From positions 1-64,000 of the forward strand of contig DXJV01000025.1 of assembly GCA_019056785.1 (NCBI GenBank): 64,000 nucleotides of DNA, in the 5' to 3' direction. The stretch is from Candidatus Heimdallarchaeota archaeon. GTDB taxonomy: Archaea > Asgardarchaeota > Heimdallarchaeia > JABLTI01. This document shows, one piece after another, positions 1 through 64,000 of this stretch. A program made the translations under genes and the position numbers. The notes under the pieces are model-generated. The model saw only the letters and a program-made list of their open reading frames with translations. It did no database searches and was not told where the DNA came from. Within the stretch, counting starts at the first letter, position 1. Each line of letters starts with the position of its first letter.

Positions 1-1
1 A

Positions 2-1459
2 AGAACGAGCGTACTTTTCCAACAGCAATTTAGAGGGATTGAACAAGAAATCAAGAAATGGTTTCAGCAAAAAGATTGGCAAGATATAGGGTTCAAAAGC
101 AGCTTCTTCATTTTCTTAGTGGCAGTCGGCATTTTAGTCCGGCTATTACTCGCTTATTCGTTCCGTGTCAATTATGCCATCATTGATTTAGAAATTGTTT
201 GGAATAGAGCCATAATGCTAAATCCAAATAATGTTCCACTCGAGGGGTATATGGATTTTGATTATTACTATGTTTCTTGGGTAAAAGGATGGTATGAAAA
301 TAGTTGGTATCCTTTTCCCGACTGGCAGCTTGCTGAAAATTCCACTGATCCCTTATACTATTATTCTTACCCGCCGCTTTTCCTTTATATTTTGCTTAGT
401 TTTTGGCGCCTTGGCAGAATCTATCTCTACATAGCACTTCCACTAATTATAACCGATGCAGCATGCGCTGGAATGGTCTTTTTAATTATTTATAAAGCCC
501 TTGCATCATCTAAAAGACACTTTTTTGCTACCGGTGGTGGACTTTTAATGGCATTCGCACCAATTAACATTATTTACAACGGTGTTTATTGGTTAAACAC
601 CGGGCCGGTAGCACTCTTTACCTTGATTGCTCTCTACTTTGTTCTCGAAAACAAGTGGCGACACGTAGTCTTCTGGTTAGCAATAGCAACACTAACGAAA
701 CAAAATGCCCTTTTCTTAACCTACCCTCTCTTCATGGTGATGCTGGGGAAAAAAGTACGCAAAACAACGGTGAGAAAAGCTCTTTTTGAGAGTGGCATGA
801 TTGTTATGTATTTTCTGGGAATTGTCTTTTTAGGGTCAATTCCATGGCTCTTTATAACACCTCTTTATTATGGGGTACATCTTCTCTTCCCAGGAAAAAT
901 GTTAAGTCTTTCCACCACGATACTCCTACCGGACAAGGCTGAGCCGGTAACATTTTCATTTGCAATGAAATTTCTTGGTATTAAAGGAGCAATTTTAGAT
1001 GGAATTGCTTTTGGTATTAATTCAATGTTCTTAATGATTCTAAGTGCCAATGTCTTAGCGATTCCATTATTATGGAGATCATTTCGAGGGAAAAATGACT
1101 CAACAGAATTATTTTCAATAGTAGCAATTTATATGATTACCACGCATATTTTCATGCCAAAAGGGACGTTCAAATTTTATAGCGCCTATTTCACTCCGGA
1201 AATTTTACTGGCAATATTACTACTTCTTGGCAATCTTGGTAAGAGATCATTCTCTGAACCAATCATTTTAGCAGTGATTTATAGCCTTTTTATTAGTGTA
1301 AATCTTTGGTTAGTAATAATAAATCGCCATTTAACCCCTGTTCTCTTGTTTTTTGTGGCTGTTATATTAACACTTCTAATAATAAGCAGAAACGTTATTC
1401 TAGCTATTAATAACCGTCAGAGAAAAATGGTCAAAGTAAAACTGCCAGAGTTTTCTTAA
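2..1459 (+). CDS. Multi-pass GT-C-fold membrane glycosyltransferase (GT87/DUF2029/PIG-M-like); 5' end lies before the window
   Basis: Frame is open from position 2 (RTSVLFQQQ...) into the 119..1459 ORF. About 10-11 hydrophobic segments; 'DFDYYY' loop, 'YSYPPLFLY' and 'LAIATLTKQ' motifs typical of polyprenol-P-sugar-dependent GT-C enzymes. Confidence 0.65.
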   Translation, partial: RTSVLFQQQFRGIEQEIKKWFQQKDWQDIGFKSSFFIFLVAVGILVRLLLAYSFRVNYAIIDLEIVWNRAIMLNPNNVPLEGYMDFDYYYVSWVKGWYENSWYPFPDWQLAENSTDPLYYYSYPPLFLYILLSFWRLGRIYLYIALPLIITDAACAGMVFLIIYKALASSKRHFFATGGGLLMAFAPINIIYNGVYWLNTGPVALFTLIALYFVLENKWRHVVFWLAIATLTKQNALFLTYPLFMVMLGKKVRKTTVRKALFESGMIVMYFLGIVFLGSIPWLFITPLYYGVHLLFPGKMLSLSTTILLPDKAEPVTFSFAMKFLGIKGAILDGIAFGINSMFLMILSANVLAIPLLWRSFRGKNDSTELFSIVAIYMITTHIFMPKGTFKFYSAYFTPEILLAILLLLGNLGKRSFSEPIILAVIYSLFISVNLWLVIINRHLTPVLLFFVAVILTLLIISRNVILAINNRQRKMVKVKLPEFS

Positions 1460-1528
1460 GTGTAAGAGACAATTTTAAAAAACCCTCTATCTACGTTTTA
1501 CATACTGTTCGTTAGAGGAAAAGAAAAA

Positions 1529-2902
1529 ATGACTAAAGATAAAACGAGTTGTTTGCATCCCATCGATTGGCGATACGGTAGTGAAGAGATGCGACAGCTC
1601 TTTTCACGAGAAAAAAGATTAGAATTACTATTAAAAGTTGAAGCGGCAATTGCCTACGCTCATGCGATAGTTGGGGATATACCAAAAAAGGCAGCAGAAG
1701 AAATAGAAAAGAAAGCTTCAACCAAATTCGTCACACTTGAGAGAGTTGCAGAAATTGAGCGAGAAATCTCTCATGACATTGCCTCTGTTGTACGAGCATT
1801 TGCAGAGCAGGTGGGAGAATTCGGAGCATATATTCATCTCGGTGCAACAAGCAACGACATTATAGACACAGCCGAAGCGGTAAGAACAAAACAAGCATTA
1901 GGACTAATAGAACAAAGAATTGTAAAAGTGATTCAGAATCTCATTAAAATTGTCAAAGAACATAAAGAAACTGTTTGTATTGGCCGGACACATGGCTCAC
2001 AAGCAGTGCCTTATTCTTTTGGGCATAAAATCGCCATCTGGCTCGAGGAATTGATTCGACACCTTGAGAACATCAGATATATCTCGCAGAATCGAGTGAT
2101 GGGAAAATTATCAGGTGCCGTTGGTACCCGTGCAGCCTATGGGATTCATGCTGATAGAATTGTCCAAATTACAATGGACCGTTTAGGAATTAAACCTGCA
2201 ATCATTACCAATCAACTCCTCTCGAGAGAGATTATTGCAGAGATTTTCTTGAGCTTGATACTTCTTGCGTCTTCATTGGATAAATTTGCAACAGAGATTC
2301 GAAATCTTCAACGAACAGAAATAGGCGAAGTTCGCGAACCGTTTAAATCTGACAAACAAGTCGGCTCAAGTACAATGAGCCACAAACGTGATCCTGAGAA
2401 AAGTGAACGAATAAGCTCGCTTGCAAGAATGATGCGAGGATACGCAACACCGGTCCTCGAGAACATTGTCACCTGGCATGAACGGGATCTCGCAAATAGC
2501 GCAAATGAACGATATTTACATCCCAGTATCTTCTTAACATTAGATCAAATACTTTTAGATTTTGATTTCGTTACAGAAGGGCTTGTAATAAATACCGAGA
2601 AGATGAAAGAGAACCTCAACCTTTCGAAAGGAATCGTAATGGCTGAAGCGGTGATGACAGAACTTGTTCGTAATGGCATGAATCGCCAAGTTGCCCACGA
2701 ACTCTTACGAGAACTATCAATGAAGGCCTATCAAGAGAACAAGCCACTTTTCGACGAGTTAAAAAGAAGCAAAGAAATTATGAAAACAATCGCCGAAAAA
2801 GAGCTAAAAGAGATTTTTGACCATCCAGAAAACTATCTGGGAACAGCAAAGGAGCAAATCGAGATTGTGCTACTGCTTGCAGAAAAAGCTATTAACAAAT
2901 AA
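1529..2902 (+). CDS. purB: Adenylosuccinate lyase
   Basis: 'HLGATSNDI', 'GRTHG', fumarase/ASL signature 'GSSTMSHKRDP', 'WHERDL'. Confidence 0.95.
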   Translation: MTKDKTSCLHPIDWRYGSEEMRQLFSREKRLELLLKVEAAIAYAHAIVGDIPKKAAEEIEKKASTKFVTLERVAEIEREISHDIASVVRAFAEQVGEFGAYIHLGATSNDIIDTAEAVRTKQALGLIEQRIVKVIQNLIKIVKEHKETVCIGRTHGSQAVPYSFGHKIAIWLEELIRHLENIRYISQNRVMGKLSGAVGTRAAYGIHADRIVQITMDRLGIKPAIITNQLLSREIIAEIFLSLILLASSLDKFATEIRNLQRTEIGEVREPFKSDKQVGSSTMSHKRDPEKSERISSLARMMRGYATPVLENIVTWHERDLANSANERYLHPSIFLTLDQILLDFDFVTEGLVINTEKMKENLNLSKGIVMAEAVMTELVRNGMNRQVAHELLRELSMKAYQENKPLFDELKRSKEIMKTIAEKELKEIFDHPENYLGTAKEQIEIVLLLAEKAINK

Positions 2903-3026
2903 TCCTTCACACTTTCAACCAATTGTTTGCTCTTATTCCCTTATTTCGCACAAGAACAAATAAAAGGGAACTAACTATTATGTTAAGTGAAGAACGATTA
3001 AAATAAAGTCATTTGAGAGCATTGCA

Positions 3027-4085
3027 ATGATTTCTTTTATAGAACACAACATGTATTTGAAACATAAAATGCCCAACATCCTCGAAAGCCCACGGCGACT
3101 TCAAGTAATTAAGAAAGCACTTACTACGGCAGGCATTTATAACCACCCTGAAGTGAAGGTACTTACTCCAGAACCCATAGAGGAAACAGCTCTAAAAGAC
3201 ATTCACAGCGACCAACTAATTGAGCTAATAAAACATGGAAGTATGATCGGTGATGTAGCTATTACTGCTGACACAATTATAGGAGAACATACATTTTCTG
3301 CTGCGTTACTGGCAGTAGCAGGGACAAAATTAGCCGCTGAAGAAGCATTGAAAGAAGGAAACACTTTTGCTTTTGCATTTGTACGCCCTCCAGGACATCA
3401 TGCAACACGCACAAATGCCATGGGGTTTTGCTTTTTCAATAATGTGGCATTTACAGCTAATTATCTTCTCAAGATGAAAAAAGCCAAACGAGTTATGATT
3501 TTCGATTTTGACAATCATTATGGTAATGGTACTGCAGACCTTTTCTACAACCGGAGTGACATCTTGAAAGCATCTATACATGCCAATCCCAATTATAGCT
3601 TCCCCTTCCAAGGGAGAGTTTACGAAATCGGCGAAAAAGATGGAGAAGGGTACAACATTTGTATTCCATTACCGTTGCAAGCAGGAGATCTGGAAGCATT
3701 ACATGCATTTGACAAATTCATTGTACCCATAGCACGAGAATATAAACCAGAGATTTTACTTGTTTCTGCAGGATATGATGGCTTAAGAGAAGATCCGTAT
3801 GGTCATTTGTCATATTCAACCTTTGGCTTTCAAGTTCTAAGTGAACGAATCAAAAAGCTTGCGGAAGAACTCTGTGGGGGGAAAGTTATTTACTCGCTGG
3901 AAGGAGGATACAAATTTAAGGAACTGGGCGAAGCTGTCCTTGCAAGCATTTCACCGTTCTTGAAGGATTTCGACTATGCAAAAGAGCCTGAGAAGAAATT
4001 ACTCTCGGGTGGCAATATATCCGAATATAAAGAGACATTACAAGCGCTTCGAAAAATACTCAAACCATTTTGGCGATTAGATTAA
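3027..4085 (+). CDS. Zn-dependent histone deacetylase family protein (AcuC/HDAC-like)
   Basis: 'RPPGHHA', 'GFCFFNN', 'DFDNHYGNGT', 'SAGYD', 'LEGGY'. Confidence 0.92.
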   Translation: MISFIEHNMYLKHKMPNILESPRRLQVIKKALTTAGIYNHPEVKVLTPEPIEETALKDIHSDQLIELIKHGSMIGDVAITADTIIGEHTFSAALLAVAGTKLAAEEALKEGNTFAFAFVRPPGHHATRTNAMGFCFFNNVAFTANYLLKMKKAKRVMIFDFDNHYGNGTADLFYNRSDILKASIHANPNYSFPFQGRVYEIGEKDGEGYNICIPLPLQAGDLEALHAFDKFIVPIAREYKPEILLVSAGYDGLREDPYGHLSYSTFGFQVLSERIKKLAEELCGGKVIYSLEGGYKFKELGEAVLASISPFLKDFDYAKEPEKKLLSGGNISEYKETLQALRKILKPFWRLD

Positions 4086-4123
4086 TAAAAGGAGAGAAAT
4101 AAGAAAGAAAAGTCTAAAGATCG

Positions 4124-4951
4124 TCAAAATTTCTTATACATCCGAAGAACCTGTGATAAAGCAATGGGCTTTCCATTCACAAGAGTATTAATTTCAACCT
4201 CATCTGCCAAACCAGACGAACGAAGTTTGGGGAGGAAAACTTCTTCCACCTGAAATACTCCCGCCTCGGAGATCATATGAATATTTAATCGGATGGGCTT
4301 TTTCTTGGTTCCTTTTAAAATCTCAACCTCTGTAATACTTAAAGCAGAGATTGAATGGATGTCAACTTTGCCTAGATCATATGGTTTGCGGCTTCGTCCT
4401 TGCGTCATATCCAAGCCATCAGCGATGGTGACAAATCCTGCCTCCGGCGTAAGACAGGCAATATCCATTGCATGAGCGAAAATTGCATGTTGAATATGTG
4501 AAAGAAGCTGTATTCTTTTTGTAGCAACTGGATATATTTTCTTTAATTTTGGGTAAATAAGTTCCTTAACCATTAAAGAGGAAATTAATTCATGAAACGA
4601 TCGATGCGTTACATGGCCAATGTCATGAAGATAAGCAGCCGTTAGACAAACAAGAGCAACATCATCTTGATCGCCAAGGTTGTGATGAATTAAAGCTGGG
4701 GTAATTTCACCTCGAGTAATATCCAATAATTGAAGGACATTTCGTGAGACAATCGTGACATGATCCAAGCCATGGTCCGTATACCGCAAGTATTTAACAG
4801 CCAAGTGATTGGAGCTTTTTATTATTTCTTGAATTTCTTCATTGGTCATTAAAAAAGCCCACATTTCTTTACTCTTTTTATACACATGTTCATCCAAAAT
4901 TGCTGAAACTTCATTTGAGACTTGTTCTTTGTTAACTATTTGCATAAGCAA
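4124..4951 (-). CDS. HD-domain metal-dependent phosphohydrolase
   Basis: 'YTDHGLDH', 'AYLHDIGH', 'IADGLDM..GRSR' and 'DIHSISA' motifs. Confidence 0.88.
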   Translation of the reverse strand: MLMQIVNKEQVSNEVSAILDEHVYKKSKEMWAFLMTNEEIQEIIKSSNHLAVKYLRYTDHGLDHVTIVSRNVLQLLDITRGEITPALIHHNLGDQDDVALVCLTAAYLHDIGHVTHRSFHELISSLMVKELIYPKLKKIYPVATKRIQLLSHIQHAIFAHAMDIACLTPEAGFVTIADGLDMTQGRSRKPYDLGKVDIHSISALSITEVEILKGTKKKPIRLNIHMISEAGVFQVEEVFLPKLRSSGLADEVEINTLVNGKPIALSQVLRMYKKF

Positions 4952-5137
4952 ACGTCACCTTACTTCATTTCTAATTGATTTTTATTGAAAAAGGTTTTTC
5001 CACTTGTTGAAAAATTATTAGGAAGAAATTAAAAGAAAACTATTAGCCTAAGAAACTTATCGAACAGGTTTTTTCAACAAATGCCACAAACGAAAGTCTT
5101 TTTTTAAAGAAAAAAACTAAAAGTATTACCATAGAAT

Positions 5138-5914
5138 GTGAGAGAAATGTTAATTGAATTATATGAAATTACAGAAGATGGGGAAGATATTCAGATTGAC
5201 CCAAATGATGTGAAAGTGACACACGATAGCTTATTAATTGTCGTCTCTTTTGATAGTCGTCGTATCTACCTTTTCAAAGGTTCCAATGTTTCCATTGTAC
5301 AGAAATTTGCTTCTGCTAGAAAAGCATCTGCCTTGCGTTTGCAGAAAGGGGGGTATCCAATTATACATATCGAAGAAGCAGAAGGGATAGATGAAGAATT
5401 TAAGCCCATCCTCGAATATTTGGGAGGGATAGTTGATGAGGAAGAAAAGGAGAAGTCCGTCGAACAACCAAGGAATCCTCCTCCCGCTCAAATTGAGAAA
5501 CCAAAACCCCCACCCTCTAAAACGGTTACAACAAAGACGACAACAACAACAACAACTAAGAAAAAGACTACAAAGACAACAACATCAAAGAAAACAACCC
5601 CAACCAAAACGAAACAACCAGCTAAAAGAAAAGGGTTAAAACCACCTGAAGACATGCCACCAAAATTAGCCAAAGTTTATACGGCAATGACGGCTCTAGA
5701 ATCACCGGCAAAATCGAGTTGTGACTATGTTTTGATTGGTAACAAACTCTACCTCGTTATCGGCGAAAACAAAAGTGATTTATCGCAAGGAAAATTCTCC
5801 TTTGAAGAAGTAACAACTTTGCCTGAGGGAGTTTTTCCAGTGGAGAACTACTATCCTAGAATTTTAGTCTCGAGAAAGAAGATTCTGGGAGTCGAATTGT
5901 GGGCTCGAAGATAG
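5138..5914 (+). CDS. Gelsolin-domain protein (single gelsolin repeat, Pro/Thr/Lys-rich linker, C-terminal domain; Asgard 1DGelX-like)
   Basis: N-terminal ~95 aa follow the gelsolin repeat pattern (DSLLIVV..RRIYLFKGSNVSIVQKFASARKASALR..IIHIEEAEG..EEF..LGG), then a low-complexity linker and an ~85-aa domain ending 'LPEGVF..YYPRILV..ILGVELW'. Start may be the ATG at 5147. Confidence 0.7.
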   Translation: MREMLIELYEITEDGEDIQIDPNDVKVTHDSLLIVVSFDSRRIYLFKGSNVSIVQKFASARKASALRLQKGGYPIIHIEEAEGIDEEFKPILEYLGGIVDEEEKEKSVEQPRNPPPAQIEKPKPPPSKTVTTKTTTTTTTKKKTTKTTTSKKTTPTKTKQPAKRKGLKPPEDMPPKLAKVYTAMTALESPAKSSCDYVLIGNKLYLVIGENKSDLSQGKFSFEEVTTLPEGVFPVENYYPRILVSRKKILGVELWARR

Positions 5915-5981
5915 TTTATCACTTTTCAAATAATATAAAAATGAAGAGATTAATATATTGATAAGACTCGAGTGTAAAATT

Positions 5982-5998
5982 AGGAGGAACCAGAAATT
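5982..5998 (+). promoter_or_regulatory. Shine-Dalgarno AGGAGG plus putative non-canonical ATT start codon of the GTPase
   Basis: AGGAGG at 5982-5987, 8-nt spacer, ATT at 5996-5998 in frame with the GTPase; in-frame TAG at 5981-5983 closes the frame upstream. Confidence 0.7.
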
Positions 5999-6595
5999 TC
6001 GCGACAAAAAGGCCCCCAATATCAACATTTATTTAAAGTAATTATTGTAGGAGCTGGCAAGGTGGGGAAGACAAGCTTAACAATTCGTTTTGCAGAGGAT
6101 CGTTTCAGAGAATCTTATCTTCCCACGCTAGGGGTTGATTTCTTAACGAAAAACCTCGTCATCGATAATAAGCATATTAAACTACAATTATGGGATACCG
6201 GCGGGCAAGAATTTGTCATGTCGCTATTACCTTTTTATTTCTCAGGCGCAGCTGGGGGCGTACTTGTATTTGATATAACCAATCGAAACTCCTTTAACAG
6301 CTTGGATTACTGGCTCAAACAAATCAGGCAAAACGCAGGTGATATTCCAGTCATACTAGCAGGAAACAAAATCGATATTGCTGAACAGCGAAAGGTAACA
6401 ACAGAAGAGGGGCAAGAATTCGCAAAAGAGAAGAATTTATTCTACCTTGAAACCTCTGCTAAGACAGGGGTCAGTGTGCCGGACCTCTTTGAAGGGCTTG
6501 TGAAAGAGATCATGAAAAGAGAAAAAGATAAAGAAAAGAAGAAAAAGGAACCCGAGGAAGAAGAAACGGAGTTTAGTTTCTGGCAAACCGCGTGA
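5996..6595 (+). CDS. Rab-like small GTPase (Ras superfamily)
   Basis: In-frame extension upstream of the called GTG (6062) gives 'HLFKVIIVGAGKVGKTS' (beta1 + G1). Also G2 'PTLGVDF', G3 'KLQLWDTGGQE', G4 'GNKID', G5 'ETSAK', RabF5-like 'LVFDIT'. No C-terminal Cys prenylation motif. Confidence 0.92.
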   Translation: MSRQKGPQYQHLFKVIIVGAGKVGKTSLTIRFAEDRFRESYLPTLGVDFLTKNLVIDNKHIKLQLWDTGGQEFVMSLLPFYFSGAAGGVLVFDITNRNSFNSLDYWLKQIRQNAGDIPVILAGNKIDIAEQRKVTTEEGQEFAKEKNLFYLETSAKTGVSVPDLFEGLVKEIMKREKDKEKKKKEPEEEETEFSFWQTA

Positions 6596-6636
6596 TTTTT
6601 TAGGAAAAAACAATGTTCTTTTTTTCTCTTCTTTTT

Positions 6637-7437
6637 TTAAGCTGATGGTAAATTTATCCCTTCAAAGGAGGTTGCAGTTTTCCAAAGGGAATCTGCAAAC
6701 CGTTCCCAGAGCTTTGCAAAACTTTCGTTATCACTCCAAGTGGCCATAATACCCAATTCGATACCACCCTCTAATTGAGCGTAGGCGCCTTGCAGGATTT
6801 CACGAGAATCAGTAATAACCCAAATTGCATGGAAATTCTCGGAGACTCGAACCTCTGCAAATTCAGCCAAACTCATTAAAATATTAACTTCGTTTGGATT
6901 ATCAATACCATCTTTCCCGGTAATAATTTTAATGCTTTTTAGGAAACTGCTTGCTTCTTTTAACACTTGATCAACGCCATAAAGCTGCAAATCAAAAGAA
7001 CTGTCGATGCCAATATTAACTGTTTCAGTTGCATCCATTATCATATCTTTGATTTTACTAAAGACAGCCTGGGCGCCACGGAGAATCCACAATTCAGGGA
7101 TAAATGATTTCTTGCTCCGCTCATAAAGCGCAAAGAGTTTTTGTTCAGTAATTTGAAAAGCTTTTTCATATTCACTGCGAAGCTCTTTCATAACTGCATC
7201 AGGACTCCGGGGACGATAACGATTTGCACTTGTATCACTTTCTTGAGCAAAAACCAATCCCCGCTCCTTTAAACTATCAATTACTGAATAGACCTTATTT
7301 GCAGGGACACCACTTGCTTTTGATATTTCCGAAGCTGTTGCGACCCCAAGTCCAACTAACGCAGTGTAAACTTTGGCTTGATATTCATTAAAACCTAATT
7401 TTTTCAATTCTTCAATGATGTCTTGTGTGAAGCTCAA
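6637..7437 (-). CDS. TrmB-family transcriptional regulator
   Basis: wHTH 'LKKLGFNEYQAKVYTAL..TASEISKASGVP..KVYSVIDSLKERGLV' plus a PLD-like effector domain. Likely start is TTG at 7437 after a GGTGG SD; the ORF-track extension to 7572 looks non-coding. Confidence 0.88.
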   Translation of the reverse strand: MSFTQDIIEELKKLGFNEYQAKVYTALVGLGVATASEISKASGVPANKVYSVIDSLKERGLVFAQESDTSANRYRPRSPDAVMKELRSEYEKAFQITEQKLFALYERSKKSFIPELWILRGAQAVFSKIKDMIMDATETVNIGIDSSFDLQLYGVDQVLKEASSFLKSIKIITGKDGIDNPNEVNILMSLAEFAEVRVSENFHAIWVITDSREILQGAYAQLEGGIELGIMATWSDNESFAKLWERFADSLWKTATSFEGINLPSA

Positions 7438-7669
7438 GCAGTTACCACCATGGTAGTATATACCAATAATAACATAAAAGCGTTTTTGTAGGATGATATT
7501 AAAAAAACTTCTATAGAAATGAAAGAGAAAAAAAGCTGGATATGTGATAATAGGATGTTTGCTTGGTAACATCAGAATGAGATTAGCTGCTGGTTGTAAC
7601 GAGTATTAGAGTGTTATAACTCTTTAATAAAGAAAAAAAGGATTTATTAAATGCCTCACCTCTCACCTC

Positions 7670-7752
7670 GAACTGTCATCCCAAACAATTTGGGATATCA
7701 GTCCTCCACTACATCCGAAATGGAGGGGAACCGACTTTTCTCACTCCCCTCC
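7670..7752. ncRNA. Putative structured RNA or cis-regulatory element with alternative hairpins
   Basis: Perfect stem ATCCCAAA/TTTGGGAT (7678-7696). TGGAGGGGA (7721-7729) can pair with CCTCCA (7703-7708) or TCCCCTCC (7745-7752). TATA-like TTTATTAA at 7643-7650. Family not recognised. Confidence 0.3.
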
Positions 7753-7820
7753 TCCTTATTTTCAAAGGGAATAAAAGGGCGAGTTTAATACAGCAATAAA
7801 GAAAGGAAAAAAGAAGATAT

Positions 7821-8732
7821 TTACATTGAAGCGATGGTTTTCTCCCATTCTTTTAGAGCAGCCTTAAGATTAGCAATTGAACTTGTACCTCGTTTCCAGC
7901 GACGATATTCCATTTGCATTTCATAAAAGACTCGTGAGTGGGGGATGAGCTCCATTAATTGCTCACGCAAATTCAAAATTTCTATTTTAATATCATCTTC
8001 ACTTAAATTTTGACCCAACTTTGCTCGGAAAGCATTAAATATTTTTGCGATTTCGGGGTCCAATTCCTTTATTGGTTTGGGGGTTGACTTTGTGGTAACT
8101 GTTGGAGTAGATACCGCCGCAGGTTTAGTAGCACTCACAGCGGGCTTTTGTGTGGGTACTGATGTGGTAGAAGTTGCTGGAGAAGGTCGTTGCCGTGCCT
8201 TCTGGGAGATTGCTGATTTAGAAACCTCACTAATTGCTTTGGAAATCTCACTAACATCAATATTATGTTGAGTTAATAGTTCTCGCAAACGGTTATTGAC
8301 CATTTCTGATTGTTCGAGGAAATTTTCAAGCCGTTCGATTTCCTGTTTCAAATATTCGCATTGTCGAGCTAAAACCTCGGTTTCGGGCGAGGTTGCTTGA
8401 TCTTTCATTGAAGGTGAAACAGGGGAGGTAGAAGTAGTTGTACTCCCAGCTGTTTTACTTTGACCAGCACTTGTTTCTTTTAATGTTTCTTTGAACTGGC
8501 TCAGTTTATCGGCGATCTGCTTTTTCGAGTCTGAGATGATTTTACGGATATCGGAGAGAGACTCGTCAGCAATCCCTCTCTCTTTTTCGATTGGGACCTC
8601 CTTTGATTCTGCAAGGAGCAAAGCATTGCGTAAATCACGATTCTTTTCTCGTAATACCTTTGTTTGATTGCGATAGAATGCTAATTCACGCTTTAATTTT
8701 TCAAGATCTTCTGGTACTTCTTCATCACTCAA
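7821..8732 (-). CDS. Hypothetical protein: two coiled coils, Ser/Thr/Pro-rich linkers, C-terminal helical domain
   Basis: 303-aa ORF with heptad-rich segments (LEKLKRELAFYRNQ..; LARQCEYLKQEIERLE..) separated by low-complexity S/T/P tracts. Confidence 0.75.
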   Translation of the reverse strand: MSDEEVPEDLEKLKRELAFYRNQTKVLREKNRDLRNALLLAESKEVPIEKERGIADESLSDIRKIISDSKKQIADKLSQFKETLKETSAGQSKTAGSTTTSTSPVSPSMKDQATSPETEVLARQCEYLKQEIERLENFLEQSEMVNNRLRELLTQHNIDVSEISKAISEVSKSAISQKARQRPSPATSTTSVPTQKPAVSATKPAAVSTPTVTTKSTPKPIKELDPEIAKIFNAFRAKLGQNLSEDDIKIEILNLREQLMELIPHSRVFYEMQMEYRRWKRGTSSIANLKAALKEWEKTIASM

Positions 8733-8905
8733 GACAATCGAACGTCCTTTGTTATATTGTAAAACGGGTTTTATATTTTAACAAACTAATTATTATGAAT
8801 TTTCTTTTACTATTGCCTAAAATAATGTTTTTGTTATGACAGAAAATAACAAGAACAGCATTTAAAACCAAAAATTGTAGAAGAAGTATCAGAATAATAG
8901 GAAAT

Positions 8906-9877
8906 TCAGAGTTTTCCGCCGGTGAGAAAGTGAAGAAAAAGAGTGGCAGCAACAAGATCAGCAGTCGTGCCGGGATTTAATTTCTCCTCTTCTCGAAGTT
9001 CAATGTCAAAAGCTTCGATTTCACGTCTTCCTTCCAGGGTAGTTGCTCCACCAATTGCCATGATGGAAGAAGCACGTTGTGAAATAGCATTTGCTTGATC
9101 GACGCCAAATTTTCGTTTAATTAAAGAATCGGGATATTTTGAAAGAATAGTAAGATAAGTATTAATGGTCGCGAGATTGACATCTTGTGAAGACTCGAGA
9201 ACAGAACGGAAAGTTGGAAAACCTATCTGGACAACAATAGGAAAACCATTAGACAATTCATAACAGATGTTATCACGTTCAGAACATTGAGACATTAGTT
9301 GAAGTAAATTGACATTGTCTGTAAGAAGCTCTTCACGATAACTTGAACGAGTGACATCATATTTAGCAACTTTCCCAAGTCCCCCCGGAGAAAGAAAGGC
9401 AATTCCTTCTGAAACGTGAATGGAGTCTTGAACAGTAGTTCGAGCCATAACTTTTTGCACATTAGGGATGAGACACTCGAGGGAAATGAAATCATTTTCA
9501 TTGGCACTTAGGCCTGCAGCAACAGCAAGAGGTGAAAAAAGAAGTATGATACCCAAGTTAGTGTTTCCTCGTGTGTGGAAAAACTTACTTTGCTCAATAG
9601 CAGAACGAATAGTCAACCCCAACTCGAGTTTATCCCAAGAGAGCTGATCACACGAAAGAAGATAGCCCTTCAAAGCTAAACTTTCAAGCCAATAACCCAA
9701 AGAAACACTTGAAGCAAGAAAGTCCTCATAACGAAGATCAGCAAAATCACTAAAACGATGGACGTTTCCAGGTTTCGGACTGGCAGACACCTCAAGTAAA
9801 CAAGCTAACTCACCACACATGCGCACGAAGTTTGCTTTAGTACGAGCGTCTGGTGAATAAGGTGTCATTGGCTTCAC
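8906..9877 (-). CDS. citG: Triphosphoribosyl-dephospho-CoA synthase (CitG family)
   Basis: 'LLEVSASPKPGNVHR', 'GNTNLGIILL', 'PDSLIKRKFG', 'LNPGTTADL'. Confidence 0.9.
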   Translation of the reverse strand: MKPMTPYSPDARTKANFVRMCGELACLLEVSASPKPGNVHRFSDFADLRYEDFLASSVSLGYWLESLALKGYLLSCDQLSWDKLELGLTIRSAIEQSKFFHTRGNTNLGIILLFSPLAVAAGLSANENDFISLECLIPNVQKVMARTTVQDSIHVSEGIAFLSPGGLGKVAKYDVTRSSYREELLTDNVNLLQLMSQCSERDNICYELSNGFPIVVQIGFPTFRSVLESSQDVNLATINTYLTILSKYPDSLIKRKFGVDQANAISQRASSIMAIGGATTLEGRREIEAFDIELREEEKLNPGTTADLVAATLFLHFLTGGKL

Positions 9878-10038
9878 AATACAAAAAGGAGTGGTAGCTC
9901 AAAAAGATTTTCACGAGAAAGAAAAGTTCGCTACCATATTATGCATAAAAAGACTTTCTCCCTTCTTCTCCCGACCGAAGGCTATCCCCCATTATCCCAG
10001 TTTGTTAGTACTTGGAGTTAAAGGAATTATTAGTAAGA

Positions 10039-10074
10039 TTTAAATATCAGTACAAATCACCGAAAAACGCCGAA
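10039..10074 (+). promoter_or_regulatory. Putative thermosome promoter: TATA box plus CCGAA direct repeats
   Basis: TTTAAATA at 10039-10046; CCGAA at 10060-10064 and 10070-10074; AGGTGA SD before the ATG at 10123. Confidence 0.4.
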
Positions 10075-10122
10075 TAACTGGCAAAAGAAAACCAAACGAA
10101 AATTAAAAGGTGACATGATACA

Positions 10123-11766
10123 ATGAGTCTAGTAAATATTGGAGGACAACCAGTTCTTCTTTTAAAGGAAGGGACAGAACGGACTACAGGCAAAAATGCT
10201 CAACAAAATAATATCGCAGCAGCAAAGGTTATTGCTGAAGCCATCCGTTCCTCTCTAGGGCCCAAAGGGCTTGACAAAATGCTCGTCGACTCCTTTGGAG
10301 ATGTGGTTATTACCAACGACGGCGCAACAATTTTGAAAGAGATGGAGATTCAGCACCCTGCTGCAAAGTTTGTTGTCGAGCTTGCAAAAGTGCAAGATGA
10401 TGAAGTTGGAGACGGCACAACTACTGTTGTTATTATTGCCGGTGAACTATTGAAGCAAGCTGAAGAGCTTCTCGCTCAAGATGTTCATTCTAGCATAATT
10501 GTTGATGGCTATCGCAAAGCAACTGCCAAAGCATTAGAATATCTCAATGATTTGGCAATCAAAGTGGACCTTAATGACCGTGATCTCATAAAAGATGGTG
10601 TTCGCACCTCAATGGGGAGTAAAGTTATTGCCGGACACAGCAATTATTTAGCAGACCTTGTGATAGAAGCTGCAATGGCCATCACAGTTGAGAAAGATGG
10701 AAAGCGCATCTGTGATATTGATAACATTAAAGTTGAAAAGAAAAAAGGCGAATCGCTCAGTGAGACCAAATTGATTAAAGGCATCGTTTTAGACAAGAGT
10801 GTTGTTCACTCTGGTATGCCTAAGAAAATTACTGATGCAAAAATCCTCCTTATTGATGCGCCAATTGAGGTCACAAAAACAGAATTTGATGCAAAAATCA
10901 ACATTACAAATCCAGATCAAATGAAAGCATTCTTGGATCAAGAACAAACCATGATTGAAGACCTCGTAAACAAAATCATCGCTTCAGGTGCGAATGTTAT
11001 CCTTTCACAAAAAGGCATCGATGACCTTGCTCAACACTTCTTAGCTAAGAAAGGCATTCTCGCTGTTCGACGGATTAAAAAATCAGACATGGAGAAACTC
11101 GCAAAAGCTACAGGCGCAAAGATTCTCACACGTATTGATGGTATTGAAGAAAGCGACCTTGGTCATGCAAAGAATGTCGAAGAACGCAAGATTGCTGACG
11201 ACGACTTTGTTTTTGTAGAAGGTTGCCCTAATCCAAAGAGCGTGAGCATTCTCATTCGTGGTGGAACTGATCTTATTGTGGATGAAGCAGAACGATCTAT
11301 TCATGACGCCCTCTGTGTTATTCGCAATATCATTCAAGATGGCGTAGTTGTTCCAGGTGGTGGAGCACCTGAAATTTATCTCTCCCAGAAATTAAAAGCA
11401 TATGCAAATACCCTTGCCGGGCGCGAGCAATTGGCAGTGGGAAAATTTGCTAAAGCACTTGAAATAATTCCACGCGCACTTGCAGAGAATGCAGGCCTTG
11501 ACCCAATTGATGTGCTAGTCTCATTGACAGCCGAACATGATAAAGGGAGCAAGAATGCTGGTGTTAATCTTCTCACAGGAAAACCAACAGACATGGTCAA
11601 AGAGAAGATTTTTGAACCGATAAGCGTTGCTCGTCAGGCCATCTCTTCAGCCAGTGAAGCCGCACAAATGATCCTAAGAATTGATGACGTAATTGCAGCC
11701 AAAGCTTCAAGTGGTGGAGCCCCTGGCGGCGGACCTGGTAGTATGCCTGACATGGGAGAATACTAA
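10123..11766 (+). CDS. ths: Thermosome subunit (group II chaperonin)
   Basis: '[14 protein letters not shown]', 'ITNDGATIL', 'GDGTTT', 'VPGGGAPE', Gly/Met-rich C-terminal tail. Confidence 0.97.
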
Positions 11767-11844
11767 ACAGCTCCCTTTTTTCCTTTTTTTAACAAACTTT
11801 TAAAAAAACTTTCAACTTAATGCATTTTTTAAAAAAAGAAATGA

Positions 11845-12324
11845 TCAAATTTTCGCAACCATAATTAGAGCAGCTTCGCCATCTGAATAGTAGCGTTTGG
11901 AAACTTTCATTGTTATATAACCCAATTGCTGATAAAGATTGATAGCAGCTTGATTAGATTCACGAACCTCGAGATAAACCTCCTTTACATCACGCAGGCG
12001 TAAAGCATGGTTTGCTGCAAGCATCAATTTTTTGGCGAGACCTTTTCGTCGATATTGAGGCATGACAGCAATAGAAATAATGTGACCTTTTTTACATAAT
12101 CCAAAACCAAAATTAGACAACCCTTTCTCGATGCGTGTCATAACATAGGCGACTACCTCATTCGTCGTCTCGTCAATGGCAATATTAAAACCATCAGGAA
12201 AACGTTCATAAATTTCCGTGAAAAAGAAACGGGGATAATTTTCCGGTAAACAATTTCGATTAATGTTTTGGACTGCATTAAGGTCAGTTGTGGGATTAAA
12301 TCGCCGTATAATAAACGAACTCAT
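11845..12324 (-). CDS. rimI: N-alpha-acetyltransferase, archaeal ARD1/RimI type (GNAT)
   Basis: 'NRNCLPENY', 'GHIISIAV..YRRKGLA', 'LEVRESNQAAINLY', 'YYSDGE'. Confidence 0.9.
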   Translation of the reverse strand: MSSFIIRRFNPTTDLNAVQNINRNCLPENYPRFFFTEIYERFPDGFNIAIDETTNEVVAYVMTRIEKGLSNFGFGLCKKGHIISIAVMPQYRRKGLAKKLMLAANHALRLRDVKEVYLEVRESNQAAINLYQQLGYITMKVSKRYYSDGEAALIMVAKI

Positions 12325-12562
12325 TTATTTACACCAGAGAACTCTGCTTCCAGAGCTTTATTTCACAAATAACCTCTCTTTTTACCATAGCTCTTTTAGG
12401 TTTTACGAAATGTCTCTTTTTATGTTAGCAACACGATTTTCAAAGAAAAGATGCAATTACAAGCTATAAATTAGCAAGGAAACGATAAAAGGGAGGAAGT
12501 GACATTATAAACAAACAAGAAAAGCAAGCATAAAATAAGAACTGCCTTCCTGGAAGAAAAAA

Positions 12563-14065
12563 ATGGCTCGAGAAGAAGAGAACCGGACAAAAAAGCTCTG
12601 CTGGAACTGTAATGAATTGGTACCTCACAAGGCACTCTGGTGCGACAAATGCAAAATGCCTTTGAAAAATAGTTTGCTAAAGAAAATCAAAAAACAGATT
12701 GAACCGGTAAAAAATATGCGATGTTGGCGTTGTAAAGGAACAACCTCTGGGGACATTTGTGGTATTTGCGGAAGCCCCTTGACAAGAAAGGGAATAGAAG
12801 AACTAACTATAAAATAAAAATCGAGAAAGTTCGATGAAGAACAACACGAGAGAATCACTCTTTTTTCACCTAAAGACCAGTCAATAGTTGAAGTAAATAT
12901 TTCCTATGCAGAATTGCTGGCACTTGCAAAAAAACACTTTAAAATCTATAATGCTGCCCGTACGCCCTTAGGTCCAGAGATCATTAGCTTAAAACCTGAA
13001 AAACAAAAGGACTTGGAACTTTTTGAGGAAAATGAACTCTTTATGCTAAATGACATTCGAGTAAGCTTTAAAAAGAAAAAAGCACCACAGAAAGACATCC
13101 AACTAATTAAAGTTGAGTTCTTTTACTGGGGAAAAGAACTACAAATAAAGAAACGTTTTTCGTTAGCAACAGTAAAATGGCAAATTATCTTACTACTTCT
13201 TACAGAACTATCAATATTCATTAACGGTTTTTTCTATTATCGGAAAATTTACCGCTTATTTGCCCTTTCTCACGGATTCGTCCAAACCATCTTTTTATTC
13301 AGCTTCTGTTTAAACATAAAACTAATCTTACACGAAGTGATGCATGTTCTCCTCCAAAAAAAGAGAGCTATTAAGATCACTCTACCATATTTTATTCCTC
13401 TCCCAACAATGCCAGGTTTTCTAAGCTTCTTTATGCTTGGTATGGCAGGCGGGATTGTTCGAGTAATAGAACCAGCCCGGAAAAAACAGCCTCTCTTTGA
13501 CGTCTTCTTTTTTCCTCCTTTCTTTGGGCTGATTCTTTCAATAGGAGCATATTTACTAGGTTCGGCATTTCCGTTTCTTTTCACTCAAACCACTTTCCCC
13601 CAAGAAGTAATTGAAGAAGCGATAAAATTAAGCAAATTTAACCCACTGATTTTCCTTCAGAGACTTCTGGATTCATTTGCTAAACTGACTGCAATTTCGC
13701 CACCTTTTGATTATACAACACAATTAAAATTCCTACATCCTGTTGCTCAAGCAGGTTTAATAGGGATGATAATTAATGGGCTTAATTTCCTCCCGGGGGC
13801 AATTTTGGATGGGGGGCAATTAACACGATGCATGGTTAACGACAAATGGTCGAAAATCCTATCTTTTTTGACCGCTGTTATCATTATGCTCAACTACACC
13901 ACCTGGGCATTGGGAATTTTATTGTTATTTATACCATTGTCACGTTTTCGTTCGCCAACAACAAATGAAGCCGAAATAATGCATTGGAGTCGTTATTTGC
14001 TTTATGGGATAATGCTTATAGTTGGGGGGTTTTGCGTTCCAATCCCAGCGTTTCTAATTAAATGA
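12563..14065 (+). pseudogene. Double-zinc-ribbon plus site-2 protease (M50) gene interrupted by an in-frame TAA at 12815-12817 (ORFs 12563..12817 and 12914..14065)
   Basis: Both ORFs are in one frame. Read-through 'ERITLFSPKDQSIVEVNISYAELLALAKKHFKI' aligns with paralog 'RMAIFSPRDREFVPINFSIDDLKKALTKYLKI'. 'HEVMH' and 'NFLPGAILDGG' catalytic motifs are retained. Confidence 0.75.
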
Positions 14066-14200
14066 AAAAATGCAACAAGTAAACTAAAGGTCCAAGAAAA
14101 GCCGTAAATTTGTAAGAAGAAATTTTTAACAATTATATGATAGGCTTTTTAATATCGATTGAACGATTGATAGATATCTAATGAACAGAGGAAGATAGCA

Positions 14201-15757
14201 GTGCCAACTGAAAAAGAAAATAACAATTTGGATGAAAAACCTGAAAAAAAGGGGAATCCATTTGATGATAGAAGGATTTCTCCCCCATCAGAAATCCAGT
14301 TTTGTTGGCACTGTGGAGCGGACATTACAACGCAGAAAGAAAAGATCTACTGTAAAAAGTGCCTTGCGCCTTTAGAGGAAAAGACGCGGAAAGAAATCTT
14401 GGAACGTACAGAACCTCTTGAGGGAGGGAAATGCTGGCTTTGTAAAGCAACCACCTCAGGTGATTTTTGCTCCGTCTGTGGGGCACCACTAACCAAGAAA
14501 GCAATAGAACACATACCAAAACAACAAACAGAGCAAAAAATACTTCAACCAACTTTCCGGATGGCAATCTTTTCCCCTCGCGATCGTGAATTTGTTCCCA
14601 TCAATTTCTCCATTGATGATTTGAAAAAGGCTTTGACGAAATACCTCAAAATTAAAGAGACACAAAACAGCGAAGCGGGGCCGGTCTTTATCATACAAAA
14701 ACCAACAGATCCCAAAAAAACATTCAGAAAATTACGAGAAGACCCGTTCCTTAAGGAACGAAATCTACGAACAATCATCAGAAATGAACAAATTTCTCAA
14801 GATAGAAAAGAGATAACCATTCGCTTCTTTTATTGGCGACCGGAAACGAAAAAAGAACGATTTAGCTTCAAATCAATAGGTTGGAACATTGCATTATTTG
14901 TTGCAACCATACTAACTGTTGCAATTGCAGGTTGGCAGTATACAAAATCTATCTTTCAAGAATATAATTTCACAGGAAGAACTGCGCTGGACGTCTTTCT
15001 TTATACATTCTCATTAATGTTAATTCTAACTGTACACGAATTAGGCCATTATACGATTTCAAGGCTTAAGAAATTAGATGCTTCCTTACCATATTTCATA
15101 CCAGTCCCCCCCTTACCAGGATTCCAGAGTTTAGGAACCTTTGGAGCAATGATCCGTCAGAAAGAACCGTTCGCCACGCGGGACGATATGTTCGACATTG
15201 GGATAGCAGGGCCACTTGCAGGATTTATTGTGACAATCCCAGTTTTTCTCATAGGTTTAAAATTGACATATGTGATTGACATCACAGAACCTATCGACCC
15301 AATTAATGTTGCAGATATTCCCATCGTGTTACTCGAAGAATTCTTAATTTATTTTGGACAAATAGCACATATCCTCCCGTATTTTGATCCTACCACCCAA
15401 ACGGTGGCAATGCATCCCATGATGTTTGCAGGCTATGTAGGATTAATTCTAACGGGGCTAAATTTGATGCCAGCATCACAACTAGATGGTGGACACACAT
15501 CAAGAGCAATATTTAATGCAAAAACACATCGAATCATTTCGCTGATTTTCGCGTTGCTTTTGATAATTAACCCCTTTACAACCATCTTCGGAGTTTTAGT
15601 CCTACTCTTTAGCTTTCGAGAACACCCGGGGGCAATAGATGATGTTTCAAAGGTACACTGGTCAAAATATATCTATTTGGCCATCGCATTTATAATCGGC
15701 ATTCTCTGCTTACCACTTCCGAGAATTGCATACTTCCAACAACTGCTTCAAAGATGA
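14201..15757 (+). CDS. Site-2 protease (peptidase M50) with N-terminal double zinc ribbon
   Basis: Four CxxC pairs (CWHC, CKKC, CWLC, CSVC); 'HELGH', 'GTFGAMI', 'IGIAGPLAG', 'NLMPASQLDGGH'. Confidence 0.92.
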   Translation: MPTEKENNNLDEKPEKKGNPFDDRRISPPSEIQFCWHCGADITTQKEKIYCKKCLAPLEEKTRKEILERTEPLEGGKCWLCKATTSGDFCSVCGAPLTKKAIEHIPKQQTEQKILQPTFRMAIFSPRDREFVPINFSIDDLKKALTKYLKIKETQNSEAGPVFIIQKPTDPKKTFRKLREDPFLKERNLRTIIRNEQISQDRKEITIRFFYWRPETKKERFSFKSIGWNIALFVATILTVAIAGWQYTKSIFQEYNFTGRTALDVFLYTFSLMLILTVHELGHYTISRLKKLDASLPYFIPVPPLPGFQSLGTFGAMIRQKEPFATRDDMFDIGIAGPLAGFIVTIPVFLIGLKLTYVIDITEPIDPINVADIPIVLLEEFLIYFGQIAHILPYFDPTTQTVAMHPMMFAGYVGLILTGLNLMPASQLDGGHTSRAIFNAKTHRIISLIFALLLIINPFTTIFGVLVLLFSFREHPGAIDDVSKVHWSKYIYLAIAFIIGILCLPLPRIAYFQQLLQR

Positions 15758-15863
15758 AGCAACAGAGCGAGAAAAATCATTTCTCAAAGTGACTACATTC
15801 TTTTTAAAATAAAGCTCAAGTAATTTACTCAATTGTAAATGAAAAAATTGGTTTGACTAGGAA

Positions 15864-16769
15864 ATGGCAGAATCTGAAAAAGTAGTAGATAGCTCCAAGC
15901 TCCGAGGAGTTTTCACCGGAGCTTTTAAAATCTATTTTCGAAAATTTCCAATACTATTCATAATATCTTTTTTAATTGAATTAGCATTTTTTGGGATCTT
16001 TCAACTTGTCGAATTCGAGTTTGGGTTAATTTATAATCTAATTATTGACAAGATGATTTTCAAATTTGAAATTAACTTTGCCTCTAATCTCGGAAAGGCA
16101 TCTTTCATTATTTTAGTGTTTGTTGCAACTCTTCTCTTCATCCTTCGCATGAACTTTATTTCTAACATCACAATTTTGACAACAGAAAAAAAACAAGGAA
16201 AGATTCTTAGCGCATTCGAAAATACCACGAAAAAATTAACGCAGAATCTTTTGTTTATGCTTGTTATTTTAACAATCGCTGTCTTTCCAATTCTTCTTTT
16301 CATTCTTGCGATATTAATCCAGCCAAGATTATATTTCCTGGCGTGGGTATTCTTTTTAGTAGCAATGCTATTCCCCTTTTTCCTCGTTTTCAAAATCTCA
16401 CATTTTGTCCCGGGGTTAACGAAGGATAATCTCCATGTTGGTGCAGCATTGCAAAAATCCTGGAACTTGACAAGCAATACAACCTTTTTCAGCTGTTTCG
16501 GGGTCTTTCTGACATTTTTCACAATTTCTATTCTTGCCCCTTGGATAGCTACTTTTTATCTCGAGCAAACCGTTCATTATTTATATATCGGTATTTTACT
16601 TGCCCTTTTACGAGCATTCTTCTATCCATTATTTGATATTGCCATAACTTTAAATTACCTCCACCTTGATTTTACTTCGGTGGAAAAATCAATTTTCAGA
16701 GAAGAGATTAAGAAGCAGAAAGAACTTTCTGAAAAATTAATTCAATACTGGACCAAAAAATCAGATTAG
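15864..16769 (+). CDS. Hypothetical multi-pass membrane protein
   Basis: About 6 hydrophobic segments; 'AALQKSWNLT' motif common in conserved membrane-anchor-type domains. Confidence 0.65.
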   Translation: MAESEKVVDSSKLRGVFTGAFKIYFRKFPILFIISFLIELAFFGIFQLVEFEFGLIYNLIIDKMIFKFEINFASNLGKASFIILVFVATLLFILRMNFISNITILTTEKKQGKILSAFENTTKKLTQNLLFMLVILTIAVFPILLFILAILIQPRLYFLAWVFFLVAMLFPFFLVFKISHFVPGLTKDNLHVGAALQKSWNLTSNTTFFSCFGVFLTFFTISILAPWIATFYLEQTVHYLYIGILLALLRAFFYPLFDIAITLNYLHLDFTSVEKSIFREEIKKQKELSEKLIQYWTKKSD

Positions 16770-16814
16770 GAATTATTATTTGAGGAAAAAGAGAAAAGTC
16801 CTTCAAGTAAATAT

Positions 16815-17393
16815 TCATTTGTAGGAGGGTAACTTAGACAAGCAATTATGTTCTGAGAGATAAGTAAATGCTTGAAGAAAAACAGTCAATAACGCTTCTT
16901 TTACCTCTTCTTCAGGAAGAGCATCCACACTGAAATCGATTTGCAAAATTTCTTCCGGAGAATCTTCAATTTTCTTCAATAGGTCATCAAAATCAGCTTC
17001 GTCTCTAGAGTGGTAGAGTGTCGTAAAACAGTCATCCCCTCCATAAATTTCGATTGTAATTTCATCATTAACTCGAGCAAATTCCATTATTTTTAAGAAG
17101 TGCTCTTTCACCATTTTTTCACGAGCAACCGCAACAACACAATACAAGCCATCCAAGGAATAGCCGATCTCACCATAGGGGAAAGTTAAGGTAGGATTAG
17201 CATATACCGCTTCTGACCAGCCGTCATTAATTTCTACAAAATTGCCATGGGTGTTGTCAAGATCCACATCCGGCAAAGTATTCTCAAAACGAAAAGCAAT
17301 TTGTTCAATAGTTTGCCACATATGGTTTAAAAGTTCGTGAACATTTTCTTTATTTTCTGTCAGGAATTTGCGCAAATCTGTCATCAATCTCAC
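16815..17393 (-). CDS. Acidic hypothetical protein, DUF3201-like
   Basis: 'VHELLNHMW', 'GNFVEINDGWSEAVYANP..GEIG', 'IEIYGGDD' resemble archaeal DUF3201 proteins (from recall). Confidence 0.5.
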   Translation of the reverse strand: MRLMTDLRKFLTENKENVHELLNHMWQTIEQIAFRFENTLPDVDLDNTHGNFVEINDGWSEAVYANPTLTFPYGEIGYSLDGLYCVVAVAREKMVKEHFLKIMEFARVNDEITIEIYGGDDCFTTLYHSRDEADFDDLLKKIEDSPEEILQIDFSVDALPEEEVKEALLTVFLQAFTYLSEHNCLSKLPSYK

Positions 17394-17408
17394 GCTCTCG
17401 TTTTTCCT

Positions 17409-18293
17409 TTAAACAAAATCGACTTTTGAAGGTTTCCTCGAGACAAAAGTTTTAAAGCGGTATTTTGGATAGCCAAGGATTAACACTTGAAAAATTTCGT
17501 TTGTTGGGGGGATTTTTAGCAATTCTGGAATCTTTTTATTGTATTTTGCATAATGTATTAAATATCCAATAAAACACGAACCCAACCCAAAGGCATGAGC
17601 TACAATACGAACATAAGCAGCTGCTTGGTTGCAATTGTCAGCAGGAACAGTGCTGTTTTTTTTCGCATGGAAGACGAAAATTACAGGTGCACCATGAAAA
17701 AGATAATCTTTACCTTCTTGAAAACCATTTAACATTCTCGTGAAACGCGGTTTGGCTTGTTTTGCTTTTTTAATTTGAGCGCCTTTGCTAAAAAGCTTTG
17801 CAAAAAAAAGCAAAAAAGGATTATTAATAAATTTAAGGAACTTTTCAATGGCTTTAGCACTTTCTCTTTTTAACGCCTCTATAATTTCTTCTGTCTGTAC
17901 AACCACAAGTTCAACATTTTGAGCATGATGGCCGGTAGGGGCAAAACGAATAATGTCCACAAGTTTTGATAGAATAACTTTCTCAACTTTCTTTTTGGAG
18001 TATGCCCGGGTGCTTCGAATAGCCTTAAGGGCAAAATACATCTGCTCACCAGACAGAAAAGATGAGGAGGGAAGAGATTCAGAAATCAATAAGAAATCCT
18101 CTTTAGGCAGATATTGATGTGTCAGAGCTTGATTTGGGCAAATGGATATGCAATGACCACAGTCATGACAGAAAGTGCCATCAAAAACCAATTTCTCATC
18201 GACAATTTGAAAACTGTCGCGGGGACAAATTTCGATGCAATGCCCACACACTGTGCACAGGTCCTCAAGAATAAGGATTTTTTGCTTCAACAA
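17409..18293 (-). CDS. Nitroreductase family protein with N-terminal 2x[4Fe-4S] ferredoxin
   Basis: CTVCGHCIEICP and CHDCGHCISICP; 'RSTRAY', 'APTGHHAQ', 'GLGSCFIG'. Confidence 0.92.
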   Translation of the reverse strand: MLKQKILILEDLCTVCGHCIEICPRDSFQIVDEKLVFDGTFCHDCGHCISICPNQALTHQYLPKEDFLLISESLPSSSFLSGEQMYFALKAIRSTRAYSKKKVEKVILSKLVDIIRFAPTGHHAQNVELVVVQTEEIIEALKRESAKAIEKFLKFINNPFLLFFAKLFSKGAQIKKAKQAKPRFTRMLNGFQEGKDYLFHGAPVIFVFHAKKNSTVPADNCNQAAAYVRIVAHAFGLGSCFIGYLIHYAKYNKKIPELLKIPPTNEIFQVLILGYPKYRFKTFVSRKPSKVDFV

Positions 18294-18320
18294 AATACCA
18301 CCTTTTAACTAATAAGAGAT

Positions 18321-19262
18321 CTATTCTACGCGACAAAAAGCCATCCCATCCGGATGGATCCCAACATCAATTGTTGCAACAACTTTCAAATCAGAGACCT
18401 TAATTATTGAGAGATCATTTGTCTTATTATTGGCAACATAACAAAAGCTATCATCATGGTTGAAAACTGTTCCCCCAGGCCAGATGCCTGTAGGAATGCG
18501 CTTAATTTCACGATGCGTTTCTACATTAATTACAGAAACACAATTGCCTTCTCGGTTCGGAATGAAAGCAATCTTGCTATCTTTTGTAAAGGAAACACGA
18601 ATAGGGAGCTTGTCTGTCCCAATGCGAGCAACAAGAGCATTAGTTGTAGTGTCTATAACATAAACAAGGTTATCATCTTGGTTGGCACAATAGAGCCATT
18701 TGCCATTAGGACTAATAGCAATACCTTCCGGGCTTCGACCGACTGGGATGTGAGTTAACCATTCAAAGGTTTTTGTTTCCAAAACAGAAATACTATTTGA
18801 ACCAATGTTAGAGATGTATGCTTTGGAACCATCAGGATTTAATGCAACCATATGGCTCATTCTTTGCGCAAGAATGACCTTTTCAACTTCTTCGGTTTGA
18901 ACATCAATAATAAACACTTTATTGGCATAAGTGGAAGCGAGAATGACTTTTGAACCATCCGGTAAAACGGCAGATTCATGTGGGAAACGAAACTCTGGAT
19001 GAGAAATAATTTTTTTCTTGGATAATGGGTTCAAACAGAAAACTTCAACGGTATTTGCTCCTGCACATGATACAAATGCTTTCTCCCCATTAGGGGTGAC
19101 AGAAACTTCATGCGGGTTCTGACCGACTTCAAATGTTTTAACAATCTCTTTTGTTTTTTCATCAATAAACATGACAGTATTTTCATCTTTATTAAGGACA
19201 ATTAGATAATCAGCCATTTTTCTCATCTTTCCTTTACTACAAAAGCATTTTAATGTTATCAA
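18321..19262 (-). CDS. YVTN/YncE-type beta-propeller protein
   Basis: Repeats such as 'IPVGRSPEGIAISPNGKWLY', 'IPTGIWPGGTVFN', 'IDVGIHPDGMAF'. True start is probably a downstream ATG (MRKMADY). Confidence 0.88.
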   Translation of the reverse strand: MITLKCFCSKGKMRKMADYLIVLNKDENTVMFIDEKTKEIVKTFEVGQNPHEVSVTPNGEKAFVSCAGANTVEVFCLNPLSKKKIISHPEFRFPHESAVLPDGSKVILASTYANKVFIIDVQTEEVEKVILAQRMSHMVALNPDGSKAYISNIGSNSISVLETKTFEWLTHIPVGRSPEGIAISPNGKWLYCANQDDNLVYVIDTTTNALVARIGTDKLPIRVSFTKDSKIAFIPNREGNCVSVINVETHREIKRIPTGIWPGGTVFNHDDSFCYVANNKTNDLSIIKVSDLKVVATIDVGIHPDGMAFCRVE

Positions 19263-19369
19263 GATTTTTCTTAATCAAAAGATCAAAAATATGACAAAGT
19301 TTTATGGTAAAACTTCTAGGAGAGGAAAAGCCAAAAAAATAAAAAAAAGGAGGGGAAAAGGTCAAAAGA

Positions 19370-20317
19370 TTATTGCTTCTGAGCAAGATTTTCTGAGAAG
19401 ACGTTTGATTTGTGCCAACCTTCGCGCTCTAAAATTTCGTCTGGCATTTTTAGAATCTTTAAAACCTTATGACGACAGATAAACGTGTGAGGGAGAGGGC
19501 CAATATATTCTCCCATAACATGTCCAAAGACTTTCTTTTTAGATTGGTTACTAATTGTGACTTTTTTCCCATGGAAGATCTCTACCTTTGGATTGGACAG
19601 ATGGGTTCCTTTTCCCAACTTGGAAGCTGTGACAAGTGTCTCTACAAGATTGGTATTTCCAACGAGCATAATGTCAAAAATCCCATCATCTATCACGGCA
19701 TTTGGTGTGACTACCATTCCTCCACCAATCCTTTGCCCATTCCCTATCATGACCGTTAATACCTTTCCTTCTTTGACAATTGTACCATCATTAATATCAA
19801 TTTTCATCTCTCTTGGACGATAGCGAAAGATTGAACGAATAAGTGCCAAATTATAGACCATTTTTGTATTCTTATCGATCACTTGTTCAGAGACATCAGC
19901 ATCCAAACAGGCGCCTGCAACACCCATACAGAAACGCGTACCATCATCAACATCTATACAATCAATGATACGCTCTTCTTTTTTCTCGAGCATAGCAATC
20001 AAGTCATCTATTTTATGCGTTTGTCGAATGTTGAATGCATTGTCATTTCCTCGTCCTACGGGAATAATTGCTAACGTGCTTTTAAAGCCCGCTTGGCCAA
20101 TGCCGGTAACAATTTCATTTATGGTTCCATCTCCTCCATAGGCTACAATTAACTTATGACTTTTACTTGCTTCTCGCGCAATTTCAATTGCATGCCGCGA
20201 TTTTTTGGTCCATTCGACTTCAAAATCAAAGCCTGCTTCTTTCAAAGATTGTTCATATTTTGGCCATTTCTTTTTCGCTCTACCACCAGAAGTGGTGGGG
20301 TTGCAAATAATTTTCAT
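19370..20317 (-). CDS. Diacylglycerol/lipid kinase family (YegS/BmrU-like)
   Basis: 'NPTTSGG', 'GGDGTINE', 'IPVGRGND', 'GGGM', 'DDGIFD'. Confidence 0.92.
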   Translation of the reverse strand: MKIICNPTTSGGRAKKKWPKYEQSLKEAGFDFEVEWTKKSRHAIEIAREASKSHKLIVAYGGDGTINEIVTGIGQAGFKSTLAIIPVGRGNDNAFNIRQTHKIDDLIAMLEKKEERIIDCIDVDDGTRFCMGVAGACLDADVSEQVIDKNTKMVYNLALIRSIFRYRPREMKIDINDGTIVKEGKVLTVMIGNGQRIGGGMVVTPNAVIDDGIFDIMLVGNTNLVETLVTASKLGKGTHLSNPKVEIFHGKKVTISNQSKKKVFGHVMGEYIGPLPHTFICRHKVLKILKMPDEILEREGWHKSNVFSENLAQKQ

Positions 20318-20426
20318 TAGACTGATCTCCTGTTATGAATTAATTAATATAACAATTAGTGGATGATTTTCTTCTGGGCTTATTAGTCTTTTTGGTGCTG
20401 TTACAATTGACTTTTTTATATGCCTT

Positions 20427-21335
20427 TTAGTCTGCCATCTCGAGTTGAATCTCCATTTCTGGTTCAGGATGCACGTCACGAATCCAAGCAATTACCCATT
20501 TCCGGAAGAATGATTGTGCAAGTAGTAAGGAAATAATCCCCGGCACAAGAAAAATGAAAACAGATAAGAGAGTTGCTTGGAGAACAGTAATAGTTTCACC
20601 TGAAGCAAGAAGTTCTTGAATGATTTCTTTCTGTTTTACAAGTGAGAGAATGCCCAAAACTAACGAGAAGACAAAATGAATTAAAAGAATCGAGGGAGTT
20701 ATTACCACTGCTGACCGGTAGAGGAAAAAGAATAGATAGGCAGAAAGTAACAACAGGCCACCAATAACAACAAATTCCCATTGTGTAGCGAAAATTTGGG
20801 TAAAAGCAGTAATAAAGACCAGCCAGAAGGCAGTTAGCTGTAGACGCATGGGCGCTTCAGAGGAAAGCGCATAAATATTCTGAGGGTCCGATGAAAAATT
20901 CGCAATAAAATAGAGAAAAATAGGGAGTAATAAACTCAAACCGATAATGATCATAAACATTGGCGTTACATTTGATGCGAAAAGCGTGAAAAAAATTTGT
21001 GTTATACCAAGTAAAACGATTTCAATGAAAACCATGAAAAAGGAAGTAAAGCCCAGAATGCGAATAGCTCGTTCAGATTGGAAAAACCTCTGTAATGAAG
21101 CGTTAATAAATGGAAAGGAAGAAAGGAACAAGAGAAAACTTGAAGTCGCCACCAGGAAACTCGAGATTGCCAATAGCCAACCAAAAACGGTCAAATAACC
21201 TGGTAGTGCACTAGGGGGTGAAATTTGATAATAAGGTAAAACCAAAAATAAAACAAAGAGAGCCAATTCTAGGATAAGAATAAACGGAAAGAAGAGTCTT
21301 CGAAACCATTGCAATGAAACTAATTGTTTTACCAA
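20427..21335 (-). CDS. Hypothetical multi-pass membrane protein
   Basis: 302-aa ORF with about 8 hydrophobic segments. Confidence 0.7.
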   Translation of the reverse strand: MVKQLVSLQWFRRLFFPFILILELALFVLFLVLPYYQISPPSALPGYLTVFGWLLAISSFLVATSSFLLFLSSFPFINASLQRFFQSERAIRILGFTSFFMVFIEIVLLGITQIFFTLFASNVTPMFMIIIGLSLLLPIFLYFIANFSSDPQNIYALSSEAPMRLQLTAFWLVFITAFTQIFATQWEFVVIGGLLLLSAYLFFFLYRSAVVITPSILLIHFVFSLVLGILSLVKQKEIIQELLASGETITVLQATLLSVFIFLVPGIISLLLAQSFFRKWVIAWIRDVHPEPEMEIQLEMAD

Positions 21336-21780
21336 AGAAATTCAACTCCAATTGTACCTTTAAAGAAATTATTTTCCATTAAAGAGTTTTTGCCCATTTT
21401 CTGTGTTTTTTTTAGCCGTTTTAAAAGAAAAAGGAGAGTATTTTATTAGGATTTAAACTAAATTCCTGTTAGAAAATTTCTTTATTGGGAATCAAAAAAA
21501 TGCTTCGAAAAAAGTGCAAAATTTTTTTCTAAGGCATTCAAAAAAGACTTTTTCCTTACAAAGTAACCATGGAAAAAGCTTGGAAAAGAAGATATAACGA
21601 GACAGAGTTTATAATATAAAGCATAGAAAATGAACGAAATACGAAAACGAGGGCACAGAAAAGACATTTTTTAAAAATGAGAGATTAAACCACTCATTTT
21701 AGGCGTTTTCAGCCAAAGCTGAAAAGCCTTTTGTTAAAGGAAACGAAGAAATGTAACAAGAAGATCACTGAGGAAGAAAA

Positions 21781-22884
21781 ATGACTGAAAAAAAATTCAA
21801 TTACTCACCGGAAAGTTTCCCAGAAAATCGCTTGCCGGTTGGGATTGATTTCTCAAAAATGGACATTATCAACCTCCCCACAACCAGAGGAACAGAAGGA
21901 GAACTGAGAAAAGAAATCAAAGCAGAATTAGTGAAATTTTCAAGAACTGATAAGATAAAGAGACCTGCAAAAAGTACAATGGCGATAGGGTCCTTTGTCA
22001 CAAGAGAACAGCTGCAAGCAATTTTACGAAAAGACAGAAGGGATCGAAGCTATTTCAAAATGCTTGATTATTGTAGAAAATACGACAAACAAACAACAGA
22101 GCTTTGCGCGGATTTTGACTTACTCCGGGACTTTTTCCCATCCGACCTTTTAACAGAAGTAGAACAATATTGCTTGAAAATTATTTCGAAAATTGAACAA
22201 AAAGTAAAAGAACAAGGAAATTTAAAGCTAACCCCAAGAAAAAGGAGGGGATTTGTCCTTGCAATCCTACGCTCGCATTGTCGTCGAAATGGCCGAAAGT
22301 TCCCGAAGGAGCTTCTCGAAGAGATTAATGATCGATTCAATTACACAAAACGCATTAAACCTTTTGAAATCTGTAAAGCGGAGAAGGAATTGATAGATTG
22401 GAACTTCCTAGCAAAAACAGCCGGGAGAGAAACAGAGGATATTCGAATTTTTTATCTAAACGTTATCAATAGCATTAATCGACTTAAGAGGAACCCTACA
22501 ATTGCCAAAAGTAAAGAAAAAAGCAACATAGTTTCTCAAACACAAAAATACATAAACAATTTTGCAACCAACAAGGAACAACGAAAGGCATTAGTAAAAG
22601 TCATAAAACATCAAGACAAGGATTTCATTGCACGGTTGATAATCTGGACAATTGCAAAGCATTTTGCAAAGAAAGAATACAATCTCATTTACCGCGAACC
22701 AGAGAAAGAACCAGGTTGGAAAGAACTTTTCCTTGTCGAGAACCTACAAGGGCAAATGTCCGAAGAAATTCCGATTCGTTCTTTCAAGTTCATTTTCTGG
22801 GCGAGCTTCCATCTAAGAAAGAAACTCCGAGAAATCGGTCTGTTCCCAGAAGAAGAAACTGAAGAAAACGAAAAAACAAATTAA
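21781..22884 (+). CDS. Hypothetical basic alpha-helical protein (weak TFB/cyclin-fold resemblance)
   Basis: 367-aa ORF with GAGG SD. Segment 'RKRRGFVLAILRSHCRRNGRKFPKELLEEI' weakly recalls a TFB cyclin repeat. Confidence 0.65.
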   Translation: MTEKKFNYSPESFPENRLPVGIDFSKMDIINLPTTRGTEGELRKEIKAELVKFSRTDKIKRPAKSTMAIGSFVTREQLQAILRKDRRDRSYFKMLDYCRKYDKQTTELCADFDLLRDFFPSDLLTEVEQYCLKIISKIEQKVKEQGNLKLTPRKRRGFVLAILRSHCRRNGRKFPKELLEEINDRFNYTKRIKPFEICKAEKELIDWNFLAKTAGRETEDIRIFYLNVINSINRLKRNPTIAKSKEKSNIVSQTQKYINNFATNKEQRKALVKVIKHQDKDFIARLIIWTIAKHFAKKEYNLIYREPEKEPGWKELFLVENLQGQMSEEIPIRSFKFIFWASFHLRKKLREIGLFPEEETEENEKTN

Positions 22885-22966
22885 TTTTTAAAAAATTAAA
22901 ATTTTTTATAAATAATGACTTGAGGAAAAGAAAGGAAAAACAATCCCAAAAAAGGGATGGCGTTTT

Positions 22967-23287
22967 CTAATGTTTCTTCTTGATAGAACGAATGAAATCT
23001 AATTTCTTTGTAGTAAGTTCTTTCTTCTCAATTGCTTCTTTGAACTTTTTGTTAAGCAAAGCAATGATTTGTCGAGCTGTTTCTTCATCTACATTGTTCT
23101 CGTTGAGGATCTTCCTAGTGTTTTCCAAAGTGTAAGTTTTCTGGTTGGAAATGCTTTTTTCCAAATTATCCAATTCTTCGTTTGAGAAAAGGCTTTTGAA
23201 AAAGAGAAGAACGCCTCGAACGATTAGCGTTGGCTCTCCAGAAGCGGTTTGCATATATTCCTTAAAGTAATCGGTTTCTGTTGCCAT
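22967..23287 (-). CDS. Small hypothetical helical protein
   Basis: 106-aa ORF with ATG start and GGTG SD-like sequence; occupies an otherwise empty gap. Confidence 0.65.
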   Translation of the reverse strand: MATETDYFKEYMQTASGEPTLIVRGVLLFFKSLFSNEELDNLEKSISNQKTYTLENTRKILNENNVDEETARQIIALLNKKFKEAIEKKELTTKKLDFIRSIKKKH

Positions 23288-23470
23288 CTATCTACACCAT
23301 TTTATTTTTCTACTTCCCTAAGAAAAAAGTTCTCTATTAAAAGATTTGCTTTTCATTCGAAAGAAAGTTTTTTATGGCTGATTTTAATGGGAGGAAAACC
23401 TTTTGGATTATTCGTAGAGTTTTTTTCCTAAGGAAAAATTGATATTTACTAGAAAAATGGCTAATAAAGC

Positions 23471-24493
23471 ATGGATGCTTCTAAAAACAACCCCCCTATT
23501 TGGCAGCAAGTTCTGGCAGATATAGCTCTTTTAATTGTTAATGTGATTTGGGGGAGCACGTTCATAATGGTTGATACTGCCGTAGAAACAGTTTCTGTTT
23601 TCGTTTTCCTCGCGCTGCGTTTTGGGATTGCTTTTCTCGCCCTCCTGATTTTCTTCGCCTATTTCTTGATAAAGAAGCCGCCAACAAAAGCCGATCTCTG
23701 GAGAGGAGTTCTTATTGGAGTATTTCTTTTTGGTGGATATACTTTTCAAACTTTTGGTTTACAGTGTGGGACAGGCCCCGGCAAGGCAGGTTTCATCACA
23801 GGCCTTTCAGTTGTTCTTGTGCCAATTTTTTCAGCGATCATTCTGAAAAAGAAGCCGCACTCTCTTTCATGGCTCGGAATTGCAATTGCAGTAATTGGTT
23901 TGGGACTCCTTTCATTTGACACGGGTTGGCATTTTGGCATCTCGGACATAAAAGGAGACTTCCTCGTTCTTGCTGGTGCGATCTGCTTTGCCTTTCATAT
24001 TATCTCCATTGATAGATTTATCCAAAAAAGCCTTTTTATTCCCCTAACAGTTTTCCAGGTGGGAACAACAGCAGTACTATCCTGGCTTTTAACCGTGACT
24101 TTTTGGGGGCGTTCCTTTCCAATTGTTTTCAATTCGCAAGTTCTATTCGCAGTCATCTTCACAGGCTTGGTGGCAACAGCCTTAATTTATGCTACACAAA
24201 CGTTCGTCCAAAAACGAACTTCACCAACACATGTAGCAGTTATCTTTGCTACGGAACCAGTTTTTGCAGCCATTTTTGCAGTGAGTTTAACAACAGAAAC
24301 ATTCCTTTTAAGACAATGGGGTGGATGTGCTCTTATTTTAGCAGCAATGCTTTTCCAACAAATTCTCGATATTTTCTATATAAAAGATGCTCGTGCGAAA
24401 AAAGAACCGTTGAAAAACTCTAACACAGAAAAAAAGGAAGAGAGTAAAACACATTCAATAGAAGAAGAGAAAACGCAAGAAAAAAGTGTCTAA
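23471..24493 (+). CDS. DMT/EamA family transporter
   Basis: 'IWGSTF', 'GYTFQTFGL', 'AGFITGLSVVLVP', 'IFATEPVFAA'; about 10 TM segments. Confidence 0.92.
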   Translation: MDASKNNPPIWQQVLADIALLIVNVIWGSTFIMVDTAVETVSVFVFLALRFGIAFLALLIFFAYFLIKKPPTKADLWRGVLIGVFLFGGYTFQTFGLQCGTGPGKAGFITGLSVVLVPIFSAIILKKKPHSLSWLGIAIAVIGLGLLSFDTGWHFGISDIKGDFLVLAGAICFAFHIISIDRFIQKSLFIPLTVFQVGTTAVLSWLLTVTFWGRSFPIVFNSQVLFAVIFTGLVATALIYATQTFVQKRTSPTHVAVIFATEPVFAAIFAVSLTTETFLLRQWGGCALILAAMLFQQILDIFYIKDARAKKEPLKNSNTEKKEESKTHSIEEEKTQEKSV

Positions 24494-24495
24494 AA

Positions 24496-24789
24496 TCACT
24501 TCTTTGTTCTTTTCTTTTTTGAAGAAATAGCTTTTTTTCCTCTAGAGGTCTTTTGTCGAGGTTCGCTTCTGAAAAGATAAAGGGTTTCATCCTTTTTAGC
24601 AGTAGCTTCGGCTTGACGGGTGTTCACAACAATATAAGGCGCTGAAACGGGGCCAATAATATCAACAGCTTTACCAACAGTTTTAAGCTCTTGATTTACA
24701 ATGCGCGAGTTGAGCCGAATTGGTTTTGATGTTCTAACGAGAAGATCGCCTTTATTGGTGATGACAACCACTTTGCCTAGTTTTTTCAA
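24496..24789 (-). CDS. gar1: Gar1/Naf1 family H/ACA RNP protein
   Basis: 'VGKAVDIIGPVSAPYIVV' motif; located downstream of srp19 as in many archaea. Confidence 0.85.
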   Translation of the reverse strand: MKKLGKVVVITNKGDLLVRTSKPIRLNSRIVNQELKTVGKAVDIIGPVSAPYIVVNTRQAEATAKKDETLYLFRSEPRQKTSRGKKAISSKKKRTKK

Positions 24790-24851
24790 GGAGGATCACC
24801 TTTTGTGAACACGTTTACACTCGAGTTGCTTTGAGAATGGATTTGTTGCGC

Positions 24852-25244
24852 CTAGCGAGTCTTCTGGCGATATACGCTGCCTTTTTTAGTTTTCTTCTTT
24901 GCTATTTCTTTCTTCTTGGCTGTAGGTTTTGGAAGATTGACTTTTGACAAATTTTTGGCAATTAATCGCAGCTGTTGTTCTTTCGAGCCATCTTTTGGGA
25001 TAAATAATCGGCCTTTCTTATGATACCAAGTTCTTGAATAATGCTTCCCCGGATCTAATAAGACTTCAAAACCCGCCTTTTGAGCAGCCAATGCAACACG
25101 TTTTAATTCCGGATCATCGAAGGCAAGTTTTAACGGTACACGACGTCCCATTCTCCAAGAGAGATTTTTGTCAAAATATTCTGGATAAATAACGCGGAGA
25201 TCTTTTCGCTGGGTACCTTTGCCTCTTCGTGCTCTACTCGACAC
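24852..25244 (-). CDS. srp19: Signal recognition particle protein SRP19
   Basis: 'VIYPEYFDKNLSWRMGRRVP..LA', 'KHYSRTW..GR', 'SKEQQLRLIA'. Confidence 0.9.
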   Translation of the reverse strand: MSSRARRGKGTQRKDLRVIYPEYFDKNLSWRMGRRVPLKLAFDDPELKRVALAAQKAGFEVLLDPGKHYSRTWYHKKGRLFIPKDGSKEQQLRLIAKNLSKVNLPKPTAKKKEIAKKKTKKGSVYRQKTR

Positions 25245-25478
25245 TCGTAATAACCTCGAGATAATATTCTTCTACTATATAGTTGAAACCTTACAAACAA
25301 TTATATTAATTCTTGCTAATCTACTTTATTTCCAACTTTTTAAATGCTTTCAAAAGAAAGTGCAACTGAAGTTTAGTTTCTCACAATTTTTCAAAGGATT
25401 TTTTCATAAGCTTAATCCACAAATTTATGAATAAATTGACTTCCCATAGCAGATAATTTACATCTGGAGACATTAATT

Positions 25479-25880
25479 GTGCATGAATTCTCAACCGCAG
25501 TAGGAGTCGTTGAAACAGTCTTGGATGTTGCAAGACAAAACAACGCCATAAAAGTAAAAAAAATTGAATTGGTCGTTGGGGAGTTTACCATGCTTAATGA
25601 TGATCAGTTAAAATTTTCATTCGAAATCGCGAGTGAAGGGACTATTGCAGAAGGAGCAGAAGTAATCATTAAAAAGCAAAAAGGGGAGATTGAATGCTTG
25701 GATTGCCAGTATAAGGGTGAAATCGCCGACCGAGAGAAGAAGGAAGAATTAGATCACTTTGTGGTCGATTTAGTTAACATTTTCGAGTGCCCAAAATGCC
25801 ATTCGAATAGAACTAAAATCAGCGGTGGAAGAGACATTTATGTAAACAATATTGAAATCGAACTAGAGGATGAGAGTTGA
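25479..25880 (+). CDS. hypA: Hydrogenase maturation nickel metallochaperone HypA
   Basis: N-terminal 'MHE', 'CLDC' and 'CPKC', 'GGRDIYV'. Confidence 0.93.
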   Translation: MHEFSTAVGVVETVLDVARQNNAIKVKKIELVVGEFTMLNDDQLKFSFEIASEGTIAEGAEVIIKKQKGEIECLDCQYKGEIADREKKEELDHFVVDLVNIFECPKCHSNRTKISGGRDIYVNNIEIELEDES

Positions 25881-25959
25881 GACCATTAGAAAGACAATTT
25901 GCTAGAAAGAATTTTTATAGGAAAATTGGCAAGTGATATCCGTTGGCTCGGGATTTTCA

Positions 25960-26721
25960 ATGGCACTCAATTGGATAAATTATCTATGCTTTATTGTTGG
26001 TTATGTAAATGTAGTCAGTTTCACTGTTATAACAGCCATCGTTCTAAAACGAAACCCAAAAGAAAAACTCAATTGGATTTTCGCCCTAAGTTTTTTCTTC
26101 TTAGCAATTGCCTACGCGTTGTTGCCAACTGGAGCATTTGTCTATACTGAAACAAATCCTACAACAATGGTAAATTTGACGAGAATTTATGCCTTCTTTT
26201 TGTTCGTTGCGTTGGCTATCTTAATGTTAAGTGCCTTGGCAATAAATTATAGCACTGTCTTTATTTTGAAATGGTACATCTGGTTACCAATCGTAATTGT
26301 AATAGCAACACTTGGAGGTTTAATTTTTGCAACGGATATTATTTCAGCTGTTCCCGGTCCAAACCCTGATATAAAAACCAAACCACTTTTTATTTACAGT
26401 TATTATCCCCTTAGCTTGATCGTTGCACTTTTAATTTACATCTATTTTATTAGAGCGTATAAACTAACAACCGATGAAAATTTGAAAACAAGTTTGAAGT
26501 TCTTTTTAGCAGGCTTATCGATTTGCCTTTTCTCAATTATCCCAAACATATTGTCAAATGCTTTAGCGGATATTTGGGAAAATGCTCAAGCCTTAAATGG
26601 ACTCGAGTTCATCTTTGTGCTCATTGGAACAACAGTACTTTTAGGTGGTTTTCTATTAAAATCGAGAAGAAAAGTGATAGAATCATTTCAGCAACAACTG
26701 CAAAAAGTTACAACAAATTAA
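25960..26721 (+). CDS. Stand-alone seven-TM membrane protein (HisKA_7TM-like sensor domain)
   Basis: About 7 TM segments; 'VLKRNPKEKLNWIFALSFF' resembles the 7TM input domain of histidine kinases; no cytoplasmic kinase follows. ATG at 25960 preferred over GTG at 25933. Confidence 0.6.
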   Translation: MALNWINYLCFIVGYVNVVSFTVITAIVLKRNPKEKLNWIFALSFFFLAIAYALLPTGAFVYTETNPTTMVNLTRIYAFFLFVALAILMLSALAINYSTVFILKWYIWLPIVIVIATLGGLIFATDIISAVPGPNPDIKTKPLFIYSYYPLSLIVALLIYIYFIRAYKLTTDENLKTSLKFFLAGLSICLFSIIPNILSNALADIWENAQALNGLEFIFVLIGTTVLLGGFLLKSRRKVIESFQQQLQKVTTN

Positions 26722-26728
26722 AGAGAAA

Positions 26729-27588
26729 TTAAAGCCAGGATGGATCATACTTGCCAATCCATGAAATGCCAAAAGCACCAGGTCCAAGATGAGAGGCGAT
26801 TGTTGGCCCGATATCGATAAGCAAAACTTCTTCAGGAGGATCCGACAAGCCCTTTATAAAGTCAACAAGCTCCTCTCCCAAGTGAGGGACATTTGAATGC
26901 CCAACGATTAAAGTTTCACAAAGACGATTTTCTGACGCTTTTTGAGCAATTTTTCTGAGCAATTTATGCATGTGCTCTTTCCCGCGCACGTTACCGGGAG
27001 AATGAAGTACGCCATTCGAAATCCGAAGAATTGGTTTGATTGATAGCAAGGAACCCATCAACCAAGAAATGGTGCCAATTCTCCCGCCCTTTCGGAGAAA
27101 TTTTAAAGTATCAACTACACCCAGTAATTGTGAGTGGGGAATCAAAACCTCAGAGATAAATTTAACCACCTCTGTTTTGGATGCTCCCTCTTTTGCTTTT
27201 TTAGCTGCAAGATAAACAATAACCCTGACTCAATTGTTGCAGCTTCAGTATCAATTAAAGTCAATTGGTCATTTAAAAGATTCGCCACCATTCTCGCAGT
27301 AGAATACATCGCAGAAAGCTTTTTGGAGATCGTTAAAACAATAACATCTTTTGATTCTTGAAAAGCATGTTCATAGGCAATTTTGAATTGTTTTGGTGCC
27401 GGAACACCAGTTGTAGGAACATCACCAGCTGCCAACCGTTTGTAGAATTCCGCACGAGAGAGGTCAAATTGTGAATAGATCACATCATTAAAGATTACAT
27501 TTGCGGGGACAACTTCGATATTAAGTTCATCAATTATTTCAGCACTCAAATCACAAGCAGAATCTGCAACAATTTTTACAGGAGACAT
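26729..27588 (-). pseudogene. degV: DegV/FakB fatty-acid-binding protein, frameshifted near 27220
   Basis: N-half 'KIVADSACDL..PTTGVP..TISKKLSAMY..IDT' and C-half 'VDTLKFLRKGGRIG..IKPIL..GPTIASHLGPG' lie in different frames. Restoring one A (GGG TTA [A]TT GTT TAT) gives continuous 'GLIVYLAAKKAKEG'. Confidence 0.85.
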
Positions 27589-27673
27589 TGTTATCCCTTC
27601 TTCATATTTATTATTAAAAAAATCTCTTAATATTAGAAAACTTTTTGGATAAAAAGAAACCCTCTTTAAAAAG

Positions 27674-28630
27674 TTGGTAAAAATGGTTGCAGTCTGGATA
27701 ATTGTGTTCCTCGCTGTTGTACAGGGCATTTTGGAATGGCTACCGGTCTCAAGTGAAGGACAGTTGGTACTTATTTTAAATTGGTTAAATGAGTCGGAAA
27801 ATGCACTTGCAATAACGCTTTTCCTTCATATCGGAACTTTGATGGCAATTATCATTCGTTTTCGAAAAGATTTAGGAGTATTATTGGGAGTAAAAAGACG
27901 AGAAAAAGAGTCAGAGGAGAGTAAAGCTCCAGAAGTAGAAACAGTCAATGATGAAAAAGAGAGTGGCGAGAAAGGTCAATCAAAAGAAGAACAAAAAGCA
28001 TTGTGGAAATTTTTGCTGTTAGGAACGCTTTTTACAGGCATTATAGGTGTACCGCTATATTTCCTTGTGAAATATGTTTTACAAGAAGGAGATCTACTGA
28101 CATTTGCAAATGGGGCAATCACCGGAGGAGACATCATAACAATGCTAGTTGGTATTTTTTTAGTTGGCACAGGAATATTCATTTTTATTTCAAAGAGAAG
28201 AGTTTCAGCTCGATCTTTGCTCCAGATGAAAACTTGGGAAATGATTGTTGTTGGTTTAGTGCAAGGTTTGGCAATTATCCCGGGTGTCTCAAGGTCAGGT
28301 TCGACAGTAAGTACAATGCTTCTTGAAGGAATCCAAGAAGAAGAATCTTTGCGATTGAGCTTTTTACTGAGTATTCCAGCAGTTATTGGAGCAAATATTC
28401 TAACATTCATAATCGATCTGGCAAAAGGGGAAATGTCATTTACTGGCATTCCAATCTATGGAATGTTTCTGGCGATCTTCATAGCAGCGATAGTTGGCTA
28501 TCTAACCATTGACATGTTTTTACGGTTTGCAAAGAAAGTGAATTTTGGATGGTTCTGTGTTGCTCTGGGGGCATTAGCACTTGTTATTACAATTATTGTT
28601 ATTATTCTACGAGCAACAACAGTGATTTAG
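27674..28630 (+). CDS. uppP: Undecaprenyl/polyprenyl-diphosphate phosphatase (BacA)
   Basis: 'QGILEWLPVSSEGQ', 'LHIGT', 'PGVSRSGST', 'SFLLSIPA'. Contains a charged cytoplasmic insertion. Confidence 0.92.
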   Translation: MVKMVAVWIIVFLAVVQGILEWLPVSSEGQLVLILNWLNESENALAITLFLHIGTLMAIIIRFRKDLGVLLGVKRREKESEESKAPEVETVNDEKESGEKGQSKEEQKALWKFLLLGTLFTGIIGVPLYFLVKYVLQEGDLLTFANGAITGGDIITMLVGIFLVGTGIFIFISKRRVSARSLLQMKTWEMIVVGLVQGLAIIPGVSRSGSTVSTMLLEGIQEEESLRLSFLLSIPAVIGANILTFIIDLAKGEMSFTGIPIYGMFLAIFIAAIVGYLTIDMFLRFAKKVNFGWFCVALGALALVITIIVIILRATTVI

Positions 28631-28639
28631 AAAACTAAT

Positions 28640-29377
28640 TTAGAGATATTTAAGAAAACCTATTGGAAGATTTGCACGTTTCCATTCGACGACTTTCCCT
28701 TCGAGACCCATATCCATGACTTTTTTACCATCATTGCCAATTACAAGAAGAGCTGTACCTTGAATTGATTGTTGGCAGAAGAGATTGAGCCACTTATCAG
28801 TACGGCGCATGATTTTTGAAGCTATTTCCGCCGGTGGGTTCATAGAATATCGCTCGTACATTTCATCAAAATCGGCAAAGTGAAGAATTAGAAGATCATG
28901 ACGGTTTAAAGCCTTGAGAGCTTTAACATAGATATTTACATCTGTTTTTTCTGTCATCGCAACGTTCGGGAGGGTAGTGATTTTAGGGATATCCTCCTCC
29001 CGCGCAATCACTCTCACTCGCTTTCCATTTGTCACAACGGTCGAAACAAGATTAAAAGTAAGACTTTCAGTGCTGTAGAACATAGATTGTAGCATTGGAC
29101 CGGAAAGGGCTTTTGCCTTTGATTCGGTTTCAATCAGTAAGAGATTTTCCAAATTTTTAATCATCCATACAGGTTGATAGGTGACAATTTCAAAAAGACT
29201 GAAATTGTCGATAATAACAACTAACACTTGATCGACAGAGTCAGCAGGCAAGTCGAGTTTTTCAATTGACGGTAAATAAAAAGGACGACCCAACCCCAAC
29301 AATTTTAGAATGATGGAAGGGATCTGCTCTACAGAGATATTGAATGTCTTCATTCCCAAATCTTCAGCGATTTCCAT
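28640..29377 (-). CDS. Alkaline-phosphatase-superfamily fold protein with degenerate metal ligands
   Basis: Motif order 'QIPSIILKLLG', 'VLVVIIDNF', 'LLILHFADFDEMY', 'LLVIGNDG' parallels AlkP/NPP cores (..DG.., D..GH, TADHG) but lacks the His ligands. Confidence 0.55.
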   Translation of the reverse strand: MEIAEDLGMKTFNISVEQIPSIILKLLGLGRPFYLPSIEKLDLPADSVDQVLVVIIDNFSLFEIVTYQPVWMIKNLENLLLIETESKAKALSGPMLQSMFYSTESLTFNLVSTVVTNGKRVRVIAREEDIPKITTLPNVAMTEKTDVNIYVKALKALNRHDLLILHFADFDEMYERYSMNPPAEIASKIMRRTDKWLNLFCQQSIQGTALLVIGNDGKKVMDMGLEGKVVEWKRANLPIGFLKYL

Positions 29378-29573
29378 TTAAAAACTCCCAAAGTATTGTC
29401 ATTATTATTGATAATTTGAAAATCATTAATAAGTTTTTTATCTATGGCAATCATTTTTTTGGAAAATTAAAGACCTTCAATAAAATAGTGGAGAAAGAAA
29501 AGAAGAGTTAAGTAATTACGAAAGATTTTAGTTTGAGGAATAACAACACTTCAGCTATTGAGGGTTAGTCATT

Positions 29574-31007
29574 ATGCGACAAAAACAGAAAAAAAAAGAA
29601 GTGCGGAAAAACACCGGTGGCATTGAGGAGAAACAGGAACCAATAGAATTGCAAGAAGAAGAACACAAACAATTGAAATTGTGGGAAGTCCTAAAGCTAC
29701 CATGGTATGAAGTAGTGCTTGTCATTTTGCTTGTAGGAGCAACGGTGGCAATGTTTGTTTTAGATCGGATTTTACCCGGGGGAATGCTCATAGGAGTAGT
29801 AATCACTTCTGCTCTCCTCGGTCTTTGGCTAGCGTTTCGACCCAGCGAATTTGCAGTTGATGGTCTCGACAATTTAATGAAATATGCGGGCCTAACAGCA
29901 TATGTTGCAGGAGTCATATCAAGTCTGGCAAGCAACCTTCCAGAAGCCGTTGCCGCAGGCATCTTGCTTGTCAAAGGACACGCAGCAGGGCAACAAGATT
30001 TGGTAAATACAGCCTTTTATACTACTCTTTCGGCCGCTGGGTTTAATGCTATTCTATTAGCAATTGTTATTCTCGTTGGTGGAAAAAAGAAAGGCTATGT
30101 AGAAATCAAGGTTGAAACAATGCGTGCTGAAAATGTTTTACTCCGCTGGGGATTTGTTGCAACATTTCTTACCTTTGCCATTGCAATTATTGAGATTCTC
30201 TTTCAGATTTTTACTGAAGTGAAAAATCAAACGTTCTTTGCAGGCATTGAACACATCCATGGTGAGCTTCCACGTATGGCTGCTGCGGTATTGGTCGTTG
30301 GCTATCTTGTTTATCTTGTCTATTTAATTGTTAAAGGACGACAAGCCAAAGCACTTGACCACATCATTGAAAAGCAAACGAAACCAACAAGAGGACCACT
30401 TGATGAAAAAATGCCCAATACAAAAGAATTGGCAGAAAAGACTGAACCAAACATTCTGAATACAGTTACTTGCGATGAAAGCGATGAAACCTATCGCCAA
30501 AGTGGAAAAGGAATTGATAACCCATTTCTGGTTGCACCTGCCTTAGAGCGCCCTCATGTTAGTTTAGGGGCGGCAATTGTACTAGTAATTCTCGGAATCG
30601 GTGGAATTGCGGGAGGTGGTTATCTTCTTAGTCATGCAATTGAAAGTTTGTTGGAACATACCTCCATTAATATCGGCCTAGCGGCCCTTCTTGTTGGATT
30701 TTCAGGCTCAATCCCGGAACACGGTATTGCTGTTGTTGCAGCAGCAAAAGGAAAAACAGATGTTGCATTAGGGAATATTATCGGTGGTATTTTGCAAATG
30801 ACTTTATTGGTTTTCGGAGCTTTTGCAATGATTATCCCAGCTCCAATTGACTACTTCATGCTCTTCCAAATCGCAACAATTGCTGTCATAATATGGTTTG
30901 TTCTGAGAAGTATAACAGATGACCATAGATTGACATCTTTTGAAGCGATTATGATAATGTTGGCTCAAACTTTCGGCTTCATTCTGTTGATAACTGAACT
31001 AACTTGA
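29574..31007 (+). CDS. Ca2+/cation antiporter (CaCA family)
   Basis: Alpha-1 'SSLASNLPE' and alpha-2 'GFSGSIPEH..ALGNIIGG' repeats; two TM bundles separated by a hydrophilic loop. Confidence 0.85.
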   Translation: MRQKQKKKEVRKNTGGIEEKQEPIELQEEEHKQLKLWEVLKLPWYEVVLVILLVGATVAMFVLDRILPGGMLIGVVITSALLGLWLAFRPSEFAVDGLDNLMKYAGLTAYVAGVISSLASNLPEAVAAGILLVKGHAAGQQDLVNTAFYTTLSAAGFNAILLAIVILVGGKKKGYVEIKVETMRAENVLLRWGFVATFLTFAIAIIEILFQIFTEVKNQTFFAGIEHIHGELPRMAAAVLVVGYLVYLVYLIVKGRQAKALDHIIEKQTKPTRGPLDEKMPNTKELAEKTEPNILNTVTCDESDETYRQSGKGIDNPFLVAPALERPHVSLGAAIVLVILGIGGIAGGGYLLSHAIESLLEHTSINIGLAALLVGFSGSIPEHGIAVVAAAKGKTDVALGNIIGGILQMTLLVFGAFAMIIPAPIDYFMLFQIATIAVIIWFVLRSITDDHRLTSFEAIMIMLAQTFGFILLITELT

Positions 31008-31014
31008 AAAAGCA

Positions 31015-31038
31015 ATTGATGAGAAACCTCTCATCAAT
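31015..31038. terminator. Perfect hairpin between convergent genes (putative bidirectional terminator)
   Basis: ATTGATGAGA-AACC-TCTCATCAAT, 10-bp stem followed by a T-run. Confidence 0.55.
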
Positions 31039-31069
31039 GATCTTTTTTTAAAAGGGGGGAAGGGTTTGT

Positions 31070-32053
31070 TTATTTGAAATATTTTTCAAGATTTGCTGAG
31101 AGACGCTCATTGGATGCATAGACTTCTGCTGGTTTGAATTTTTGCCCGGTAATAAGTTCATAAGCATTGATAACATTTAATGCTGCATTTACTATGACAT
31201 CTTCAGGAAGGTCGGGGATTGTCCCGTCACCGGTGAAGCCCTGTTCTCGAAGCCAGTTTCGAACATATTCTTTGTCTAGGCCCTTTTGGTCTACTCCTTG
31301 CTCAAATCGCTCTTTGTAAAATTCTTTCAGCCAGTATCTAGAAGAGTCTGCTGTTAGCACCTCATCGATTAAAACAAGCTCATTATCTGGTGTATAACCA
31401 AATTCAAATTTGGTGTCGACAAGAATTCCTCCTTGCTTGCTAACAACAGCATTTCCTTCTTCGTAGAGCTTGAAGGCAACGTTAATGATTCTATCAAGCA
31501 CTTCTTGGGAAACAATTCCTTGTTCGACGATTTCCTTTGGCGTAATTTCAACATCATGCCCTTCTTTTGCCTTCGTCGTTGGCGTAAAGACTGGCTCGGG
31601 AAGTTTCTCATCTTTTCGCAGATCCGGTGGAAACTCAACACCTGAAATAACAAGTGGTAAACCTTGTTCTTTCAAATATTTATAGCGGCGCCAAGCAGAA
31701 CCAGTAAGATACCCCCGGATGATCACTTCAAGTTCAATAGGGCGACATTTTTGAGCAATCATGACATTTGGGTCGGGAACAGCAATAATGTGATTTTTCA
31801 TAAATTTCTTTGTTCGTTCAAACCAAAATTCCGATGTTTGATTCAATGCTTGCCCTTTATAGGGGATGCCCTGATTCAAGATGGCATCAAAAGCTGAGAT
31901 GCGATCTGTTGTAATTATTATGATTTTATCATCATGAAAATAAAGGTCCCGTACTTTTCCACTTTTTTTCTCGCCAAATTTCGGGAGGTCGGCTGAGAGA
32001 AAGACATTCGGAATTTGCTTTTTAATGGTCTCTGTTAAAGAAATATTGTTCAT
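31070..32053 (-). CDS. purC: Phosphoribosylaminoimidazole-succinocarboxamide (SAICAR) synthase
   Basis: 'GKVRDLY', 'TDRISAFD', 'FTPTTKA', 'LVDTKFEFG', 'DEVLTADSSRYW', 'LDKEYVRNWL'. ATG at 32053 preferred. Confidence 0.95.
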   Translation of the reverse strand: MNNISLTETIKKQIPNVFLSADLPKFGEKKSGKVRDLYFHDDKIIIITTDRISAFDAILNQGIPYKGQALNQTSEFWFERTKKFMKNHIIAVPDPNVMIAQKCRPIELEVIIRGYLTGSAWRRYKYLKEQGLPLVISGVEFPPDLRKDEKLPEPVFTPTTKAKEGHDVEITPKEIVEQGIVSQEVLDRIINVAFKLYEEGNAVVSKQGGILVDTKFEFGYTPDNELVLIDEVLTADSSRYWLKEFYKERFEQGVDQKGLDKEYVRNWLREQGFTGDGTIPDLPEDVIVNAALNVINAYELITGQKFKPAEVYASNERLSANLEKYFK

Positions 32054-32198
32054 AATTAAAACACACACCAATTTCCTTTTAAAAATCGATGGTCTTTTGA
32101 ATTTATTGTTTAATATAAATAAAACTAAATTTTCTGAAGAAAAACTATTAATTAAGGGAGATAAAAAGGTTAGTTACTATCAAATGAGAAGATGAAAA

Positions 32199-33428
32199 AT
32201 GCAAGATAAAAAGAGTGCCCTTAAAAAACTCATAGAAGACTTGAACAAAGGAAAAGACCTCGAGGAAGCTAAGAAAGAATTCCAACAAATCATCACGGAA
32301 ACAGGCCCGGATGAGCTTGCAAAAGTTGAGGAAGAATTAGTAAAGGAAGGTATGCCTCGAGAAAAGCTAAACCAACTGTGCGAAGTACATTTGGCAGTGT
32401 TTAAAGAACGATTAGGCAGCCAGAAATTAATCGTAAAAAAAGGCCATCCATTGGCAATCTTGATGGAAGAGCATCGCATTTTACTCGAGTATGTTCAGAA
32501 ACTGAACACAGCAGCAGCTAAAATCGCAAAGAAAAAGGGCTTTAAAGAAAGCACAGCTTTAATGGCAGATGTGAAGGATGTTGCTAGACACTTAGAAGCA
32601 TCAGCTAAGCATTATTTGCGTGAGGAAAATGTTCTTTTCCCATTCATAGAGAAACATGGGCTTACAGAACCACCAGCACAAATGTGGATTGATCATGACA
32701 ACATTCGAGCAACAAAAAAGACTTTGTATGACATCATACAGAAAGCAGATGAAAAGAAAGTGGACTTTAAGGAGTTTAAAGAAATTCTCTTAAAAACTGC
32801 AAATGAACTGGTGACAATCATTTCCAGCCACTTTTTCAAAGAGAACAATGTCTTATTCCCGGCATCAATGAGGTTATTAACAGCTGAAGAATGGGACACA
32901 ACGAGAAAAGAATTCGACGAGATTGGTTATTGTTGTTTCACACCAGAAGACATAATCAAGCCTGAAGAAACAAAAGAGAAAGCAGCGACTGCAGAAAAAG
33001 CCGGTCCTCCCAAGCAAATGGCTGAAGGGGTTATAGAATTTGAGACAGGACCATTACCAATAGCTGTTATTGAACCAATTCTAAACACATTACCCGTTGA
33101 TATTACCTTTGTCGATGAGAATGACATTGTAAGATATTTCAGTAAAGGAGACGAACGGATTTTTGTAAGAACGAAAGCGATCATTGGGAGAGCAGTTATT
33201 AACTGCCATCCTCAGAAAAGCTATGATGCTGTGGAACGAATTCTGACGGACTTCCGGGAAGGAAAGCGGAAGACAGCTGAATTTTGGATCAATCTAAATG
33301 ACAGGATGATTTACATCCGCTATTTCGCTGTCCACGATAAAAATGGGAAATATCTTGGAACATTAGAAGTTTCACAGGACATTACGGAGATTCAAAAACT
33401 TGAAGGCGAAAAGCGATTACTGGATTAG
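32199..33428 (+). CDS. DUF438 / hemerythrin-like / PAS domain protein
   Basis: 'LCEVHLAVF', 'GHPL..LMEEH', 'HYLREENVLFP', 'HFFKENNVLFP', PAS 'LPVDITFVDEND..NCHP'. Confidence 0.9.
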   Translation: MQDKKSALKKLIEDLNKGKDLEEAKKEFQQIITETGPDELAKVEEELVKEGMPREKLNQLCEVHLAVFKERLGSQKLIVKKGHPLAILMEEHRILLEYVQKLNTAAAKIAKKKGFKESTALMADVKDVARHLEASAKHYLREENVLFPFIEKHGLTEPPAQMWIDHDNIRATKKTLYDIIQKADEKKVDFKEFKEILLKTANELVTIISSHFFKENNVLFPASMRLLTAEEWDTTRKEFDEIGYCCFTPEDIIKPEETKEKAATAEKAGPPKQMAEGVIEFETGPLPIAVIEPILNTLPVDITFVDENDIVRYFSKGDERIFVRTKAIIGRAVINCHPQKSYDAVERILTDFREGKRKTAEFWINLNDRMIYIRYFAVHDKNGKYLGTLEVSQDITEIQKLEGEKRLLD

Positions 33429-33433
33429 AAACA

Positions 33434-34477
33434 CTAATCCTTTCGTCCTTCCGTTATTTTTTGTAGTGCAGTTATAAGAATATCAGCTTGTGGTGGAGCA
33501 AGGGGTTTACCATCAATTAAAGCACCTTCACTTTTCTTGGTGACCTCGCCAACCACTGCAATTGGGAGAGTCTTTGCGACTTTTTCTGTAAGAAGACTAG
33601 CTTTTTCTTTTGATGTTACAACAACCAATGTCCCTGAGGATATCAATCGCAAAGGATCAATTTTCAAAAAAGAAGCAAGCTCATGAGCTTCCTTTGTAAG
33701 GGGGAATTGTTCAGAAGAAAGCCGCAAGCCAAAGCCTTCAGGAACAATTGTTTCATAAATCGCCCCTAAAATCCCCCCTTCTGTTGCATCGTGCATTAGA
33801 CCTGGGCGAATCAATTTATTAACTGTTAATGCAACATCCACAACAGAAAGCGCTTCTCCTAAAGCAAGCAATTTTGAGAGAAAACTCTTACTGAAAAATT
33901 GCTGTAAGTATTTTTTCCCTTCATGAGCAATTATCCCCATTCCTTCTTTTGCACAAAAACCAACACAAACAATGACATCACCCACAGTGATCTTTCTTGG
34001 GACATAAAAATCTCGAGGAACAAAACCAATCATCGCACCTGAGAGGACCGGAGAAACCACAGATTGGGAAAATTCGGTGTGCCCTCCAAGGACAGCAATG
34101 CCTAGATTCGAGCATGTTTGTTGGACATTTTTTTGAATTTTGAAAACCTCTGCTTCTGAAAAGCCGGGCGGAAAAACCATCGTTATGTTAAAACCAAAAG
34201 GGAGTGCACCACTTGTGACAATATCATTGGCATTTATTATTACAACTGATTTCCCGGGGTTTGCTGTTGGGAAAGTAATTGGGTCGGTTTTTACAACCAA
34301 AAGCACTTCTTCTGAGCTCTGATAGAACTCTTGTGCCCGTTGGCTCGCAAGAGAATAATCAAGAACAGCAACATCCACACCTACTTTCGGTCCTTGTAGA
34401 ACGCCTTCAATTTTCTCGGCATAGTGATAGTCAAGAAGCTTTTCGAGAGAACGGAAAGGGAGCTTACCTTCTTCCAT
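33434..34477 (-). CDS. AIR synthase-related (PurM/HypE-like) protein
   Basis: 'GPKVGVDVAV', 'KTDPITF', 'NANDIVTSGA', 'GGHTE', 'MHDATEGG', 'DPLRLISSG'. Confidence 0.88.
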   Translation of the reverse strand: MEEGKLPFRSLEKLLDYHYAEKIEGVLQGPKVGVDVAVLDYSLASQRAQEFYQSSEEVLLVVKTDPITFPTANPGKSVVIINANDIVTSGALPFGFNITMVFPPGFSEAEVFKIQKNVQQTCSNLGIAVLGGHTEFSQSVVSPVLSGAMIGFVPRDFYVPRKITVGDVIVCVGFCAKEGMGIIAHEGKKYLQQFFSKSFLSKLLALGEALSVVDVALTVNKLIRPGLMHDATEGGILGAIYETIVPEGFGLRLSSEQFPLTKEAHELASFLKIDPLRLISSGTLVVVTSKEKASLLTEKVAKTLPIAVVGEVTKKSEGALIDGKPLAPPQADILITALQKITEGRKD

Positions 34478-34576
34478 CTGTTATTCACCCCGTGATGGTA
34501 GTAGTAACAACAAACTATTTTTAGATAATAAAAAACTATTCCAATTACTTGAAAGAGCCTTAAGGAAATCACTATT

Positions 34577-35422
34577 ATGAATGAATTGAAAAAGTTACTA
34601 TTGGAACTTGATGAACATATGCAAGAAGTGTATCAGACAAATGCCGGAGAGAAAAAATTTCTCGAAAAAACCGACAATATTAATGTCACAGGCGAACGTT
34701 CTCGAGTAATTGACATGCTTTTAGAAGAGACAATAATTGACTTCTTTAAGGAGAAAGCTTTTCCTTGTGTGATTGTAACAGAAGAACGAGGGAAGGTAGC
34801 CTTAACTGCAACACCTAAGTTTGTAGTTATTACTGACCCCCTCGATGGGACAACGAATTTTTCCAGAGGAATACCTTTAACTTGTTATGGCATAGCAATT
34901 GCAAAAATAAGGAAGAAAAGTGAGCAAACCGCATTCAATGACATCCAGGCAGCCGCTGTCCGATCATTTCATACTGATGAATTTTTTCTTAGTGACAGCA
35001 AGGAGGGAAGCACCTTAAACAATCAAGCTATCACACCATCAAAAGAAACGAACTTACAAAAAAGCTTACTAGCAATTGATTTGGATAGAATTTGGCATAA
35101 AAAACCAGCAAAAGTACAAGCAGTTTTGTCAATCGTGAAACAATGTAAAGGTATTCGACGATTTGGTGCAAATCTCCTCGATATGTGCTATGTAGCTGCC
35201 GGACGAATTGAATGTATGATTGACATCCGGAACATGCTCTCTATTGTTCATACACCAGGATTATTTATCGCCAAAAAAAGTGGTGCTGTTCTTAGCACAA
35301 AATTATACGAGGAATTCAACCCTACCTTGGAAGCTCAAGAGAAGATGAGCTTCGTGTTATGCAACAATGCCAACCTTGCAAGTAAAATATTAGCTAAATT
35401 AGATGAAAGCCACTTTAAATGA
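34577..35422 (+). CDS. Inositol monophosphatase / FBPase family protein
   Basis: 'VTEE', 'DPLDGTTNF', 'RRFGANLLDMCYVAAG'. Confidence 0.9.
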   Translation: MNELKKLLLELDEHMQEVYQTNAGEKKFLEKTDNINVTGERSRVIDMLLEETIIDFFKEKAFPCVIVTEERGKVALTATPKFVVITDPLDGTTNFSRGIPLTCYGIAIAKIRKKSEQTAFNDIQAAAVRSFHTDEFFLSDSKEGSTLNNQAITPSKETNLQKSLLAIDLDRIWHKKPAKVQAVLSIVKQCKGIRRFGANLLDMCYVAAGRIECMIDIRNMLSIVHTPGLFIAKKSGAVLSTKLYEEFNPTLEAQEKMSFVLCNNANLASKILAKLDESHFK

Positions 35423-35458
35423 CAGTCATTGCTTAATTTCCACGAGGAAAGAATCCCA

Positions 35459-36217
35459 TTAAATTGCTTTCCAATAAAGACGTGCTTTTGTTAATAATTC
35501 GTTATTTTTAATCTTGGTGATTTTGCTAAGGCTCACAAGACTATCATCTGTTTTAGATGCTTTTTGGAACTCTGTTTCAACAAGAACAGTATCTTGATGA
35601 AATGCCTGCCCTTTAAAACTAATTTCCAATTTGTTAACAACATATTTCTTGAGGGTTTTTGATGGCACACTTTCCAAGAGCCACTCCAAATAGATAGCAT
35701 TATTTACATGGTTATTTAGATCCAGGTCTGAACGGCGAACAGTAAGTGTTGCAGAAGCATCAGTTTTTTCCGGGAGAGGGAGCTTTGGAAAATCATAAGA
35801 AACCGACCGTCTGTCAAGTATTGGTCGGTCAGACACATAATCTAAATAATTAACAGGTTTTCTTTTAACATAATTATAAAGAATCCAACTGGTAGTTGCA
35901 CTACAAACGATTTTTCCAGACTCGTTAATAATTTCAAAATCCCGTAAAGAATATTTCTCACTCTCACTACGTGCAACCCAAGAGCGAATGGTTAAAAGTT
36001 CATCAATGGTGGGATACTCATACATTTCAATGTAATATCGAAGCAAATACCACGTAAGATTGCGCTTGAAGATATGTTGAAAACTAACACCCAAATTTGA
36101 CGCATGCTCAAAAGCCACTTCCTGGAGATAGTTAACAATAGCCGTGAACTTTATATGACCGGTGTAAGTCATATCTAACGCTCGAGGTTTAACTTGCAAT
36201 TCATAGATGTCTATCAT
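35459..36217 (-). CDS. Acyl-ACP/acyl-CoA thioesterase (FatA/FatB-like double hot-dog)
   Basis: 'YLQEVAFEHA..LG', 'RDFEI', 'VRRSDLDLNNHVNNAIYLEW'. Confidence 0.9.
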   Translation of the reverse strand: MIDIYELQVKPRALDMTYTGHIKFTAIVNYLQEVAFEHASNLGVSFQHIFKRNLTWYLLRYYIEMYEYPTIDELLTIRSWVARSESEKYSLRDFEIINESGKIVCSATTSWILYNYVKRKPVNYLDYVSDRPILDRRSVSYDFPKLPLPEKTDASATLTVRRSDLDLNNHVNNAIYLEWLLESVPSKTLKKYVVNKLEISFKGQAFHQDTVLVETEFQKASKTDDSLVSLSKITKIKNNELLTKARLYWKAI

Positions 36218-36399
36218 TTACTGAACACCAAATGAAAATCTTGTTAGTATCAAGTCACTTACAAAAGTTTCCATGGAACTTGTTAAAAATAGACAAGTTT
36301 TTCTTGTAATTAATATAGCCAAAAAGATTCCTTAAAAAAAACTTTCTACATTTGACTTATCTTTAGAAGGTGCATGTAAAAAAGAAAAAGTGAAGACTA

Positions 36400-37047
36400 T
36401 TATTTTGGCCGTTCTTTATGACAAAGCCACCAATCATAACACTCGTATTTCTTCTTTCGCTCTGCAGCGGTTTTCACATCACTTGCAGGAGGAATGATCA
36501 CGCGATCTTTTATCAGTTCATTATTGGGCCAGTTTGCCGGAATTGCAACATTATGCTTGTCTGCAATTTGGAATCCTTCAAGAATCCGTAGAATTTCATC
36601 CATGTTTCTACCCATTTCAGGTGGATAGTAAATGATAGCTCGAATGATGCTTTCAGGGTCAATAACAAAGACCGCTCGAACGGTGCTTGATGATTTGTGC
36701 GGGTGAATCATGCCATAAAGCTTTCCTACCTGGCCATGGTCAGCAATGATAGGAAATTCAATGTCTACATCTAAATTTTCTTTGATCCATTCAACCCACT
36801 TAATATGACTAAAAACCTGGTCAATACTTAAGCCAAGAAGTTCAGCGTTAAGCTTTGAAAATTCCGCCTTTCGTTTTTGAAAAGCAACAAATTCTGTCGT
36901 ACAAACAGGCGTAAAGTCCGCAGGATGAGAGAAAAAGATCACCCACTTACCGGCGTAATCTTCCGGAAAGTTGATTGGACCATGAGTGGTCGTTGCAGTA
37001 AAACTTGGGGCTTTGTCACCTATTAAGGGAAAAGTAGTTTCTTCCAA
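36400..37047 (-). CDS. Peroxiredoxin (Prx6/archaeal type)
   Basis: '[15 protein letters not shown]', '[10 protein letters not shown]', C-terminal 'CYDWWLC'. Confidence 0.95.
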
Positions 37048-37199
37048 TGTGTATACCTCTAATTAGTTTATTTTTAAAGAAACACTCTCTTTTTTATAAT
37101 TATAAATTCTTCCTTATAAAGTGAATGTTTTTCTTGCTAAAACTTTAATTTTGAAGTGGTCTAAATAATAAAGGAACGATTTTAGGAGATTGAAAGGAA

Positions 37200-39227
37200 T
37201 TAATCAATTGGTGTTTTGGCTTTTTTCTGTGCCATCTTCTTCTTTAGTTGCTCTAACATCGCAGGCGAAATTTTCCCCTCTGCAACCATCTTTTTAATCT
37301 TTTCAGGGTCAAGCATGCCCATTTCCATCATTGCAAGAGGTGAAAGCTCTACTTCTTCCTCCTCTTCTTCTTCGAGCACTTTCTCTACATCGATTTCCTC
37401 TAAGCCTTGGAATTTGTAATAGGTTTCATAGATATCGGCATAAAGTCCTTTCTTTCGGATTAACTCCTCATGCGAGCCCATTTCAACAAGCTCACCATGC
37501 GAGAGAACAATTATTTTATTAGCATCGAAAATTGTCGAAAGACGATGAGCGATAACAAAGGTTGTACGTTTTTTAAAGAGCGTCCTTTGTGCAACTTGAA
37601 CAAGAGATTCGGAGTACGCATCAAGTCTTGATGTAGCCTCATCAAGGATGAGGATCTTTGGGTCAGCAAGCATTGTCCTTGCGATTGTAATGATTTGTCT
37701 CTGCCCAGCGCTGAGTTGTTTTCCACCTTCCCGGACGACGGTTTGATAGCCATTGGGAAGCGCCTCAATAAAGGTATCAGCACCAATCATTTTGCAAATT
37801 GTATAAACTTCTTCATCTGTGGCATCAGCTTTTCCGTATTTGATATTTTCTAATACAGTTGCTGTGAAAAGATAAGGCTCTTGAGGTATCAAACCAATTG
37901 CTTTTCGCAATGATTTTTGGGCAATTTTTTTGATATCTTGCGCACCTATTTTTATGGATCCTTTTTGGATGTCATAAAAACGCGTTAGAAGCATACTTGC
38001 AAGGGTTGTCTTGCCGGCGCCAGTCTCACCTACAAGAGCAACCATTTCTCCTTCTTCTACTTGAAATGTGATGTCTTTTAGTACCCAGTTTTCATTATCA
38101 TAAGAAAACCAGACATGTTCAAACGAAACAGAATAATCATTTCCAAGAGGTTCGGCGTCAGGTGCATCAGGAATAGAGGGAGATGCCTCCAGAACATCGA
38201 GAACCCGGTCAACTGCTCCTAAAGATGTCTGTAATTGTGGGAAAGATAAGGAGAGATGTGCCACAGGGCGGAGAAATTGTGCAGCCAGAATTGTACCTAG
38301 GAAAATCTGCCCAATTGAAATAGAAGCGAGATAACCACCCATCCAAAGAATAGCTGCAGTGACGATAGAACTAATCGAGGAAATTAAGGGCATCATAATG
38401 TTCATCATTAAGCCAAATTTTTTACTCATCTTATAATTTTCCTGATTCAAAACCCGCATTTGACTTGAGAGATTCCCTTCTTGGTTAAATGCTTTACTAA
38501 CGGCAATTCCTGCAAAGCTTTCAGCGATCTTACCGGAAACAATGCCAAAAGTTTGTCGAATGCCAAGAACGATACGTCTACCGATAGTACTCAGAACAAA
38601 ACTCAAAAGAAGGGCAAAGGGAATGGACCCAAGACAGATCAAGACAATTTGCCATGGCAGGCGAATGAGGATCACAACGAGAGTCGTCACCAGTAGAAAA
38701 AGTTGTACTGCAATGCTAATGAAGACTTGAAGACCGGTTGACACTTCATCGGTATCACTGGTAATCCGCGCAGTAATATTGCCACTTTGCTCTTTTTTGA
38801 GATAATCCATTGAAGCATTAATAAGCTTGTTATAAACATCTTTCCGGATTTTATGAACCATATCAGCACGCACTTTAGAAAGCAAACGAGTTGTTAAGGA
38901 GTTCAAAATAAACCCAAAAGACCCCAACAATACATAGAATAAGGTGTAAATAATTATAATTGTTCTTTCAGAAAGGGTTACCCCAAACCATACAATCACT
39001 TTACCTAAGGAGGGATCAATAGCATCGATCCCATTAGACAAGATAATAGGATTAAGAATTTGAGTTGCAGAGTAAGCAAGACTCAAAAATGCTGCCAAGA
39101 CAAGTAAACCTACGAAACCTTTCAAATATTTGCTTAAAGCCTTTAAGAGTACTGGAGTAGGCCGTGTTACCTTTTTCCGGTCGGCAATTCGACCGATCAT
39201 TCGCCCTGCGCCGCCACCATGTCCCAT
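37200..39227 (-). CDS. ABC exporter half-transporter (TMD+NBD), subunit with canonical Walker B Glu and H-loop
   Basis: Walker A 'GETGAGKTT', signature 'LSAGQ', Walker B 'ILILDEAT', H-loop 'IAHR'. Confidence 0.93.
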   Translation of the reverse strand: MGHGGGAGRMIGRIADRKKVTRPTPVLLKALSKYLKGFVGLLVLAAFLSLAYSATQILNPIILSNGIDAIDPSLGKVIVWFGVTLSERTIIIIYTLFYVLLGSFGFILNSLTTRLLSKVRADMVHKIRKDVYNKLINASMDYLKKEQSGNITARITSDTDEVSTGLQVFISIAVQLFLLVTTLVVILIRLPWQIVLICLGSIPFALLLSFVLSTIGRRIVLGIRQTFGIVSGKIAESFAGIAVSKAFNQEGNLSSQMRVLNQENYKMSKKFGLMMNIMMPLISSISSIVTAAILWMGGYLASISIGQIFLGTILAAQFLRPVAHLSLSFPQLQTSLGAVDRVLDVLEASPSIPDAPDAEPLGNDYSVSFEHVWFSYDNENWVLKDITFQVEEGEMVALVGETGAGKTTLASMLLTRFYDIQKGSIKIGAQDIKKIAQKSLRKAIGLIPQEPYLFTATVLENIKYGKADATDEEVYTICKMIGADTFIEALPNGYQTVVREGGKQLSAGQRQIITIARTMLADPKILILDEATSRLDAYSESLVQVAQRTLFKKRTTFVIAHRLSTIFDANKIIVLSHGELVEMGSHEELIRKKGLYADIYETYYKFQGLEEIDVEKVLEEEEEEEVELSPLAMMEMGMLDPEKIKKMVAEGKISPAMLEQLKKKMAQKKAKTPID

Positions 39228-39232
39228 TATTT

Positions 39233-41125
39233 TTACCCTCCTTTGGGCGTTTTTACCCTTGATTCTTTTTTCTTGTTTATCAGCTCTTTTCCTCGAGGGA
39301 GTAAACTCAACATAAATTGATACTCGCTACAGCGTTCCAATAATTCTTCATGGGTACCAAGGTCAATAACCCGTCCTTTATCTAAGAAGAGAATTAAATC
39401 AGAGTCAACTAGTGTTGAAAGCCTTTGCGTAACAATGATTGAAGTTCGTCCTTTGATTAGTTCCTCCATTGCTAAGCGCAGTCGAATTTCAGTTTTGATA
39501 TCTACGGCAGAAGTTGAATCATCGAGCAACAACAGTTTTGGTTCTGCTAAGAGTGCCCGAGCAATAGCAATGCGCTGTCTTTGCCCTCCTGAAAGAGTGA
39601 CGCCACGTTCACCGATGATAGTGTCATAACCTTTTGGAGTAGATTCTATAAATTTGTCAATTTGCGCTCTCCTTGCAGCAGTTTTTATTTCCTCCATTGA
39701 TGCTTCAGGTTTGGAAAAGGCAATATTATCCTTAAAGGACGCACCAAAAAGAAAGATGTCTTGCTCTACAAGGGTGACATCCTTTCGAACGTCAAAAGTA
39801 CTAACCTCGCGCAGGTTGGTATCACCTAAAAAGATTGCACCAGAAGTAGGGTCATATAACCGCAAGAGAAGCTTGAGGATCGTGCTTTTTCCTGAACCAG
39901 GACCACCCAACAAAGCAACACGAGAACCAGGAGGAATGGTGAAACTAACATCTTTTAAAACTAGCTTTTCTTTCCCAGGATAACTAAAAGAAACATTTTG
40001 AAAGACAAGGGGCCTTGACCAGTCTAATTTTTTCGATTTGACAGGTTCGATTAATGGATCCTTAAACGTCATAACATCCCAAATACGTCGAGCATTTATC
40101 CGCCCGGCTTGTATGGCAAGCAACCTTATCGGAAGCATAAAATTGAGGATCACAAGCTGGATCAACAAAGTGAGCATTGAGGAAAGCTGCCCCACACTCA
40201 TCAATCCATTATCTTGTAAAACAAACCAAAGTCCAATACCAAAGGAAGCAGCAGTAAATAACACCATGATTAAAGCGGGCCAGTAGAAAGAGCTCAAATA
40301 CCCCTCTTTCCTAATTTTGTCTGCAAGACGCAAACTTACTTGAGTGAATTTCATCTCTTCAGTTTTTTCATTATCAAAAGAACGCACCACTTCTATCCCT
40401 CGAAAGGTTTCTTGCGAAGCGCTTGAGACATTACCAAGCTCTGTGGCAAGCTCTCGCCGGATGGGACCAACCCTGCGAGCGTACACCCACGCCAAGAAAA
40501 TGTAAAGACTGAAACCAAAAGTGATCATCAATCCTATTGGCCAATTCCCAACACCAATGAACTCACTCCCAATGGGAATGCGAATAAAGAAATAAGATGT
40601 TGTTAAAAGAATGCTTAAAAAAGAAGAAACAACTTGCCGTATCGAAGGATGGTAAGCAAAGCGGATTTGATTTGTTTCATTCATTGCCATAGAAAGTAAA
40701 ATACCAGAATCATGCTCGTCATGAAAAGCCATGGAATGCTCCTGAACCACATCAAAGAACTCTTCGCGGATATCACGCTCAAAACGATAACTCGCAATCC
40801 CCCAGAGATAACCACTAAGAAAAGAAGTGAGCCAACCAATCAGAGCAGCACTAATAATTAAAACAACAATAATAATAAAATTACGGCCATAACCTTCAGT
40901 TTTAAGAACATCAATTCCCAAACCCAATAACACACCCGGAAGAATAGAGATAACAGCATTAATAATCAAGAAAGTAATCGAAATAAACATTAATCCAGGA
41001 TAGCGTGTTAAACCTGACCAAAACCAATGATTCATTGACCGGTATTTTTCAGTTGCTAACTGCCTTGGCGGTTTTGTCTTCTCTGTTTTGTATGCCTTTT
41101 TTTGTGTAATTTGCTGTGTGACCAT
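39233..41125 (-). CDS. ABC exporter half-transporter (TMD+NBD), subunit with degenerate Walker B and H-loop
   Basis: 'GGPGSGKST', 'LSGGQ', Walker B 'LLLDDST' (E to D), H-loop 'VTQR' (H to Q): TM287/288-type heterodimer with the neighbour. Confidence 0.93.
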   Translation of the reverse strand: MVTQQITQKKAYKTEKTKPPRQLATEKYRSMNHWFWSGLTRYPGLMFISITFLIINAVISILPGVLLGLGIDVLKTEGYGRNFIIIVVLIISAALIGWLTSFLSGYLWGIASYRFERDIREEFFDVVQEHSMAFHDEHDSGILLSMAMNETNQIRFAYHPSIRQVVSSFLSILLTTSYFFIRIPIGSEFIGVGNWPIGLMITFGFSLYIFLAWVYARRVGPIRRELATELGNVSSASQETFRGIEVVRSFDNEKTEEMKFTQVSLRLADKIRKEGYLSSFYWPALIMVLFTAASFGIGLWFVLQDNGLMSVGQLSSMLTLLIQLVILNFMLPIRLLAIQAGRINARRIWDVMTFKDPLIEPVKSKKLDWSRPLVFQNVSFSYPGKEKLVLKDVSFTIPPGSRVALLGGPGSGKSTILKLLLRLYDPTSGAIFLGDTNLREVSTFDVRKDVTLVEQDIFLFGASFKDNIAFSKPEASMEEIKTAARRAQIDKFIESTPKGYDTIIGERGVTLSGGQRQRIAIARALLAEPKLLLLDDSTSAVDIKTEIRLRLAMEELIKGRTSIIVTQRLSTLVDSDLILFLDKGRVIDLGTHEELLERCSEYQFMLSLLPRGKELINKKKESRVKTPKGG

Positions 41126-41188
41126 TTTTCAAGATTCCTATTAACAAGTGGGCGAGGAGTCATACAAATCACACATATTTAACTTTTT

Positions 41189-41218
41189 TGCTAAATCCAA
41201 CAAAAACTTTATTTAGCA
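41189..41218. promoter_or_regulatory. Inverted repeat TGCTAAAT-N14-ATTTAGCA, candidate operator in a divergent promoter
   Basis: Perfect 8-bp arms at 41189-41196 and 41211-41218; the right arm overlaps TATA-like TTTATTTA (41208-41215). Confidence 0.5.
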
Positions 41219-41254
41219 CGCAAAAAAATAAAAAAAGATAGCCATAGTCAGTAG

Positions 41255-42151
41255 ATGACTGAAGAAATGTTTATCTTGCAACAAGACTTGGAAGAAAAGA
41301 AAGACATAACTATCAGAGGAGTAAATAAAGCACTCTACAATGCTTTTACAGCCTATAGCAAAAAACAAGGGTTGTCAGCAGGAGAAGCATTCAATGTGAT
41401 CACCACCATATCTTTACGGCAGCCTTGGAGAGCACATAGTTTTCGAAGACACAAACCACCAATTCGAATGGGCATCAAGCCTGAAATAATAAGTAATATG
41501 GAACAGCTTGTAGTGACAAAGAAGGATCTAACGGCTGCAGGCGAAAAGACGATGTTTTTATTTCGGAATATTCGAAAACTCGTTTTTACAGAGGATATCG
41601 ATCCGCAGACATTACTAAAACATGTCAAGATGATTCAAAAAAGCAATGTTACATTTCCAAAAGACATACCAAAAATAATTCAACTAGGGCTGACATTCAA
41701 AAAACCGTTTTATAAACACCCAACAAATAAGGAAGAACTAAAAGACATTACCATCCGAAACGTTTCTGTTCAATTGTATGACGAGTTACTGTCCAAAGCT
41801 AAAGAACAAAACAAGAAAACAGGAGAGCTCTTTTCCGAAATTTTGGCCCATAACCTCAGTGTCTTTGAAATTTCTGAAGAGGTCCATTCACTTGGCGGGC
41901 GCGAATTTTTAATTATTAGCTACGAAGAGTCGCTAACTGTTTCTCGAAAAGATTTAGAGATGCTTGGCGAGCGAGGAGTATTCTTTTATAAAATCAAACG
42001 ATTAGTTTTTATAAAAGATGTCACTCCTGAACTGTTTCTGAAAAGCGTTCTTAAAATTGTCAAATGTCAAGAAGTAATTTTACCCACTAACATTCCACGG
42101 TTAATCGTTCTGTCTCGTGTTGTTGATTGTTTAAAAACAAATATCACTTAA
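41255..42151 (+). CDS. Internally duplicated protein with two ribbon-helix-helix-like modules; putative regulator
   Basis: Repeat 1 'KDITIRGVNKALYNAF..AGEAFN..IISNMEQLVVTKKDL..IRKLVF..IPK'; repeat 2 'KDITIRNVSVQLYDEL..TGELFS..IISYEESLTVSRKDL..IKRLVF..IPR'. Confidence 0.7.
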   Translation: MTEEMFILQQDLEEKKDITIRGVNKALYNAFTAYSKKQGLSAGEAFNVITTISLRQPWRAHSFRRHKPPIRMGIKPEIISNMEQLVVTKKDLTAAGEKTMFLFRNIRKLVFTEDIDPQTLLKHVKMIQKSNVTFPKDIPKIIQLGLTFKKPFYKHPTNKEELKDITIRNVSVQLYDELLSKAKEQNKKTGELFSEILAHNLSVFEISEEVHSLGGREFLIISYEESLTVSRKDLEMLGERGVFFYKIKRLVFIKDVTPELFLKSVLKIVKCQEVILPTNIPRLIVLSRVVDCLKTNIT

Positions 42152-42293
42152 GTATAAATTGAATAGAAACAATTCTTCGGATAATTTGAAAAACCAATTA
42201 ATTACTTGTTTTGAAGTTGAGGGTTTTTTCTACAAGAAAACAACCTCAAAAATGCACGAATAATTCTTTAAACAGGAGGGGATAAATTTGCTA

Positions 42294-45200
42294 TTAAGCA
42301 TCTCGTAAAATAGCGAAAATTGCCTCATGTGATAAATACCGTTGGTAATATAAAGTAACATTCATCATGAGTGTTTCTTGCCCTTTTGTTTTAATTTCAA
42401 AAGTAAAGGTCCCTGAGGTTCTAGGTTTTGCCTTTGCTAAGAAGGTTTGAAAGTCTGCCCAATACTCTTTAGACAGCAAGTCAAGAAAGCGCATACTCTG
42501 GAGTTGCCGTTTAATATAACCCAGCTTTCTCGTTGCGATGTCATTTACCTCGAGAATAAGGCCGGATTTATGGTCAATCACAAAGATTATTTCTTCGAGG
42601 ATGTTAAAAATGGATTGCAAATCTATTTGGCGTTCTTTTATTAGCTGCTCTGCTTGAAATTTCGCAATAGCAGTACCAATATCCTTTCCGATTGATTCCA
42701 AAAGTTGTTGGTCGGTTGCGGAAATACTTCGTGCTTTATTTAAAAGGAGGATCAAGGCGCCAATTATTTCCTTTTTTGAAAAGAAGGGGATACCAATTAA
42801 CATTTCAATATTCTTCAAAGGAGTGTCAGGGGAGAGAACCTGCAAATCATCAATGATTATTGTCGCCCCCTTTTTAATCAATGGTGTTAAGAATGTTTCC
42901 GAAGAAAGCGCTTGTTGAATGAGAGAAACAAGCTGTTTTGAAACCCCTAATGATTTATTTATTTCGAATAGGTTGTTTTCGCTCCGTAAAAGAATAAGCC
43001 CTCCAGAAAAATCAAGAGAATTTAGAACCGTATCAAGAACAAAATCAAGGAATTGATTCAAATTATTAGCACGATAACCGGCAGAGATGATTTTATTCAT
43101 AACTTCGAATTCAAAAAAGTGATTGCGGAGATTTCGCTCGAGTTCCTTTCGCACGGTAACATCATTTCCGATAAATAATAAGGAATCCGGTTTTTGATTG
43201 TTGTCCAAAATCACCGAAGCGCTTAATTCAATTGGAAAGACACTTTTGTCAGATCGTTCCATTAAATAATCATAATTAATAAATGAGCCAGTTTTTAGGA
43301 GTATTTCGATATCTTGAGCCAACCGAGCCTGATCAGGCGCTATAAGAAAACTTTGAAATTCTTTCCCAATCAAATCTTCGGCTTTTTCAACGCGAAGCAA
43401 TTCTAACGCATATTTATTCACTAATCTTATTCCTGACTGTAAATCTGTATGGAAAATTGCCAACGGAGAAGTGTTGATAAGCTTTTCAAAGGTCTCTTGA
43501 CTTTCACGCAAAGCATCTTCTGAGTACCGTCGTTCAACGGCTAGAGAAAAGAAGTTCGAGATGATATTAAAGAAGAAACGATCTTCCTCGGTTATTTCTG
43601 TTGGGCGAGTTGAAGCAATAAGTATTATCCCTAACAGTGCACTTTCTTTATTTAAAATAGGCCAACAAACAACAGCTTTCGTATTGAAAACTTTTAACCG
43701 ATCGAGGAATTTTATAGTTATTTGATTTTCATTAATATCAGGTGCATAAACAGCTTCTTTTGTTTTCGCAACATAATTAACGAAAAATTTCGGATCATCG
43801 ACAGGAATAGATTGGATTTCATAAGAGATTTCTGCAGGAATAACATAGGCAGCTGGTTCCAATTGCCTTTTCTCCTGATTGAACAATCGCACAATACCAA
43901 AATCAAATGCCAAGACGTCTAAAAGCCCTGTTAAAACTCTTCGAGAAAGGTCAAAAACATCTCCAGAAGTTAAGGCTGCGCTAGCAATAATGTGAAAAGC
44001 TTGTCGTTCCCGTTCAATTGTTAGTTGTGCCCGTTTTTGTTCGGTAATTTCCAAAACAATGGCACTTATCGCTTGTGAATCATGAAAATTAATGGGCGCT
44101 AAATGAAGGGAGATCCATTTCTTTTGTCCCTCTTTTGAAATGATTTGATATTCTTCTTTCTGGGAGATCCCCTCCTCTTCAACGATTCTAATCTGTTTTC
44201 GCAAGCGTTCTCTATCTATTTCTGTAAATAACTCAGCTGTTATCTCACGAGATTTCATATGACTAATTTCTTCTCGCTCGAAACCAGAAATGCGTAAAAT
44301 CTCGTCGTTGAAAAAGAGCAAATCACCTTGATTATTTAGAAGGATAACACCAATCAATGATTGCTCTGCATAAGCCCTAAATTTCTCTTCACTGTCACGC
44401 AATGCTTGTTCAGCTTGAAATCGTTCAAGAGCAGAGGCTATCATGCTTGAAATGGTTTCGAAGAGTATTTTAACTTCTCCTTGAATTTCTTTTGGTTCTT
44501 GATTAGCTAACTGTAAAACAGCTATTAATTCATCTTTCGAGTTTACAATCGGCCAGGTTATATTAGCACCTACAGTATAATCTTTGATAAGTGGTACAAA
44601 ATCCTTGATGAGCTCATGCTTACTGATATCCGGAGCAAAAACCGGTTTCTTCGTTCTTCCGACAAGAGCACCAGCATGCTTTTCTTGTGTTAAGGGGATA
44701 ATAGGCAAGTTCTTAATAGCTTCAGGATCAATACTGGTTGCAGCACAAGGCACCAAAAGGTTAGTTTCCGGATCATAAAGGCGGAAAGAGCCAGTGTCGA
44801 ATTGGAAAATTTTGGTAAGACCAGAAATAATATCCTTACAAAAAGTTTCAATATCATTAGCAAAGACAGCCGCATTGGCAACTAGTTGGAAAACAGAGCG
44901 ATCACGCTTAAGAGCATCTTCAGCCAATTTTTGGCTGGTAATGTTAATAAAAATTCCTTCGATAAAACCCTTGTCTGGATATAAGCGAGAAGATTCCTGA
45001 ATCCAAATAGTGGAACCATCTTTTCGCTTTATTTGAATAACTTCTGCCTCATAGTAACCATTCACTTTCAGCTTTTCGATTAGCTTTTTCCTTTTTTCCG
45101 GATGAGGATAAAAGAAAGAAGCAGGATAGCTTTTCAACTCCTCAACAGTATCGAATCCTAAAAGCTCTGCCATTTTCGAATTCGCTTCAATAATTTGCCC

Positions 45201-46070
45201 TGTTTCAACATCGGTCCGGAACATTCCGGTTAAAGCATTTTCAAACAGATTTTGGTATTTTAGATAATTTTCTTTGTCCTCTGTATTGTCAATAATAACA
45301 GCCGAAACAGAAGTTAGTCTGCCTTGCGCATCAAAAGCACCGATATTAAATTGGAGCCACCAACGTTCTTCACCATCTTGTTTGATGATTTTGTATTCCA
45401 ACATTTTGGGAACAAAACCCTGCCTGAATTCAGCAATACGCGCTAGGTAATAATCCTGAAAGTCCGGGTGAATGATTTTAGCAATAAAATTTGGCGTTTG
45501 GCGCCAAGCTGAAATTGGATAACCACTTAAATCTGCGAGAAACTTATCAACAATTGAGTATTTGAGCTCTGGAATCTCAATTTTTAAGAACCCTCGAACG
45601 CGTTTTGTTAATTCATCATACGTGCTCTTCAAATCACTAATCATTTGCTCTAATTCGGCGAGGTCGCGCTCAAGTTTTAAGCGGGTGACTCGCTCCTCTC
45701 GTTCTTTCAATGCACGATTAATTGCCGGAGCCAATCTTTCAAGACGAGACTTGATAACATAGTCTGTTGCGCCTTTTTTCAAAGTTTCAATAGCAAGTTC
45801 CTCCCCCAAAACACCGGAAATGAAGATAAAAGGAATACCGGGAGCATATTTTTTGGCAAGTTTAAGTGCTTCAAAACCATCAAAAGAAGGCAAATTAAAA
45901 TCAGCAAGAATAATATCAAATCGTTTATTGATTAATGCTTGTAAAAAATCTTCTCTCGTAGCCGTTAAGGTAATTTCACAATGGACTTTGTGAACTGCCA
46001 ATGTTTCACGGATCAATTCTGCATCGATGTTGTTATCTTCAAGATGCAGTACTTGTAAAGGAGAAGTCAT
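42294..46070 (-). CDS. Multidomain sensor/receiver: REC-PAS-PAS-GAF-PAS-GAF-PAS-GAF-PAS, no output domain
   Basis: REC 'LHLEDN..ILADFNLP..FISG..DYVIKS'; PAS ends 'DNTE, NITSQK, EITEQK, DVTVRK'; GAFs with 'WPI..' and 'IPFFSK'; no HisKA H-box or HATPase boxes. Confidence 0.88.
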   Translation of the reverse strand: MTSPLQVLHLEDNNIDAELIRETLAVHKVHCEITLTATREDFLQALINKRFDIILADFNLPSFDGFEALKLAKKYAPGIPFIFISGVLGEELAIETLKKGATDYVIKSRLERLAPAINRALKEREERVTRLKLERDLAELEQMISDLKSTYDELTKRVRGFLKIEIPELKYSIVDKFLADLSGYPISAWRQTPNFIAKIIHPDFQDYYLARIAEFRQGFVPKMLEYKIIKQDGEERWWLQFNIGAFDAQGRLTSVSAVIIDNTEDKENYLKYQNLFENALTGMFRTDVETGQIIEANSKMAELLGFDTVEELKSYPASFFYPHPEKRKKLIEKLKVNGYYEAEVIQIKRKDGSTIWIQESSRLYPDKGFIEGIFINITSQKLAEDALKRDRSVFQLVANAAVFANDIETFCKDIISGLTKIFQFDTGSFRLYDPETNLLVPCAATSIDPEAIKNLPIIPLTQEKHAGALVGRTKKPVFAPDISKHELIKDFVPLIKDYTVGANITWPIVNSKDELIAVLQLANQEPKEIQGEVKILFETISSMIASALERFQAEQALRDSEEKFRAYAEQSLIGVILLNNQGDLLFFNDEILRISGFEREEISHMKSREITAELFTEIDRERLRKQIRIVEEEGISQKEEYQIISKEGQKKWISLHLAPINFHDSQAISAIVLEITEQKRAQLTIERERQAFHIIASAALTSGDVFDLSRRVLTGLLDVLAFDFGIVRLFNQEKRQLEPAAYVIPAEISYEIQSIPVDDPKFFVNYVAKTKEAVYAPDINENQITIKFLDRLKVFNTKAVVCWPILNKESALLGIILIASTRPTEITEEDRFFFNIISNFFSLAVERRYSEDALRESQETFEKLINTSPLAIFHTDLQSGIRLVNKYALELLRVEKAEDLIGKEFQSFLIAPDQARLAQDIEILLKTGSFINYDYLMERSDKSVFPIELSASVILDNNQKPDSLLFIGNDVTVRKELERNLRNHFFEFEVMNKIISAGYRANNLNQFLDFVLDTVLNSLDFSGGLILLRSENNLFEINKSLGVSKQLVSLIQQALSSETFLTPLIKKGATIIIDDLQVLSPDTPLKNIEMLIGIPFFSKKEIIGALILLLNKARSISATDQQLLESIGKDIGTAIAKFQAEQLIKERQIDLQSIFNILEEIIFVIDHKSGLILEVNDIATRKLGYIKRQLQSMRFLDLLSKEYWADFQTFLAKAKPRTSGTFTFEIKTKGQETLMMNVTLYYQRYLSHEAIFAILRDA

Positions 46071-46175
46071 TCAAATCCTCTTTAATGCATTAATTACGCT
46101 TTTTTGGTGGTTTGCTTGATAATAAATAGTGCAATTTTTACATTATAATAATTTAGTTTGCGGAAAAGGGAAAAA

Positions 46176-49100
46176 TCAATTTTGAGCAATAACCATTTGG
46201 TGATCAAGAAAAACAATTACAGAAAGATGAAGCTTTAACGAAAACACATTGCCATCTCGAGTGATAAAATCCAAGGGTATTGTTTTGGACTCGCCATCCC
46301 TTAAAGATTTAAGAGTATTCTTTAAAAGCTTCTGTGTTTTTTCAGTCGTAATGGTAGCGATATCCATCGTAAGTAGCTTAGAAAGATCATAACCAAGTTT
46401 TTCTTGGAATTTTATATTTACATTCAAAATTTGGTTGGTCTCTTTATTGAAAACGAGGATATAATTTTCAAGAGCATTGAAGATCGTTTGGAGATATTTT
46501 TGTGAGGACTGTAATTCTTCTTCAGCTTGCATCTTAGCAAGTGCCGTTCCCATTTCACGCCCAATAGCCTCAAGGGTCATTAATTCATCTTTAGCTAGGG
46601 ACCGCCGTTCTTTAGAACTCAATAGTAAACCTCCGATAACAACTTGTTTAGAGAAGAAAGGTACACCGATCAGTGTTTGTATTCCAAATTGCTGATGACC
46701 TTCACTCTTTGCCATAAAGTTATCAACGTAAATCGTTCGCCCTGCTACAAAGAGTTCTTTGAAGGGAGCGGATTTTATTTTGAGGACTTTTGCTTCTCGA
46801 ATGAAATTGGCGGACATACCTAATGAGCGTTTTAGAAAAGCCTGCTCTTTCTCTTCATCTATTAAATAAATTGCACCACCATTAAAATCCAAAGAATTGA
46901 GGACTGTTGTCAGAGTGAAATCTAATAATTCATTCATGTTTCTTGCCAGATAACCGGCGGAAATCACCTTATTCAAAGTTTCAAGTTCAAAAGTTCTATC
47001 CTTCAAGGTTTCTTTTAGTTCCACTAAATCTGAAGTGTCTAAAATGATGATATTGATTGTTTTTTCATTAAATTCCTTATCATCTATTACAACATAGGTC
47101 ATTATAACAGGGATGAGAATGCCATTTTTTTGCCGGAGGATACTTTCAAAGGTAACTTTCCCTAGCTCTAATGTACTCTTGAACAGATTTCTTTGCTTTT
47201 CTTCGCTACCGGGAGGAGCAAAAAGAGTAATGTCTTTCCCAATAATGCTCTCAGGTTGATAACCCAAAATCTCTTCTATAGCTGCATTTGCAAAAAGAAT
47301 CTTCCCATCTTCATTGGCAGTTATAATTACCTCTTTACTGTTCTCGACGATATTTGCTAAAAGCCGGCGATTACGCTCGATTTGCTTTCGTTCTGTAATG
47401 TCTTGGATTATTGCCATAATTGCTTGTGGAACGCCTTTAGCATCGACTATGACCGAAGCAGAAAAGTCTGCATAAAAAGTTGTTTTGTCTTGACGATGGA
47501 ATAGTAATTCATAATTTCGCACTCTCCCAGCATGTAAAATTTCCGATATGAATTCCTTCTGATCAAATGTTGTTTTATCCACAATAAATGCAAACAGATT
47601 CTTACCTAACAACTCACTTTCAGTATTCATTCCAAAGCTTTTCGGCGCTTGTTTGTTGACAAAATGGATATCTCCCTCAAGAGATAGAAGGAAGATCGCA
47701 AAAGGAGAAGTTTCAACAAGGGTCCGATAACGTGCTTCACTGTCACAAATTGCCTCTTCTGCTTTTTTTCGTTCGGTAAGATCAGAGATTAAAAGCTGAA
47801 CCGCCGGTTCTCCTTGATAAGAAGTTAATGTTGCGAAAATTTCCGCAGGGAATTCTTCGTTTGAGGCCCGTTTTAATTTCGTTTCGAGTTTCAATTTAGG
47901 CGCGCCATCTGACTGATAAATTGAATGTAAGAAGACCCTCATTTCTTCCCAACTCTCAGAAGAAAAGAAGGTTATCAAATCTGAACCAATGATATCTTTG
48001 ATTGAACTGACTTCAAACATTTCAAAAACAGTTGGACTTGCAAATTTTATTTCATCTTCCTGAACAATTAAAAGTCCCAGTTGAACCGGCAAAGATTCGA
48101 CCAATTTCCGATATTGGCTCTCACTCTCTCGCAGAGCGTCTTCTGCCATTTTCCGCTCAATGGCGGTTGCGAAGATTTTTGATATGTTTTCAAAAAAGAT
48201 TCTGTCACTTTCTTGAAGGGGAATTTTCTTCTGGGAACCTATTTGAATGATGCCTAGAAACTTTTGGTTTGAATTGAAAATTGGCCAAGAGATGTATGAA
48301 CGATAATGGAACTTAGCATTTATATCAGTATTGCGTAAAAAGTCATTTTGTAACACATCAGGTTCGATGATTTCTTTTGTCAGAAATCGACTTAAAGGGA
48401 AGTCAGTATTATTTATCGAAACATGTGTTAATGTCTCTCTTGCTTCTTTACTTAAACCAACCTCAGCCATTGGAAGAAGTAAACGTTCATTTTCAAAATA
48501 AATTCTAATCAGCCCCGAATCGAACCCCAAATTCTCAACTAATCCCGTAAGAACTTTTTGGCAAAGATCGCGTAAGTCAATTGTTTGTACGGCTGCCTCA
48601 GCAATAAGCTTGAAAATTAACCGGTCGCGGGTTAATTCTTGTTCAGCTTTCTTCCTTTTCGAGACATCTATTATAGATGCAATGCTTTTAGTTGTTCCAG
48701 GAATAACACTTGCAGTTAAAAAGGCATCAAAATAATGCCCCGCCTTATGTTTAATTTTACACTCGAACGCTATTGGTGTAGTTGAGTTTCTTTCTCGGTG
48801 TTGTTTATCCAGAGCCAAGAGTCGTGGCAAATCATCTGGATGGATAAATTCAGTCCATTTCCTCTTCCCTTCGAGCTCTTTCTTTTTAAAGCCAGAAATA
48901 GTTTCAATTTGATGATTACATTTAGAAATGATCATATCTTTTTCAATGATAATCGTAGCTGTGCCTTTATGCTCGAAAATGTTTTCTAGTTCATGTTCGC
49001 GCTCAAATAATTCTCTTTGGGCCTTTTTTTGTTCGGTAATATCTATGATCACACCTTCAATAAAGCCTTCTTCTGGGAAAATTCGCGCAGATAAACTCAC

Positions 49101-50162
49101 CCAGATTTTTTCACCATTCTTTTTCAATAATTGAAGCTGATAGCCAGTTAATGTACCATGAGCTTTTATTGTCGCAAGGAATTCTTGCCGGTTCTTTTCA
49201 TCAGGATAGAATTGTGTTACGAAAATCTTCTTATACTCATCCACGGTGTCGAAACCAAAAATGCGCGCCATGGTTTCATTTGCTTCTATGATGCGACCGG
49301 TGGTTATTTCAGTGCGATACATGCCGACAAGGGCATTTTCGAAAAGATACTGGTATTTCAATGTTGATTCTTTTGTTTCTGTGTTATCAATAAGAACGAT
49401 AGAAACGGAGACTAACTCTTGTTCAGTGTTATAAGCACCAATGTTAAATTGCAACCACCAACGCTCTTCTCCATCCTTTCGAATAATTTTATATTCCAAC
49501 ATCTTCGGAACAAAACCTTCACGCATCCGTTGGAAGTTTTCACAGTAATAGTCCTTAAAGTCAGGGTGAAGTATTTTCTCAATAAAGTTGGGCGATTTAT
49601 ACCACTCTTTTATTGAATACCCACTAAGCTCTTCAATGAATTTATCGACAAGAGAATATTTGCCAGAGGGCAAGTCCATCTTCAAGAAGCCACGAACGCG
49701 CTCGGCAATTTTTCGATACATTTCTTCAAGCTCAGAGATCTCTTTCTCCAACTTTGCACGGCGCTTTCGTTCTTCAACCTCTTTTAATGCGCGATTAATT
49801 GCCGGGATCAATCGTTCCATCCGTGATTTTAACACATAATCTGTTGCACCACTATGTAATGCCTCGATGGCAAGCTCTTCACCTAAAACCGCGGATACAA
49901 GAATAAAAGGCGTTTTTAAACCCATTTTTCTGGTCAATTCTAAGGCAGAAAGACCGTCAAAGGACGGCAGGCTATAATCAGCAAGAATAAGATCGATTTT
50001 CTCTTCCTTTAAAACTTTAATAAATGCGTCTTTCGTGTCCACGCTGATAACTTTTGCTTTCAATCCCTCTAAGTCTAATATTTCTTTGACTAACTCAACA
50101 TCGTTTTGGTTGTCTTCTAAATGTAAAATCATTAACTGTTTGGCCATTCTCCAAGCTCTCAA
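46176..50162 (-). CDS. Multidomain sensor/receiver: REC-PAS-PAS-PAS-GAF-PAS-PAS-PAS-GAF-PAS, no output domain
   Basis: Paralog of the adjacent gene (shared 'KMLEYKII..DGEERWWLQFNIGA' and 'NK.ISAGY.A.N'). REC 'LHLEDN..ILADYSLP..DYVLKS'. Start may be the ATG at 50147. Confidence 0.88.
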   Translation of the reverse strand: MRAWRMAKQLMILHLEDNQNDVELVKEILDLEGLKAKVISVDTKDAFIKVLKEEKIDLILADYSLPSFDGLSALELTRKMGLKTPFILVSAVLGEELAIEALHSGATDYVLKSRMERLIPAINRALKEVEERKRRAKLEKEISELEEMYRKIAERVRGFLKMDLPSGKYSLVDKFIEELSGYSIKEWYKSPNFIEKILHPDFKDYYCENFQRMREGFVPKMLEYKIIRKDGEERWWLQFNIGAYNTEQELVSVSIVLIDNTETKESTLKYQYLFENALVGMYRTEITTGRIIEANETMARIFGFDTVDEYKKIFVTQFYPDEKNRQEFLATIKAHGTLTGYQLQLLKKNGEKIWVSLSARIFPEEGFIEGVIIDITEQKKAQRELFEREHELENIFEHKGTATIIIEKDMIISKCNHQIETISGFKKKELEGKRKWTEFIHPDDLPRLLALDKQHRERNSTTPIAFECKIKHKAGHYFDAFLTASVIPGTTKSIASIIDVSKRKKAEQELTRDRLIFKLIAEAAVQTIDLRDLCQKVLTGLVENLGFDSGLIRIYFENERLLLPMAEVGLSKEARETLTHVSINNTDFPLSRFLTKEIIEPDVLQNDFLRNTDINAKFHYRSYISWPIFNSNQKFLGIIQIGSQKKIPLQESDRIFFENISKIFATAIERKMAEDALRESESQYRKLVESLPVQLGLLIVQEDEIKFASPTVFEMFEVSSIKDIIGSDLITFFSSESWEEMRVFLHSIYQSDGAPKLKLETKLKRASNEEFPAEIFATLTSYQGEPAVQLLISDLTERKKAEEAICDSEARYRTLVETSPFAIFLLSLEGDIHFVNKQAPKSFGMNTESELLGKNLFAFIVDKTTFDQKEFISEILHAGRVRNYELLFHRQDKTTFYADFSASVIVDAKGVPQAIMAIIQDITERKQIERNRRLLANIVENSKEVIITANEDGKILFANAAIEEILGYQPESIIGKDITLFAPPGSEEKQRNLFKSTLELGKVTFESILRQKNGILIPVIMTYVVIDDKEFNEKTINIIILDTSDLVELKETLKDRTFELETLNKVISAGYLARNMNELLDFTLTTVLNSLDFNGGAIYLIDEEKEQAFLKRSLGMSANFIREAKVLKIKSAPFKELFVAGRTIYVDNFMAKSEGHQQFGIQTLIGVPFFSKQVVIGGLLLSSKERRSLAKDELMTLEAIGREMGTALAKMQAEEELQSSQKYLQTIFNALENYILVFNKETNQILNVNIKFQEKLGYDLSKLLTMDIATITTEKTQKLLKNTLKSLRDGESKTIPLDFITRDGNVFSLKLHLSVIVFLDHQMVIAQN

Positions 50163-50336
50163 GAGGGTAGTAATAATTTAATGGCATCTTCTAATGCAAT
50201 TAAAGAAAAATTAAATCTAAAGGTTATAATTCTTACTTTTGCGTCAATTATGGATGTAGAGAGGAACAAAATGTGCGCATTTCAAAAATAATTTTAAAAG
50301 AACAAGTAAACATAAGAAGTATTGGTGTGGTTTTGT

Positions 50337-51092
50337 ATGATGCTCCAAACTGAAAACATGACCTGGGAAGAAATTGACTTGGCAATAAAGAACGGTTTTG
50401 ATACAATTATAATTGCCGTTGGATCTATCGAACAACACGGGAAACACTTACCAACAAAAACAGACTCCCTTATTGGGGAAGAGGTAGTAAGGGAGGTTGT
50501 AAAAAAACTTGGCAATGCTTTGCAAGGACCAACGATCCGTCTTGGCTGCTCAAAACACCACCTTGGATTTCCAGGAACGATAACTCTCGAGACTGAAACA
50601 TTTAAAGCTGTTATTAGGGACTATGTTATGAGCCTTTCAAAACACAATTTTAAGAATGTAGTTTTCTTACCAAGTCATGGCGGGAATTTTCAACCATTAA
50701 AAGAGAGTATAACGGAATTACAACCACAATATCCAAATTTGAAACTCCGAGCATACACGGACTTGTATGGCTTTATTGAACTTTTAAACGGCTTCTCAAT
50801 AGAAGAAGAAGTTTCTGCAGAAGAAGCAGGCGCGCACTCTGGAGAAAATGAAACATCAATTGTTTTGGCACTTGCAGAGGAGCTGGTAAAAAAGGAGAAA
50901 TTCGACTGTGGATTTGTAGGAACCTTTGGCCCAAAAGAAGGAGAGATTGTCATGACACAAGGGATAAAAGCTCTTAGTCCAAATGGCGTTTTAGGTGACC
51001 CTCGCAAGGCATCAGTAGAAAAAGGGACAATTTATTTCAATAAAATGGTTGACTTCTTTATAAAAAAAGTACAAGAATTCCTTGCTGACTAA
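50337..51092 (+). CDS. Creatininase/creatinine amidohydrolase family protein
   Basis: 'GSIEQHGKHLP..TD', 'SKHHLGFPGT', 'SHGGN', 'HSGENETS', 'NGVLGDP'. Confidence 0.92.
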   Translation: MMLQTENMTWEEIDLAIKNGFDTIIIAVGSIEQHGKHLPTKTDSLIGEEVVREVVKKLGNALQGPTIRLGCSKHHLGFPGTITLETETFKAVIRDYVMSLSKHNFKNVVFLPSHGGNFQPLKESITELQPQYPNLKLRAYTDLYGFIELLNGFSIEEEVSAEEAGAHSGENETSIVLALAEELVKKEKFDCGFVGTFGPKEGEIVMTQGIKALSPNGVLGDPRKASVEKGTIYFNKMVDFFIKKVQEFLAD

Positions 51093-51105
51093 TTGTTCAG
51101 TGAAC

Positions 51106-51489
51106 TCATTTCGCGACTTCTGCAGCAATAATTTCAGTTGAGAGTTTGTCTTTTTCACGCTTTGTAATTGCAATAAAGATGGCTCGAATTATCGTGTAAA
51201 CTGTTGATGGGACAAACCATGACAAGGGGACAATAAATACAACAAAAGCCCCTCCACTTGTCGTTAGAGAAGATGAATAATTGATGAAGAAGCGCACGAA
51301 AAGATAGGCAATTAAAAGACACACACCAAGCATAACAGCTAAAGTAGTTAGCCACGAATAAAAATTGGCTTGTTTTCGCTTGTGTGCTCGGAATACAATC
51401 CGGTAAAACAATACGTTAAATAATAAACTAAGAACAACTGCAAGAACTACAAATAATCCCATTGCCTGTTCAGGTTCCATAAATTTCAC
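51106..51489 (-). CDS. Small 3-TM hypothetical membrane protein
   Basis: 127-aa ORF with three hydrophobic segments. Confidence 0.65.
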   Translation of the reverse strand: MKFMEPEQAMGLFVVLAVVLSLLFNVLFYRIVFRAHKRKQANFYSWLTTLAVMLGVCLLIAYLFVRFFINYSSSLTTSGGAFVVFIVPLSWFVPSTVYTIIRAIFIAITKREKDKLSTEIIAAEVAK

Positions 51490-51666
51490 CCATTCAACTT
51501 TCTTTTGTTTTGAAAACTAAAGAATACTCCAGAACTTTATTATTTAAATCTATAGAAATGAAAAAGGTAATTGTACATATGACAATATTCAAATGCTAGA
51601 GAAAACACTGTTTACTTGGAATACCTTGTTTGGGAGATAGTTATTTAAAGTAAGAAAGCAAATAAA

Positions 51667-52533
51667 ATGAGATTTATAACGATGGTAGATATAAGAAAAT
51701 TGAATTCTCCCAAAGAAACAAAAGGAAAAATTAAAGGCATTATCTTTGATTTTGATGGCGTCCTCTCCTCTTTCCAAATGCGCATAGGGTGGCCTATTTT
51801 AAATGCTGCACTCATGGTTAAACCGGAACTTTCGCGAAAACGAATTATCGATACTACTATGGTGATTTTTGACCATCTGACAACTCTCGAGAAAATGCCA
51901 AAAAAAACCGAACTTTTGAAGTTAATATTTGAAACAGGCAAACGCTTTGGAATGAGCAACTTCCAAGCATTGAAATTCATTGTAATTACATCCATCATTT
52001 ATGCTAAAAACCGTAAAAGAATCGTTCCGAGAACAGGCGTTAGAGAAGTTTTACAAGAATTGTTGGCACAAGATTTTATCATGATCTTACTGACAAATAG
52101 TAGTCATGGTGTTATAAAAGTTGCAAAAGAAAGAATTCCGGAATTGAACCGATTTGACCTGATTTTAACGCGCGATGATCTAAAAGCCATAAAACCAAGT
52201 GAAGAAGGCTTTTTGAAAGTCCTAGAGCTCACAGGACTAAAGCCCGAAGAGCTTCTTTCAATCGGTGACCAAGCAAGTGACATCATTGCAAGCAAAAAAG
52301 TGAAGATTAGAACAATTGCTACATTTGATGAAGGAATGGAATTTACGAAAAAACATTTGATAAGAGAAAAACCGGATTTCATTATTTCCGATCTACAGGA
52401 AATCCCCGAGCTTTTACGCTTCCTTCGGGACAGAATAATCGAAGATATTCGAACAACAATTGATTTAACTGAAAAACCGCTTCAGGAATATCTGTTAAGT
52501 GATGAATTAAACGTTAAATATACCGGCCCATGA
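51667..52533 (+). CDS. HAD-superfamily hydrolase
   Basis: Motif I 'IFDFDGVL', II 'LTNS', III 'KP', IV 'IGDQASDI'. Confidence 0.9.
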   Translation: MRFITMVDIRKLNSPKETKGKIKGIIFDFDGVLSSFQMRIGWPILNAALMVKPELSRKRIIDTTMVIFDHLTTLEKMPKKTELLKLIFETGKRFGMSNFQALKFIVITSIIYAKNRKRIVPRTGVREVLQELLAQDFIMILLTNSSHGVIKVAKERIPELNRFDLILTRDDLKAIKPSEEGFLKVLELTGLKPEELLSIGDQASDIIASKKVKIRTIATFDEGMEFTKKHLIREKPDFIISDLQEIPELLRFLRDRIIEDIRTTIDLTEKPLQEYLLSDELNVKYTGP

Positions 52534-52649
52534 TTGCTTTTCATTGGAAGCAATCCATTAACGAATCCCTTTCTAATGGAGAGAAGCAAGAATTTAATCC
52601 TGTAAAAAGTAAAAGGGGCGTAAACCCCTAAAAACCATTTAAAAGAGAG

Positions 52650-53483
52650 TTATTCTTTTTGAGAACCTGTTATTCTGAAGGAAGGCAGTTTCATCGCAGG
52701 AACTTTAAATTGGGAATCATTTAACTCTGAATATTTTCCGAGGAGGTCAATAGAACGCAAGAATCGAAGAGCGGAATCGGTATAGCACAACGTTCGTAGG
52801 GGGAATTGTATCTCACCATTTTTAACGAACCATGTACCATCTCACATCAAGCCCGTAAAGATACCCTTAGTTGGGTTAACTGCATTTTGATAGTGAAAAT
52901 GTGTTACCAGTATACCATTTTTTGTTTCAGCAATCATTTCCTCAAGTGATGCTGTCCCTTCTTCAACTAGAATGTGACTTGCAATTGGAAGGGAACGCCC
53001 TCGAAAGCGCCCATTGTGTCCAGTAGTTGTGACGCCGTCCTTTGTGGCAGTAAGAGTATCATATGCGAGATTCTTTACAATACCCTTTTGAACCAACTCC
53101 AGTTGCGTTTTTGGTTGCTCTTCATCATCAAAGAAAGTACGATAGGGAATTCGAGAGTCATAAGCATCATCCCACATGGTAAATTTCTCGCTGAAGAGTT
53201 TCTCACCAATTTTATCTCGGAGGAAGCTAATATAATCCAGGTACAGCAAAGCACTAAAGCCGAAATAAGAAATGAAGAACATGAAACCAGCAACTGCAGC
53301 TGGCTCGAGAATCACTTCATAGTCTCCGGGCTCAATGTTTTTCATCCCAAAACCATTAGTGGCTTTTCGAGTAGGTTTTTCAGCAACGGTTTGCACATGT
53401 AACTTTGAAAAATCACGGTTATTATCAGCAGACCACCCGGCAGTTTCCTCTGTTTCGTCATATCGCGCATTTTTCTTTTGCAC
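52650..53483 (-). pseudogene. TldE/PmbA-family remnant: 5'-truncated, with in-frame TGA at 52842-52844
   Basis: 'PGDYEVILEPAAV', 'FDDE', 'TTGH', 'GILVT', 'FTGLM*DGTWFVKNGEI'. The frame continues to TAA at 52650-52652 ('VPAMKLPSFRITG'). The N-terminal part is absent. Confidence 0.85.
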
Positions 53484-53731
53484 CTGGTAGTTATATCCCC
53501 TCTTATGCTTACCATTCTTTCTATTTTTATTGAACGTTTAATTTTTATTGAATATTTTTAAAAAAGCTTGCCACCGGCAGACAATTCGAGCTTTCAACAA
53601 TGAGAATGAAACGTTCCATGAACCATATGTACACCTTCTAAAACCTTCTGCGCACCATTCTAAGAGATTGTTAAAAATCACCTTGAAACAATACTACAAT
53701 TAGCAAAAAAACGAAATAAAGGTGAAATGAA

Positions 53732-54709
53732 ATGAAAAAATGGCTATTAGGATTAATATTTGCAAGTCTATTAGTAATGCCTGTAACGGCACAACTTGTC
53801 TCTGCTGAAGATCAGCATATAGGTATAAGAGATGAAGTTGATTCAATCACTGTGTCAACAGAATATATGACAGTTCGGATTCTCCCCAGCCAAGCTCACT
53901 TGATTTGGTGGTATGGAAATGTCTCGAGTGCAGACGAAATGTATAAACTCCAATTATTGAAGATTCAAGAATTTACAGGTGATGATGCCATCCTTGATGA
54001 CAAAAGTGAGCTTGGGGGAATAAGCTATAGTTTAATTTCTGACAGCTGGAGTTATGCTATTGTTCAAACAGCACAAGAGTTAACTATCACTATGACCCTG
54101 ACGGGATTAGCAAACGGTGCAACAATACAACTGGTAATGCACGTGTATACTACTGATGTTCCAATTAATGGAACCGATCAAACAGTAGATGCCTTAACTG
54201 AATTAAAATTCGACATTATAATCGAAAATTGGGTGTTCTCCCCCACAGCTGCAGGAATTGCTATCGAATCATTCCTAACTGAAGTTCAAAATCGACATCG
54301 CGTACGTGTTAGAAATGGCACACTTAATGAGAATGGCAATGCCACCCGAACCATGCAATTCATAAGCGACAAGTATGACGACCAGGCAGTTGCTTATTTC
54401 GAATGGAATACTTTTGCCCATGTTTACAACTCAACTGGAGATCTTGTAGATACGGTTGATGTTGGAACAAGTTATTTCGCAGATATGATCTCCCCACCCC
54501 CAGGCATGGGATTTGAGGAAGTACAAGACCACCTCTGGTTAACATATCCCAACTACGAAAACAATATGAAACTCATTCACGACCCAACTATTGGGTTAAA
54601 TGCTGACCTTCTCGCTAGCAGCGTTCCATTATATGTCATTCCCCTTGTTGGTGGATTGGCCGGAATTGCTATTGTTTCTGCTGTAATTCTCAAGAAGAAG
54701 AGAGCCTAA
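53732..54709 (+). CDS. Secreted, C-terminally anchored cell-surface (glyco)protein
   Basis: Signal peptide 'MKKWLLGLIFASLLVMPVTA', acidic beta-rich ectodomain with N-x-S/T sequons (NVS, NGT x2, NAT, NST), 'HDPTIG' motif, C-terminal TM and 'KKKRA'. Confidence 0.8.
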   Translation: MKKWLLGLIFASLLVMPVTAQLVSAEDQHIGIRDEVDSITVSTEYMTVRILPSQAHLIWWYGNVSSADEMYKLQLLKIQEFTGDDAILDDKSELGGISYSLISDSWSYAIVQTAQELTITMTLTGLANGATIQLVMHVYTTDVPINGTDQTVDALTELKFDIIIENWVFSPTAAGIAIESFLTEVQNRHRVRVRNGTLNENGNATRTMQFISDKYDDQAVAYFEWNTFAHVYNSTGDLVDTVDVGTSYFADMISPPPGMGFEEVQDHLWLTYPNYENNMKLIHDPTIGLNADLLASSVPLYVIPLVGGLAGIAIVSAVILKKKRA

Positions 54710-54824
54710 GAAAAAATTCCTCTCGGGGATTTTTGCTCTCTTCCTCTTCTTTTTCTCTTTTTAATAAATCGGAACATTCAAAAAGTAGCCTTGGTTAGGA
54801 AAACACAAGAATACCTTTGAAAAG

Positions 54825-55895
54825 GTGGCTTCTTTGACAGAACAAATCAAAAAAGATTTGGAAGAACTTTCACAAGCAATTGGCGTTTCTTCTCGCGAAA
54901 GAAGAGTCGTCCGAATTATAAAGGAAAAAATTGAGCCGTTGGTTGACGAACTCAAAATCGACCTTTCAGGCAATTTAATTGCGACTTTGAAAGGGACAGA
55001 AAAGAATGGTCCTGTTTTGCTACTTGATGCCCATACAGATGAAATTGGAGTAATGATTCGCCATATCTCACCAGATGGCTTTCTCTATTTCGCAAAAATT
55101 GGTGGTTTCGTTGACTTACTATTTCCAGGGCAAACAGTCATTCTCGCTCCGGATGATGAGACGAAAAAAACAGTAATTGGAGTCATTGGACTAAAACCGC
55201 CACACATAACCAAGGGAGAGACAAAAGTTCCAAACCCTGAAGACTTGGCTATAGATATTGGAGCAAAAAGTGCTGAAGAAGCAGAGTCATGGGGGATAAC
55301 AATTGGAACAACTGGAACACTTCTCGGAAAATTCTTTGAAATATCTAATGGGCGGGTTATCGGAAAAGCATTTGATGACCGAACGGGTTGTGTAGTATTA
55401 ATCGAACTACTCAGACGTCTGTCCAAAGAAAGGCCAAAGGGGACAATTGTGTTTAATTTTGCTTCCGCAGAAGAAGTTGGTGGACGAGGGGCGACAACTG
55501 CTGCTTATCAAGTCCGGCCGGCCATGGCATTAGCTATTGAGAATACGACAGCTGCCGACACACCAGGTGTGGCACCACAGGATTGCCCAACAATGCTTGG
55601 GAAAGGACCGGCTATTACTGTTGCTGACCGCTCACTCATTGTAAACCAAAAGATTCTCGAACACCTGCAACATTTGGCAAAGAAAAAGAACATTCCTTAT
55701 CAATTTAAAAAACCGCTTTCTGGGGGAACGGATGCAGGACGAATAGCACTTGTTAGAGAAGGCATTCCTTCTGGTGTTGTTTCTGTTCCTTGTCGCTACA
55801 TTCATAGCCCAATTTCTTTACTGGAATTAAAAGATATAGAGCGAACGTGTGATCTTGTGGAGGCGTTTGCGCGCACTTTCCACGAGATTCTTTAA
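54825..55895 (+). CDS. M42 family (TET-like) aminopeptidase
   Basis: 'AHTDEIG', 'GKAFDDRTG', 'EEVGGRGA', 'GGTDAG', 'RYIHSP'. Confidence 0.94.
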   Translation: MASLTEQIKKDLEELSQAIGVSSRERRVVRIIKEKIEPLVDELKIDLSGNLIATLKGTEKNGPVLLLDAHTDEIGVMIRHISPDGFLYFAKIGGFVDLLFPGQTVILAPDDETKKTVIGVIGLKPPHITKGETKVPNPEDLAIDIGAKSAEEAESWGITIGTTGTLLGKFFEISNGRVIGKAFDDRTGCVVLIELLRRLSKERPKGTIVFNFASAEEVGGRGATTAAYQVRPAMALAIENTTAADTPGVAPQDCPTMLGKGPAITVADRSLIVNQKILEHLQHLAKKKNIPYQFKKPLSGGTDAGRIALVREGIPSGVVSVPCRYIHSPISLLELKDIERTCDLVEAFARTFHEIL

Positions 55896-55957
55896 TCTTT
55901 TTTTAGTTCATAACAAGAATTTTAAAACTTAATAGTCCCTCTACAAGCGATAGTAAT

Positions 55958-57349
55958 TTGAATGGAGAAGAAAAGCAAATGGTTACAACAGATTTACGCC
56001 CCTTTTTCAATCCCAAAAGCATTGTACTGATAGGAGCATCGGAAAGGCCAGGATCAATTGGAGGAATGTTGGCAAAACATCTTCTCGAGGGGCAATTTGA
56101 GGGAGAGCTCTATTTTACCAATCCAAAACGAGATGCGGTTTTTGGGCATAAATGCTATCAAAACCTTGAAGTATTACCAAAAGACCCTGAACTTGCAGTG
56201 TTAGCTATCCCGGCAAAGTTCATCCCAGCAGAGCTGAAGAATTGTGCCAAACGAAACATCCATCATGCCATTGTTTTAAGCGGAGGCTTTTCAGAAGTAG
56301 GGAATTATGAACTCGAAGAAGAATTGATTAAAGTTTCCCGAGAAAACGACATTCGAGTAATTGGTCCCAATTGTGCAGGAATTGCTTCTACCCATACAAA
56401 AATGATGGCTGCAATGGAAAACACCTGTATTCCTGGAGGACTCTCAATCGTCTCGCAGAGTGGCGCGTTAGCGGGCTCAATGATGTTACGGGCAACCTAT
56501 GAAGGATTAGGTATTGATAAATGGATTTCTTTTGGAAACGCTTCAGACGTAGAGGAAGCAGAACTCATTAATTACCTTGCAAAAGAAGAGAATTCACCAA
56601 CAAAAGTGATTTTTCTTTACCTTGAGGGTGCAACACATGGACGAAAATTAATAGAGACATTGAAAGAAGTCACGAAACTTAAACCAGTGATATTTTTAAA
56701 GGGAGGAAGAACCGCAATCGGTAACAAGGCAGCTATGACTCACACAGCATCTCTGGGGGGAGATCCGAAAATTTACAAATCTGTTGCAAAACAGACCGGA
56801 GCAATCTGGGTCGAATCTTTGGACGAAGCATTTGACACTTATGAAGTACTTTCTACCTATCTTGACAGAGGAGGAAAAAGGGTAGCAATTGTTACAAATT
56901 CAGGTGGCCCAGGGGTTTTGACCTCAGACAACCTTGCTTTGCATGGGCTGGAATTGAATCAACCTTCACAAAAGTTACGAGCACAACTTGAGGACCTCCC
57001 AGCAGCATGCCCTCGTGAGAATCCTTTTGATTTGTTAGGTGACGCCACCCCAGAAAGATATGAACTCGCTTTACGAGCAATAGCTCATTCTGGAGAATAT
57101 GACACCATAATTACTATTATGGTTCCCCCAGGTGATGCAGACATTAATGGTGTTGCAAGGAAAATCATCGAGATCGCAAATGAGGAACACCAAACGGCGA
57201 TAATTAGTTGCCTTCTCGCCGGCGAAAAAGTAGAACAAGCGATCAAAATTATGCGGGAGAATGGTCTCCCAAGTTTCCCGACACCAAAACGTGTTGCTTG
57301 GGCGGCTTATGCACTTTATAAGTGGCAAGAGATAAAGAAAAGAGCCTAA
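55958..57349 (+). CDS. acdA: Acyl-CoA synthetase (ADP-forming) alpha subunit
   Basis: 'FFNPKSIVLIGAS', 'GPNCAG', 'SQSGAL', 'THTASL' (phospho-His), 'TNSGGPGV', 'NPFDL'. Likely start is the ATG at 55979. Confidence 0.9.
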   Translation: MNGEEKQMVTTDLRPFFNPKSIVLIGASERPGSIGGMLAKHLLEGQFEGELYFTNPKRDAVFGHKCYQNLEVLPKDPELAVLAIPAKFIPAELKNCAKRNIHHAIVLSGGFSEVGNYELEEELIKVSRENDIRVIGPNCAGIASTHTKMMAAMENTCIPGGLSIVSQSGALAGSMMLRATYEGLGIDKWISFGNASDVEEAELINYLAKEENSPTKVIFLYLEGATHGRKLIETLKEVTKLKPVIFLKGGRTAIGNKAAMTHTASLGGDPKIYKSVAKQTGAIWVESLDEAFDTYEVLSTYLDRGGKRVAIVTNSGGPGVLTSDNLALHGLELNQPSQKLRAQLEDLPAACPRENPFDLLGDATPERYELALRAIAHSGEYDTIITIMVPPGDADINGVARKIIEIANEEHQTAIISCLLAGEKVEQAIKIMRENGLPSFPTPKRVAWAAYALYKWQEIKKRA

Positions 57350-57387
57350 GAATTTTCGGCTTTTTCTCCCTTTTTTTCAAAGAACAT

Positions 57388-60300
57388 TCATTGTGGGGTG
57401 ATGATTATTTGTGCTAAGGCACGGATGTAAGAATAGAATGTATCCGCAGCCGAAGAGCCAATATATCGCTCTATTAAAGTATTGAAAAACTCGAGTGCCT
57501 TAATTTCTTTTTTATTCAAATCATTATAAGTTGCTTTCCTTATGAACTCTTCAATGGTTTGATCCTCTTTAACACGTTTTAATGAATAATATTTTGTAAC
57601 GAGAAAACGTATCTCGGTTTTATCATCCGGTAGCTTCTTGAGGGCAACTGATGGTAAAGAGGAAAAGACAGGTGAAAGAATGTTTTTTGGAATAGCAACA
57701 TTCCCCAGACTGATATACCAGTTCTTGCTTCGCTCATCGAATTTTACAATGCGGTCTTCTTTGAAAATTGAGAATGCATCAGAAAGCGCTGTTCTTACGA
57801 TCTTATTAAAAGCCGGGACGATCTCTTCTTCAAGAGTAGTGCGAATTATTGTCACTTTGTCTTTAGGTGAATCCTTTTTCGGGATTGCTTGAAGAGCCTG
57901 TGTGATCTTTTTCCCGAGAGCTTCATATGGCAAAGGAGAGTCATTTGTTTTTGAAAAAGAGGACCAGAAAAGTTTCTCGATAATTTCTTCAATGAATTGT
58001 GAATGCTCAACCCAAAGAGGTGTATAAATTTTTATCAAATCTTGAAAATCGCCCTTTATGGGAGAAATATTGACAATTGATTTAAGGCTTTGCTCATCCA
58101 TTAACACGGAATATTTATTGGGATGATAACGAAGGCTCTTATGAATATTCTTTGAGGCGTCCTGGAAAAGCTGTTGGAGCTCTGCCGGGCGAATCTTTCG
58201 TCCTAACTTACCACCTGCAAGAACTGAAGAAAACCATCGATTTACATTTCGTAAAGCCTTTAGCTGGGTGCCGAATTTTTCTTTCCCATCGGTTCTGCCG
58301 GCTTTAGTTCTAATTTGCTTTTCTAAGTTTTCAATTGCAGTTTTAATTTTAGCGAAATTTTTTAGCAAAACTTGAGAGGAGAAATTGAGCCATAAATACT
58401 CCATAACAAATGGTTTAGCAAGGAGGTCTTCCAAAATACCCTCAGCTTTTAATTCAGGAATCGTTACGTGCAACCGTTTTAGGGACGCTTTAGTTAATGA
58501 GGAAAGTTTCTTTTGTTCGACGCTCTTAATGCGGCCGGCCGAAAAAGCCTCTGAAGCCAATTGAAATGGTGTGGGTAGAAGAGCCGAAAATTTGAGCTGT
58601 TGAGAAAGGAATTTAACAGTTTTGCGAGAGAATAATTCGCGCGCATTTGGGCGCTTAGAAAGACGTGTAAGAATAGAAGTAAGAACATACAAACTTTGCA
58701 AATCGAGAGCAATCTTTTGGATCATCTTACTCATAGTTGTTGGTAGCAGAGGAAACTTTTCAGGGCCAAAGATCTTTTGTAAAATTCGTCCAGTGGTTGC
58801 TTCTAGAGAGGCACGGAAGGATTTGAAGAAGTAGGAGAGGTTTTCATAATTCTCAAAACGAGTTGTTGTTGCTTTTGCCTTCGCAGCACGTTTTAAAACC
58901 AACTTCTTTGTATCAGCAGGTATTGTAAAGGCTAAGATATGCTCAAACTGCTGGATGCTTTTTTGCAGTAGCTCTTCTGGCTTATATTTCCGACCATAAC
59001 TTGACTTTGCCAAGCAATCAGTTAGAAGGGTATAAACAATGTCAGGAACCTTTCGGAATTGATAGGGATGGATGACTTGTTGAAGAAAATACAGGAGCAT
59101 AAGGTCTTGAATTGATGAAGACTTTTCTTGGATAACAGATGAATGAATTTGCCCCACAGAATTATACAGAATGACAGCCTCATCCAGTGTAGTCGAAAAT
59201 TTCTCGAGCGTTTTTGTGCATTCTTTTTTAATGTACTGCTCGAGACTTTTAAGCTCAGGATTAGCAATTAGAATAAAAGGATGTTCTTTTTTAATGGACT
59301 CCACAAAACGATTGTAGGAAGAAAGAATGATCTCATTCTTTCGTTTTAGAAAATCATTTGGCGAGTATTTCACAGTAAATTGCTGGATAATGCCTGTCAA
59401 TTTTTCAGAAATCCAGCTCTTGTCTGCCAATTCCTCCTTTAACACACGTGCCAGCGCCTTATTTACAACGGACTCTAGCTCTTTTTTATCAAAAACGGTT
59501 TCTTTTGACATGGCAACGAATTTCAAGGGAAATTTATTGAATAATTTCCGGTATAACTCCTGATTCATGTTGCTCAATAATTCTGGGACTTTTGTTTTAA
59601 GCTGTTCAAGTTTGGTGACCATAACCTTTTCGAACAAGAAACTTTCATTTATCAACTCAACATCAGGGATTTCGCCTTTTTCACGTCGAGAAAGCGCACG
59701 GGACGAATCATTTAATTGTCTAATAATCTTAAGGATTTCGCCGGTAATTTCCTTCCGGGCAACAGATGATTTCTTTCGGAGAAAGTTGTCCAAAATTTTA
59801 ATAATTTCACCAAAAGGATTTGGAGATTGAGCAAAAAGAAAGGGGAAAAACGCATCATCTTTAATCCCTTGAATGTAGAGATACTGGGCAAGTATAGTCA
59901 GCAATTCCTTATGGCTTAAATGGGCCAGGCGTTGTGAGACGAATTCATGGGACCATTCTTCAAAAGAACTCTGATCCTCCCAAATGCCCTCCAACACTTT
60001 AATGAGCTTGGGTTTCACGCTTTTTACTAACTGTTTCACTTTATCCGAATGCTTGCGGTAAAGCTGATTAGCAACGGCTGCAATTTGAGCATAAGCTTGA
60101 TCAATTTTCGGTACCAAACCGATGGCCGTATACTCATTTTCAAAGGTAGTTACAATTACTCGCGCCAATTCAGTTGCGTACAGAGCAATAAAATCGAGAC
60201 ACTTATCTTCCCCTTCAAAGCCTTTAATTGCTATTAAAATAATCGGGGAATGGTCTCCAACCCGGATTGCTTTAGAGGCCAAGATACCATTTTGGAAACG

Positions 60301-60498
60301 TGAAAGATTCAATGTATCAATTGAAGCTGCTGCTTCAAGATTAGGTTCATCACTTGCTAAACCGATTTCTTGTGCAAAGTTTGCTAACGCACCACCGAGA
60401 GCACTAACTAAAGAAGTATCTGTTTGAATGAATCCTAAAGAAAGGAAATCAGTATTATCTTCTCTACAAATGATGATTTGGGCGTCCAAGACAAACAC
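57388..60498 (-). CDS. Large protein with putative N-terminal longin-like domain and ~900-aa alpha-helical body
   Basis: N-terminus reads as beta-beta-alpha-beta-beta-beta-alpha with 'DTSLVSALGGALANFAQEIG', like the helix-1 pattern of Asgard longin domains. The remainder is helical with no recognised enzyme motif. Confidence 0.6.
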   Translation of the reverse strand: MFVLDAQIIICREDNTDFLSLGFIQTDTSLVSALGGALANFAQEIGLASDEPNLEAAASIDTLNLSRFQNGILASKAIRVGDHSPIILIAIKGFEGEDKCLDFIALYATELARVIVTTFENEYTAIGLVPKIDQAYAQIAAVANQLYRKHSDKVKQLVKSVKPKLIKVLEGIWEDQSSFEEWSHEFVSQRLAHLSHKELLTILAQYLYIQGIKDDAFFPFLFAQSPNPFGEIIKILDNFLRKKSSVARKEITGEILKIIRQLNDSSRALSRREKGEIPDVELINESFLFEKVMVTKLEQLKTKVPELLSNMNQELYRKLFNKFPLKFVAMSKETVFDKKELESVVNKALARVLKEELADKSWISEKLTGIIQQFTVKYSPNDFLKRKNEIILSSYNRFVESIKKEHPFILIANPELKSLEQYIKKECTKTLEKFSTTLDEAVILYNSVGQIHSSVIQEKSSSIQDLMLLYFLQQVIHPYQFRKVPDIVYTLLTDCLAKSSYGRKYKPEELLQKSIQQFEHILAFTIPADTKKLVLKRAAKAKATTTRFENYENLSYFFKSFRASLEATTGRILQKIFGPEKFPLLPTTMSKMIQKIALDLQSLYVLTSILTRLSKRPNARELFSRKTVKFLSQQLKFSALLPTPFQLASEAFSAGRIKSVEQKKLSSLTKASLKRLHVTIPELKAEGILEDLLAKPFVMEYLWLNFSSQVLLKNFAKIKTAIENLEKQIRTKAGRTDGKEKFGTQLKALRNVNRWFSSVLAGGKLGRKIRPAELQQLFQDASKNIHKSLRYHPNKYSVLMDEQSLKSIVNISPIKGDFQDLIKIYTPLWVEHSQFIEEIIEKLFWSSFSKTNDSPLPYEALGKKITQALQAIPKKDSPKDKVTIIRTTLEEEIVPAFNKIVRTALSDAFSIFKEDRIVKFDERSKNWYISLGNVAIPKNILSPVFSSLPSVALKKLPDDKTEIRFLVTKYYSLKRVKEDQTIEEFIRKATYNDLNKKEIKALEFFNTLIERYIGSSAADTFYSYIRALAQIIITPQ

Positions 60499-60739
60499 CT
60501 AATTCTTCTTGAAAGTTAATTCTTAACTAGAACATCAATAGTAACCATCTCGAATGGGTTCTAAAGATTTTTTCTAGAGGCATGTTTTTTTTTGCTTTTT
60601 TATAGAAAAAGTAATGCTTTTAAAATACTTTGGAATACTAACAATTTTAAGTCAGAGACGGGGAGAAGGTCAAATGCCTCTATCAAAGTTTTTTTAATAA
60701 TAGATTCCTAAAGCTGGTTAAAAAGAAGATAGATTCTAA

Positions 60740-61837
60740 TTGTACTTGAAGAGTATGATTTTAAATAAGAAAAAGAATGAAAGGATGAATTCAATCATGG
60801 CATTTGATATTATAAAAGAACAACGAATGATTCGTACACTGTTTTATTCTTTAATTCACTCGGCAAATTTTCTTGCAGATAGAGCCGACCAGAAACAGAA
60901 ATTCATCCAAGATATTGCTACATTTGTTCGAGAACGCTCCATGGTTGAAGATGATACGCGTGATAAATGTGAGCTTGTAAAAGAGACCTTGGAAATGTTC
61001 GGATGGAAAAGCACCAAAATTGATTATTTGGAAGGAGAGACAGAAGGACGCGTATTTCTAGGGAAAAATCGATATATCCCAAATGATTTAGCTGATTCGC
61101 AAGGAGCGTTAATTGTTCTCCAAGCATTTATCGAGGGGTTGTGTTTTCATTTAATAAAAGCACCAGTAGATGCTCGTGCTGAACTCTCACTTCGCACAGG
61201 AAGTTTCTATGAAATTACTTTCACGCGCAGCAGCAAAGAAGCAACCACTCCAACTTATGTGAAAAAGACACCTCACCTGGCTGAAGAGACAATTGACATG
61301 TCAATCCATGACAACCTAACCATTGAACAGCTTTTCTATCCCATCTTTACCCGTGAAATTCCAACTATGATACTTTTTGACGCTGCCTGGAAAGTCATTC
61401 GAGAATCCTATGTGGCCAATGCCCTGGGGAGTGAACTCGCCGAACAAGAAGAACTAAAAAAACCGAGTATTAGAAACATTTCCATTATCATTAAAAAGCT
61501 AACTGAGAAAGCTCCTGAAGAAGAAATCTTGAACATGGCAGAAATCATAGGGGAATTTTTTGCCAAATTTTTAAAGACGAAGATTTCAGATGCACTTTAT
61601 GACAAACTGCAACCAACTTTAAAAGACAAGCATGCGACAAGCTACTTGGTGTATTACGATTGTAAACAATTCTGTAGTAATGATCGTTTTATTAACCGCT
61701 GCATATTCATTCGGGGAATGTGGACCGGCATTTTGAGTGAAGTTTTAGGTTTTCCAATTCAAATAAAGGAAGTCTTCCATGCAGGAAAAAGAGATCGCTA
61801 CTGTATGATTGAATTTGAACCGGAAAAAAATGCATGA
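60740..61837 (+). CDS. Tandem V4R/Bet3(TRAPP)-like domain protein
   Basis: Repeat 1 'LEMFGW..IDY..LQAFIEGLC..YEITF'; repeat 2 'AEIIGEFFA..YYDCKQFC..CIFIRGMWTGILSEVLG..IKEV..YCMIEF'. True start is probably the ATG at 60785 or 60797. Confidence 0.65.
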   Translation: MYLKSMILNKKKNERMNSIMAFDIIKEQRMIRTLFYSLIHSANFLADRADQKQKFIQDIATFVRERSMVEDDTRDKCELVKETLEMFGWKSTKIDYLEGETEGRVFLGKNRYIPNDLADSQGALIVLQAFIEGLCFHLIKAPVDARAELSLRTGSFYEITFTRSSKEATTPTYVKKTPHLAEETIDMSIHDNLTIEQLFYPIFTREIPTMILFDAAWKVIRESYVANALGSELAEQEELKKPSIRNISIIIKKLTEKAPEEEILNMAEIIGEFFAKFLKTKISDALYDKLQPTLKDKHATSYLVYYDCKQFCSNDRFINRCIFIRGMWTGILSEVLGFPIQIKEVFHAGKRDRYCMIEFEPEKNA

Positions 61838-61857
61838 AAGCGAATGATGAAGCTCTG

Positions 61858-63147
61858 TCACTTTTCAAGCTCATTTGCCATTTGTTGTCGAACTTTTGCT
61901 AAGACTTCAGTTATAGTTAAGCCTGTAGCATTGACAATGGTTTTTACATCTTCAAATTCTGGTTTGAAATGAGCTATTGCGCCTGTTTTTGTATAAGCGA
62001 TCTTACCTTTAAGAGCAAAATGTTTTCCATTAATAACAACCTGAAAATGCTTGATTTCTCTTGGAAGCATCAGCTTTGTTCCACGTAAGATGCGAACGCC
62101 TATCGTACTTGTTTGATTCATAATTTCTGTTGCAAAACGTTCTATCTCCTCCTCTGCGCACAAAACAGAAACTTTTGTGGCGGGCCGTCCTTTCTTCATG
62201 AATAAGGGTGTAAGATAGACATCCTTTGCACCGAGTTCGAATAATCTTTCGGTTAAGAATCCAATAACTTCTCCGGAGCAATCGTCAAGGTTGGTTTCTA
62301 TGATAGCAATCTCCTCTTTGGGGTAGCTTTGCTGCACCAATGAGCCGAGGAATAAACGCAAACTATTCGGGGTGTTTTCAAAAGTTTTTGTCCCGAAACC
62401 CGTTCCCACCTTTTCTAACTGAAAAATGGGTGGTGTGGTAATAAAAGTTGTTTCTAATATTTTTTGTAAAGCAGCAATAATGGCAATTCCTGTTGGAGTA
62501 GTTAATTCTCCTGCTAGTGGCCCCATCATAACAGGGATAGAGAATTTGTGGGCTATTTCTGTTACAGCCGGCACTGGCACAGGTAAGGTCCCATGAGAGA
62601 AGGTAATTGTTCCCGAACCCAAAGCAACTGGTAAAACAAAAAGAGTCACTGTAAAAAGCTCCAGACGATCTAAAAGAGTTGCAGCCCCCAATATATCTAG
62701 AAAAGTATCCAGGGAACCCACTTCATGCAAGTGGGTTTTTTCTACGGGGATATTGTGGGCTGCTGCTTCAGCTTCAAAGAGAATGTGAAATGCTTTCTTA
62801 CTGAAATCTTTCGCTCGTTTTGATAACTGTTGTTGTTTTGTGTACTGGTCAATTATTGCCAGTGCATCAGAAAGCCGGAGGTGCCTTTTTGGTTCTTTAA
62901 TATGAATATGTAATTGAAGACCCTGATGAACAAATTGTTCTATTTGTTCGAGAGTGAGAGTAAATTCCGCCTTCCCCTCCAAACCCGCAGCTTTAACAAC
63001 ATTTGAAGCGACTAGTTGAAGTGCTTGCAACCTGTTTTTATTTGCCTGTTCTATAGAAAGGTCTGTAAAAAGAAGGTCCAGTAGTGCTGCTAAGAACTTG
63101 TCGCCTGAAATGCCCGTGTGTTGGGCATCAATAATTAATTGTCTCAT
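61858..63147 (-). CDS. larC: Nickel pincer cofactor biosynthesis protein LarC
   Basis: 'GISGDKFLAALLDL', 'HLHEVGSLD', 'HGTLPVPVPA', 'ELTTPTG', 'ETNLDD', 'MKKGRP', 'KPEFED'. Confidence 0.93.
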   Translation of the reverse strand: MRQLIIDAQHTGISGDKFLAALLDLLFTDLSIEQANKNRLQALQLVASNVVKAAGLEGKAEFTLTLEQIEQFVHQGLQLHIHIKEPKRHLRLSDALAIIDQYTKQQQLSKRAKDFSKKAFHILFEAEAAAHNIPVEKTHLHEVGSLDTFLDILGAATLLDRLELFTVTLFVLPVALGSGTITFSHGTLPVPVPAVTEIAHKFSIPVMMGPLAGELTTPTGIAIIAALQKILETTFITTPPIFQLEKVGTGFGTKTFENTPNSLRLFLGSLVQQSYPKEEIAIIETNLDDCSGEVIGFLTERLFELGAKDVYLTPLFMKKGRPATKVSVLCAEEEIERFATEIMNQTSTIGVRILRGTKLMLPREIKHFQVVINGKHFALKGKIAYTKTGAIAHFKPEFEDVKTIVNATGLTITEVLAKVRQQMANELEK

Positions 63148-63233
63148 ACTATCCCTCGAGTTTATTAGTAAATTATCAGTTAGACACTAAATAATAGTCT
63201 TTTTGCTATATGAAATAAAGATAGCCGTCTTTT

Positions 63234-63998
63234 TCAACTTTGGCTGATGGATTCTAAAATCAACTGCTCAAAGAAACGCCCCTTTGTATAGAAAAGGTCT
63301 GCCGCTTGTTGGCCAATATAGGATTCTACCAATCCGGCTAGAGAATCCAATGTTTTGAGAAAATTAGAACGCATATATTCTCGCAAACCTTCATACAGAA
63401 AGTTTCGAATTGTCTGTGACTGTTTTTGCCTGGGAGTGATTAGAGGAAGGAGGGAAGTCAAATTAAGGTTAAGTTCGGTTTTATCTTCTCCCTTTTTAGT
63501 GAGTTTGCAACAATGAGTTTTATCAAAATAAATAGCTAGAAGCTCAGCTGGGAAGGATATCGTAGCCAACGGAAGAAGAAAAGCATTTGCTCTTTGACTA
63601 TATCTTACAAAAAGATCATCTGAAAGTATAGCAAAGACTCGCGAGATAGCAGTTCGCACGGCATGATTGAACAAAACGAAAACTTCATCTTCAATTGTCT
63701 TGCGAATGATAATTGTCTGTGCTGTTTTCTCGCCCTTAGTCGCTTCTTCCTGTAAATTCATAAGAATTTTTGCTTCAATAGAACCCTTTTGGACATCCTT
63801 TTTGACCAGATCCCAAAGAAGCTTTTCATGTAATTTATCAAAAAATGCCGAATCACGAACCCATGTTGAGGCATAAACTTCTACAATACGCTGATATCCA
63901 CCAAAAGTTGAAGTTAATTGCTTTTTATTTTGTGTAAATGTTGGTGAGTATGCTTTCAAGGAAAATCCGGGGAAGGATTTCTTAGAATAATACTGAAT
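63234..63998 (-). CDS. C-terminal part of a paralog of the 57388..60498 giant protein (5' end beyond the window)
   Basis: Frame is open to the window edge. 'TIIIRKTIEDEVFVLFNHAVRTAISRVFAILSDD' vs 'VTIIRTTLEEEIVPAFNKIVRTALSDAFSIFKED', and 'LVESYIGQQAADLFY' vs 'LIERYIGSSAADTFY'. Confidence 0.8.
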   Translation of the reverse strand: MQYYSKKSFPGFSLKAYSPTFTQNKKQLTSTFGGYQRIVEVYASTWVRDSAFFDKLHEKLLWDLVKKDVQKGSIEAKILMNLQEEATKGEKTAQTIIIRKTIEDEVFVLFNHAVRTAISRVFAILSDDLFVRYSQRANAFLLPLATISFPAELLAIYFDKTHCCKLTKKGEDKTELNLNLTSLLPLITPRQKQSQTIRNFLYEGLREYMRSNFLKTLDSLAGLVESYIGQQAADLFYTKGRFFEQLILESISQS

Positions 63999-64000
63999 AA

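Follow-up and report, generated by a model that had tools for sequence, protein, structure and literature searches.

The gene at 5996-6595 on the + strand of the window (that is, the whole stretch of 64,000 nucleotides analysed here, which belongs to contig C80 of a 2.87-Mb Heimdallarchaeota MAG with a completeness of 82.5%) very probably encodes a complete Rab-like small GTPase of 199 residues, whose translation would be initiated at an AUU codon (5996-5998) behind a Shine-Dalgarno (SD) box. The first-pass annotation had proposed ATT 5996 as the start codon. The proposal is supported by the joint occurrence of ATT and GGAG in 7 of about 10 ortholog lineages, by the ATG found at the same position in the lineage of L045, and by the boundary of protein-level constraint.

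Along the + strand, the in-frame stop codon TAG (5981-5983), which closes the frame upstream, overlaps the SD box AGGAGG (5982-5987), and the box is followed after 8 nt by ATT (5996-5998), all of them placed in the frame of the Ras/Rab-family open reading frame (ORF). The limits of this ORF, with 199 codons and the TGA stop at 6593-6595, were called with the start codons of NCBI table 11, and its translation from ATT 5996 opens with ISRQKGPQYQHLFKVIIVGAGKVGKTS. The frame from there to GTG 6062 reads I-S-R-Q-K-G-P-Q-Y-Q-H-L-F-K-V-I-I-V-G-A-G-K, and no near-cognate codon but ATT is found from the in-frame TAG to the strand beta-1. As the first-pass annotation had stated, a perfect AGGAGG lies 8 nt before ATT 5996, and ATG, GTG and TTG are all absent in frame from 5984-6061, that is, between the TAG and the P-loop. 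The first canonical start is the GTG at 6062-6064, which encodes the Val of the P-loop GAGKVGKTS (G1, 6050-6076). Two other possibilities for the start region were rejected. Read-through of the TAG, or its decoding as Pyl, is irrelevant, because a second in-frame stop, TAA, lies two codons 5' of it with no start between the two; and a short upstream ORF with its own ATG (5941-5961) is not kept in the relatives.

The motif AGGAGG-N8-ATT is observed twice in the window against an expectation of 0.59, and at least two copies were present in 11 of 100 shuffled sequences. The motif is thus within chance, and its significance rests on the comparative evidence. The second copy (63448-63464) falls within a long ORF of the minus strand (63234-63998), antisense to it, and is a chance match. 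A 101-nt segment around the start folds less stably than its shuffled counterparts (minimum free energy -5.7 kcal/mol, z +1.7), and folding of the start region revealed no RNA structure covering the SD box or the start codon, as expected of an accessible initiation region.

The product starting at ATT has the hallmarks of a small GTPase of the Ras superfamily. It matches the Pfam Ras profile (PF00071) with an E value of 7e-55 over profile positions 1-161, and position 1 of the profile is aligned to the Phe of FKVIIVG, 5' of GTG 6062. As in the Ras superfamily, a P-loop of the form GxxxxGK[ST] is present with beta-1 ahead of it, and a translation start no later than 6032 is required for the whole unit (FKVIIVGAGKVGKTS). 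The motifs WDTGGQE (G3), GNKID (G4) and ETSAK (G5) are all found in the translation and align to Rab2A. The best solved relatives are Rab2A (1z0a), Rab6 and Rab1 with E values of about 1e-43, and almost all of the best 60 PDB matches are Rab/Ypt proteins. The alignment to the solved Rabs begins at GPQYQHLFK, a Rab-typical lead-in to beta-1, which is also a tryptic peptide within the N-terminal segment (M)SRQKGPQYQHLFKVIIVGAGK that the ATT start would add. The stretches TLGVDF, KLQLWDTGGQE and VLVFDIT are similar to RabF1, RabF2 and RabF5, while the RabF3/F4 region is divergent. With the eukaryotic Rabs (Rab2A, Rab6, Rab1A and Rab8A) the archaeal protein shares the G1-G5 motifs, the switch-I Thr in YLPTLGVDF and the Y-x-x-LFK lead-in, whereas its switch II (FVMSLLPFYFSGA) is divergent. 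Unlike the Rab family proper, it has no C-terminal Cys prenylation motif (CC, CXC or CCXX); the protein ends in ...EEETEFSFWQTA, and the tail is free of Cys. This tail (6569-6592) follows a linker rich in Lys and Glu and has an aromatic pattern, [DE]F[SN]FWQ[KTQ][AGSD], which is kept in all orthologs; the conserved FSFWQ-type peptide could bind a membrane or a partner.

The upstream neighbour, at 5138-5914 on the + strand, is a co-oriented gelsolin-like gene with a weak Pfam Gelsolin match. Wherever an ortholog locus was looked up, a gelsolin-like gene (product of about 250 aa) preceded the GTPase gene and a convergent TrmB gene followed it; in the window these three genes, the last encoding a TrmB-family regulator, span 5138-7572. 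Among the 41 relatives searched, the GTPase family was not found outside one Heimdallarchaeial family. Two contigs that carry the gene in its usual neighbourhood have been deposited under other names, namely DATKYH010000052.1 (L043) as 'candidate division Zixibacteria bacterium' and DATKZI010000013.1 (L033) as 'Candidatus Bathyarchaeia archaeon'; both were probably mis-binned or given a wrong taxon label.

For the comparison at the start codon, 17 distinct sequences of orthologs from MAGs of Heimdallarchaeota, 72-90% identical, were gathered from relatives of the same genus or family, from public genome and metagenome contigs and from look-ups of public proteins; their tree is star-like, with about 10 lineages. 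The codon homologous to ATT 5996 is ATT in seven of the lineages, ATA in two and ATG in one. ATT is carried by our sequence, L049, L027/43, L044, L048, L003/4/5/28, L006/46 and L007/9. The first-pass annotation had left room for a private mutation of an ATG common to all orthologs; the orthologs mostly have ATT at this codon, and not ATG, which speaks against such a mutation. ATA is carried by L008 and L010/41/11, each of which has an ATG or TTG 1-5 codons upstream. The ATG occurs in L045 (P0024), where TAA TGA immediately precedes it, and consequently the L045 protein can start only there. It should be noted that L045 is the only ortholog in which ATG was seen at this codon on DNA; P0018, P0019, P0031 and P0037 are annotated with M at the protein level only, and the DNA codon comparison left them out together with P0055 and P0064, which are truncated. 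In our sequence, L027/43, L044 and L048, no canonical start occurs anywhere between the upstream stop and the end of the P-loop, and in L007/9 and L046 the Leu codon of HLFK, a TTG, is the single canonical candidate. In other orthologs, in-frame canonical starts are found upstream at six positions (codons -1, -2, -3, -5, -9 and -16), and these could serve instead in their own lineages.

The SD sequence is conserved along with the start codon. GGAG is found at -13 to -10 in nearly all orthologs and at -14 to -11 in L044, and L045 has GAGG at -12 to -9; no other element is conserved in the 40 nt before the start codon. The copy in L044 does not follow the codon register, and stop codons precede the GGAG of our sequence, L008 and L044. 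Therefore, the GGAG is a nucleotide signal and not a coding one. Compared with L049, the closest relative, 15 of the 20 nt before ATT are identical, while in the 40 nt further upstream only 10 are, so the block of SD, spacer and ATT is itself conserved. A TATA-like element (AATAATATAAAA, 5929-5940, + strand), a candidate archaeal promoter, is also kept between our sequence and L049, and the remaining spacer is randomised. Most orthologs have elements resembling AATAAC-TAATATAA 48-78 nt before the start. The placement of the TATA-like element suggests a putative transcription start site (TSS) that would give a leader of 25-45 nt. A scan for sigma-70 promoters and intrinsic terminators returned nothing, and these models are not applicable to archaea.

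Coding constraint begins at the same place. Pairwise Nei-Gojobori proportions were computed for nine lineage representatives, among which synonymous sites are saturated throughout. The ratio pN/pS is 0.75 for codons -9 to -6 and 0.62 for codons -3 to -1, and it drops to 0.30 for codons 2-11 and 0.11 for codons 12-18, against 0.20 for the gene body. That is, the boundary of protein-level constraint falls exactly at the ATT codon. Between our sequence and L049, pN/pS is 0.08 overall and likewise 0.08 for codons 2-22, and the 21 codons that would be lost with a GTG start differ by 8 synonymous and 2 nonsynonymous changes. These low values indicate that the gene is intact and under selection, and that its N-terminal segment is translated.

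SD pairing is in use in a minority of the genes of this MAG. The 3' end of the 16S rRNA reads ...GGATCACCTCCT, with the anti-SD CCTCCT present. Before the first ATG of 2130 long ORFs, the G content rises from about 16% to 34% near -12, and in the start-anchored profile of the same ORFs the 5' ends of GGAG peak at -14 to -12; the GGAG of the GTPase gene begins at -13, within this peak. A 4-mer SD match precedes about 28% of the first ATGs against a background of 2.8%, so the 6-nt SD of the GTPase gene is stronger than most. It should be noted that counting triplets downstream of every GGAGG gave no ATG peak, a misleading result, because GGAGG in coding regions swamps the signal.

Based on these features, AGGAGG (5982-5987) would pair with the anti-SD CCUCCU of the 16S rRNA, position the 30S subunit and put AUU in the P site, where the initiator Met-tRNA would read it with a third-position mismatch, and the GTPase would then begin with Met-Ser-Arg-Gln-Lys. 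Such a complex has been observed in another archaeon: the 30S:aIF1A:aIF2:Met-tRNAi complex of Saccharolobus (formerly Sulfolobus) solfataricus binds AUU mRNA, and aIF1 suppresses this binding (PMC4705826). In the cases measured, AUU initiates poorly, and archaeal aIF1 discriminates against it (PMC4705826). The analysis shows the layout of the start region and how far it is kept, the place where coding constraint sets in, the SD use of this genome and the uneven annotation; AUU initiation itself, the promoter and the TSS are inferred, as is any low expression or aIF1 sensitivity that the weak codon may bring. The arrangement of SD and AUU probably goes back to the ancestor of the orthogroup, whose members were found in one Heimdallarchaeial family, and most lineages have kept it.

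Initiation at ATT may have no regulatory meaning: a weak start, nearly neutral, could be tolerated in a gene of low need, with a strong SD compensating for it, and we regard this as quite possible. The third-position states T, A and G are not far from drift, which their pattern (7, 2 and 1 among about 10 lineages, respectively) exceeds weakly. The SD is weakest in the ATG lineage (GAGG only) and comprises 5-6 nt in the ATT lineages, which fits simple compensation. In addition, nothing points to a fidelity circuit at the gene of aIF1 (SUI1; C60:63621-63940, minus strand), which reads ATT ATG CCA with a GAGG spaced for the ATG, and thus has a canonical ATG start in this MAG. However, T is over-represented despite the saturated synonymous sites, and both ATA lineages have acquired a canonical start no more than five codons away, which fits the notion of ATA as a poorer start in need of compensation. 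Together with the weaker SD of the ATG lineage, these are hints of a role for the weak codon, and it is plausible, by analogy, that AUU limits the dosage of the GTPase. The fuller proposal would make AUU an ancestral, selected throttle, which keeps a gelsolin-linked GTPase low and ties its synthesis to aIF1 stringency in the manner of infC; on the present evidence we consider it rather unlikely. If true, it would be an archaeal counterpart of the infC logic acting on a eukaryotic-signature module of cytoskeleton and trafficking.

Alternatively, the ATT could be an internal Ile codon, in a gene newly broken when a change from AAG to TAG cut off its canonical start. In fact, L049 has AAG where our sequence has TAG 5981-5983, with an in-frame ATG 16 codons upstream, several other orthologs also have in-frame ATG or TTG upstream, and the alternation of ATT and ATA resembles synonymous drift between Ile codons. 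However, the upstream starts are scattered over six positions, and neutral evolution marks the residues that separate them from ATT, with the pN/pS of 0.62-0.75 given above. In four lineages, stop codons lie 1-7 codons above ATT with no start between, and L045 has its ATG exactly at the ATT position, after TAA TGA. Moreover, in L049 and L011 the upstream ATGs directly adjoin the TATA-like element, and transcription would probably begin 3' of them. Our gene, with its pN/pS of 0.08, is under strong purifying selection and is found in identical sequence on several contigs. A gene newly broken is therefore very unlikely.

Translation from GTG 6062, as chosen by Prodigal-type pipelines, would yield a 177-residue remnant (P0003, P0124), inactive or regulatory, that lacks beta-1 and the greater part of the P-loop; we judge it highly improbable that this GTG is the true start. 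The first-pass annotation had described this GTG as the first standard start, inside the P-loop, and both the reading of the frame and the Pfam Ras alignment bear this out; since the Ras profile begins 5' of it, a GTG start would delete beta-1 and GAGK. An AGGAG does lie 8 nt before GTG 6062, and it probably explains the preference of gene finders for the false start. However, it is merely made by the V-G-A codons GTA GGA GCT (6045-6064) and is not present in the orthologs, most of which have GTA or GTT, and not GTG, at this Val. The 21 codons that would be discarded show the same pN/pS as the rest of the gene. As is well established for P-loop NTPases, a G domain needs its GxxxxGK to bind nucleotide, and the product of a GTG start would not be expected to do so.

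As for a sequencing or assembly error with ATG as the true codon, a possibility that the first-pass annotation had named, a single base decides the matter and the source is a MAG that is 82.5% complete, but L025, a contig from an independent JGI metagenome, matches the region without a difference, ATT included, and 12 further ortholog sequences from different assemblies also have ATT, so that the chance of such an error is negligible.

The consequence for annotation is the one that had been anticipated, namely that automated pipelines truncate the protein. The 177-aa product starting at GTG is found as P0003, P0124, P0125 and P0126, which fall in the same 90% cluster as P0121, a 199-aa entry of NCBI nr that equals the translation of 5996-6595 except for M in place of I at residue 1. 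Among the 66 public orthologs, 21 are annotated short, beginning within or after beta-1 with N-termini such as MFKVIIVG, VGKTS, MPTLGVDF and MTKNL. Since these copies lack beta-1 or the P-loop, surveys of eukaryotic-signature proteins would score them as inactive or fragmentary. The ATT start call is not new to the databases, and homology-aware annotation already makes it: NCBI calls ATT for the orthologs P0004 and P0016, and positions 401-403 of both L043 and L044 are att, with annotated products beginning MSQTRR... and MSSRRP..., respectively.

We also searched the whole genome for near-cognate starts, taking ORFs of 120 codons or more and, in each, the stretch from the preceding stop to the first canonical start. 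Behind a strict GGAG, the codons ATT, ATA and ATC show no significant excess genome-wide (11/871 against 0.76%), and the same holds behind a broad SD (35/994 against a background of 2.8%, p = 0.10). The absence of a genome-wide excess implies that the mechanism is not general, but gene-specific or rare here; at most about 10-15 genes of the genome could have such Ile-codon starts. Among the Ras paralogs, the regex screen caught 7 of 28, and of these 7 only the ATT gene is without a canonical start. A second case, and a convincing one, is an ABC-transporter ATPase on the minus strand of C22 (strand coordinate 7904), where TGA AGA ATA stands behind GAGGGA and the first canonical start, a GTG, comes 45 codons downstream, three codons before Walker A; this protein probably starts at the ATA, or at an ATT 13 codons on. 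Ahead of first canonical starts, ACG alone is clearly enriched behind SD motifs (18/217, p = 5e-5). Possible ACG starts lie on the minus strands of C47 (27636) and C60 (10056), one possible ACG start having the form TAGGAGG-N8-ACG ACG ahead of a zinc-ribbon N-terminus. An aragorn scan for unusual initiator tRNAs listed 14 tRNAs in this MAG, which is 82.5% complete.

The GTPase gene is a well-documented case of a known phenomenon, near-cognate AUU initiation behind an SD, and its ATT start reveals no new mechanism. Heimdallarchaeia are the archaeal group nearest to eukaryotes, and the gene makes a comparative case for SD-guided AUU initiation in this group, even though the initiation apparatus is of the eukaryotic type and its aIF1 disfavours AUU. 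Its orthologs form a natural series of start regions, with ATT, with ATA plus a compensating start, and with ATG plus a weaker SD.

AUU starts are classical in bacterial infC, which encodes IF3, and pcnB of E. coli is another AUU-initiated gene. With these genes the GTPase gene has in common an AUU start behind an SD, its conservation among orthologs, and a codon disfavoured by a fidelity factor (IF3 and aIF1, respectively). As in the infC type, a canonical start for the conserved N-terminus is absent (our sequence, L027/43, L044 and L048), AUU recurs in most of the lineages, and the SD stands at a functional spacing. In contrast to infC, the machinery here is archaeal, with aIF1, aIF1A, aIF2 and an unformylated Met-tRNAi, and the gene encodes a Rab-like GTPase and not an initiation factor, so that there is no obvious autoregulatory loop. 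Another parallel is the single-gene precedent AtubA of the Kariarchaeaceae, another Heimdallarchaeial family, for which an ATT start behind a ribosome-binding site (RBS) has been proposed (PMC13394414). In both cases, which come from Heimdallarchaeia, the deposited protein lacks its first beta-strand, and an upstream ATT, suitably spaced from an RBS, restores it. However, AtubA is a tubulin, and its case rests on one operon and structure prediction (PMC13394414), whereas that of the GTPase gene rests on 17 ortholog sequences, the constraint boundary and an ATG-bearing lineage.
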